Made by a program: the position numbers and the translations under genes. The notes below the pieces were generated by a model. That model saw only the letters and a program-made list of their open reading frames with translations. It made no database searches and was not told the origin of the DNA. Below are positions 1 to 64,000 of a stretch of DNA of 64,000 nt, one piece after another. Position 1 is the first letter of the stretch; each line of letters begins with the position of its first letter. Origin of the DNA: Octopus vulgaris (Eukaryota); the NCBI GenBank assembly GCA_951406725.2, contig OX597815.1, forward strand, positions 203,174,001 through 203,238,000, given 5' to 3'.

Positions 1-4
1 GTTT

Positions 5-5
5 G

Positions 6-36
<31 letters not shown>

Positions 37-68
37 CTCTTTGTCAGTATCTCTCTCTATATATATAT

Positions 69-129
<61 letters not shown>

Positions 130-225
130 TATATGTGTGTATATATATATGTATATATATATATATACATATATATATGTGTCTGTGTGTACATATATAT
201 GCATACATATATGCATACATACATG
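5..225. repeat. (TA)n-rich compound microsatellite
   Basis: Direct TA/TG/CA dinucleotide runs. Confidence 0.95.
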
Positions 226-919
226 ATTAATTTACGTAATGTAATTTGACTGCAGTGTGTCATGCCTACGCAGTAGATATTTATCAAATTAACAATGGCA
301 AACCAACTATGAAATATGTCAGAATATTTTCTCTGTTCTGTTTGTACAGATAATAATAACATCTTTCCCATTTATTTTCTTTACATGCTTTACACAACAT
401 ATATTCTGTAGATTCTGATATCTGTACGTGTTATTTTAAATTTATCTTAGATTTTCAAATACACTCAGTGTAAGTATAAAAAAAATATATTTAAGTATAA
501 TATTTATGATGCAACCGACAAATGCTTTTCAGTTGATTACTTGCTTGTGACTAATTTATATAATACTAGTGCATGTCTTGTTGTCTTATGCCTGGAATAA
601 GTAATACTTCGCTTCATTGAAATGTAGGTATACATTTATATATGCAAGATAGAATTCAGTTAAAGAAGATAAAACAATGTTGAAACATTTAATAGATAAA
701 AATACAAAGTCTAGTTTCATACAGCACATTGCCGTCTTCTGCTATATTATTTCTAAAGAGCGAATTTAGTTCGTAAAGTATTTGAGGAATATTAAAATGA
801 TTATAACATAATAAACATCCAGCTATCTTTCTGAAATATTTCAATGGAGGAAACTGGGGCGGGCAGTGCCTATGATTTGTCTAAGGTACTTGTGTACTGG
901 GTGATAGATAAATAGATAG

Positions 920-925
<6 letters not shown>

Positions 926-960
<35 letters not shown>

Positions 961-980
961 CATACAGACAGTTAATTATG

Positions 981-1041
<61 letters not shown>

Positions 1042-1102
1042 GGGTCTCTTTTCAAAGATGCCGCTTTTTACATTATAAAAAAGCGATAAGAATATTCAGT
1101 CT

Positions 1103-1140
<38 letters not shown>
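926..1140. repeat. (GA)n, (GATA)n and (TC)n microsatellite cluster
   Basis: Visible arrays at ~926-956, ~981-1040 and ~1107-1140. Confidence 0.95.
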
Positions 1141-1146
<6 letters not shown>

Positions 1147-2162
1147 CTTTACTGACTGTCTGTCTCCCCCTTTCTCTGTGTCTCGCTCTCTCTGTCTGTG
1201 TGTCTGTCTCTCCATCTGTGGCTGTCTCTCCCTCTCTCTCTTACACACATACACACACACACACACTCACTTTGCCCTTCTCTCTATAATGGCACAAGCA
1301 TATACATGCACACACATTCATTTTTCAGAATATTATAACAGTATTACTTGTATGTTTGTCTGTCTGAAACATTGAGTTAAATTATAAAGCTGATACATAT
1401 GAAGCTGCAGAATCTTATTTTCAATAGCTCTATCTTAATAATTTATCTAAACATTCTTTAACGATTCTTTTGAGAAATTTGTGTTGGTGTACATACACAT
1501 GCACATACATGCATGCGCACATTCAGGGATACACCCAGACAAACAGAGAGTCTGTCATATTCGTGCATATTCGTGTACTTGTGTGTACGTGTATAGGCCT
1601 CTGTCATTATACATGCAAAGAATAACAGATATGAGAGGCAGAGATGGAGACAGAGACAGAGAGAGACAGAATAGATATTCGCATTTTTGTTATAATTTCT
1701 TTAACGAGAGTGCTGGCAAATCTATGTCTGTCTGTGTCCATACATACCTATATATATACGGAGGGAGAGAAAGAAAGGACAGGGTGCGAATGAAATCGGA
1801 AATTACAAATGGACAGATTTCCCAAAAATCACATTAAAGAATTGTTATATAGTTCCTGAAGGATAAAGGTTGGGGAATGCATTCAACCAACCATGTATTA
1901 TCCCAGGGTAATTTTCTTTTTCTGTATGCTAACGAAAACTAGGGTTTCAGGAACATTGATATTTCTTTGAACATTGAATATCAGGAACATTGATATTTAT
2001 TCCCAATGTGGATTAACCAATATATATGCCTATTCAAGATATATAAATATATATATTAAATATAGGTGTGTGTCTCTGTGTGTGTGTGTGTGTATGTGTG
2101 TATATGTATATAAAGTACGATTTATTCATGATCAGTCGTGTTCGAAAACTGAGCTACTACTG

Positions 2163-2215
<53 letters not shown>

Positions 2216-2216
<1 letters not shown>

Positions 2217-3003
2217 TCAATAAATGGTGGGGTTGTGTTGACCGCACGTGGAGAAATGATAAGTAAGGAAAATTTTTTAAAAATGCAGAATGCTCAAATG
2301 AAAGAAAATTTTAATAAAATGAGAAAATGATAAAATATATAAATATATATATTTATTCAACCGGTTTTCGTCAATGTATGACTTGTCAAGAATATTTATG
2401 TTTTAAGAAGTTTTTTAAAAATTAGAAAGGGGAAAAAAAGAAAATTGCAATGTTTTTTGTAAAAGAATAATGATAAAAATGTACAAAAATTAAAAAATAA
2501 GTTCTCCGATACATTGTGAGTTCGTTGTGTATCTTGAGTTTTATGGTTGTTTACCAAAAAATTACCTTGAGGTGTTAAGATCCAAAGGGATTAAGAGCAT
2601 GTGATGTGTTGTGTTGTTAAATTCAGCATGTTGCAGGAATTTAACAACACAACACATCACATGCTCTTAATCCCTTTGGATCTTAACACCTCAAGGTAAT
2701 TTTTTGGTAAACAACCATAAAACTCAAGATACACAACGAACTCACAATGTATCGGAGAACTTATTTTTTAATTTTTGTACATTTTTATCATTATTCTTTT
2801 ACAAAAAACATTGCAATTTTCTTTTTTTCCCCTTTCTAATTTTTAAAAAACTTCTTAAAAACATAAATATTCTTGACAAGTCATACATTGACGAAAACCG
2901 GTTGAATAAATATATATATTTATATATTTTATCATTTTCTCATTTTATTAAAATTTTCTTTCATTTGAGCATTCTGCATTTTTATAAAAAAAAATTTTCC
3001 TTA

Positions 3004-3008
<5 letters not shown>
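2216..3008. mobile_element. ~370-bp-arm near-perfect inverted repeat; probable Penelope-like pLTR with inverted copy
   Basis: 2259-2624 is the reverse complement of 2637-3008, with 12-nt spacer agcatgttgcag. (TA)n lies on both sides and each arm has an HHR-like motif. Confidence 0.75.
2868..2908 (+). ncRNA. Candidate minimal hammerhead ribozyme, U3-A8 core (mirror copy 2354-2394 on -)
   Basis: tattc-TTGACAA-gtca tacat tgac-GAAA-accggtt-gaata: stem I 5 bp, stem II 4 bp, palindromic stem III with one extra A. Confidence 0.5.
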
Positions 3009-3067
<59 letters not shown>

Positions 3068-3266
3068 AGTACAACAAAGCACCAATGTTTACTGGAAATA
3101 GCAGTAGATACATTTAGGACGCTATAGTAAAAGCTTCAATGGGTATATACTGCCAAAGACGTGCGAGGGCAGAAAACAAAAGATTTTGTCTTACCTCTAG
3201 GAAGAACATTATATTAATTGACACTGCGAGCGTTGTTCATTCCTTCACATTGTGCTTGTTTACATA

Positions 3267-3484
3267 CTCTTTTTACTCTTTACTCTTTTACATGTTTCAG
3301 TCATTTGACTGCGGCCATGCTGGAGCACCGCCTTTAGTCGAACAAATCGACCCCGGGATTTATTCTTTGTAAGCCCAGTACTTATTCTATCGGTCTCTTT
3401 TAGCCGAACCGCTAAGTGACAGGGACGTAAACACACCAGCATCGGTTGTCAAGCAATGCTAGGGGGACAAACACAGACACACAA

Positions 3485-3517
<33 letters not shown>

Positions 3518-3688
3518 CATATATACGACAGGCTTCTTTCAGTTTCCGTCTACCAAATCCACTCACAAGGCATTGGTCGGCCCGGGGCTATAGCAGAAGA
3601 CACTTGCCCAAGGTGCCACGCAGTGGGACTGAACCCGGAACCATGAGGTTGGATAGCAAGCTACTTACCACACAGCCACTCCTGTGCC
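3267..3688 (-). mobile_element. tRNA-derived SINE, family A (~400 bp, internal TA/TG microsatellite)
   Basis: Matches other copies in the window; A/B-box-like head tggctgtgtggt...ggttcagtcc; (taaaagag)n tail. Confidence 0.9.
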
Positions 3689-4134
3689 TATTTGTTTTCT
3701 AGTTACAATGTCCTAACTAATACATATACTAATTTTCTATAATTTTTTATTTATTTATTTATTTATTTGCATCTACCCGTATAATGATCATAATAGCTTG
3801 TCCTTTGCGTTTAAATTTAACTGACCAATTATAACGAGAGCTGGACTTTGGTCAGCCCCATTAGGGGCAATAGGTTGTCGGTCTTTACAACATATCAGTG
3901 AGTAAATAATTGTAATTAACTGATGGGCACTTTATTATGATAAACTATTAAATAGTACTATTATCATAATCTCAAGAACTATTATGATTACTTCAAAACG
4001 ATATGGCACTATCACTCCCTCTATTTCAAGACCTATTGGCGTATCCCGTAATGGTGATTTTTTTTATTTTACTTTTTTATTACTTATACACCCTGTTACC
4101 CCCATAGAAAAATTAACCCACCTATTAATATGTT

Positions 4135-4400
4135 AAGGCGGCAAGCTGGCTGAATAGTTAGCACGCCGGGCGAAATGCTTCGCGATATTTAGTCTGCCGT
4201 TACGTTCAAATTCCACCGAGGTCGACTTTACCTTTCATCCTATCGAGGTCGATAAATTAAGTACCAGTTACGCACTGGGGTCGATGTAATCGACTTAATC
4301 CGTTTGTCTGTCCTCGTTTGTCCCCTCTGTGTTTCGACCCTTCTGGGTAGTAAAAATATAGATATTTAGTCTGCCGCTCCGTTCTGAGTTCAAATTCCGC
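4135..4400 (+). mobile_element. SINE family B with short internal re-duplication at its 3' end
   Basis: aaggcggcaagctggc...cctttcatcc..ggtcgataaattaagtaccag; reverse complement of 30089-30319. Confidence 0.85.
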
Positions 4401-5049
4401 AACGGTATGATTTAAATATATAAAGCCTTTCATCTTCTTTTCTTTTCTTTTCTTTTCTTTTCTTTTGTGTATTTTTCTTCACTCTGATTAAGCTCCATGT
4501 TCCATATCGGATGTGTTACAAATATGTTGAATATTATTTTTTGAATTTTCAATGGCAATAGCGTAGAACAATGGAAGCAGAAACAGCTGTTAGATTGGAT
4601 ACAATCTATTTGTATTAAAAAGTAATAATTGAAGTTAGTCAGAGAGAGAGAGAGAGAGAGAGAGGCAATGACAAGAGAACAAGTGATTGTAAGCGTAATG
4701 TATTGAATGTATATGCAATACTCAGCACGTCCCTACAAATAAAACAGAACCAATGAAACTTTAATTGGGACTGACATCCAGATGTAACTTCTTGAAGGTT
4801 TACTTCTTTTTCAACTGTTCTACTGGAATTTTCTGAAAACGACAGAAAAAATTAAGCCGTTAAGTTAAAATCAATTTTCTTTAATGCGCTGTATTTTGTC
4901 TCACATTATGTCTACTGCACGAAGTGTATCAATCTAAAATTGTGCTGTGTATATTCATCGATCAGCATCTTTATCAAGTAAGATATTTAACAGATTGTAG
5001 ATATATGGCATCGGTTCCGTTTTTTGAAATAGTAATTTTTTATGAAATA

Positions 5050-5445
5050 CTAGCAGTATCGCCCGGCGTTGCTCGGATTTGTAAGGGAAATAACTATATA
5101 AGCATTTTTAGAGAGTTATAGCCAAAAATTAGCAAAACAATACATTAAAAATGGGAAAAAAAATGATGGTAATTTTTTTTAAAAATCGTTGACTCATCGT
5201 AGACATTTTTAGAGAGTTACTTCCCTTATTTAATAGCGAAAAAATGCATTAAAATGGAAAAAATTATGGTAATTTTTTTTTAATCGTAGACTCATCGTAG
5301 ACGCGCGCTAATACCCAGAAGGGCTCGATATGAATCACGACTATAAGATACCCGGTTTTGGTTAAACTGCACCGCAAAATGTGGGAGTAGTTAGGAATCT
5401 AAATCGTAGGAGACAGACACATAACCTTACTTTTATATATGAAGA
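5050..5445 (-). mobile_element. Non-autonomous Helitron-like element
   Basis: On - it begins A|TC and ends with the hairpin-like ccgagcaacgccggg then CTAG|T. No TSD, internal tandem duplication, second copy at 17266. Confidence 0.75.
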
Positions 5446-6204
5446 TATAATAGCATAGCGGAATGGTCGTTCAGGGATTTGATGTGGCTGACCAATAAAT
5501 GCGCCTCCTTGCTTGTTGTTACTATTTTTGGTCATCCAAATGTGGGTACATAATAAATAGACCCTGCGGCTTCAAATTTATCAGGCATGATTTTGAAATT
5601 CTATCACTGAAAGAACATAAACATCATTTCATTGAAGGAATATCTAATGCAATACGCAGACTTCAATTTGCTGGCGTAGACTTTGAATCAGATTACTGGT
5701 AACATGTAACAGCTGCGACTCTTTGTTCTTGCTTCCTGCGAAATGCTATACACAGTAATCTGAAAAATGCGATCTATAATTTAATTATTATCGATTTTCA
5801 GCGGTATATACACTATTAGCAAAACTTTCTGTTGTTAACTTAGTTTTTATCTCTCCATAAAATTGTTTCACTTAAGCAGCTGCAGACCAATATGAATACA
5901 TCCATTGAATTACTTAAATTCATATACTTTTATTTATTACTAAAAACAGAGAGTATGTGTCTTGTTATAAGATACTTGGGATGAATTCGTTCTTTATGCG
6001 TCTCGTAGATGATGAGCAAAGTACATACATACTTCAAATCCAGTGCATTATGCATTATTTTGAATTTGTTTTCTCTTTAATGGTTTGAAAGGAAAAAGAC
6101 AGCGCCCAAAGAAATTAACCCGAATGATTGCAAAGGGTATAAGTTTTAACAACACGGACATAAAGCATATTACTGAACACCAAGAGAAAAAGAAAAATTA
6201 GCAG

Positions 6205-6386
6205 TGTATGTATGTATGTATGTATGTATGTATGTATGTATGTATGTATGTATGTATGTATATATGTAGGTATGTATGTATGTATGTATGTATGTATGTA
6301 TGTATGTATGTATGTATGTATGTATGTAGGTATGTATGTATGCATGCATGCATGTATGTATGTATGTATGTATGTATGTATGTATG

Positions 6387-6420
<34 letters not shown>

Positions 6421-6475
6421 TGTATGCATGCATGCATGCATGTATGTATGTATGTATGTATGTATGTATGTATGC

Positions 6476-6507
<32 letters not shown>

Positions 6508-6537
6508 GTGTATGTATGTATGTATGTGTGTGTGTAT
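6205..6537. repeat. (TATG)n microsatellite
   Basis: Direct array. Confidence 0.97.
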
Positions 6538-7597
6538 AGGCGAACATTGTCAACCCAATCACAACTGAAAAATAGACTTGATTCAAGTCTCATTATTGAA
6601 TTACACCATGAGAAAATACAATGTTGCTATTCTAAAATGTCCTTTCAAATAAAAATATTAATTACACACATAAGCGCGCGCGCACACACGCATACGCACA
6701 CACATAGACACACACGCATACACGCACACACACACACACAAACACACAGAAGTATATGTGTGTCGTGTCTTATGCACAAATATTAAACATGAAGATATGT
6801 GCATACATTCTTAACAATATCTTCCTTGCATTTTAATGTCTTTCTTCTGATAAATCTATCCTTTACATACAAACATACATATATACACACACACACACTT
6901 GCGAACATAGATTGAAATGTAGAGTTATCTGAAGAAATATATTAATATGCATAGAAATATCATGCAAATATACGTATGTACATATGAATATATACATACA
7001 TATATGTGTGAGTGTGTGTGCATGTGTATACATATGTATATATGTATATATATTTACATAGCCATATATATATAAGTACAGACACACTCATGTGTGTGAG
7101 AGAGAGAACGGGGGAGAAGAGATTGAGAGAAAGCTTGATATTCTTACCATGTGCTTGTATTCTTTTAACAATTTTCCTATAGGTTCACAAACACGAATTC
7201 TACAGGAATCAAATTCGCATAGAAATATTCTATGCAGCATGATTTCAAGAAAATTAAAAATATTATTTTATACAAAATACGGATTAAAATCAATATAACA
7301 GAAAAAAAAAACTAACGTGTTTTGACATGAGACGTTTTTTTCCCTTCTTCGTTTGTTTTTTGGTTTTAACACTTCGTCTTCTGCATCAAGAAGCAAAATT
7401 TTGTATTGCAAGTTTAGTTTACCTTTCAAAGGAGGAGTTAAGATATATCCGCATATATATCAACGTTTAAAGTAATTCAATCACACATCCATATATATAT
7501 ATACATATAATAACAATATAATAAATAAATAAATTATATGCATATATACATACATATATGTACGTACTTACATCTACATGTATATATACAAGCATAT

Positions 7598-7975
7598 ATG
7601 AGTACAGGACACCACAAATAAACGTAGAACACAACGAGAAACGAAAAAATAAAATCAAACAAGGAAACGGACTTTTTTTAACAACGTAAAAACAGAGTAC
7701 AGGACAAACAATACAAGGAAAATTCCCCTTCATCAGCTGCCCCTGGTTCGACTCAATGCGTGTTTCGAAGGTAAGGGCAGAACACGGCCTTGACGAAGCA
7801 GTCCTTCCTGCAAAAGGAATTAAATAAAATTCTTTTGCAGAGGGGTAAAACAAGTGACAAGAACAGGACGTAAAAGTAATACAAATGAAGAAAAAACAGT
7901 ACAAATAAGGAATAACAGAACAGGGAACCAACAATAAGGGCTTTTTTAGGCCTAGACGGTGGAAAAATTAGTTAG
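7598..7975 (-). mobile_element. Short interspersed insert next to TA-rich tract with HHR-like motifs (possible Penelope-like terminal repeat)
   Basis: On -: ccttcGAAAC...gcagCTGATGAagggg at 7724-7771; T-rich body. Confidence 0.35.
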
Positions 7976-8379
7976 AACGCACACACACATACATACACAC
8001 AGATACAGACACGCACAGAAAGAGTTAATCAGATACATGCAGACGTGACATGAATTATTATTGGCTTCAAATGTTAGCAGAAGGGCAGTATTTTTTGTTT
8101 TTTTGCGGGGAGGGGGCCAAGTTGATTAGAGCGATTCCAGTGCTTAAGTGGTACTGATTTCATCCACACTGAAAGGATGAAAGACAAAGTCAGCCTCGAT
8201 GGAATGTGAACTCAGAACGTAGAGATGAAAAGCAGCAGCGACAGTAGTAGCAGTAACGGCAGCATTGAGAACAATTCTAACGGTGGTGGCCATGTAAGTA
8301 GTGAAAGCGGAATGGATGGAAGCAGTGGTAGTAGTAATGATAGTAAGAACATCGGGAGTAGCTACAACACATACCACTG

Positions 8380-8490
8380 CAAAGACAGCCTCTAAGTATT
8401 GATGGTCGATCCATTGGAAAGGGTTTGATTTATCCAAATTGATCAGTGCTCCACCCATGCTAGGTTCCTTCGCTACCTTCTATATAAAAT
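8380..8490 (-). mobile_element. L1/Tx1 LINE RT fragment
   Basis: MGGALINLDKSNPFQWIDHQYLEAVF, homologous to 61800-61900 (GALINLDQS). Confidence 0.7.
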
Positions 8491-9911
8491 CTTAGCCAGC
8501 TACCAAGAGATCAACGACCAAATTTGCATATGAAGATAGAGTTCGAAGGGCAGGCCATCCAGCCCCGAAGACTTCTCCATTGTGCAGCTCGTCATCACGT
8601 CCCTACTTCTGGCTCTCATTGTTAAAGTATTCTAGCGTGTCAATATTTTAACAAAATTATGATACCTTTTTTAATTATAATGTTACTTTGTGAATTAAAA
8701 TCAAATGATTTTTAATATTCAAATTTTATCCTTAGTTGCAATATTTTAAGTAAAAATTTTCTCTATTTTACCAGATGTAATAACTTGTCCTGAACTTTCC
8801 CAGATTTATTAATCTTAAGAATATTATTTCACTTGCTCGCATTTTTCCATGCAATACATATTTTTTCCAGGCTATGGTATTAAGCTAATTAATACTGTGT
8901 CAAACGAGTCAATTAGCGTTGTTGTTGATAATTTTTTCCTTACCTCAATGATGCCGGTAACATATATTAAAAGTCCCCTGGAACTATATTCATAATAAAG
9001 TTTAAGAAACAAACACACAACTTTTTCTTTGAAAACTTCATTGCATGAGATTGATACCGTGAATTTCCTCGAATTGCGTTCTATCATTTAAGCTTAATTT
9101 AAATATAGGTTGCTTTTAAAATAAAAAGATAATACTTAAATCCAATTTTTTGCCTTATATATTTTTTCATGATATTTTACCTCACAAATTTGTTGATACA
9201 AATTTTTGTTGCATGGTTCCAAAACGATGAAATTCTTCACCCTTTCTTCCATCGCTGAAGCTAAGATAAAGATATTTTGCTTTTAAACTCAAAGGTTATT
9301 TACATCGAAACTTGATTAGTGGCGTTATTAATTCTCCTATAACATCGCTACAAATTTTGATGTAAACTTTTTTCTACTAGACCAGATCTCAATTTCATTA
9401 TGCTAAAATGTAGGTAGGAATCATTCCTCTTCAAAATGTTATCGGTTCTCAATTTTGTTAAGAACTGAATTAGCAACAAGCTCTGAAATATGCTACGTGT
9501 GAGTAAATTGCTGCCTTAAGAATATTATTCAACTACTACCGTAGTTCAATGATGCTGTAAATGTGGAACTGACAACGGAGTATATGTATATTATTGTTTC
9601 GACATTTGAATATTAATTCAGTTACCCAAGTATATACTTTGGGATTATAACTGTTGTTATAATATATTAGTTATAATATATTAGTTATATGTAGTATAAT
9701 GTATAAGTTATATGTAGTAAATATAAGAATCCCTTCCAGGGGCTCTATTGTCGATTTTTTTTTCAACAATCTCAGTATGTTACTAGTTTTCCAGAAAAGG
9801 AGTGCTATTCCCGTGTCAAGTTTCATCTAAATAGATAAAACAATGTAGGAGGAGTTAGATAACAACGCCTCAAAACAAACACACCCATATATATATCCAC
9901 ATATGTAGTAG

Positions 9912-9982
<71 letters not shown>

Positions 9983-9991
9983 TATGTATAT

Positions 9992-10067
9992 CGCCCGGTC
10001 TGAGATTCGAACTCACGATCCCTCGACCGCGAGTCCACTGCTCTAACCACTAGGCCATCTGCATTCA
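9992..10067 (-). mobile_element. Isolated tRNA-like SINE head (family C)
   Basis: On -: atggcctagtggttagagcagtggactcgcggtcgagggatcgtgagttcgaatctc, similar to the head of 55427-55813; sits between microsatellites. Confidence 0.75.
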
Positions 10068-10088
10068 CACACACACATACACACACAA

Positions 10089-10126
<38 letters not shown>

Positions 10127-10251
10127 GTATGTATATGTGTGTGTGTGCGTGTGTGTATTTGTGTATGTATGTGTGTATATACATATATATATATACATAT
10201 ATACATGTATACATACATACGTAGATACACATACATGTTCTCGTATATAAT

Positions 10252-10288
<37 letters not shown>

Positions 10289-11267
10289 TAGTGTGTGTGT
10301 GTGTGTGTGTTAGTGTGTGTGTGTGTATAAAACTATGGAAAAATATACGTAGACGGAACTTCCTTTCCTGCCACAACATGTATTTAATAATACTGTAACA
10401 CTACTTCATTCCAACCGTGCCATTATTCAAATATTTTGTTCAGCATGCTTTTATTCTTTCTTTTTTCGCCCTTCCATGCTTCTCTACACTCTGTCTAATT
10501 TCATATTCTTCTTTCCTGTCTTTCTTACTTTAAACTAACTAATTTATTTCTATCTCCGAGGATTACCAAGTTGTCTGGCTTCCTGCTTCTACAACATGTG
10601 ACAACATTATAAACAGCGTGCACAAATAATCGTCTTCTTGACCTCAATTCCTAACCACCAGCTCAAAATTATCAACACTTATTTATAGCGTTTTAATTTC
10701 ACATAAATACATGATATTTAAGAAAATTCTACTGCTTGTGCATTCACGACCAATATCATTTTAGCCAAATTAAATGTATAGACAATATAGATTACTAAGA
10801 ATTCTTCTCACTACTCACTGATATCATCTGATATATACACATATTCCATAAGAAGTCGTTCTCCGGCATGAAATCCAACGACAAAATGCTAGGCTGACAC
10901 ATCGTTTCTTTGCACAAAATGAATTACATAGGTTAGTTATATCTGTTTGTGGTTTTAAATGCATGCATGGTAATGTCTATTGCAAGAGGCGCACATCATT
11001 GCCACGTCTGTCTAAAAACTGTAAGTTGCTAAGAGGACTGAAAAGAAACATCTGTGCTGCTTGTATTTGAGGGAATAACCAGCCTAAGGCATTATTCGAA
11101 ATCGAATCGCAGCCATTCTATATATAGGTGAATCATAGATGTTTTCCGTTAATTCATCTATGTTTTTCAACATGCACGGAATGTACATTTAAATTGGCCG
11201 CCAGGCAGAAGCATGTTGAAATCTAATAAGGAAGCATAGTTTAGTTTTCTTTCACTCTTGTTTATAC

Positions 11268-11269
<2 letters not shown>

Positions 11270-11335
<66 letters not shown>

Positions 11336-11432
11336 ATGTATGTATGTACGTATGTATGTATGTATGTATGTATGTATGTATGTATGTATGTATGTATGTA
11401 CGTATGTATGTATGTATGTATGCATGTATGTA
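11270..11432. repeat. (TA)n(TG)n(TATG)n compound microsatellite
   Basis: Direct array. Confidence 0.95.
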
Positions 11433-11487
11433 TAAATGCAATTATGAGGATAAGCAAATTAGACACAACAAATATACAGTAGAAATG

Positions 11488-11572
11488 GCTGTCGTCGACC
11501 CATATCTTCTACGTGACTCCATGAATACGGACCGCTATTTTCAGATGTTCGAATATTACGTGTGACCCACGG
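11488..11572 (+). mobile_element. Fragment of rosa-like transposase
   Basis: Diverged reverse complement of ~12481-12562. Confidence 0.65.
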
Positions 11573-11806
11573 TAAGAATTTCATTTTATATTGATTTTGA
11601 ATATCCTTGAATAAATTGATGTCTACATACCAATTTCTCCATTTTCTTCTTTTTCTCATTAATAAATAATTTAAATACCAATATCCATTAATGCAAAACG
11701 AAAGTATTTAGTTTTTCTCTCTGAACACTTGTTAAACCTGGAGAACTAGGATGCAAACATCCCTTAAGGGACTATAGGTCCTTGGTATAATTATATATAT
11801 ATATAT

Positions 11807-12003
11807 AAGGAGAGTTAACGAAAAAAACAAAAGACGAAGACAGGTGGTGTACAAAACAAACAGATGTATTAGTATAACGCTCAGGAACAGAAAAACGTCT
11901 TTTACATTTCGATCCTACGCTCTTCTACAGAAAGGGACAAAGAAAAAACAAGGTGAGAAAGAAGGAAAGAAAAAATGTGTGTAGTGGCTAACGATCTATC
12001 ATG
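11807..12003 (-). mobile_element. Short insert in (TA)n with degenerate HHR-like fold
   Basis: On -: cttt-CTGTAGA-a-gagc gtag gatc-GAAA-t-gta-aaag (11899-11934). Confidence 0.4.
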
Positions 12004-12004
12004 G

Positions 12005-13325
12005 CGGTGGCTGAAAGGTAAGTAGGCAACAAAAATTGGTAATAAAATCCATACTCCTTTTACAAATCTATTGAAACAAATGATACATGTTCTTTATTAC
12101 ATGGTCAAATGAAAGTAAATCTTCATACTTCAACGTAAGCACCGGTGGCGCCAACAACCGGTTTTCTCAAACGGACAGGGATGGAATGAACAACTTTCTG
12201 AAGAACGTCGACTGGTATATCATTGAGAACATCCTGAATCTCTGTCTCCAAGTCCTCCAGTGAACGAAGTTTTGTCTTGTACACCTCCTCTTTTGAGTAA
12301 CCCCACAGGTAAAAATCACATAGTGTAAGATCCGGACTACTTGGAGGCCATTCATGAAGTCTGTGTCAGCCCATCGAACGTCCTGAAAAATGTTGACCTA
12401 AACACGCACGCACAATAAGTGTAAAATAGGGTGTTGCAACATCCTGCAGGAATATCGGGTTACCAATGTTATCCCAGACACCGTGGGTCACACGTAACTT
12501 TTGAGTACCTGAAGATAGCAGTCCGTATTCATGGTGTCACGTAGAAGATATGGGCCGACGACGCTTGTTGCCGTCATTTCGCACCACATAGTGACTTTTG
12601 GTTGAACTTGCATCCTCTCAACCGTCATGTTCGGATCCCTATCACACGACGCGCAGTAATGGAAGTTGAGACGATTGATGAAATCACCAACAAGGAATAC
12701 AGCTTCGTCACTCCAGGGGATGTTTTCAAACAGTTCAGGTCAATCTTCATGCCAAACTAGCGTTAACTCCACATATTCCATTCTGCGGTCACGGCCTTCA
12801 GGTTTTAACCTCTGTACGTAATGTGGTTTCCACGGACGAAAATTCAATTCTTTATGCAACAGTAAATCTTGTTTGTTTTGTTAGTCCACTTCCACGAGCT
12901 GCCTAACGTGTTGATTTTTGTGGGCTGCGATTAAACATTTCCTCCACGGTTGCCACGTTCCCCGCTGATCAGGATGTGGTTGGACGGCCACTTCTTGCAT
13001 CGTTCACATAGACCGTGGTCATCAGCTTTGCATGACAACTTTTGATTTTCCCCGGACGTAGTGTTGCATGCTTACCTTTCCATGTACACCATCATCTCTG
13101 AACCAAAACAATGTAATTCCACACTTCATAGCGTGCTGCTATATTAGCTCGCTCCTGAACAGTCAAGCGACCGGCCACCGGGAAAAAAAAAGAAATAAGA
13201 CAATAAGAGAATAAGAAATCCCCATTAATTTTGTCTGTTTAAAAATTGTTTTCGTCGTGACTTCAGTGATACAAAAAAATCTTATAAGCAATTTCTAATG
13301 CCTAGCTACTTTCCACTCGCCTTCT
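12005..13325 (-). mobile_element. Decayed Tc1/mariner transposon, rosa (DD41D)-like
   Basis: Minus-strand WSDEAVF (~12700) and WPPSSPDLTLCDFYLWGY (~12297-12350); degenerate terminal inverted repeats. Confidence 0.8.
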
Positions 13326-13341
13326 ATGTATGTACGTATGC

Positions 13342-13372
<31 letters not shown>

Positions 13373-13448
13373 TGGCCTTTTTTCATCATCTAACTCTCTG
13401 GATGTTTTGTCGCCTGTTATGTTCTTGTTTCATTTTTTGTTTGCTCAC

Positions 13449-13499
<51 letters not shown>

Positions 13500-13500
<1 letters not shown>

Positions 13501-13764
13501 GGGTAGAAAGGGCTCCTTAGCCGTAGTGAAGGCAATCTATCTAAGGAGATAACCTTACAATAAATCACTGGGTCCGTAGCTTAGAAATACTGGGTTGACG
13601 TCCAGCGGGAACAGCTTTGTTTCATGGAGGAGGAAAGATCTTCTTTAGTACTTGGTTGTACAATGCTTTCCAGTGTGTGTAGTAGTGGCGCGCGCACACA
13701 TTATTAGCCATTTGAAAAGACTATGAAAGTCTCGACCACGGTCGAGCAATGATGATGATGATGA

Positions 13765-13768
<4 letters not shown>
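13500..13768 (+). mobile_element. Non-autonomous RTE-related element (5'UTR-like segment plus RTE 3' tip)
   Basis: Ends gtctcgaccacggtcgagcaa(tga)n, near-identical to the LINE 3' end at 31305-31339. Confidence 0.6.
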
Positions 13769-13822
<54 letters not shown>

Positions 13823-13826
<4 letters not shown>

Positions 13827-14152
13827 AGCAGTTAAGATCCAGAGATTCACAGTAGAGAAGACACGTAGCGCTCAAATGATTCGAACTTAGACTCGGATGT
13901 CTTTACGGGTGATCAATTCCCCGGGGTTAAGAAAGACTATATGAGGAATGAAGTTGAACAGATATCAGATACAACAGCTTGAGCATGAAATACAAAATAA
14001 ATATATATGTATCCATGTAAAACGAGACAAAGCAAAGACGATGAAATTTAAGTATAAAATTACAAGGAAGGAAGTATGGTATTTTAAGTCCAACAGGTGT
14101 TTCTGGGGGGGGCTCCGATATCCGTCAAAATGTTGCTAGATCATTCATAATG
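13823..14152 (-). mobile_element. Unclassified insert between (TA)n arrays
   Basis: Flanked by TA arrays; on - has GAAACACCTGTT, resembling a degenerate palindromic HHR stem III. Confidence 0.3.
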
Positions 14153-14171
14153 TACGTATAGACACACACAC

Positions 14172-14216
<45 letters not shown>

Positions 14217-14217
<1 letters not shown>

Positions 14218-14317
14218 CCCACTATGAGATAGCATTTATCCAATAAATAATCCAACATTATAATATCCGAAAGTTGATGAACAAACTAATTTTGTTTCTC
14301 CATTTTCTTATTCGTAT
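14217..14317 (+). mobile_element. Terminal fragment of a (TA)n-inserted family
   Basis: 14258-14310 resembles the reverse complement of 38971-39035. Confidence 0.55.
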
Positions 14318-14356
14318 TATATATATATATATGTATATATATATATAATAATAATA

Positions 14357-15734
<1,378 letters not shown>

Positions 15735-16618
15735 CTGGGGGAGTGGTCTTTATATTTGTCGGAATGGTGTTCGCTAACATAAATCTCCATGCACGTTAAA
15801 ACGTGTATATTGCAGGTTAATCCTGATGACGCTGAAGTAGTTTTTGATGACAACAACTACAGCTACGATAACTATTAAAATGCTTAAAATGAAGCGGATT
15901 ATGGTGATGATTACAACCGCGGTAATGATGTTTTATAAATTGTCGCAGTCATAGTGAAACTGATGAAATTTTTCATCACAAACACAACATAAATTCACTT
16001 GTGTACCTACACTCACACACATTCATACACATATAAATACACACACATACGATCTTACACAAGTACATACATACATACATACATACATACATACATACAT
16101 ACATACATACATACATACATAACATGCATATCCACGCGTACAAACGCATAAAAATCCACTTTAGCACGCAAGCAAACACTGTATATCTCTTATAGTAGGA
16201 AATGTTGGATGCTGAATGATTTTACAATTTGATAATTTTTATCTTACCGGCAGAACATTTTTTTCTTCTTTTTACTTCACATTTTTCTAGAATCAGCCAT
16301 ATTTTCAAATTTTATTTTATGTATTTTTATTATTATTTTTATTATTCCGTCTCGTATCACAATTCTGTTTCATTAGAAAAATCATTTTCAGGAGATAAGG
16401 CTGCTGAGTTGGAAACTGTATACAAATCATTAAGCGTGTTCACTTAATGACATTCGCAAATTACTATTATTACGTCACAGATAAAATATTTGTTTTGCTC
16501 CAGCATATCTGTAGGTTTGTGCGTTTGCGTGAACATAATTTTCTTCGGGAAAGGGAAAATCTCAGACTCAGCATCTACAGTTGAAACTTTGGTAATAAGT
16601 CATGCAAATAGTATTCAA

Positions 16619-17023
16619 GGCGCAGGAGTGGTTGTGTGGTAAGTAGCTTGTTTACCAACCACATGGTTCCAGGTTCAGTCCCACTGCGTGGCACCTCGGG
16701 CAAGTGTCTTCTACTATAGCCTCGGGTCGACCAAAGCCTTGTGAATGTATTTGGTAGACGGAAACTGAAAGAAGCTCGTCGTATATATGTATATATATAT
16801 GTGTGTGTGTTTGTGTGTCTGTGTTTGTCCCCCTAGCATTGCTTGACAACCGATGCTGGTGTGTTTATGTCCCCGTCGCTTAGCGGTTCGGCAAAAAGGG
16901 ACTGATAGAATAAGTACTGGGCTTACAAAGAATAAGTCCCGGGGTCGAGTTGCTCGATTAAAGGCGGTGCTCCAGCATGGCCGCAGTCAAATGACTGAAA
17001 CAAGTAAAAGAGTAAAAGAGTAA
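16619..17023 (+). mobile_element. SINE family A
   Basis: Full head, body and tail. Confidence 0.92.
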
Positions 17024-17265
17024 GAATATTTACTCCTACCAAGAATGCATTTCATATAAATTGAATGTGAGTCTAGTTGTGGCATTGTTTGCTATTGTCA
17101 AAATATTTTTGCTATAGTTGCTGCTTTTTTTGTGTTTTCTTGCTATTGTTGTTGTGCAGCTTCACATCAAATTTGACATTGGAAATGGAAGTATTGGCCG
17201 AGCGAGCAGATACGATATCTCAACTAAGCTGAGTGAGCTAGAGAGGAGGGTATTTGGGTTATTAA

Positions 17266-17638
17266 TCTTTATATATAAAAGTGAGGTTGTGTGCTGTCTG
17301 TCTCCTACGATTTAGATTCCTAACTACTCCCACATTTTGCGGTGCAGTGTAACCAAAACCGGGTATCTTATAGTCGTGATTCATATCGAGCCCTTCTGGG
17401 TATTAGCGAGCGTCTACGATGAGTCTACGATTAAAAATTAAAATTACCATCTTTTTTTTCCATTTTAATGCATTTTTTTGCTATTATAATAAGGGAAGTA
17501 ACTCTCTAAAAATGTCTACGATGAGTCAACGATTTTTTAAAAAATTTACCATCATTCTTTTTCCATTTTTAATGCATTTTTTTGCTATTTTTTGGCTATA
17601 ACTCTCTAAAAATGCTTTATAGTTATTTCCATTACAAT
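17266..17638 (+). mobile_element. Helitron-like non-autonomous element, 3'-truncated
   Basis: Reverse complement of ~5080-5445; starts A|TC; lacks the hairpin-CTAG end. Confidence 0.75.
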
Positions 17639-18035
17639 TTGTTAGAATTTTGCATAGCTCCTAGAGTCTGGAAATGTGTCGGTACAAGTTGGCAGATAAT
17701 TAGTGAGTGAAGGAATTCCTTCCGGCCTTAAAGATTTTAGGTGTAGGTTTCTGATTGTCTCTAGTCGAGGCTAGTCAGTGTTATTATTATTATTTTTTGG
17801 GGTTGTCTAACGCAAAGAAACGGTCAATGTCCTGATGAAATGCTTATTCTTGTTTATGTGTTTCCGTTGATTTTGCCTGATAAGGGCATCTCGTTTGTGT
17901 CGTAACATGGCTATAGTATTTAAAATTGTAACTGTGACAAGAAGTGTAGTATGACAGTTACTGTCACTGTCAAATGCCCTATTTACTCTGTATAGAGTTT
18001 TACATTTAGATTTAGTGTTTATGGTATATACAAAT

Positions 18036-18237
18036 TACGGAGATGTACTTGCATAGCAAGTGATTTGATCTAAGATCGTGTGCTGGAACGAAAACAATTG
18101 CAGCGTGGAAGGTGTTTGTAAGCCATTTAAGAAACATACAAAAGCCGTTCGATTCACTTCAACATTTAAGTTTAATTTGTCAAAATATTTTCGTCGCTAT
18201 AAGATCGCGACCTGTTCACTGACAAAAATTCGTGCTG
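18036..18237 (-). mobile_element. 202-bp retroposed element with 14-bp TSD carrying an HHR
   Basis: TSD tggtatatacaaat at 18022-18035 and 18238-18251. Confidence 0.8.
18176..18226 (-). ncRNA. Candidate minimal hammerhead ribozyme, G3-C8 core
   Basis: On -: tttgtca-GTGAACA-g-gtcgc gatcttata gcgac-GAAA-atat-TT-tgacaaa: stem I 7 bp, stem II 5 bp, palindromic stem III. Confidence 0.7.
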
Positions 18238-19116
18238 TGGTATATACAAATATATATAAGTATTCTGCTTTTCTATAATTTTATTATTATTTTAGTTCTT
18301 AGTTCGGGGTTGTTTGAGATTAAGCCATATTGTAGTTTCTTGAGGTTTGGCTTTATTTATTGGGTTTATCATTACCGCCATTTTTATGATATCAGCTTTT
18401 ATGATGTAAGCTATTTGTTCCTTATATTTACAATAGTTTCTATGTTTGTTTTTATACTGTTTCTAAGTCTTAAAATATTAATTATATATGAACGCGGAGC
18501 TTGTTCCATTGAACAATTTCAAGTTTGTAAAAGAATGTTTTTATTGATGATAATTGGTAGCTGGTCCCAGAAAGGTTAGAGGATTACTTATCAAGTGGCT
18601 GTTATAGCTAGATATGTGGAAAAGAAGGGGATGGAAGAAGAGTTCTTGTAGGTGGTTCGCGATTTATGTGCATCTTACTTGTTTCATTGGGTCTTAAGTG
18701 TAAAAGGAGTAAAGTTGTGATACTTTTATGTTCGCTCTTTTGTTATTCGTACTGTTTGAAAACCGGCATTCTCAAATAATGCAGGTTTTTAATGCTTAGT
18801 TTGTTGCAACTGAGGTGTGAGATCATCTGGGTGATTGATAAGGTAGGTGGTGATAAACACACATACACACGCATATATGTATATATAAATACAATCAGGT
18901 AAATATACTTTTATATAAATATATGTGTGTGTGTATATATATGTATGTATATATGTGTGTATGTATGTGTGTGTATTTATATAAAAATTAGAAATTAGCA
19001 CTAAGCTTAAGAACGCACAAGGCATCAACAAGTTTGGAAACGGGAGTCGAAATCCCAAATCCATCCCCGAAATCACCTAAATATGTCAGAGGCAACAGTA
19101 GGCGAGCGAACGGTTA

Positions 19117-19500
19117 CTCTCTTTTCTCTCTTTTACTTGTTTCAGTCATTTCACTGCGGCCATGCTGGAGCACCGCCTTTAGTCGAGCAAATCGACCCCG
19201 GGACTTATTCTTTGTAAGCCTAGTACTTATTCTATCGGTCTCTTTTGTCGAACCGCTAAGTAACGGGGACGTAAACACACCAGTATCGGTTGTCAAGCAA
19301 TGCTAGAGGGACAAACACAGACACACAAACATATACATATATACGACAGGCTTCTTTCAGTTTCCGTCCACCAAATCCACTCACAAGGCTTGGGTCGGCT
19401 CGAGGCTATAGCAGAAGTCACTTGCCCAAGATGCCACGCAGTGGGACTGAACCCGGAACCATGTGGTTGGTTAGCAAGCTACTTGCCACACAGCCACTCC
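19117..19500 (-). mobile_element. SINE family A nested in the pLTR-like repeat
   Basis: Matches family A. Confidence 0.9.
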
Positions 19501-19522
19501 ATTAAAGATTATGCCATTCGAT

Positions 19523-19581
19523 ATTCATGTACCATGGTTTCGGATTCTGACCCACGAGTTTCAACCTTCATTAGCATGAAT
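19523..19581 (-). ncRNA. Hammerhead remnant (G5A)
   Basis: On -: attcatg-CTAATGA-agg...cc-GAAA-ccatgg-TA-catgaat. Confidence 0.6.
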
Positions 19582-20097
19582 TAACAATGAAAAATTCTAA
19601 ATCTGTTACATTGAACATCCATCATCGTTCTGATTTGTTTTTTGTGCCAAAGTCAGCCAACTTCGGTGCAAATATATTAAAACCATGGTACAGGAATATC
19701 CAAATGACCTCATCTTTCATGGTATGTTTTTAATTGTTTAATTCTTTAACCGTTCCGTCTCCTGCTGTTCGGTGATTTCGTGGTAGATTTGGGATTTTGA
19801 CACCTATTTCTAAACAGGTCTTGTGCTTCCTTAAGCTTAGTTTTAATATTTAATTTTAATATATAACTATATAATGCTATTTAAAAACCTGGAACCACCT
19901 ATATTATCATTGTTATTATTATCAATTACTCATATTTGCCTCAGGTAATAATAACAATGATAATATCTTTCTTCAAGTGTTTACACTCGAATTTTACTCA
20001 TAAATATAATTGCACCGAAGCGGGCTGATTTTGGCGCAGAACAAATCAGAACGCTGATGGTTGTTCAACGTGACAGATTTAGAACTTTTCATCGGTT

Positions 20098-20156
20098 ATT
20101 CATACTGATTAAGGTTGAAGCCCGTGGGCCAGAATCCGAAACCATGGTACATGAAT
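20098..20156 (+). ncRNA. Hammerhead remnant (G8U)
   Basis: attcata-CTGATTA-agg...cc-GAAA-ccatgg-TA-catgaat. Confidence 0.6.
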
Positions 20157-20244
20157 ATCCGAATGACATAATCTTTAATGGTATGTTTTTAATTTTTTAA
20201 TTCTTTAACCGTTCGCTCGCCCACTGTTGTCTCTGTCATATTTC

Positions 20245-20293
<49 letters not shown>

Positions 20294-20321
20294 GTGTGAG
20301 TCTGTGTGTGAATTATTATAT

Positions 20322-20695
20322 TTATTTCGGTCATTTGACTGCAGCCATGCAGGAGTACGTCTTGAGCGGTTTCAGTCGAAATCGATCCAAGATTTATTCT
20401 TTGTAAGCCTAGTGCTTATTCTCTCAGGCTCTTTAGTCGAACCGCATAGTTACGGGGACGTAAACACACTAACATCGGTTGTCAAGCGATGGGGTGGGGG
20501 CAAACACAGACACAATGACGCACACACATAAATGTATTAATATATATATATATACGAGCGGCTTCTTTCAGTTTCCGTCTGCCAAATCCACTGACAAGGC
20601 TTTGGTTGGCTCGGAGTTATAGTAGAAGGCACTCACCTGAAGTGCCACGCAATGGCACTGAACCCGGAACCATGTGATTGAGAAGCAAGCTTCTT
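20322..20695 (-). mobile_element. SINE family A, diverged subfamily
   Basis: Similar to other copies with more substitutions. Confidence 0.85.
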
Positions 20696-21265
20696 TATTT
20701 CACAAATATACTATGGAAGCCGTACATAAATGGAACAAATAAAGACAGGAAAACAGAAAGGAATTAATGAAATTGTACAATGAAATATTAAATGAAGCCC
20801 CTCCTCCGAGCGACTTCATTGGACCCTTTGCAAAACCATTCACATTAACCTTTTGCAACAACTAATTTATACAACATATTTTTTAAAATTATATTAATTC
20901 AAAATACCAATAATCCGGCCTTTGCAACAGTCAGTTCTTTTTTTCCTCTGTCGCTGCAGCATTAGCTTCTTTCTTCTAAAGCAATTTCTATCCTATCCAG
21001 GCACTCCACAATCTCCTCTTCTTACGACATATATTCCGAGGAAGGGCTGCCTTCATTGCTCGAAACAGAGCAACTCAAAACTTCACTTGTTCGATGTCTC
21101 TCCATCACAAGAAGGAAAACGTCACACAGCCAAAAAGAACACGCACAGAATCAACAAATCAAACGAATCCTGGGTAACCGGGAGCAAGCTTCTTATCACA
21201 CAGCCATACTTGCGCCAATATGTTTGTATGAGAGCGTGCGTGCACGTGTGTGTGCGTGTGCGTTA

Positions 21266-21310
<45 letters not shown>

Positions 21311-21312
<2 letters not shown>

Positions 21313-22030
21313 TGTTTCTTTATTAGCCACACAGGGCTGCACACAGATAGAACAAATTACAAGGTAGAGCTTTTCTTTTGAAGGTTTTAAAAAAAAAAAA
21401 AAAAAAAATGAAGGGGGAGTTTCGATCAAAAGGGATCGTAAAAGGAGAGAAAGAGGACAAAAAAAGGGGGTTAAAAAAAGGGGGAGAAAAAAAAAAAAAA
21501 AAAAAATTGATCAATAGGGATCGTTATCACAGAAATGTCAATATGAAGTGTAAAGGGGAGGACAGGTGAGGTTTACCCGTGGAAAGAAAAGCCTACGGAA
21601 AAGACCACGGTAACCTCGGTCAATGAAGTCACATTTTATATTTCTTTTTTTTTTTTTTTTTTTTTTTGCAAATAAGCAACTCTCTGTTTTCGATTTCTGG
21701 GTTCATAGGACTATGCTCAAGGTGGCTTCGTCATTCATACGTGCCATTCTTGCTACATTCACCCATCTTTTTTTAAAACATTCGCTAGACAAAACTTGCC
21801 TCTCTACTCTCACTTTCCTTTTCAAGTGGTACTTGAAGAAGTTGATGAGAGATTGACCAGAGAGGAAAGTGTTTGTCTCCAATCCTTTCAGACGCGTCCA
21901 CCAGATACATTCTTTCGCCATAGCCACAAGGATGATGAAAATAGCTCTTCCTTCCCGTTTGAAGGAAGGAGGCGTGACAATATTGACGATAGACTCAGCT
22001 GATAAACCGACTCGTCCCACACGTGACAGC
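21311..22030 (-). mobile_element. L1/Tx1-clade LINE 3' fragment (ORF2 C-terminus plus 3'UTR) in (GATA)n
   Basis: ...VAMAKECIWWTRLKGL...SECFKKRWVNVARM; aataaa near the 3' end; (TCTA)n on both sides. Confidence 0.7.
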
Positions 22031-22105
<75 letters not shown>

Positions 22106-22106
22106 C

Positions 22107-22151
<45 letters not shown>

Positions 22152-22182
22152 GAGATAGATAGATGGATGGATAGATAGATAT

Positions 22183-22243
<61 letters not shown>

Positions 22244-22267
22244 CAGACATAGATAGATAGATAGATG

Positions 22268-22313
<46 letters not shown>

Positions 22314-22401
22314 CAGACATAGATAGATAGAGAGATAGATAGAGAGATATATAGATAGATAGATAGATAGATAGATAGACAGACATAGATAGATAGATAG
22401 T

Positions 22402-22474
<73 letters not shown>

Positions 22475-22490
22475 CGATATATATATATAT

Positions 22491-22525
<35 letters not shown>

Positions 22526-22560
22526 TATAGATATATAGATAGATAGATAGATAGATAGAC
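22031..22560. repeat. (GATA)n microsatellite
   Basis: Direct array of ~530 bp. Confidence 0.97.
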
Positions 22561-23959
22561 AGGCAGATATATATGTAAATATAACTCGTATTGGTTAATA
22601 TATCATTAACCAACGTTTGTAGTGACATTTCCTCTTAGTTCACGAGTACCATTTGTGACAGCTATATAATGTATACTCTTCTGTATACAAGCAATCAAAG
22701 CGCTTCCGTTACGAAATAGGTATTTTAGAGCCTGCTTTCATTCTGTTCGCACGAATTGGCAAAATGATCTTAGTATGGCAAAAATAAAATATTGCTTGCC
22801 CGGCACCGGATTCATAACAAGCTATTCTCTTTTTCCCGGCATGTCCCATTCAGTATTAATTTATCCTATCTATTAAATATTTTACCGTTGGAGTAGTAGT
22901 TGAGAAAGATTTTGATAATAAAGTTTTGTTGAGATTTTGCATATAAATTTCCTCACTGGTTCACGCTTCCTTGTTTGGTTGTCTTTTCTATTCATTTGAA
23001 GACTATGTTGCCATTCGAGTTATTGTTAATATAGTTATTTGATTCGTATGGCTATTCGATGTTGCTTACGTTTCCTTTCATGCTGCTAACGCTCTTACTA
23101 TTTATGATCATTTGGTGTACATAATATCCTTACATCAGCCATATGTAATATCTACTCTGATTTTGTTTTAGGTTATTACTTTTATTCTTAGTTCATGTTG
23201 CTTTTTGGTTATCATTTTATTTTTGAGCCTGTTTTATTGTTTTATATTATTCATAATTTGAGTGCATATTTTATGTACATAATAAATGTACGTGATTTAT
23301 GTATACGATTTGAATTTTGTAGTTGTTGTTTTACAATGTATCAGCAGATAATGTACGAACGTCTCCAGAAAATATGAGAAACACACACATAGATGAAAAA
23401 ATCTTATTTAATTACCATGAAACTTTAACTTAGGTCTTATGTACTAACGTTTCACCGATGAAAACATTTTGGTTTGTATTGTATAATCAAATAAAACTTA
23501 TATATAACTCAGTAGTTATTTAGCTAATATGATATATCTAATTTACGTCATTTCATTAAGTATTACCACACACAGAGACTTGGTGTAGATTTCTGCTTTA
23601 GATTAGGTTTGAACAATATGATCGCAGGAAATCTATTTTATTTCGTATAGGCTTAGAACCATTTCTTTTTTGCTTTTATTTCTTTTTTTCTGTCAGTTTA
23701 TCCTTGAAACTAATATATGTCTCGAGAATATTAAAGTACTTCCTATCCTCATTTTTATTTTGTTTTGATATAACTCGTTTTCAAACACAGCCTACGTAAA
23801 ATACATTTCATTAATCTGATTATCAAAACAGGATATTTGTCAGCATTCGAAGTTTTAAAAATATGAAACAGAAATAGCAAACTATATAGTTACTATTTGT
23901 GGCATTTCCTTTCAAATTAATTTCTAGAACAATTTAAAAAGTTATTTAAAACATTTTTC

Positions 23960-25700
23960 TTATAGGTTAGTCAGAGAAGGGGGGGGTAGCGCCCATGAAG
24001 TTCTTCCAGGGTATCTCAATTAGGTTGATGAAAGAACTAGTTGTGATTACCATCAATTTGCATATAAACTGAATAGATTAATAAAATATAATTTCCCGTC
24101 TGAGCCGTATATACTTACCTTGATGTCGGATTTCTGCTATATTGCTAGTCAAAGCATTTTAATGTCTTTGAAACAAAAAGAACTTACGATAAAATTATTT
24201 TACAGCGTACATGTAAAGCCATGATCCATGCTCAAAGATTTACAATGAAGATGAAAAATCCTTATACATTATATTTATTTCTCCAACCTTTCATATATCT
24301 ATGATGGCATAGCACCATTCCTTCTCTTCAAAGCAGCGAATTTGTCACACTTCAAGGAAGAAAGAACTATCATTGTTGTTATAAATCAATCTTTGTAACA
24401 ATAGCAGCCTGGCACATTACATTCACTGGAATAATTAAAATTTATTGAACAGAATTAAATTTACTTTCATTGAGAAAGAATTTCCCTATTAGAAAGTTAA
24501 TTATTAGCATACAAAACTTCCAAGAACTTGTTGGCAGCTCATGGCTTCAATATCTTATTAATGATTTTATACTACCTCATTTAATTCATTCTGGTGCATT
24601 ATGCTTCCTTTTAATCGATAGTTTATCAATAATTTACGTTCGTGGTATATGTGTATACATTTCTTACCTAGATGGCGACGAAACTATGTCGACGACAAAT
24701 ACGTACAATTCGATTATTGGTAACAAGATGTCGAAATTAATTGTGAAAGGACACTGACTTATATACTCAGTTTATATATTCAGTTACATGCTCACTTTGT
24801 CTTAATTGGAACGGTTATATGGGAAATATTTCGCTAGTTTTAATTTCAGTATTGAGAGAAGAGATTCTTTACGGAGATTCAAGAATATGTAGTCTCTTAA
24901 AAAATTTACACAAGGTTTGATGAAAAGAAATTATTGCCTCGTTGTACCACTAGGAGCTTCTTCTGGGCAGAATTCTCCATTTCTACCACTTCCTGTATAC
25001 GCAGCGTTGCAAAAACAATAATTATTTCTAGGTTCCATATATTTACTTTTACGAAATTATAACCTTCAGAAATTTAGAAATATAACTATTATTCAAAGAT
25101 TCCAAAAATATACAATTTATGTTACATACACATTGTATAAACATGGTTGATATGATGCTGACATTTTTGGTGCTAATAGTGCCAGTTTTTTCTGTTAGAA
25201 TTTGTGTTGCTTCTGTCAAATTGGTAGACATTGAGGAGGCTTAGAAAATTTATTTACATTGAATGTTTAATTCACTGAAACTAAAGTGTCTTAATGTATA
25301 GAGAAATAGTTTTAGCTCTCAGCTTCCCCCAACGTTTCTCCTGACTTTATGGGGACTAACACACTCCATTTGATAGATTTTGAATATGCAAGATATATCA
25401 GCTTAAATCTTCAGAAAGATTGCAACGCTTTTTTCGATGGGATATGTAACAACGAAATCAACGGCGCTATCTCCAATTATCCTCATATTTTTACATGAAA
25501 CTGAAACAGAAATAAAGAATTGTAAAAACAGAAAACTACAGAATATTGCAGAAACATTTTAACTATTGCATGCTCTCTGTTCACCAATAGCTCTCGCTGA
25601 TATTTTGGTTCTAAAGTTTGCATGGGTTTTGAAAATAACTGTCATGATAAGTTACAGAAAATTTACTAACAACCTGTCCAGATCGAACACTGAATTTCAT
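23960..25700 (-). mobile_element. Possible very decayed piggyBac-like transposon
   Basis: Minus-strand EPRNNYCFCNAAYTGSG (~24985-25036) resembles the piggyBac Y..N..IYTG motif; no clear TIRs; boundaries are guesses. Confidence 0.3.
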
Positions 25701-26404
25701 CAACTGATGTCAGTGAAAACGGTTCTGTTTCAATACTACATTTGACTTGATTGATAGTACACATCCCATTAAATTTAAGACATTGTTCTTATATTATAAA
25801 TTAACATTTATCACAACTGAAAACCACACACAACCAAACAAATAAACAAGCAAATAAGGAAGTAGACATAAATGAACGCATATCTTCGAACTGATTATGA
25901 AATATTCGAAAGATACTCATCATATTCCTTCAAAACCTTCATACAAAACTGAAACATTACTTAAAATATAACTACATATCATTTATCGTATAATATGTTC
26001 CATGCGCTTTTGTTGATATTTTTCACGTGTTTAAGCTTAAATAAATTGATACGATTTAGAGCAATGAATATCTAAAATTATCACGATTAAGCCCGTGGGA
26101 TTTAACTATGTTTCTGTATTTATGTAAATATGATAATTTGCTAAACTTGATTGTTTGAATTTATACAGTTGTGCAAGTTTGTAGCTTGTAGTATATATGC
26201 AATTGATGTGAATAAAGAAGTCGTTCTTTTTCCCCTGTAATATAAATATTAGATTACTTATATCTCCGAATGTTTCTGAATTGCAAATGTGTTTAGAATA
26301 TATAACAGGTGGTAGGCAATCTTAAACCTTCCAAGAAACCAAAGAAAGCAATACTACTCTTCTAGAGCTATAATTAATTTGTTCCATAATACATATGTGT
26401 ACTT

Positions 26405-26489
<85 letters not shown>

Positions 26490-26505
26490 TGTGTGTGTGT
26501 GTGTG
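26405..26505. repeat. (TG)n
   Basis: Direct array. Confidence 0.97.
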
Positions 26506-27549
26506 AAGGCGTTCAGAAGAAATTTCTTAGCTATGTCATAAGTATAACTAAATTAATTTGAAAGTAACTCTTCTAGTACTTCCCTAGTTCCTGTATTTAA
26601 CTATCGTTTTCAAATGAAAATCAAACGGCGATTGTCCTTTGAAAGACAATGTGTTTCTTAATATCTTATTGCAACATACTGTGAAGAACTGTATCGCCTC
26701 TATCATTATCTCAGCGTGGTTTCATTTGAGCTTCTACTGCATCGCCTACTCCGTAGTTCAGATGTATTTGCAACATTCTAATTCGAAGAATTGAAGTGTG
26801 AGTTGTCGTTACCTTGTTTCGTTTTGCTTTTTCTGCTGTTTCTCACATTACTTTAGTGATTCGTATATTTGTTGTGTAGAATGTATCGTATTGTAGTGAT
26901 TGAATTTGTATGTGATATGTGAACTATTGCATGTGATTTAGTGAGGGGAGGTAACTTTGTAGAATAGTAATTGTGCAATTCGTGTCTACGGAGTGTGTAG
27001 AATGTACTGTGTGAGGTGTTTTATGGCGTTCATGCTTCGATTGTACAGAATGTGTTGTGTGACTTGTGTAATACTATTGTGTAGTGATTAAGCAGAGTAT
27101 GTGTTTTGTAGTTTGTGCCATAGTAACGGGATATTCAATTGGGCATCGATTACTATAAGAAGAAGATGAAATACTTTCGGCTTTGATATAATAGACGGCG
27201 ATCGTATGAAATGTGCTTTGAGGGTTGTTTCGAAGGAGCGTATTAAATATTAGACGATATTTGTGTAGAACGTTTGTTATGTAGGTTGTGTTATTGTACA
27301 TAGTGGCAGTTATATAGAATTTTTTGGTGAAAGTTCTATCATAACATTAGGTAGCAGTTATGCCTTATGTGCGGTGATGTATTGTTTAGATTGAGTACGC
27401 AGTAAGTTGTACTGCTGAATTCGTAATAAGCTGGATTATTGCAGCGTCCACGAGCACTACACTTTAATTATGTATAATTGTAATCCCTTGCATTCGTGTT
27501 TACTCATTCATGTATTCTTCTCTTATTAGCATAGGTAGCATTTTTACTC

Positions 27550-30050
27550 GCATACCATACATCCTTTCTTTATTTCTGCTTCACGATCCTTACCATTGAT
27601 AATTCTTGGAGTATGCATCAGAATACATACATTTTCAACATCGTCTTTGTTCTCCTTATCAGTATGAAGCGGTTTGTCCCAAATTATCATATTTATATTA
27701 TTGTCCCATACTGAGTTGGTTACATGTCTAAAGCACTTATTCACACTTCACGTGTAAAAGAATTGATGTATTATGAAATGGTCGTAGCTGCCCACCCAGT
27801 CATGTATGAGGATAATTTTTGATTTTACGAACATTGTGCTGTCTGAAGTAATGTAATCAATTCTTTCTTTGTGCTGATTCTATAATCTGTGGGTATTTCT
27901 AACTTCCTGAGGTTTTCATTTTAAAGTTTTCAGTGTATCGTCATTGTCCATATGCAACTAAAATCAAACATCCATTTCTAATTTTTTTCGAAAGTATTTT
28001 AGACAGTTTTAGATGTCAATCAGGTTTACTTCCACCACTTTGTCGTGAATTGCAGAATATTGGCCACCGAATTTTTTTCATTGTTTTAAATTTAGGTTAT
28101 TTTGGCGCTCTTTTTCCATCGTATTTTCTCTATATTTCTGACGGTTTCTCTTACATTCTCTGTATTTTTCCTGTGAAGCAATTAGCTCCCAGTTTCTCAT
28201 TTTTACTATGGCATTATATATAAGTCCCTATATTTTCTTTATAACCACTCACAAGAGTAACTGTTCTTTTGCTTTCTTCAAAGAAATGTTAAAACTCATC
28301 ATCGTTACTGTATAAAATACTATATTGATATTAAAAGCTTCCTGCAAGTAAATTTATCTTGCCTGTATCGGATTCAAGATAGTGGCTCCAGAATGCAGTT
28401 CCATTTCTAAACACTTTACTTCACTTAACTGACAATTTAATATGCTGAAGCTATAGATTATAACTCGAGTGGATGGCATATTTATTCCTCTTATCTTATC
28501 ACTGGCATAAAATTAATTTCTTTTTCAATATTACTCTAACTCTTCTGAAAGATTCTTTATTAATTTTCTCTTTTATTTCTCTGCGTGATGCATCTCGACT
28601 ATTCTTAATTATTCATATTTCAATGTCTGAATGTAATTTAATATTTTCCGGTTTTATCAATTTGTACTTTTTGGCACATTAGTGTAATCAGTTTGTACTT
28701 TTTGGCACATTAGTGGAATTCTATTTATACTTTGATATCGTGGATCTCCAGTTGGTTGTTGTCTCTTATAAATACTTTTAAATCACCATTACTGAGAATA
28801 TATTTTAAAGTCGATTAACAGCATTTATAACTACTGATACTATCTTCCAGAAAATGCAAGGTTAAGCAAAATTGTAGAAGAGATAAGGAGTCAGCCTGAA
28901 AGATTGGTCTTTTCTAGGTATACATCTAAATTTTTAAGCATTTTTTTACCTTGCAGTATATAGTTGTTTTCCTCTTTGACAAGACATGATTAATACAGTT
29001 TCTTAATATTTAACTCAAATCCATTGTGTGGTCAGGAATATACTGCAAGATTCGAGTATGGTATGTGATTAGATGCTTTTCAGTAATCAATGGATACCAT
29101 ATTTCTTTCCTCTTCGTTAATTTCCTGGTTTGTTTAGTCATTTCCTTCTAAACAAACATCATTCCCCAATTTCAGCTCTGACAAGGTGTCATTCATTTCC
29201 TGAAGAAAAGCCCGTCTTTTACAGAGTATCGACGTAAGTTTATGGTATATATTCTGACAAACAGATTATTAATATATCAATATGCAATTCTGAGTGTTTC
29301 TGGAGCTCTCGTTTGTTGGAATCAGTATTGTCTTTCCTCTATTTATCAATCTGGCATGGGATCTGGTCTATTAACTAATTTGATGAATGTCTTTGTAACT
29401 GATTCATGATTTCAGTCAGAAACTAGAGACTATCAATTACTTGACATTTTCAGTTCTCTTGCAATATTTCTCACGTTAGTGGATTCCTAGTTAGTTATAT
29501 TAACAATACTTGAAATTCTATTCCATATCCTAATCCCTTTTTTCATCCATAGTATCATTAACCGTGTTTAATGATTTTCGTTCTATATTTAAGTTTATGT
29601 TGTTTGCATGTCACCTAATCTATTATTGTGTTTTTCGATATCTTTGTAACATGTTTAACTATTTTTTTTTTTCCAGATACTGGTTTATCGTGATAGAGGC
29701 GATCACTCTTCCTTAGTGTTTTCAACATGACTGTACAAAGATGATTTGCTTAAGCTTTTCATTTTATTTCTAGAACTTTTTTTCTCTTTTGCTGATATTA
29801 TAATCTCTCATGATTAATACTTTGTGTGTTGTGAGAATATATTAGAGTTCATTAGTTTCCATTTCGTTAATTTAAATATTTCTGATTTTTCTCAATGTTA
29901 ATTCTGGTAAATTTCTTCCCATTTACGTTTATTATCATTGGTAAGAGATGTGATCGGTGTTTTTTTTATTCATGTTCATGCTGGACATCTGCTTGGTTAT
30001 TCCGTTGTTCAGGTGGAATGATGCTCATCTTTGGGGTTTATGCTCATGTT
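27550..30050 (-). mobile_element. Possible ancient L1-like LINE remnant
   Basis: A-rich minus strand with vestigial RT-like words (EKAS near 29075, DKIRGIN near 28490); no open frame. Confidence 0.3.
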
Positions 30051-30088
30051 TCTATATCTGGTTTTACTTTTTTGAAATATGTAATACC

Positions 30089-30319
30089 TATTTCTTTATT
30101 ACCCACAAGGGGCTAAACACAGAGGGGACAAACAAGGACAGACATAGGTATTAAGTCGATTACAGACCCCAGTGCGTAACTGGTACTTAATTTATCGACC
30201 CCGAAAGGATGAAAGGCAAAGTCGACCTCGGCGGAATTTGAACTCACAACGTAACGCAGATGAAATACCGCTAAGCATTTCGCCCGGCGTGCTTAACGTT
30301 TCTGCCAGCTCGCCGCCTT
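30089..30319 (-). mobile_element. SINE family B with 14-bp TSD
   Basis: TSD aaatatgtaatacc at 30075-30088 and 30320-30333. Confidence 0.9.
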
Positions 30320-31161
30320 AAATATGTAATACCGTGTGTAGTTGAATTCGTTTTATTTTTATTATCATTTTAAGGCTCATCCATTATATGTTTAGCCATT
30401 TCTCTTACGTTATTTTCTGTCTTTTTCTAAGACATTTTTATTGTGTACATGCTTCTGTGTAGTTCATTAATTAGTTTGATCTGTTTTCTTTTATTTATTA
30501 ACCGTGTGTCTTTGTATGAGTTATTCTATTAAGTCAATTCTGGCTATAATTTCTATAGACAATCTGTAGAGAAATGCATAATAAGTTATTAATAGCAACG
30601 CTAACACAGTAGGACACAGTATTTGACTTATTAAACATTTAATATACTTTCAAGTATATTATGGCTGCATTACGAAATGCAGTGCCCCTTCATATCACCA
30701 AGATTTACGTACCAGCTGCCAGGAATATTTAGTATGTAAATTTGGTATATCCACTAATGTTACACCGCTTGTATGTAGTGGATATTTAAGTTATGAGTTC
30801 GTGGATATTTAATGAGTTGGATGGGTGCTGATGAAGAAACAGGAACTCCTGAAATGTGATATATACAGCAATTACGCATTTTCCATCTTCGACGTCACTG
30901 TCGTTTACATTAGGCGTACTCGAATACGAAACGTCGTTACAAATCATTTTTGGCGGTAATTTCTATAGAAAATTTGTAGAATTTACTTTAAAAAGAGAAA
31001 CATATGAATATTGAGTTCTAAACCAGGTTATTAGTCTCGCAATGCCATTGTGAAATAGATACATTAGTATCTATGTGTATATCTATGCATCTATATATGT
31101 GTCTGTGAGAATGGGTGTGTGTGTGTGTGTGTGTATTTAAGGGTGTGTATGTGTGTGTGTG

Positions 31162-31339
31162 TCTGGAAGCCATCTACTCGCAACACCAGAGGGCGCACAC
31201 TCTCCTACCCTGATGTAATCTCCAGGGATACAGGCATCCAGCAACAGGACCTCCGTAATGCCATGATGGACCGTGAAGTCTGGCGTAGCATGGTAAATTC
31301 CATTGTCTCGACCACGGTCGAACAATGATGATGATGATG
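31162..31339 (+). mobile_element. RTE-like LINE 3' end
   Basis: WKPSTRNTRGRTLSYPDVISRDTG...AMMDREVWRSMV* followed by (TGA)n tail; embedded in (TG)n. Confidence 0.75.
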
Positions 31340-31732
31340 TGTGTCTGAGTGTGAGCCCAAGATCGATATAAAACAAAAAGGTGTTATTACAACAGAAATT
31401 TTTGACGTAATAATAAATATCATTACAAAGGGATCACCAGTTTTATTCTGATCTTCGACATACAATGTATAATCTGTTCATATTTATATAATACGAAACA
31501 GAAGCCGAACAAACTATGTGTAATAAATGATAGACATCTAGATATCCATCGATTTATTCGTAGATTTATGCAAAAGTTAATTATAGTTACATTCGACATA
31601 TCAATCTTCAATACGGACAAATAAATGTGTGTGTGTATGTGTGTGTGTCAGTGCATGTACATATAATATATACCCTATACACATATAAATAAATATACCC
31701 ATATATATGTCTACCTGTATGAGTATATATCA

Positions 31733-31792
<60 letters not shown>

Positions 31793-31854
31793 ATATACAA
31801 ACATATAACGCACTCGTGTCGTTTCTATCCATCATCCGTCTCCCCTCTCTCTCT

Positions 31855-31917
<63 letters not shown>

Positions 31918-31965
31918 GGGTGTCCATAAAGTCTCTTGTACAGGGTGTCCATAAAGACTCTTGTA

Positions 31966-32888
31966 CAGGGTGTCCATAAAGTCTCTTTACAATTTATAAA
32001 AATTATTACAAAGGCAGTTGATGAAATATTTTAACCAGATTTGTTTTATTTTAATAATTGTTTATTAAAGTTTTTATTGATATTAATTTTTTTTGTATTT
32101 CACGTTCTCTGTTGAAGGAAGAAAACTGATTCACTGAACCCCTATAAAATGAGGATGAAGCATTCCTCGAGCGAGTTTGTTTTAGTGACGAGGCGACTTT
32201 CATGTTTCAGAGAAATTAAACAGACACAATGTGAGAATCTGGGGATCAGAACACCCCCATATGACTAGGGAGCTTCAACGGGATAGTCCAAAAGTGAATG
32301 TGTGGTGTGGAATCACGTGCAATCGAATAATTGGTCCATTTTTCTTCAACGAGGCAACATTGACTGCAAATGTTTACCTCGACCTTCTGACCGAATATGT
32401 GGCACCACAACTGATTGACTTACAACCAACCATCATTTCCCAGCAAGATGGTGCACCACCACATTGGGGACGGCATGTTCGTCAGTTCCTCAATTAAACA
32501 TTTCCAGACTGATGGATTGGAAGAGATGGGTCCATTCCATGGCCACCGCATTCGCCAGATATCACTCCCTTGGACTTCTTTTCATGGGGTTATGTAAAAG
32601 ATATCGTATATCAAACAATGATACGGGACGTTGCTGACTTGAAGCAAAGGATTCGTAATGCCATTGCCACTGTTGATGAGGCTATCCTACAGTGAACATG
32701 GCAAGAAATTGAGTACCGTCTTGATGTGCTTCGCGCAATTAAGGGTGCCCATATTGGGGTCTATTAAATAATAGTTAAAAACACTTTAGTAAACAATTAT
32801 TACAATAAAACAAATCTGGTTAAGATATCTTGTCAAATGCCTTTGTAATAAGATTTTTTAATTGTAAAGAGACTTTATGGACGCCATG
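31966..32888 (+). mobile_element. rosa (DD41D) transposon, internally deleted, with long TIRs
   Basis: TIR cagggtgtccataaagtctctttacaatt at both ends with TA flanks. FSDEATF, QQDGAPPH and WPPHSPDITPLDFF present; 41 residues counted between the 2nd and 3rd D. Confidence 0.92.
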
Positions 32889-32927
<39 letters not shown>

Positions 32928-33049
32928 GATATATATATGATATATATTTATATATATCATATATATCATATATATATATATATATATATATCATATATAC
33001 TTATTTATATATAATATATACATATTTATATATAATACATATATATATT

Positions 33050-33095
<46 letters not shown>

Positions 33096-33120
33096 CACAC
33101 ACGCACATACGTATATCTAT

Positions 33121-34337
33121 AAAGGGGTTGGACAAAATAATGGTAACACCTTAAAATTTCAAACAAATTTATTTTAATATGGGGTAGGACCGCCTTAGGC
33201 AGTAATTACGGTATGGACTCGGAGAAGCTTTGAATTGTTTCCAAAGTAATTTTTGTTCATTCTTCAGCTAAAACATTCTCCAGTTCTTGTAGTGATGGTG
33301 GTGGAGGATATCGACCCCTTACTTGTTTTTCTAAAATGCATCATAAATGTTCAATAATATTGTGATATGGGGACTGTGGTGGTCAGATAAGATGTTCAGT
33401 TTCACTAGAATGTTCCTCGTGTCATTCAGTAACAACTTTAGCTGTGTGAATTGGTGCATTATCATCCTGAAAGATTGCGTTTCCCTCCGGAAACAGTTCT
33501 GCAACCATAGGATGAATTTTATCAGATAAAATGCTTAAATACTCTTGAGTATTCATTCTGCTATTAAGGGAAACCATTGGGTCGGCGGATTTCCATGATA
33601 TAGCTCCCCAGATCATCACAGATCCTCCTCCGTGCTTAACAGTTGGAAGAAAGCAGTCTGGGTCAAATGCTTCTTTTGGCTGTCTCCACACGTACACTCG
33701 GCCGGTGGTCGGAAATAAGGTAAAGGATGACTCGATCGAGAAAATAACATCTGTCACTGCTCTAGGGATCAATTTTATTTTTACTCCACTCTAAACGCTT
33801 CGCAAAGTTTGTTTTTGAAAGTAGTGGTTTTCTGATTGCAGCCCTCCCGTGGAATCCAGCTATGTGCAGCTGCCGTTTTTGTGAAAACTCGGTTCTCGAG
33901 GTGGTCATTAAGCTCTGCAGTAATTTTGGGAGCTGTACTTTGTGATCCTTTCTAACAATTCGCGTAAGAGCTTCGGTTTTCTTCCGGAGTTTTGTTTCGA
34001 CGAGGAAGTTTTTCCCTCTTTCTCAAAGACTGTCATTACTTTCGAGACATTACTTTCTTGCTACACCAAACATTTCGACTGTTTTCGTTACGCTAGCGCC
34101 TGCCATACGAGCACCAACAATTTGATCTATTGAAAGTCCAATAGATCTGGCATTTTAATGAATTTTAATGACCTTTTTTTGATGATATCTGAAAAGAAAC
34201 AGCAATTTTAGCAAAACCTATTAAGCAACACAAATAATAAATCACAAAACATAAAAATAAACAACCCTTTGACGGTTTTATAGATATTTCAAAAGTATGT
34301 TTCTATGGTGCTAGGCGGTGTCATTATTTTGTCCAAC

Positions 34338-34341
<4 letters not shown>
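33121..34341 (-). mobile_element. Tc1-like (DD34E-type) transposon, decayed
   Basis: TIR gggttggacaaaataatg at both ends; VKHGGGSVMIWG and FQDDNAPIH, then PPQSP..NIIEH. Confidence 0.9.
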
Positions 34342-34375
<34 letters not shown>

Positions 34376-34386
34376 TATGTATGTAT

Positions 34387-34434
<48 letters not shown>

Positions 34435-34838
34435 GGCGCAGGAGTGGCTGTGTGGTAAGTAGCTTGTTTACCAACCACATGGTTCCGGGTTCAGTCTCAC
34501 TGCGTGGCACCTTGGGCAAGTGTCTTCTGCTATAGCCTCGGGCTGACCAAAGCCTTGTGAGTGGATTTGGTAGACGGAAACTGAAAGAAGCCCGTCGTAT
34601 ATATGTATATATATGCGTGTGTGTGTTTGTATGTCTGTGTTTGTCCCACTAGCATTGCTTGACAACCGATGCTGGCGTGTTTATGTCCCCCTTAGCGGTT
34701 CGGCAAAAGAGACCGATAGAATAAGTACTGGGCTTACAAAAGAATAAGTCCCGGTGTCGAGTTGCTCGATTAAAGGCGGTGCTCCAGCATGGCCGCAGTC
34801 AAATGACTGAAACAAGTAAAAGAGTAAAGAGTAAAGAG
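34435..34838 (+). mobile_element. SINE family A
   Basis: Full copy. Confidence 0.92.
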
Positions 34839-35835
34839 ATATGTATTTATGTATAAATACATACATATACATACATATAGATAGATAGATGTGCTTGTGT
34901 TTGTACATAGGTGAATATATGCTTATATATATATATATATATATAGATAGATATAGATATAGATAGATATAGATATAGATATATATACAAATGTATATTT
35001 ATATATATGTGATATATATAAATACATTATATATATATATATATATATTTACAGATATAGACAGACAGAGTATAGACATGAATATATGTACATCTATATG
35101 TATATACAAAGAGAAGATAGATTGTATTGATGCTCGTTATAAATTTCCGCTATATGTGTAAAGGAATATGTCTCAAGGAAATGTTATTTATATGTAATCC
35201 AAATATGGTACTGTTTCCCATATGACATATAGTGAAGGCAAATTTTCTATGAACTGTCAAGACTATCCAAGCATCTATCATGCGAACTGAAGACGAGAAT
35301 AACTCGAATAATATCAGTTTATTGATATTTTAGGAAAAAGACAAAACGATGAATGACATTAATGTTAGATATGCTCGCGTTAATGTTCGATATACTCACA
35401 CACACGCATGCGCGGGCACACACTTATACGTACAAACATGCACAGAATCAACCAAGAACATCTTTTAGCAATATAACCGTCTTAATTGGTTTCAGAATTA
35501 AACCCACGCACAAATATCAACAATTGCAAACACAATGCAAGAGTAAAAAGAAACTAAGAAAAAAAAACCTTAACTGGATTAACAACTCTTGAATCATTAA
35601 TCAAATTATAATCATTCGCCCCTTTAATAAATACCGAATGACAAATGCAGAAAAAATAACATTTAATCGGCAAACATGAAACGCAAATAAATGAACACGT
35701 GGAGTCACGAGGTCAGATACACGTCAAGAAATATGAATAACCGACCAAACGGTTCTCAGCGGAATATCGCAATGACGTCCAACGAGATATTCAGTTTTAA
35801 TAATCATTTATATAGACATATATAAGACATATATA

Positions 35836-36248
35836 GGCGCAGGTGTGGCTGCGTGGTAAGTAGCTTGCTAACCAACCACATGGTTCCGGGTTCAGTCCCA
35901 CTGCGTGGCATCTTGGGCAAGTGTCTTCTGCTATAGCCCCGGGCCGACCAATGCCTTGTGAGTGGATTTGGTAGACGGAAACTGAAAGAAGCCTGTCGTA
36001 TATATCTATATGTATATATGTGTGTGTGTATGTGGGTGTGTATGTCTGTGTTTGTCCCCCTAGCATTGCTTGACAACCGATGCTGGTGTGTTTATGTCCC
36101 CATTACTTAGCGGTTCGGCAAAAGAGACCGATAGAATAAATACTGGGCTTACAAAGAATAAGTCCCGGGGTCGATTTCCTCGACTAAAGGCGGTGCTCCA
36201 GCATGGCCGCAGTCAAATGACTGAAACAAGTAAAAGAGTAAAAGAGTA
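35836..36248 (+). mobile_element. SINE family A
   Basis: Full copy. Confidence 0.92.
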
Positions 36249-36262
36249 TATGCATACGTACA

Positions 36263-36300
<38 letters not shown>

Positions 36301-36309
36301 GTGTGTGTG

Positions 36310-36592
36310 TCGGGCTCCCAATCATGATGTAGTGAGTTCGATTCCCGGACCAGGTTGTGTGTCATTTTCTGTTCTTCAGCAAGACACTTTATTTCATGTT
36401 GCTCCAGTTCACTCAGCTGTAGAAATGAGTTGCAACGACACCGGTGCCAAGCTGTATCGGCCCCTTTGCCTTTCTCTCGGATAACATCTGTGGCGTGGAG
36501 ACGGGAAGTTAGTATGCATGGGTGACTGCTGGTCTTCCATAAAAAATCTTGCCACAGGTGGTAACTTTCTAGGTGCAATCCCATCGTTATTC
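36310..36592 (+). mobile_element. SINE family D (5'-truncated tRNA head), joined to a family A fragment (36593-36645)
   Basis: B box gagttcgattccc; central agcaagacactt...ctccagttcactcagctgtagaaatgagt typical of conserved SINE cores. Confidence 0.65.
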
Positions 36593-36641
36593 AAAGCCTT
36601 GTGAGTGGATTTGCTAGACAGAAACTAAAAGAAACCCGTCG

Positions 36642-36725
36642 TATATATGTACGTATGCATGTATGTATGTATGTATGTATGTATGCATGCATGTATGTAT
36701 GTATGTATGTATGTATGTACGTATG

Positions 36726-36759
<34 letters not shown>

Positions 36760-36862
36760 TGTATGTATGTATGTATGTACGTATGTATGTATGTATGTAT
36801 GTACTATGTATGTATGTATGTATGTATGTATGTATGTATATATATATATGTATGTGTGTGTG
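36642..36862. repeat. (TATG)n
   Basis: Direct array. Confidence 0.95.
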
Positions 36863-37067
36863 TTATTGCTTGTTGGATAGCTAACAGTGCATTTTGTTTA
36901 CATATTTTTAATTAATTCAGATTCCCTCTCTTAACGCATGCGCCTTAATACAATTAATTCACGTCTGTTTAATCGAAACATCTGTTTATAAAATATGGAC
37001 AAACGACAGACAACATTAGCTAAAGAGAGAAAGAATGAAGAAGATTATACTTCAAAAAATAAGCATA

Positions 37068-37476
37068 GGCGCAGGAGTGGCTGTGTGGTAGGTAGCTTCT
37101 CTACCAACCACATGGTTCCGGGTTCAGTCCCATTGCGTGGCACCCTGGGCAAGTGTCTTCTACTATAGCCTCGGGCCGACCAAAGCCTTGTGAGTGGATT
37201 TGGTAGACGGAAACTGAAAGAAGCCCGTCGTATATATGTATATATATATATATATGCGTGTGTGTGTTTTTGTGTCTGTGTTTGTCCCCTAGCATTGCTT
37301 GACAACCGATGCTGGTGTGTTTATGTCCCCGTTACTTAGCAGTTCGGGAAAAGAGACCGATAGAATAAGTACTGGGCTTACAAAAGAATAAGTCCCGGGG
37401 TCGAGTTGTCGATTAAAAGGCGGTGCTCCAGCATGGCCGCAGTCGAATAACTGAAACAAGTAAAAGAATAAAAGAG
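37068..37476 (+). mobile_element. SINE family A
   Basis: Full copy. Confidence 0.92.
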
Positions 37477-38967
37477 TATGTACTGCATATAGGATGTGTC
37501 AGCCTCCAAATAATTGCATTGTAGCCACTTCAGTAACAGGTGAACAAGATGGAATGTGCTTCCAAATAATTCGCATGAAGCTGGCTCCAAATGACTCCAA
37601 CCTTCATTTCATTACAGAAAGAGTTCAGTTCCCTGTAAGGCCGTCCTACTCTCTGATAATAAATAATGCACACAGGCAGACATTTAACAAAATTGTAAAT
37701 AGATAACATTTAATCAATATATATGAATAAGTTTAATCTTTTTAATTTGTCTTTTATTTCCTTAAACTATGAAGCGCATTATATCTGTCAAATTTATTAC
37801 AAGGAAGTAAATAAGCAATACCTTATCAAACGGCAGGTTATCAAAATAGATTTTTGAAACTCCTTGCTTGTGTTAAACATACTAACATCATGTTTTCAAA
37901 TGTGCTGGCTTATACCGAGGAATATTTTTCACGGGTCCTGCTAGTATTTATAGTTATATAACATTCTTCGATTTATCTCTTCTTATTCTTTTCCTATGTT
38001 ATCTTTTATTCATTTCAAAATTCTCCGCTTTTCTTTCCTTTCATTTCATTTTTTCTTTCGTCCTTCCTTATTTAATTCCTTACATTTTTACAACGCTTCC
38101 TACCTTTCATAGTCTACGGGAGTGAATGCTTATACTGTATTTAGCCGGCAAAGAGTCTTTAGCTACTCAGTTGCAAAGTGAGCCCAAAATGTTCCTTCCT
38201 TTTACATTTGTCTTTAAACGAACTCGGCAAGGTAACATGCCCTTATTTTATCTTCTAATTCTGATTTATGACAAGTCTCTGCTAGTTTGATTCTTTGTAA
38301 CTATTAATAACCTTTTATTTGCTCAATGCGTTTCCTTCTCGTTTCCTTTTTCTCCATCAATTCTTACTTTGCATACTTTTCTCTCTTCTACCCCCCCCCC
38401 TTCTTCACTTCTCTTATTTCTCGTCGCTCGATATCCCACACTCTTTCTTACTATCACAATTTCTAACTCACCGTCACTAACCCACATTTCCTCCGTCTTT
38501 TATTGGTGTTTCTATAATCTCAAATACCAGTCCGCTACCAGATAGGTCTGATTTTGATACCACTTCGCAAAAACAGTTCGGATGAGTTAGCAGAAAGGCT
38601 ATAACTTCGATTCGCATAGATTTCATGTTTACGTGTTCATAATGTTTTTCTATGTTTTATGTGTAATATAACATCAGTACACATATTCGGTTTCGAATCT
38701 ATTCTTACATCAACTTGTCGCTGAATTTTTGAAACAGATGTAAATTTACTACTTTAATTGTTACATTTATGGCTACGTTTGTATGACATTTATTGTAAAC
38801 TATATCAAATATATAATCTTATATATACATGTTTGTGCATCTGTTTTACTTTTATTACATGTTTGAGCTAGCTACATTGCTTGTAGCCAGCTCTTTATCT
38901 TCGTAATTATGTTACCCAGATTAGAAAGCATTCTCCATATTCTAGCATCTACTCAACCATAAGGAGA

Positions 38968-39173
38968 ATATATATATATAAGAAAATGGAGGAACACATT
39001 AGTTGGTTTATCAGCTTTAGGATATTAGAATGTTGTCTTATTTAATTATCAAAACTACAACCAAAATAACATACATATATACAGTATAAAATTCAATACA
39101 TTTAAGATAAGAATACAAGTAATTATTAAAAACATAATATACATTGTTAGAATCATTAAATTTCTTACAGCTG

Positions 39174-39236
<63 letters not shown>

Positions 39237-39345
39237 AAATAATAAGGGTGAAAAATTGAATATTAATTTAATTAATATCAATTTAAAACCAGTGGTCTGG
39301 CACATACATATAATAGGGATTTCCACTTACAGGACATCCCTTTTA
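38968..39345 (-). mobile_element. Two Penelope-like terminal fragments around a (TA)n array
   Basis: 38971-39175 starts on - at AACAGCTGTA (HHR stem III) and shares its end with 14258-14310. 39241-39302 resembles the reverse complement of 15210-15275. Confidence 0.5.
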
Positions 39346-41927
39346 TGTGTATGTAATATATATATATACATAAATGTATATATATGTACATCACACACAA
39401 GTACATACGTGCATACACATGCAGGCGAATATACTACAAATCTACACGTTGTCTCACATGTCAACCATAATGCACTTCCCAACTTAATATTATGAGGTAG
39501 ACAACACTAGCTCCAAGTGATGCGGAATGGAATCCATCTCAAAAAACTGCATAGATGCAGAGTCTCCTTCTTAACCATGAATTAAAAATCATGTCCAGTA
39601 TTGCATCATTTTCACTATTTTATTTTAATTATCGTTACATTTCGTTTTACTTTCAAGAGTAAAAGTGTGTGTCAATTTGCTGTTTTTAAAATGTGTGATT
39701 TTCTTCATCCTTTTCATATTTTATGATGGTATTAATCTGCGTTCATTTTGTGAGGAAGCAAGCATTTCCTGTATTAATTTTTTTTTAATATGGTGAAAGT
39801 TCCGTTAGTTTACTGTTCTCTCTATATTTTGTTTTATATTTTGTTTCATTTGTGCAATTAACGGAGCAATTTTATTTTCAGCCTCAGTATATTATTTTTC
39901 AACCCGAATAGAAAGAACAAATTTATCCAGAACGCTATTCAAACCCCAAAATGTAGAACACAGAAGTTATTATCTCAGAACAGTAGTTTTTGCCACTTTC
40001 TTAGTCAATTTACTTTATCAAACAACGCCTTTAATATTTTTGCTAGCACTTGCAAAGCTTTATTTAGGAGAGAGACATTTTTGTGTATTCTGTTGTTTCC
40101 TGAGGCTATGATTCATATATAGCGAGTTAAAGCATGTGATTGTTTGAAACATTAGATGTTTGACAAAATGGTTTCCAGTAAACATATCTTTACAGAGCGG
40201 TGTCATTTACAATATGCTCCTGGTGTCAGTTACAATAAATACTAGCTATATATTGGGAAAGTTCCATCAACTATAGAGAGTCCATCTTTAAAGTATGTGC
40301 GACCTTCAGCTCAAAACTAAAATCAATACATGTAGAATGGTCGCATTTAATTTGAATATCATTTCTTATCGATTTTTTAAAAAGTTATTTTTAGTTATTA
40401 GTTTAATTAGAATGCATCAGTGTGTTGTTTTAGTGCATTCACATCTTTAATAACAATTTAACTGAAACTGATACATTTTGGATACATTATATTTTGCATG
40501 TAGCAATACTAGATTAGAAGGAACTGACAAGGAAAACAATTTGTTATAAACTAGCTAAAAGAATGAACGCAAAATGAAATGAAGTGATAGCATAATCCTG
40601 ATGTACATTTATTAAAAAGAAATCCATAATGTTTTGAATTATCCTATTATTCATGCTTTATTCTTGAGGTTTATTGAAATATAATATTTTCAGAGAAATC
40701 TATTTTCTCTAATTATCGCTATATTTCCAAAAATATACAAAAAACTGCAATATAAAAATATAAATAACTGAAACAAAAATCAGTGTGATTTTCAAACGGC
40801 TGCTTTCATTCAGCGATATTCTGACCTCGTTTCAGCAATTTGTTGGGAGGTCAGAATCACTCGATCGAATCAAGTCTAGTACGTCAAAACTATTTTAATC
40901 ATCCTTGCAAGAATGAAAAACCTAAAGTAAAAGAACAACGTATTGGATGTTACTGTTCAATCAGAAAGCTGTAGGAATGGCTGTAAAGTCTTTAGATATA
41001 CGTATGTGAACTCAATTAGTGCTCATCTATGGCTAAATAGCAACAATAATTAATGGAATTATATTAACGACTCTCGTAGAATTTAAATTCAGAAAGCGAA
41101 ACGACACTTCGAAATGCTTGATGAATTCTGCCCGTTATTATACTATTGTTCCTGGTATTAATATATAAAACTACATTCCGATGGACAGGAATTCTCAAGG
41201 ACGCTATTCAGAATCTCTTTAGTGAACATCGAAAATCTTTTGTAATTTAATAGAATATAGATTTCAGTGAAGTGAAAAAACTTCAATCTGCGTCTCATTT
41301 GATGCATTACGGAGAGCAGCACTTGATTTACAGATCTCGATATTGAAACAATAGCATTTATTAGAGGTAAACAAGTATGTTTGTTTCCATGGCTTCACGG
41401 AATTATAATCAATGTCTGATAGGAAAAAAATATCTATATATGTGTCTGTGTGAGTGATAGTGCTGTGAGAGTCTGTGTTTCTGTGTTTGCATTTTCTTCC
41501 ATTAGAGATTGATTAAAATTTCATCATATGTGTATATACATATATATGTATATATATTTGTATGTATATGCATCTGTGCGTCAGTGTAGCTCTCTGTCTG
41601 TAAATCTGTATATATACATATATATATATATATATGTGTGTGTATGCGTATGTGCTTATGGGTGAGCTTGTATGAAACAGTATGTCTGCGAAATCCATTT
41701 AAAGAACCATATATTATCGATCACTGAAACCAATAACGGAGTGGTTAAAATCTTCGCTTGAACATAATTCATGAATGAACAGAACCATGAAGAATATTGA
41801 AATATCCTCGTCAGATTGACAAATCTCACGATCTTAAATGAGGTTAATACTCTATGTAAGCAACAATGATTAACCTCTACATTTCAAGCTTACACAGGCA
41901 GCCAAATATGTAGAATTAGTACACATA

Positions 41928-42087
41928 GACATACATTCATACATGCATACATATATACATACGTACATACATGCATGCATACATACATGCATACATACAT
42001 ACCTACATATATGCATATATACATACATACATACATACATACATACATACATGCATGCATACATACATACATACATACATACATACA

Positions 42088-42116
<29 letters not shown>
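41928..42116. repeat. (TACA)n
   Basis: Direct array. Confidence 0.95.
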
Positions 42117-42118
<2 letters not shown>

Positions 42119-42295
42119 CTACGTATATACATGTCTGTATGTGAATCATTATGATCATTAATATTTGTTTTACTATTTTTTTTTCTTCTTTCAAATTTGC
42201 TTTCATTTCTTGCCGAGCGTCTTCCCGACTCCTAGGGCAAAGAAACTCATAGTATGCATTGGTAGGCCATTAAACCAAACCCAATAGTTCGTTCA

Positions 42296-42299
<4 letters not shown>

Positions 42300-42387
<88 letters not shown>

Positions 42388-42490
42388 CATCATTATTATT
42401 ATTATCATTATTATTATCATTATTATTATTATTATCATCATTATCATTATTATTATTATTATCATCATCATCATCTTTATTATTATTATT
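42300..42490. repeat. (TTA)n/(TCA)n
   Basis: Direct array. Confidence 0.95.
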
Positions 42491-43074
42491 CAGTAGTTTT
42501 AGTTTTATTTTTATAGCGTGCTTTCACTTCACTACCGAGCGCAGCTCTGTGTGCCTTGGGTATGTGCTGTGATTTGTTGTGATGCTCTGATGGTTATTGT
42601 ATGGAAAGTGTTCTGCGTAGGATGTGTGCAGTGCCTAGTAGTGAAATTTTCTGTATGTTATATGTGTTTGTAAGTCCTGGTGTTTTTGTTATGTATTTGT
42701 CTGAATATTTTTTTATCATGCCTAATGCACCTACTATGATAGGAATTGTTTCTGTTTTCAGATTCCACATTCTAGTTACCTCTATTTCCAGGTCTTTGTA
42801 TTTTGAGAGTTTCTCCATTTCTTTTAGAGACACGTTGTCATCTGCCGGTACTGATACATCAATTAGAAAGCATTTTTTTCTTCATGGTCTCTGACAACTA
42901 TATCTGGTCTGTTGGCCTTAATTTCTCTATCTGTGTGTATCGGCATATCCCAGAGTATGGTTGCTTTCTCGTTTTCTGTGACCTTTTCTGGTGTGTGCCT
43001 ATACCATCTTTTTTCTGTTGTTATTCCATAATGTTGGCATAGCTTCCAATGTATGTAAGTTCCAATGTATGTAA

Positions 43075-43075
<1 letters not shown>
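42491..43075 (-). mobile_element. R4/Dong-like non-LTR retrotransposon 3' fragment (restriction-like endonuclease) in (TAA)n
   Basis: RPDIVV...LIDVSVP..NVSLKEMEKLSKYKDLEIEV...IPIIVGALG (PD..D..K RLE motif); TAA arrays on both sides. Confidence 0.88.
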
Positions 43076-43144
<69 letters not shown>

Positions 43145-44199
43145 GGTTGGCTTTTGCTTCGTATTTGTACAACTTGACTCCAAGTCCCACCCAGGGACAT
43201 CAACAGACAACAAGTTAGAAGTTCAAGTTGGTGTTATGACTAGAGTACCATATTTTTAGTTTTGCACGGAGTATTGTTATAATGAATGTCTGTCAAATCC
43301 TTAAAGTGAAGTCTCATTCAAATCATGCCTTACAATCTTTAATTTAACATAGATTCGTGTAATTTAAAATATAAGGAAGATGTTAAAGATCCAACTAAGA
43401 AGCTAGCAGTAGTATGCATCGAGACGATTTCATCTTGTAAAGTTCCCACACTTTACTAGGTTTTCTGCATGTCTGTAATGAAGTCTCGTACTAAGCACAT
43501 TTTAGGGGAACAAATTTTGTTTTTATTCTGCCATTATCCAGAGAATGGCTTTGCTCGAAACATTTTCCCATGTTATAAGAACATATCTAAATTTGCTAAA
43601 TTTACTTATTACGTTTTCTACTATAAAAATGTTATTTCTATATCGATATAAGCTGACATTGAGGAAAAAATAATCTTCTATCTAGAATCTTGATGTTTTT
43701 TTTCTTTTATCAAGACTCTGGGTAATGTTATCATAGCTCTAGTGTTTTTTTTTTCATTCAAAATAAACAAGAAAATATCCTCTGCTAAGCAGATATATTG
43801 ATTATGAACTGGTTCTGTAACGATCGTATGAATAGGATTAGGAAACAAAATCTATATCTGGGCAATAAATATCATTGGCCTTGTCGATACTATGCACATT
43901 GACGAAAATAAAATGAAACAATATGAAGGATTTTAATTCAGAAATAAGCATGTATTAGGAAAAGAACGAAGTGTTTGAAAAAGAGAGAAACGAACATCTG
44001 AATATCGAACACAAAGCATGCACAATATGTGTGTGTGAACGCATGTGTACGTGTACATGTATGTATATATGTATGTATATTATGTGTGTGTGGGTTTCTG
44101 TGACACAAAGGTTTCAAAACTTAATGAGTAACAGTTCAAAAGGGAAGCTACTTAAAGTCACTGGTCACTAGAAAAAATGCCAGAAAATGTGGTAAAATT

Positions 44200-44830
44200 T
44201 GGGAACTCATCCATAATGAACCTATCTCCCGCATTTTGTACTTGATGAAAGACGGCTTTGTAGGAAAGTTATTAATGATCTAAATTAATAATCTGAGTTT
44301 ACAGCAATGACCCGATCATGGGACAAAATAGCAATCATAGCAATGGAAGCACTCACAATCACCAAAGCCAACGAAAGTGTGACATGTCCACAAAACAACG
44401 GAAAGTATTATCTCGTTTTGTTCTGTTTTCCGATGTCAAGGTAATTTTTCACTGAAAATTTATTTCGCAAGCAGTCTGTAGAGAAGATAAGCGACAAAAT
44501 CGACTGGAATTGTGACGCAACAGCTATTGATTGTTACCTTATTACATCTCGCCCGTTTCCACCTCCCTCAACATGACTAAAGTTTTGACAAAGAAATAAA
44601 GTTGCTTATTCTACACACTTTGCACTCGACTGACCTTTCATTTTGCCACTTTGATATTTTTCTTAAAATGAAATTGAATCTTAAGAGATACCATTACGAG
44701 ACAGTAGACGAAAGTCAGACGAAATTACAAGTGATTTAAGCGGTAATCAAGAAAAGCAGTTCTGTTGTTCTTTTGAGGCGTGGAAGACGCATTAGAGCAG
44801 GTGTGTACATACCGAAAATGACTGTACGTG
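44200..44830 (+). mobile_element. Decayed mariner transposase remnant
   Basis: DLSFCHFDIFLKMKLNLK and FEAWKTH*SRCVHTENDC resemble the mariner C-terminus. Confidence 0.6.
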
Positions 44831-45019
44831 AGTGGATTATAGCTGGTAAATGTTGGATGTGTTATGGCATTTGTTTTATTAATGTAGTTAATAAAATATA
44901 TTTATTGGAGTGCTGCTCATCATATGACAGGTAATTTGGGGGAATATCGGAAATTTTTCATAGTAAATATGGATTGTTTACAGATTCCTCTTCGGCGTCT
45001 TCTGTTTGTTTCATTAAGC

Positions 45020-45700
45020 TTTTTCTAATGTCTCAGTACATTACTCGATGAGTACAGGCACGTCCAAAACAATCAAAGAGAATGACACTAAAAATAGCCA
45101 TGATAGTTTCTTGAGCTGCATGATGGTTCTTGAATTTCTTAGGTCTTGAAGAAGAAATACGCCCCTGTTTCATCCCCTGTCACCAAATTAGAGTAGGGGA
45201 AATATGTTTTCATTGATTTCAAATACATCTAGATCAGAAAAGACTTCCAACCTTCCCCTCTTTAAGTCGGGTACCAGGTGCCAAGGACCCACTTTGGAAA
45301 CACTCTCTGACACCAAAAGTATTCCATTATCTTCTGTGATGCACTGTATCACAGTCTAGTGGTGAAGCAACCTCACGGCTTGTGACTCGTCTCTCGGCAC
45401 GAACCAATTCGTAACGCTCGCTGGGAATCTGTGTCAATGGTTGCAGATGGCCCCCTATTCTGTGGTTTGTCTTCAGTGCTGGTTTCTCTTTCTATAACTT
45501 TTTCAACCATCTGTGCTTATTGTTCTAGTCAATGGTGTCAGATCTTGTAGCCTGTCGTAGATGTCATCTTGAACCCTTCCTTTGTAACAGACTCAATGAA
45601 GAACAGGTATAAGTGTTACTGTACAAGAAGAGTTAAACAAGCACAGGCAATTTGATCGACATGTGTTAGGAAAAGAATCATGCATTACTCTCTGTATAAC
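45020..45700 (-). mobile_element. Decayed mariner transposase N-terminal remnant
   Basis: ELVRAERRVTSREVA, KWVLGT (WVPR-like) and NLVTGDET on -. Confidence 0.7.
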
Positions 45701-46941
45701 CCTCGTTTACAATGTGTTTGAGGGAGCAGAAAGTTTTGTTATATTAAATAATTATACTTTAAATAAGAACTTGTTAGTTACTAACACAAGCACCCCTACC
45801 TATACTTATTTATTTACACAGATTTATTTTGCTATTTTTACTACGTTGAAATTCCTTTCAATCGTACGTTTACCTTTTAGAATTAGAATGAAGATTTATG
45901 TTTAACCAAAAACAAAAAATTTAATATATAGGTCATTTGAATCCATTCGAGAATCAAGCGAAGATCACATGTTGTGTGCAGTTTTGAAAATAGAAGCAGA
46001 AATTGTGTAAAAAATAATAAAAATGACGTAAGAAGATTAGTTACTGATAAATTCCATTGATTTCCTGTCTTGTGAATTCATTTCCTGTTCACTAAAAAGC
46101 TAAAAGACATTGCAAACAAAGCAGAGATATAAATCTTTAATGTATTCCATTTTAAAGCTGGTTTCTAATTTGGACTGAATATATTTCATTTTAAATTATC
46201 TTGCCACGGAACTGTAAATTTCTAATAATGAATTTTTCAACAAGTCACATAGCAAAACGGTAGAGATAATATAATTTAACTTATTCTTAAAATATTACTT
46301 TTTCAAGAAGAGACATGGCACACACACACGCACACACTGATATTGGATTATCACTTGTGACAGCATAATACGGAATTACATCCTCTGCAAAGTTTTTGGT
46401 CAGATATTTTTACCATTTGCATACTAAAATGGTGGAAAATATTTAAGGACGAGCTATTTCCACCCTGAATTCAAATTCCATTGTGGTAATATCTTTCGCT
46501 TCTTATTTTCTTTGCTTTTCTTAAAAGTACCAAGTGTGTATGTAACGTCATATATTTATGTTTTACTTTTTCCCAATAAATGCCTACAGTAAATCAACTT
46601 CCAGAATCCGTAACATAATTTCCATTCCTAATTGGAAACATTTCGCTTTTTGGTTACACCTCAAACTCCATAATCCCGATCATGGTCAACAGCTTGTCCA
46701 AAGAATAGACTTCAGTCAAACGAAGCACCCACAAACTATTCTCCACGGAGCATACTCATTTCATGTTTTACTAGTGATGTTATAAGGTGCTACCTATACT
46801 TGACCGAAGTAATTAGAATAATATTAATCCTTGATTAATGTCAATATTTTCTCGTCATCATTTCATCTTAATTCTTAATTGCTCCTTATAACTCTAATTT
46901 AACTTGTTTTTCATGAAGGTGGCATCGCTAAGTTATTCTTA

Positions 46942-47031
46942 TTATTATTATAAGTCACTTATTATTATATAATATATTATAAGTCACTTATTATTATATA
47001 ATATATTATAAGTCACTTATTATTATTATAA
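46942..47031. repeat. AT-rich ~30-bp tandem repeat
   Basis: attattataagtcactt occurs three times. Confidence 0.85.
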
Positions 47032-50000
47032 GCTGAATTTCTCCGCTAAATATTAATATGGGCCGAACGTCTTAAGACACTACCTGTGTGTGACAGTATA
47101 CAAGAACTTACAGAACGCGCCTATTTCTGCTAGTGTAAACTAAAAAAGATCGTATTTAATACCTAGATAACAAAGTTTTCAAACAAATTAGTAATTTTGA
47201 TTTCATATTTATTACACCCAAGAAACTTCTCTCTGGTCACTTGAATCACATCCATGACATCCAAATTTCAAATTTCAACAATAATATCAGCATAATCATA
47301 ACTAGATGAAGTAACTTTTATCTTCATCTCGTTATCTATTGATCATTGAGAAACCAAAATAGATCGGCATCTCAAGTATGTGATGTAACGATAGCACTTC
47401 ATGTATATATAATGTCAATAAAGTAGTGGTGTAAGGGTGACATATTAGAAGATATTAATACCGCTATTTAGATTAACCGTCTTTGTTCTATCTTGAAATA
47501 TAATCCAAGTCAACTTTGCTTTTCAACCATTTAGAGGTGAAGAAAAATAAATATCAGTTCGGTCATATATTGGGATTGATTTCATTGTTTTATATTTATC
47601 TCTTCTTTTGTGTGGCTTTGTTGGGGTAAAGAAATGAATCATATCAATAAAGCACATGGAGAGATTGATAATGTTCTACTTATCTCCTCAAAAACTTATC
47701 ATTAAGGCTAACACATTCACAATTTGAACAACGACTTCCTGATAAGATTCTATCGAAAAAAATGTCTCAGTTAGCTAATGCTTATCCTCGAGACTGGATT
47801 AGCTACATAAATGTAATGGAGCGCCTCTCAATCAAAGATGACTGATGTCATTGAACCTCATCATCATCATCGTCGTCGTCATCAGCAGCAGCAACAATAG
47901 TAGCAATAGCAACAGTAGCAACAGCAGGGGAAGCAGCTGGAGCAGTAGCAGCTTTGTTCATTTCAATTACCATAATCATCCCTACCAACACTATCAGTAT
48001 CATCATCATCACCATCACCATCATCATTATCCACATTACCACTACGAGTTTCGCTTACAATTTAAACGTGCTTTAATATTAATAATTAATATTGCTGCCA
48101 AGAGATATACGTACTTTTTTTCTTTGATCTTTAAATGAATTTAATTCCCTTGTAAGCATCAGGTCCTTGAAAACTAAATCTCTTCCCTGATAAAGCCTCT
48201 GATCAATAGATAAAAGATTTCTTGGCTTGCAATCAAGGTTAGTATTTACTGACATTTGAGAGCATTAACCAGAAATGATAGAAAGATATTGAAGGAATAT
48301 ACATGTTTAATATAACAAGAAATATCGCTGGTTATTGAAGGCTAAATGGAATAATAAATTGAATTGATAGTTAATTACTATATAGTCAAGACCTAGTGTC
48401 CAGTTCTTCGGTGGATAATGTATTTCTATGCAGCCAAGGCACTTAAATAAAAAAAATACCTAGACTGTTTATTAGAAAAGTGCTTTTGATGAAAGTTATG
48501 ATATTTTACAGTGCTTATATCTTACTGATTGTAGTCGATTGCAATTCTCTGGTGTATCGTTATTCCTCATTTTTTTCTTCATTTCTTTGCTGTATATTGG
48601 ATAAATTGGAGAATATTAATGGAAATGTAACTGGGAGTCTCATAGGTGGGACAGAAATTTGATCAAAGATATCTTAAGCAAAATACTTATGATACATTTG
48701 TGAACACCTCTATCTCCTCAGAATCTCAACTTGGCAGAATGGCTGACATATTTGCTTTTTGGTGGTATTATTGTTTGTATATACAAAAGCTGATCTAGCT
48801 GGATAAACCATTCGGCATCCATGACACAATACGTTACTCTGCCGCCTTATTTATCTGCGTTCTGCATTTTGTTTACGTTCATATATGGAAGAAATGTTGT
48901 GGAATTAAACATAGCTGTTGGGAGCTAAACATAGCTGTGCGATTAGGAAGTTCGCTTTGCAACAATGCGTTCGGGGTGTGTTCTCATTGGTGTTCAACAA
49001 TGTAAACAATCTTTTACTTTCGGAATACTAAAACACTAACAAAATCATATCATTCATATGCATCTAATGTCTCCATTCTATCTCCACGTGGACGGATCCT
49101 CGATACAGTTCTATTTAGTGAAGCCATACTGCTTAGTTGTAAAATTTATGAAAACGCCAAACCGAATCGACATATCTGAAAGATAATCAAATCTAAGCGT
49201 ACAATAAGACACGAACTCATGTCTCCTTCTTGACGCTTTGGTGCAATTACTATACTAGATACACATTTCTATGAGTGAAATTAGCCATAAATTACTCAAA
49301 ACTAAATCACTTATTTATACAGAGTGGTAGTTACAATCGATTTCCATTTTACTTTCGATTACTAATAAAGATTTCCGGCAAAAAGAAACCAATCGAATAT
49401 GTATCAGTCTTTAATATATTTCACTCCAATGAGTGAAAAAAGTAAAAGATAACCCACGAAACATGAAATAATCTATTGTGAACCCCGTTTCAGTTTTGTA
49501 AACTATCAATAAGATTTTCTCTGGCCTTAAAGAAACTCGAGAATAGCTGATTTACTACAATATCTGGCAATGCATATTGTCACTCACCCTGTAGAAGCAT
49601 CTACCCCAGTTTTATTTCACGTCATTCTATGGTGGTTGTGAAGCATTTAGGGGGAAAACCTGTTAAAAGACAGAGGGTAAGTTAATAACATGACGTTGTT
49701 TTGGTCTGTCTTTGTAATCATTAACAACGCTGTGGCAATGATAAAGGATTTGATGCTTCTGACTTTATCCCCCAGGAATACCTTTCCATGACAGGATAAC
49801 ATTTTGAAGGATACTTATATATCCTCTGCTTAACTCTATCAGAAGCAGAATATAAGCACCGGTTCGACAGAAGACTGTTTCAAAAATTGATGTTACATAA
49901 ACAAGATTGTTAAATGTTTTATAAGATTATATTTTTATCGGTGATCTTGAGTTGAAGAGCTCAATATGTGTTGCATGATAATGCAATAAGTTAATTATCC

Positions 50001-50460
50001 AAGAGTGAGATATATGATAACCCTTCGCATATCGAATTAACCTCATAAATTCCACATTAGCACTTTATTCGACATTCGTAAGTAATTCAGTATATGAGGA
50101 GAAACGGATCAAAATTCTGTCAAGTATATACTCTGTTTATGGTTGGTAAGATGACATTAATTTTCTTTTTCGTAAATTATGCTAAATATAATATTATTAC
50201 AGTTCACCATAAAAAAGAGCTTATTTGTTAATAAATTTCATAAGTAATTATTGGTGTATAAATATTAATTTTACTCTAAGTAATAAGTGCGATCTGTATA
50301 GCCAATAATTCTCCATATTATCGTATTAATTATATATATGTTTTAATAAATGTTTATATACTCGTGTTCAAGTGAATCATAATTTGTAGGACATATATTT
50401 AAAAAATGTCTAAGTGAAGTGATATTGCAATATATTCGTCTTAAAAATTCGCTTAATTAT

Positions 50461-51450
50461 ATTGGGTCACCCCATAGATAATGCAGATTGTTATACTTCT
50501 TTTAATTTTCAAAATTAAGATAAACAAAGTTCCTTTTTAATCTAAAATATACTCACCTTCATTTTCTACGATGCTCTTCCATCTTTCTGTTAGACTTGCA
50601 AGGCCCGTCTTCCAAAATTCACTTCCTCCTAATGAAAAATCTCTTCCAGTACTGTTCTGATCTCGTCTACAGAATTCATATTTTTTCAATCCAAATGATT
50701 TTCAGAGTAAATGATAATCATATGGGACAATGTCCGCTGGGTGGCGCATCGTTACCCATTCAAACTGTTCCGGCCTTCGGAATGTTGTTCTCGCTGTATA
50801 TAAACTAATCATTATCCTGATGGAAGAATACCTTTCGTCTTGAAATCAAAGATGTCGTTTTTCTTCTAGCGCTGACTTAAGCCCTTCTGGCTGCTCGCAG
50901 TAAATGTCCTTTGTTATCGTTTGGCTTGGGTTTTAAAGTTCAAACATTTCATATTTCGCCAAACAGATAACAACACTTTACGTGGGTGAAGACTTTCTTT
51001 AGCCTGAAGTGCTGGGGTTTCCCCTTTCCCTACCTACTGTCTTCGGCGCTTGACATTTCTATAGAGAACCCATTTCTCCTCACCAGTCACTATTCGGTCT
51101 AAAAAAGGTTCATTCGTGAGACATGACATCAAAGAAGAGTAAAGTCATTCTCTGCACGCAATTAGACTAGGAAAGTTTGTGAGGAATCCATTGACCCAAT
51201 TAGCTGGCTTTTCCGATGGCACGCAGGTGTCGATGATTGGTTGAATGACCAAATCCAAGCTTCCCTACTAGTTCCACAACAATTACGATGCGACTTTGTT
51301 CCACCAGGGTTTGTAGAACGTCCTCGTAGAGCTCTACAGATCTTTCAGGGCGAGGCTCGTCTTCTAGACTGTAGTTTCCGGCCCGGAATTTCTAGAAACA
51401 CCGTTGACACTGGCTTACGCTTATTGTCCGATCGCCATATAAAGCATTAA
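50461..51450 (-). mobile_element. Decayed mariner transposon
   Basis: GLASLTERWKSIVENEGEY C-terminus on -; TIR-like tattgggtcaccccata; other end interrupted by a SINE. Confidence 0.75.
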
Positions 51451-51459
51451 TGTTTCTCG

Positions 51460-51692
51460 TGAGCTGACAGAAACGTTAGCATGCTGGGCAAAATACTTAG
51501 CGGTAATTCGTCTGTCATTACGTTATGAATTCAAATTCCGCGAGGTCAACTTTGCCTTTTATCCTTTCGGGGTCGATAAACTAAGTAACAGTTAAGTACA
51601 TCGGGGTCGATGTAATAGACTTAATCTGTTTGTCTGTCCTTGTTTGTTCTCTCTATGTTTTACCCCCTGTGGGTAAGTAAGAAATAAATATT
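51460..51692 (+). mobile_element. SINE family B, diverged
   Basis: Matches 4135 and 30089 copies. Confidence 0.85.
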
Positions 51693-52027
51693 ATTTATGG
51701 GATGACCCAATACAAATATGTATTTAAGCTTTTGTGATATTTACATGTGGTATTTAGTGTGTGGTGTCCACATGTGTGGTATTTACTGTTAGTGAACGAA
51801 AATATGCTACAATGAAACAACAGGCACTTAGAATTATCAAAGTTTATTGCAAAGTTTAATTCCATTGTCATTGTCCTTATTAAATGGATTAAAAATTCTG
51901 TAAGACTACTAGAAAACAAGATAAATCCAACGATATGTAGCAGTTATGTGTCTTTATGTATGTGTGTCTATGTATGCGTACGCACATGTGTATGTAGTAT
52001 ATCAATATATGTATATGTATAACCAAT

Positions 52028-52052
52028 ATAGATAGATAGATAGATAGATAGG

Positions 52053-52112
<60 letters not shown>

Positions 52113-52805
52113 GAGATAGATACATACATACATACATACATACATACATACATACATACATACATACATGCATGCATGCATGCATGCATACCTACTCACA
52201 CATACATACATACATACATATATATATACATGCATGCATACATGCATGCATGCATACATACATACATAAATACATACATACATACATACATACATACATA
52301 CATGCATACATACATACGTACTCACACATACATACATACATACATACATACATACATACATACATACATACATACATACATACATACATACATACATACA
52401 TACATACATACATGCATGCATACATGCATACATACATACATACATACATACATACATACATACATACATACATACATACATACATACATACATACATACA
52501 TACATACATACATACATACATACATACATACATACATACATACATACATACATACATACATACATACATACATACATACATACATACATACATACATACA
52601 TGCATACATACATACATACATACATACATACATACATACATACATACATACATACATACATACATACATACATACATACATACATACATACATACATACA
52701 TACATACATACATACATACATACATACATGCATACATACATACATACATACATACATACATACATACATACATACATACATACATACATACATACATACA
52801 TACAT
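52028..52805. repeat. (GATA)n(GACA)n(TACA)n compound microsatellite, ~780 bp
   Basis: Direct array. Confidence 0.98.
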
Positions 52806-53753
52806 GCCCAGGTACGGTCACGCACACACACGCACACGCACGCACGCATGCCAAATATTCAACCTATTTGACAGTCTGAATTATTGTGTCAACGTTAACT
52901 TTTTCTTTTCGATTAATTCATTTTGATTGCAAAGTCTCGCTACATTTTGATCACGGCGCTCTTTGGCATCTTTATTAGCTGTAAAATTGCTAGCTTTCTC
53001 TTCAGTACTCAACATATATATCTGTGCGACTTAATCTTTTCGTCTGAGAAACCATGAAAATGGAAGCATGATTAAACCCGTGTGTTTTTAGCATTTTGCC
53101 TCTTGAAAGAATCCTATTTAGAATTCTGTTTTTTTTTTCTTTTTTTTGTTATTTTTGTAATCTTAAAAGATATATGTTGTTTATAGTTATATATTTATTT
53201 GATTTTTGTTTTTGTATGCCTATCATATTACTGATGTACTTTACTCTTATTTTATGATGCATGTTGCAAATAAATGACTGATGAATATTAACCCCATCGA
53301 TAAGGAAGTCGACGTCCGCGTTATAATCATCATCATCATCGTCATCATCAACCCCATCAACCTCATCAACGCTATCTTTACTACAGCTAACCAGTATATT
53401 GATTGCCTAAGCTGATGAAAGTTAATGTAAGATTAATCCTAACTTATCCGACAACAGGAGAATTATAGAAATATAGCAAGCCACATAAATACAAATACAC
53501 ACTCAGTCTCTCCCTCTCCCTCTCTCACGTGTGCGTTTTGTAGTTTTCTCTTCTTTCTCTCTATCTCTTCTTATCTTACTCGTTTATTCGTTCGCTTACT
53601 TACTCATTTGTGCTATGTTATTTCATTCGGTTTCAAAACGTAGCTTGCTAAAAACAAACAGTGTCTAAATAAAGACGGATATACTGAACCTAATTTTCAG
53701 TTGGTGTTCTGGATCAGTAGTTCTTAACCCTATTTAATTTTTTTTTTTTTGTA

Positions 53754-54170
53754 GGCGCAGGAGTGGCTGTGTGGTAAGTAGCTTGCTTACCAACCACATG
53801 GTTCCGGGTTCAGTTCCACTGCGTGGCATCTTGGGCAAGTGTCTTCTGCTATAGCCCCGGGCCGACTAATGCCTTGTGAGTGGATTTGGTAGACGGAAAC
53901 TGAAAGAAGCCTGTCGTATATATGTATATATATATATGTATGTGTGTGTATGTGTTAGTGTGTCTGTGTTTGTCCCCCTAGCATCGCTTGACAACCGTTG
54001 CTGGTGTGTTTATGTCCCTGTTACTTAGTGGTTCGGCAAAAGAGACCGATAGAATAAGTACTGGGCTTACAAAAAGAATAAGTCCCGGGGTCGATTTGCT
54101 CGACTAAAGGCGGTGCTCCAGCATGGCCGCAGTCAAATGACTGAAACAAGTAAAAGAGTTAAAAGAGAGT
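53754..54170 (+). mobile_element. SINE family A
   Basis: Full copy inserted after a poly-T. Confidence 0.92.
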
Positions 54171-54264
54171 ATATATCGCATGTCAATGACTTCCCTGTGC
54201 CTGATAAAATCTAACTAAATTCCTTATATCAGGTTCAGTGTTAGTCAAAAGAAGTCATAAGTCG

Positions 54265-54300
<36 letters not shown>

Positions 54301-55426
54301 TATTGCAAATGTATTTTATGTCATAGTCAGCAATTGCGACGCCGCACTGAATCCTTTCTCTATTAAATATGACGAAGGAAGAGCAATGAACAGTAATTTA
54401 ATTTCTTGCCAATGTTGGGGATACTTGTTTTGCATCGTGGGCCAGAAGGATTCATAGCTAAGCTGTTAAAAATGTACTTCAGCTTTGAAATCCGTTTTTA
54501 AGTCGATAATTTCTTCATGTAAACTCCGTTGAGCAGAAAATATATTAGACAGAAATGAATTTATGACACAAACAAATATTCTAATATTAGTAAATTCTTT
54601 AAAACTTAAGTCTTCTTTCAGTGTCTTCTTTAACAATATGCGAAGATAACATGCAAGACTGCACGCCTAAAAATACTATTCAAGATAGAAATACAAAATC
54701 AAAACTTAATCTTCCTTGCTCAAACGCCTTTAGCCACGATATCTCTAATTTTATTTTTATAGCAATTGTTAGTTTTATCATATATAATATAATTACTACT
54801 AAAGGTAAAATTTAGTATGTTAATTATGTTACCTCACTACCACCCCGCTTCACTGACTCCTAAATCCTAATACCTACTGAGACATGTCCAGCCCCCTTAG
54901 GAGCGATACCGCCAACGTTGAGAATCCCTACTTTAGATCGACACGAAGCCCATGATTTCTGAATGAGACGCAATTATCAAAGTTCTATAGTATTAATTTC
55001 TAACATGGGCACAAAGTTTCGCATTTGAGGTGAGACATCTTGAATCAATCGATTACATAACAAGTACTTTTATCGTTCTCCAGAATGATGGAAAACAAAT
55101 ATTTTTTCGGTGAAACTTGAACTTATAATGTAGGGAGCGGTATCTAAATATCTCAAGGCACTTTGTTTGATGTCCTAATAATTTGATAATCCATATAAGT
55201 ACGATATTAGCGATATACTTGAAGCTAAGAAGAGAAATTGAAACAGTGTTATAAAAATAACTCTTCAACAGCTTAGGTCTGTATTACAGAATTGCCTGTA
55301 TAATTGCTAGTATTACAACCATCATTCCTTAATTCAGGAACTATAGAGGTTCACATCGCAACACGATTTTACTTCCCGAATAAAGCCGGTTCGCTGCAAT
55401 TTTGTTAATAACACTAATGTGTAACA

Positions 55427-55813
55427 GTGCTGGAAGCACTCCGTCGGTTACGACGACGAGGTTTCCGGTTGATCCGAATCAACGGAACAGCCTGCTCGTG
55501 AAATTAACGTGTAAGTGGCTGAGCACTCCACAGACACGTGTACCCTTAACGTAGTTCTCGAGGATATTCAGCGTGACACAGAGTGACAAGGCCGACCCTT
55601 TGAAATACAGGTACAACAGAAACAGGAAGTAAGAGTGAGAGAAAGTTGTGGTGAAAGAGTACAGCAGGGATCACCACCACCCCCTGCCGGAGCCTCGTGG
55701 AGCTTTAGGTGTTTTCGCTCAATAAACACTCACAACGCCCGGTCTGGGAATTGAAACCGCGATCCTATGACCGCGAGTCCGCTGCCCTAACCACTGGGCC
55801 ATTGCGCCTCCAC
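55427..55813 (-). mobile_element. tRNA-derived SINE, family C
   Basis: On -: head gtggaggcgcaatggcccagtggttagggcagcggactcgcggtc...ggtttcaattccc (A and B boxes) plus ~310-bp body. Confidence 0.85.
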
Positions 55814-56503
55814 AAGGTATAACAATGACATCAATGAATAACAATGTTAACAATCTAATGCATTTGATAATACTGAAATACTTTGTTTCTTCACGGCCTT
55901 TACCTATATGTGAAGTGCACCGTATTAATTCTTTTTCATGTTAGGTCCAAAACGTAAAGCGGCGAACTGACATCATCATGAAAGCATCCGATTTTTGTAT
56001 TCCTCCCTTTAGCTCTCTGTGACCTGAGTTCGATTCTGGCCGAAGTCAATATTACCTTTCTCCCTCTGGAAAAACATAAGACAAATTGTCTCTCTTATCA
56101 GCTTGCAGTGCCACCGTCCGGTTTCTGTGACTAAAGAAGAGATAACTCTTCTGAAATGCTTGCATCTCACAGTCTGGATAGGCGGCGCTGCGAACTGATT
56201 GGGTGTATTTACATCATATGTCTACAGCAAGAAATTTTCTCCATGACAAAACACAGTGAACGTGTTTTTAGCATATTCGAATTGGTTATAACAATGCATT
56301 TATACATCTCACTGCTTAGCGCTCTCACCTCTCTAGTTATAAGTCTTCAAAACTTGTATCAATTAGTTCTCCCTATTGCAGACTCTCAAAGTAGGTCTCC
56401 ATTAGAAATATGCAGCAATTATTCAGTGTGTCCATAGTTTCGTTTCATGGAAGACCTTATTAAGCAGATATACAATCAAAGCGTTCCAACCATAACTATT
56501 TTA

Positions 56504-56853
56504 ATAATAGAAATATTAAAATTACTTAGTCTCTCTAAAGGAGATTACGGCAGCGTTACTGGAAATTAATAGTTATCGCCATACTAATACGGCAGTCTTA
56601 TAAATATAAGACTAAAGCTGTCGCTGATTAGCTCCAAGAGGCCACCGCCTCAAGCTAGCTATTTGACACACAACCTGCGTCCATTACAAACCTTCGAACA
56701 AGGGAGGTCAGCCGCTTCATCCTGCCAGTCAGACAGCTACAGGCATGTTTCAAATAGCTAGCTTGAGGCGGTGGCCTCTTGGAGCTAATCAGCGATAGCT
56801 TTAGTCTTATATTTATAAGACTGCCGTATTAGCATGGCGATAACTATTAATTT
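56504..56853. mobile_element. Insert with 105-bp inverted arms and 13-bp flanking direct repeat
   Basis: 56562-56666 inverted at 56750-56854; cataactatttta at 56491-56503 and 56854-56866. Confidence 0.75.
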
Positions 56854-57184
56854 CATAACTATTTTATTTTCCTAGAATTTATCAAGCACATTATCGAATA
56901 TCTCCTTTTTAACCTTGTAAGGTGTCATTTCAGGAGAATATGAGTGATATTTCAATAAAGTGCAGCTGCAATCTCTAGCAAGCTGTAAAAAGATATAGCG
57001 ATTAACCTATTTTCCTGAAGACGTCAGAATAGCCGTATGGCAATGAAGTTCCTTTTGCTATCACGATGTTATGCGTTCGATCATATTACGTGGCATATTA
57101 GAAAACTATCACTTGATATTTGGTTTGACCCAAAATTATTAGAAAAAATAAAGAGATAGAAACTGTATAGATACACACCAAAAT

Positions 57185-57322
57185 ATTCTTTTCTGCTCTA
57201 GGCACAAGGCTCGAAATTTCTGGTGAGGAGGGAGCCAGTCGATTAGATCGACCCCAATACGCAACTGGTACTTAATTTATTGACTTCAAAAGGATGAAAG
57301 GCAAAGTCTACGTCGGTGGAAT
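57185..57322 (-). mobile_element. SINE family B-related 3' fragment
   Basis: ctggtacttaatttattgac..aaaggatgaaaggcaaagtc. Confidence 0.7.
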
Positions 57323-57738
57323 ATACACGCCAAATTATTGTAACTGTTCTAATTTTGTTTAAACCATTCTCTTTCATGTATATTTTTAGTATTGATTTTC
57401 TTCCTCTTTTGTGTTGTGAAAGCATTAACTTTTACATTTTGGTAATTTCTGGCTTCTAATTTTCTTAATTGCTTTTCTTTACTCTCATTGACGAGTAATT
57501 GAATCATTTCATTTGATGTAGGCGTATATTGCCTGTACTAAAGGCAGTCAAAATTTGTTCATGGACGACTGCAAATGTTTGACAGGTAGGCTACGCAAAA
57601 TAAAATTGGTGCAGTACTTTCTTGCAGAAGTTTCACTAATTATCTTTGTTAATTATTTCGGGCTAGAGCAAAAGTAATTGAAATAATTCTTTAACAGTTC
57701 ACAACATCAACATAAATATATACATGATCAAGAATAAC

Positions 57739-57766
<28 letters not shown>

Positions 57767-57770
<4 letters not shown>

Positions 57771-57857
57771 AAAGCCGGACTAGACTACTTTATATATATA
57801 TAACTATATATATATAACTATATATATATATGTAAAAGCCGGACTAGACTACTACTA

Positions 57858-57893
<36 letters not shown>

Positions 57894-57951
57894 AAAGCCG
57901 GACTAGACTACTATATATATATATGTGTGTGTAAAAGCTGGACTAGACTAC
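57767..57951 (+). repeat. Four copies of a 22-bp unit separated by variable (TA)n
   Basis: tgtaaaagccggactagactac at ~57767, 57831, 57890 and 57930. Confidence 0.9.
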
Positions 57952-57991
57952 TTTATGCACAACTCCATTGTCTCCCGAGACAAAAAGGATG

Positions 57992-58049
<58 letters not shown>

Positions 58050-58431
58050 TATATACACACACACATATGAAATGTTCTTATGTATACCTTAACCAAGGAG
58101 TTCAAATTTTGTACATCATAGTGTGCAATGTGCAATACAAATAAAGTGCATAATTATAATCAAATAACACTTTCTCATATCACCGTTGATAGAAAATAGA
58201 AACTGGAATAAATGGGAAATTGTGTGACAGAAGCTACAACGTCCTTAGGACATACTCTATTACACGTTATCCAAAATACATTGATTGCTTCATTTGATCG
58301 TTGTAACATAATGCAATTAAAGTATTTCTCTAGTGATCTGTCGTGGTTCAGCATCCAATTGAATATGCAACATCCAATGTAGAGACTGCAAGGTATGTAG
58401 GGAACATACTATATAAATTTGTGAGTATATA

Positions 58432-59700
58432 CCGGGTGTACCAGAAAAATTGTCCAAATTTTAGATTCAGTTTCGAATGTTTGCATCTCAGGAATGATTA
58501 AAGATAACTTAATTGAATTATCAGAAGTTTCTCTAACACTATTGGACTGTATTTTGAGCAGGAATTATACTCCGAGATCAACAGAAGAATCGTGATGAAG
58601 TTGATCAGGGACGAAAATGACATTTTCAAGAATAATTAACCTAAACTCAGGATCGGGTGCTCAGAAAGAATTGGAACAATGTTCAAAGGGATGTTTAAAG
58701 TCTTATTTCAAAGTACCAGAGACAATCGTGATCACAATCCTAAAAGTTAGGCATCAGGAGTTGCTCCTCTTTTGTCAATGACCTCCTCAACCCTCTCCCT
58801 GACTGCATCACAAGCTTTCTTAATGAATTCCGCATCAATGTTCTCTTCCTACATCCTACGGATAGTGTTTTTGAGGGTTTGCAGGTTATTGTGGGGATTC
58901 TCACAGGCTTTTCTGACTAGGTAATTCCAAATACTTATGTCTAAAGGATTCAAATCAGGTGATGAAAGAGGTCAAGAGTCCTTATCACAAAATCTGCTCC
59001 CAAACTCATCTCTGAGAGCTTTTTGAGCCACTACACTTGTGTGACAAGGAGCTCCATCTTCCTGGAATGTAAATGTCAAGTTCTTAGTAAAGTTGTTGAG
59101 TTTCCCCTCATTTCTTGCCTCAAAATATTCAGAAAGAATCCAGGTCTTTAAAATTTTCAAAACCTGAACATAATTACCTCCTGTCAATCCCTCAGCCTTC
59201 TCAAGTATGATCAATGGTATCTTCTTGCCATCAAATACTACTCAGGCAAAAAATCATCACCTTGGCGTGGTTTTGCACCAGAAAATAACATCGTTGGCTC
59301 TCTTGTGAGAGTGTGAAGCGAGAACTCGGCTGTGGCGTCTGTTTGTGTGCTAATCTTTGGTGAAAACTTTTCTCTTCTGTGTAAAAGATCACTCAAGGAT
59401 TATGCTTCACTTGTTCAAGATGATCTTTGCCATCTCCCAACTTGTAGCTCTTTGTCCTGGCGCAGCAAGGTACCTCACGTGTCTCATTTACGATTACATT
59501 TTCAAGTCTTCTGTCACCATTGTCTGAACTATTATAGCTGAAACTCTTCTTTCTCATGCAAAGCGTCTTATGAATTGAGTTGGATATCTTCTGATATCAA
59601 GGTTAGGAACAATTTTGAAGATGACTGTAGTGTATGTAGTAACATAGACAAATTACCAACGAGGAAACATATGTAACTCTTCGGTTTATTAGAAGTAGTC
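58432..59700 (-). mobile_element. Decayed maT (DD37D)-like transposon
   Basis: FQEDGAPCH...*PLSSPDLNPLD (38 residues D-to-D here); TIR-like ta|ccgggtgtaccagaaaaattgtcc; far boundary uncertain. Confidence 0.75.
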
Positions 59701-60781
59701 CCCACATCTCTCTTATTTATACCCTCTTGTCTTAAAAAAATTAAGGGACATATTGAATAGTGTAAGTTCAGACACAACATGTCATACAAAAATGGCGGCA
59801 TGGTCACAACGGGAGCGACTTATTATTATGACTATTGAAGGAATTATGTGAACATTTATCCATTTGGAGAAAGATGCGAGCATCCGATTTTTACTTCCAC
59901 TGTATGTTTCCGAGGCAACTTATTTATTCATAAAGCCATTGTTGCATTATAGTAATGTCATCATTCCTAATTTATGTCATGCCCTTCTACATCCAGTGAT
60001 GCATACATTTTTATAATTCATGTTTTCACCGTAACTGCATATGTAATCCTTTCTCATTTGTCCTCACTCTATTTTATATCTTAAAAATACATGCTTCAGT
60101 GAAATTCCAACCAGCAAATATAGAACTGTTTTCGCAGTGTACCTGCTTTCGCTTATACCTTATTTCTTTTACATTAAAAAAAATTTTTTTTTTTACCTGT
60201 TACCAGAAAATCACTGCAATTCAGAATCAGATCTCAACTTGAATATATTATATCCTAATATATTCCGCATCGATCCAATCTCAAAGCACAACTCTTACAG
60301 TATCTCTAAAAAGCAATTTCTTTTCTCTTTTTTCTTTTAGTTATTCCTTTCCTTCAATAACACCCTTGTGATCATTTATATTCCTATTGTGCATCTAAAT
60401 TGTGAATGAAATTATACTAAAGGATTTCGTTGTGTGTGATTACTCACTCGCTTTTTTCATTTATTTTAAACAATGAAAAATATACATCAATCGCTTCAGA
60501 TGTGCAAACGGGCAATCATTAGTTTATTCTGATATAGCTTTTCATTAAAATCCCTAATTACCACAATTTGCTTTGGAAAATGAACAGTAAAATCGTTCTA
60601 AACACTTGGAGTAACAAAATTTTAATTAGTTGAAAATTGTTCGGCAAGTATTATTTTTCAAGTAAAATGTTTTCTTGGGTGACTTCTCCACGCATTTTTA
60701 CAAGAACACTGAGTTGTGTCCCAGTGGGTTGGAATCCGGCAATAAAAATGCAATTTCGAGCGAGCGAGCGAGCTAGCTAAC

Positions 60782-62305
60782 ATAAATAGATAGTGGTCCT
60801 GAAGAGGCGGGTCAAGTATTCCACGTCGACGCCCAGTGTCTCCCCAAGAACGTCGTGGCACCTCTCCACTAATCCTCTATAAAACGTCTTCATTGAATTG
60901 AAGTCGCACAGAGTTGCTCGAGAGCAAGATGACACTTGCAGTGCTATTCGCCCAGCCTCGGTCTCTGTTTTATCCTCGATAGCAGTTCGCTTAAAAAGAC
61001 GAAGTGCGGTAAAGCGCGTCTCACAAACGCCGGCCACACCTGTTCACCGTCGTCTATGAAATGCTGGAGATGTTGCAGTCTCAGCGCATGTCAGCGCATC
61101 ATTAACCGCGGTGTGCGCAGCCCTCAATTTAGCGGATGCTGGCAGCAAATGGATCGCCTGACCATCGTTTCCCTTCCATCGGAAGAGTATGCACTCAAGT
61201 TTTGTGATGGTATGGTCGAGACAAAACACGACGGTCGGATGGTAGTAGATGACGGATGCAATGTACGCATTTGCCACTTCAACCCGACCTTTTAGAGATA
61301 GCTTCTCTGCCTATTGCTGGGTGAGAGTGGCCACTCTGCTCGTTATTTCGTCCCAGTTCATCTCTATTTGGAGGTCCGGACCGAACCAGACCCCGAGCAA
61401 TTTAACCAGTCCATCACAATGGAGACGCTGTTGGATGGCATGCACTTGCTTCTGCAGGTGCCGAGCCACAAGCCCACTGACTTCGTATTCTTTTAGTGCC
61501 TCACCGACCAGATCGATACGTCTGTGGCTCGACACTATGACGGTAACGTCTTCCGCGTATGTAGCCACGCTCCTTCCGCATCCCAGTTCTCGTGGGATGC
61601 CCCTCAGCCTCAGCGTCGTCCGCTTCCGCATTAGTGGTTGTAGAGTCGATACATACAGAAGTGACGATAGGGAGCGCCATTGACGGACCGAACGCGTGAT
61701 GTCGCATGATCTGGATAGATGATCATTTACGCGAACTACCGAGTGGATGCCGCTATATAAAGCAGCGTTCCAACCGCGGAAGACGGGGCCGAAACCAGCC
61801 GCCCTAAAGACAGCCTCTAAGCAATGATGGCCGTCCCTATCGAAGGCTTATGATTGATCCAAATTGATCAGCGCCCCACTCATGCCAGGTTCCTTAACTA
61901 TTCTGTCTATGATGTAGCGCATCAGTTGGAGGTTGTCATGGATACTCCTGCCCGGCACGGTGCATGTTTGCGCCTTGTCGACCAGTTTCTCGACGACAAG
62001 CGCCAACCTCTCCGCTAGCACCTTAGCCGGGAAAGACGCGTTGAGCTTCCAGTAACCGGGACCCTGCCTATGATTCCTATCTAAGTCGAGGGTACAAGTC
62101 ACAAATTTGTGATCTATGTAGCTGGCTATGTAAAATTGTTGAAAACCTACACTATCCCTATCTACTGTCCTGAATATGATCTGGACGACCCGATGCGGTT
62201 GGTCCATGTCCACATTGGTACATTCGTGTAGTTCAGTCGCTACCTGTCAGACAGTTGCAGATGTCTGAGCAGGTCTATGAGGCACTTGCATCCCCTCCTA
62301 TTCTG
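60782..62305 (-). mobile_element. L1/Tx1-clade LINE ORF2 remnant with internal deletions
   Basis: GPGYWKLNAS, QTCTVPGRSIHDN, INLDQS*AFDR, YAEDVT (YADD) and KLLGVWFG. Confidence 0.9.
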
Positions 62306-63349
62306 ATAGGATAATCAAATATCGTTTTATAACTTGCTCGAATAGTCTTGTTCTTTTTCATATAATAAATGTGCGAAGCCATTTGTAAAAGGCATCTTAA
62401 GATGCTAAGCTGGTTGATGCCTGCCTCTATGAATTCTGGCAAAAACTTTTAGCCCGATGAAAGCAACTTTTGTTGGATAAATAAGCTACATTAGTACTCA
62501 TTTATTTGCTCTTTGCTGATACCGAGAGAGAAGAAACGGGATATCGTCCGTAATTGTAGCTCGTATTACCGAATGAGAAGGCGGAAATGCAACATTCAAT
62601 CTAGACAGGAATTTGAATTCAGATTGTACAGGTGGGGAATGACTACCAGAGTATACAAGCCGGTGCTCTAATGAATCCGCCAGATTGCCGCCTCAACTCA
62701 TTTGTAATCAATACATAAAATTTGTTAAGGAGATTTCGTAGATTTGTTTCTGCTGTTTTTAAGAGCCAAGAGCTGTATCATCAGTTGAATAATTTCTTTG
62801 GGTTTTCTTCTAAGAATAATATGAATAAAGAAGTGGGAGTGATATCTATAGTATTAAGTTTCAACTCTCTACCTTCCGATTTAGAGTAAAATTTACCTGA
62901 TACTTCTATGGAATTCAAAACATGTACTTGTAATTCAGCCGATTGAGAAACTTAACCCGTTCCCATAAACGTTTGCCAAATCAAAAGATGTTAAAATGCA
63001 ACACTTTAATATTCAAAATACTTATTTTAACACCACAGTTAAGTAGATAAGGTAGTACTAAATTTCTAGTTTCCAAACCGGAAATTTGCATTCTCTGCAG
63101 CTGTTCATATGCATCCCCAGAGAAATGTATTTATAATTACTTAAGGTTATATGTATATACTAAAGAGAATGTCATTTAATATAGCGTTCCAGTGTATCTC
63201 TGATTAACGATATACGTATTGATATAATGTGCAGCAAGTAAACGAACCAGGTTTTCTGCCCATTGTGAATTAGCACGTTATCTCCCTTTAAAATTCATAC
63301 ATTTTTGCATGTCTCTTTTTTCGCTTTTTCCTTTATATATATTCATTTA

Positions 63350-63556
63350 TTCTTTTACTTGCTTCAGTCATTTGACTGCGGCCATGCTAGAGCACCATCT
63401 TAAGGGGTTTCAGTCGAAGAAATCGACCCCAGAACGTATTCTTTGTAAGACTAGTACTTATTCTATCGGTCTGATTTGCAGAACCACTAAGTTATGTGGA
63501 CATAAACACACCAATATTGATTGCCAAGCTTAGGTGGAGAGACACAGATACACAAA

Positions 63557-63605
<49 letters not shown>

Positions 63606-63768
63606 GACAGTCTTCTTTCAGTTTCCGTCTACCAAATCCACTCACAAGGCTTCGGTCGGCCCGAGGCTATAGTAGAAGACACTTACCCAAAGTACCACGT
63701 AGTGGGACTGAACCCGGAATCATGTAGTTGTGAAGCAAGCTTCTTATCACAGCTACGTCTGCTACGCC
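63350..63768 (-). mobile_element. SINE family A, diverged
   Basis: Matches family A. Confidence 0.85.
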
Positions 63769-64000
63769 TGCGTCTGCCAAGCCTGTGCCTGCCTTGCCTT
63801 CTTCTATACCTTCTTCCATTCTTGAAATGTATTAATATATGCGATACTTATTTTAATTATCTACATAAAGATCTAAATTACATTGCGTTCTTTTTAGTCG
63901 TAATTGATATTGAAATCATTCTAAACAGAAAAACTAATATTAGCAAATCAACGACACAAACACGAAATTTGTTGAATCAAATTATACGTTATAATTGTGA

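What the first reader, a model, noticed from the sequence alone, without database searches (positions are those of the whole stretch)
18022..18251. 202-bp TSD-flanked mini-retroelement with a G3-C8 swapped hammerhead core
Seen: a clean 14-bp TSD, and on - a perfect 7-bp stem I, 5-bp stem II, core GUGAACA, GAAA, palindrome AAUAUU and a UUU site. The fold starts ~11 nt from the element's 5' end. There is no tRNA head, ORF or TIR. Known: core positions 3 and 8 form a tertiary Watson-Crick pair, so C3G plus G8C is compensatory. Inference: a double compensatory change suggests selection for function, so this may be a ribozyme-headed, retrozyme-like non-autonomous element.
Basis: partly seen in the sequence, partly recalled or inferred. 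Interest (0 to 1): 0.78.

Follow-up and report, generated by a model that had tools for sequence, protein, structure and literature searches.

The report
Penelope retroelement end with swapped hammerhead
This 202-base insert is the short end piece of an octopus Penelope-like jumping gene, present in thousands of copies, and it carries a hammerhead ribozyme motif whose core C3-G8 pair is naturally flipped to G3-C8, which likely keeps weak self-cleavage but has not been tested.

Summary
The 14-bp TSD, the stems, the G3/C8 core and the predicted cut site check out. The element is the solo pseudo-LTR of an autonomous Penelope-like element (PLE, RT plus C-terminal GIY-YIG). It holds the 5'UTR with a minimal type I hammerhead and the first 30 codons of the ORF. 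It lies about 1 kb behind the endonuclease in 29 of 30 loci and runs straight into the ORF in tandem copies. The genome holds 7,728 exact core matches; G3-C8 is family-wide. Related PLEs carry C3-G8 or U3-A8, so the pair covaries. Copies end at two sites inside the ORF, often as head-to-head pairs within one TSD, and none starts at the cut site. This fits published internal priming on uncleaved RNA. The one new point is a natural G3-C8 core, which I did not find in the papers I could read; cleavage is untested.

The parts
18238..18251 (.). Target-site duplication, copy at the element's 5' side (14 bp)
   Evidence: D12, 100% identical
18022..18035 (.). Target-site duplication, copy at the element's 3' side; begins ATT on the minus strand, the motif the anole PLE endonuclease prefers, and also matches the ORF continuation for 3 nt
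18036..18237 (-). Solo pseudo-LTR of a Penelope-like element (family positions +6 to about +207, counting from the A of AGATG)
18176..18226 (-). Minimal type I hammerhead: stem I 18226-18220 with 18182-18176, stem II 18211-18207 with 18197-18193, GAAA 18192-18189
18212..18219 (-). Core G3 U4 G5 A6 A7 C8 A9 plus the extra G between positions 9 and 10.1
   Evidence: extra base is a PLE hallmark in PMC4209133
18184..18189 (-). Palindromic stem III segment AAUAUU, predicted to pair between two copies
   Evidence: palindrome true; the 6-bp duplex alone is only -0.2 kcal/mol
18182..18183 (-). Predicted cleavage site after U17; untested
   Evidence: standard hammerhead numbering applied
18037..18126 (-). 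First 30 codons of the PLE RT-endonuclease ORF, with one private in-frame stop in this copy
18036..18092 (-). PLE 'tail': the stretch of about 57 nt between the two 3' end clusters (+144 to +151 and +201 to +210)

Best explanation
This is the solo pseudo-LTR (5'UTR with a minimal hammerhead plus the first 30 codons) of an autonomous Penelope-like retrotransposon, likely inserted when the element's RT/GIY-YIG protein primed reverse transcription inside the ORF of an uncleaved RNA and ran about 200 nt to the RNA's likely capped 5' end. Shown: linkage to the ORF, tandem structure, two 3' end clusters, head-to-head pairs inside one TSD, family-wide G3-C8, and Watson-Crick covariation of positions 3 and 8 among relatives. 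Inferred: transcription starts at AGATG; the protein nicks AT-rich DNA on both strands 11-14 nt apart; one strand primes near +207 and often the other near +147, giving inverted pairs. Also inferred: the swapped hammerhead is a slow, dimer- or protein-assisted ribozyme kept by selection but not needed for the insertion step.
For: 29 of 30 endonuclease loci carry the element about 1 kb downstream on the same strand at 90-95% identity. In L195 and L193 the element's last 91 nt continue in frame into the ORF, and L195 has the repeat at both ends. ORF of at least 1025 aa with GIY-YIG over the Pfam cut-off. Of 55 tail-selected loci (60 fetched, 5 co-duplicated copies dropped), all main arms end at +197 to +210; 34 have an opposite-strand arm, and 29 of these end at +142 to +151. 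23 of 55 have a complex TSD against 40 of 2970 mismatched controls, and 18 of 32 inverted units sit inside one complex TSD. 0 of 60 start at +57 to +61, the cut site. 16 of 28 copies that start at AGATG have a G before it, where long copies have C or T (p = 3e-4 against 25%). PMC11167929 shows two RT start sites inside the ORF defining the tail, cleavage and extension of both strands, ATT preference, an uncleaved template, and partial rescue by C3G/G8C. 3:8 pairs in relatives: C-G in the sister family (34 of 35), L211 and L233; U-A in L208, L209 and the Neptune-type family. Subfamily-diagnostic changes: 0 of 42 core and stem sites against 8-10 of 72 other UTR sites (p = 0.008-0.02).
Against: No cleavage assay and no raw RNA reads, so the start site, cap and cleavage are indirect. 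The window's own subfamily (loop II GGTCTTATA, 268 exact matches) is absent from 33 endonuclease-linked repeats, and its long copies examined reach at most about 680 nt into the 3'UTR, none to the ORF (8 newly fetched plus 4 earlier loci), so its master may be ORF-less. Many of the extra 5' Gs sit at junctions where microhomology could supply them. The sister family has A9C and a non-palindromic stem III, and distant L267 shows an A:G mismatch, so core constraint in this clade is loose. No hammerhead was found behind 7 of 12 metagenome relatives (several contigs end early). The constraint test rests on few sites that I classified by eye, and an internal promoter could overlap the same bases.
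Confidence: 0.85

Rival explanations
1. The short copies are PLE-derived but form a self-propagating non-autonomous family (SINE-like, internal promoter) that borrows the PLE protein, rather than being by-products of full-length RNA.
For: Only 3 of 60 tail-selected copies extend more than a few bases upstream of AGATG; 547 exact upstream-motif matches against 7,728 core matches. The window's subfamily was not found linked to an ORF. Penelope has an internal promoter in its pseudo-LTR (PMC2377424).
Against: The same subfamily has long copies with up to about 680 nt of 3'UTR, so its master was longer than 207 nt. Priming on the first of two tail sites in a full-length RNA gives this product with no extra family. 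This rival is compatible with the PLE identity.
Confidence: 0.3
2. The hammerhead is vestigial: G3-C8 was fixed in one ancestral master and has been copied since; the apparent constraint comes from an overlapping promoter or protein-binding site.
For: All G3-C8 copies descend from one lineage, so thousands of copies are one event. PLE minimal hammerheads cleave poorly, cleavage is dispensable for insertion in vitro, C3G/G8C rescues only partly, and a G3-U17 wobble appears in the minimum-energy fold. Relatives tolerate A9C.
Against: Three different Watson-Crick pairs at 3:8 in related PLEs; a double change that restores pairing is unlikely by drift alone; both strands of both stems lack subfamily changes while loop II has four plus an indel.
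Confidence: 0.3
3. The sharp 5' end is a 3' splice site (CTAAC branch point, pyrimidine tract, CAG) of a retained PLE intron, not a transcription start.
For: The upstream sequence reads like an acceptor; in D. virilis the intron ends at helix I of the hammerhead.
Against: Short copies keep the AG that splicing would remove, share no common exon sequence beyond one G, and the youngest ORF-linked copies read TTAG or TCAG alike. No GAG-GT donor in the 3'UTR of L195.
Confidence: 0.12
4. One reading: a retrozyme-like element that replicates through ribozyme-cut monomers and circular RNA.
For: Hammerhead, TSD, small size, one tandem array (L007); PLEs are proposed to mobilise non-LTR retrozymes.
Against: Contains coding sequence of, and is part of, an autonomous PLE; ends are not at the cut site; the L007 units are separated by (TA)n tracts of differing length; the 202 nt is not highly self-paired.
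Confidence: 0.04

Closest known systems
Minimal type I hammerheads in PLE pseudo-LTRs (Cervera and de la Pena 2014, PMC4209133; read parts 1-2 of 4 and parts 1-2 of supplement 2)
   Same: Extra base between 9 and 10.1, G10.1-C11.1, palindromic 15.2-16.2, U-rich flank, mostly dispersed single motifs, opposite-strand pairs, U17 common.
   Different: Core pair is G3-C8; the paper's text and the representatives in its alignment show C3-G8, U3-A8 and one U3-G8, no G3-C8. Stem I is longer (7 bp).
Poseidon PLE of Anolis, PAc (Frangieh et al. 2024, PMC11167929; read parts 1-2 of 4, not the supplement)
   Same: Two RT start sites inside the ORF bounding a tail, AT-rich targets with ATT, both strands extended, uncleaved template.
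   Different: Here the tail is about 57 nt (30-40 there), the starts lie near ORF +33 and +92, the hammerhead is wholly in the 5'UTR, and the engineered C3G/G8C rescue pair is the natural state.
Nematis-type C-terminal GIY-YIG PLEs (Craig et al. 2021, PMC8557442; passages and supplement part 54)
   Same: Short CX3CxxC linker followed by C-K-x-K-G-x-VY, CCHH endonuclease, partial tandems, inverted 5' copies, (TA)n targets (24 of 55 right flanks).
   Different: The RT has about 70 extra residues between motifs 3 and 4 (132 against 63 aa), where that paper says canonical PLEs lack an insertion. Clade assignment was by motif comparison only.
Metazoan non-LTR retrozymes (PMC7761336, passages)
   Same: Small, type I hammerhead, TSD.
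   Different: Retrozymes are non-coding tandem monomers processed to circles; this is a piece of an autonomous PLE with ends inside its ORF.

Membership tests
Penelope-like element (EN+) | Single ORF with RT and C-terminal GIY-YIG endonuclease | tested here: met
   ORF of at least 1025 aa with YVDD and PF01541 over cut-off; RVT_1 itself did not score
Penelope-like element (EN+) | Pseudo-LTRs from partial tandem arrangement | tested here: met
   L195 repeat at 3725 and 7986 flanking the ORF; L193 likewise
Penelope-like element (EN+) | Inverted 5' copies and an optional tail at one end | tested here: met
   34 of 55 loci with an opposite arm, 29 ending +142 to +151
Penelope-like element (EN+) | Hammerhead motif in the pseudo-LTR | tested here: met
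Nematis clade | Short CX2-5CxxC linker plus CCHH endonuclease | tested here: met
   one search compared by eye with the alignment
Nematis clade | RT phylogeny with named Nematis elements | not tested
   The quick tree held no named references; the RT insertion is atypical
PLE minimal type I hammerhead | Extra nucleotide 9/10.1, G10.1-C11.1, palindromic stem III | tested here: met
PLE minimal type I hammerhead | Literal CUGAnGA core | tested here: not met
   GUGAACA in 55 of 57 (G3) and 55 of 58 (C8) arms; only 7 C3-G8 matches with this stem III genome-wide
PLE minimal type I hammerhead | Watson-Crick pair between 3 and 8 | tested here: met
   G-C here; C-G and U-A in relatives
PLE minimal type I hammerhead | Self-cleavage as dimer or with protein | not testable with these tools
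   needs an in vitro assay
Non-LTR retrozyme | Non-coding, not part of an autonomous element | tested here: not met
   first 30 codons of the PLE ORF
Non-LTR retrozyme | Abundant circular monomer RNA | not testable with these tools
   only contigs were available
tRNA-derived SINE | tRNA-like head | tested here: not met
   ARAGORN found 0 genes; no Rfam tRNA hit

The most novel reading that the evidence does not exclude
This family is the first natural G3-C8 hammerhead that really cleaves, fixed in thousands of copies across several octopus species, in a PLE lineage that has cycled through C-G, U-A and G-C at the core pair; and its head-to-head insertions inside one TSD are a genomic record of twin internal priming from two ORF sites running to a capped start.
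Probability: 0.45. Interest if true: 0.6.

Novelty: new variant of a known kind. Interest (0 to 1): 0.42.

Why it matters
Hammerhead searches use CUGAnGA descriptors and Rfam misses this motif, so G3-C8 families may be overlooked. A natural version of the textbook C3G/G8C rescue mutant gives a ready test of whether PLE hammerheads are under selection to cleave, which is an open question. The insertion anatomy gives in vivo support, with counts and controls, for the recently proposed internal, two-strand priming of PLEs. The element class itself is known.

Tried and rejected
Rfam: no hammerhead hit. MITE reading: only a 5-nt AGATG/CATCT match, and the ends are explained by the ORF. The abundant 781-aa Neptune-type PLE as partner: no similarity to the element, different U3-A8 hammerhead. 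The idea that U17 is a co-adaptation to G3: U17 is common in ordinary PLE hammerheads, so it is not evidence. Free dimer folding gave a non-hammerhead structure and is uninformative. Expression: no RNA holder listed; only contigs could be laid, so no starts, ends or cleavage could be read. That call showed the G3-C8 core in loose-end consensus of runs from four coded organisms and no listed core variant, but 34 rows were not shown. Viral contigs held no relatives. The careful tree did not finish; only the quick tree was seen. Earlier findings of this scan: none. Searches for a natural G3-C8 hammerhead in print: searches found only engineered mutants and U3-A8. Not held, so not read: Lunse 2017, Przybilski and Hammann 2007, Arkhipova 2017; one supplement file of PMC4209133 was not searchable and figures are not held, so a prior report may exist. 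For PMC3088659, PMC3884650, PMC6765202, PMC8495972, PMC2377424 and PMC7761336 I saw passages only (plus a term search of PMC3088659's supplements).

Full report
Observation. The 14-bp duplication is exact. On the minus strand the head reads stem I (7 bp), GUGAACA, one extra G, stem II (5 bp), GAAA, AUAU, UU, stem I'. It folds better than shuffles (z = -2.49), and a relaxed descriptor finds it once in the window and never in 100 shuffled windows. Rfam misses it. The predicted cut between 18183 and 18182 is correctly placed.

Family. A DNA search gave 1160 candidates; the 40 scored were 97-100% identical and nearly all full length. An 18-mer across the core has 7,728 exact matches with 0 in the control; a 21-mer from the 3' end has 6,748. 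Only 7 matches have C3-G8 with this stem III. In copies picked by the tail, independent of the core, G3 is present in 55 of 57 arms and C8 in 55 of 58. A protein that NCBI labels Octopus vulgaris matches the genome at 100% over 177 aa, so the host is that species or a very close one.

What it is part of. Some copies share an upstream motif (547 matches), and several of these lie behind a GIY-YIG reading frame. Searching with that frame, 29 of 30 loci carry the element about 1 kb downstream on the same strand. [quoted passage not shown] In L195 the repeat flanks the ORF on both sides, and its last 91 nt are the first 30 codons of the ORF; L193 shows the same. A sister family of 1312 aa has the same layout. 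So the window holds a solo pseudo-LTR of a Penelope-like element. The endonuclease linker resembles the Nematis type; this was not tested by a tree with named references.

How it inserts. I fetched the first 60 of 100 listed tail matches on contig C1 and dropped 5 co-duplicated copies for most counts. Main arms end at +197 to +210; 34 of 55 have an opposite-strand arm, 29 ending at +142 to +151; 27 of 55 reach +1 to +4. 23 of 55 have a complex TSD of 7-14 bp (one of 19 bp is mostly TA repeat) against 1.3% in mismatched controls; 16 more have low-complexity repeats and 16 none; 18 of 32 inverted units lie inside a single complex TSD. None of 60 starts at the cut site. This matches the in vitro account for the anole PLE: two RT start sites within the ORF that define the tail, nicking at ATT, extension of both strands, and an uncleaved template. 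I infer that each nicked strand can prime at one of the two sites and run to the RNA 5' end. An extra G before AGATG in 16 of 28 copies suggests a capped start, but junction microhomology may explain part of it, and the upstream bases also look like a splice acceptor.

The hammerhead. The extra base after A9, G10.1-C11.1 and the palindromic stem III are the published hallmarks of PLE minimal hammerheads, for which U3-A8 is the reported covariant. C3G/G8C partly rescues activity when engineered, including in a PLE hammerhead. Among relatives the pair is C-G in the sister family (34 of 35), L211 and L233, U-A in L208, L209 and the Neptune-type family, and mismatched in distant L267; 7 of 12 metagenome relatives showed no motif. 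Within the family, subfamily-diagnostic changes fall in loop II and the rest of the UTR (8-10 of 72 sites) and not in the core or stems (0 of 42; p = 0.008-0.02). This favours constraint, but the G3-C8 state is a single evolutionary event, two relatives carry A9C, and a promoter could overlap. I put about 60% on measurable cleavage.

Against my reading. The window's subfamily (268 exact matches) was not seen next to an ORF: 0 of 33 endonuclease-linked repeats and none of the long copies, which reach at most about 680 nt upstream. A non-autonomous master is therefore possible. RNA evidence could not be obtained.

Verdict. A known kind of element, a PLE pseudo-LTR with a minimal hammerhead, carrying a natural G3-C8 core that I did not find in print in six searches, with three key papers unavailable. 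New variant of a known kind; interest 0.42.

Noticed in passing
L175:2971-6045 (-), L198:2263-6198 (+), P0002-P0004, P0058: This PLE clade has about 70 extra residues between RT motifs 3 and 4 (132-134 aa against 63 in the Neptune-type family), at the insertion-in-fingers position that Craig 2021 says canonical C-terminal EN+ PLEs lack.
   Followed up: partly
L198:6720-6770: The young sister PLE (1312-aa ORF, copies about 99% identical) has a hammerhead with A9C and a non-palindromic stem III; metagenome relative L208 has U3-A8 plus A9C.
   Followed up: partly
L098:1-4660: An abundant Neptune-type PLE with a separate upstream ORF, a 781-aa RT-endonuclease ORF and a U3-A8 hammerhead about 100 nt from its 3' end, inserted in (TA)n.
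   Followed up: partly
L308, L343, L344, L347, L348, L350: The same inverted insertion with the same flanks at six places on contig C1, so it is being copied inside a larger repeat.
   Followed up: no
L007:1500-2650: Five head-to-tail copies separated by (TA)n tracts of differing length.
   Followed up: partly
L192:1740-1970: ORF-internal sequence joined directly to AGATG, consistent with a template jump at the RNA 5' end.
   Followed up: no
L227, L234, L238, L244, L254, L261, L262, L265: Distant RT-bearing metagenome contigs (22-30% identity) with canonical C3-G8 hammerheads downstream of the ORF.
   Followed up: no
window 33425-33790 (-) and 61249-62246: Decayed reading frames that look like a Tc1/mariner transposase and a LINE reverse transcriptase (names from my recall of the motifs).
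   Followed up: no
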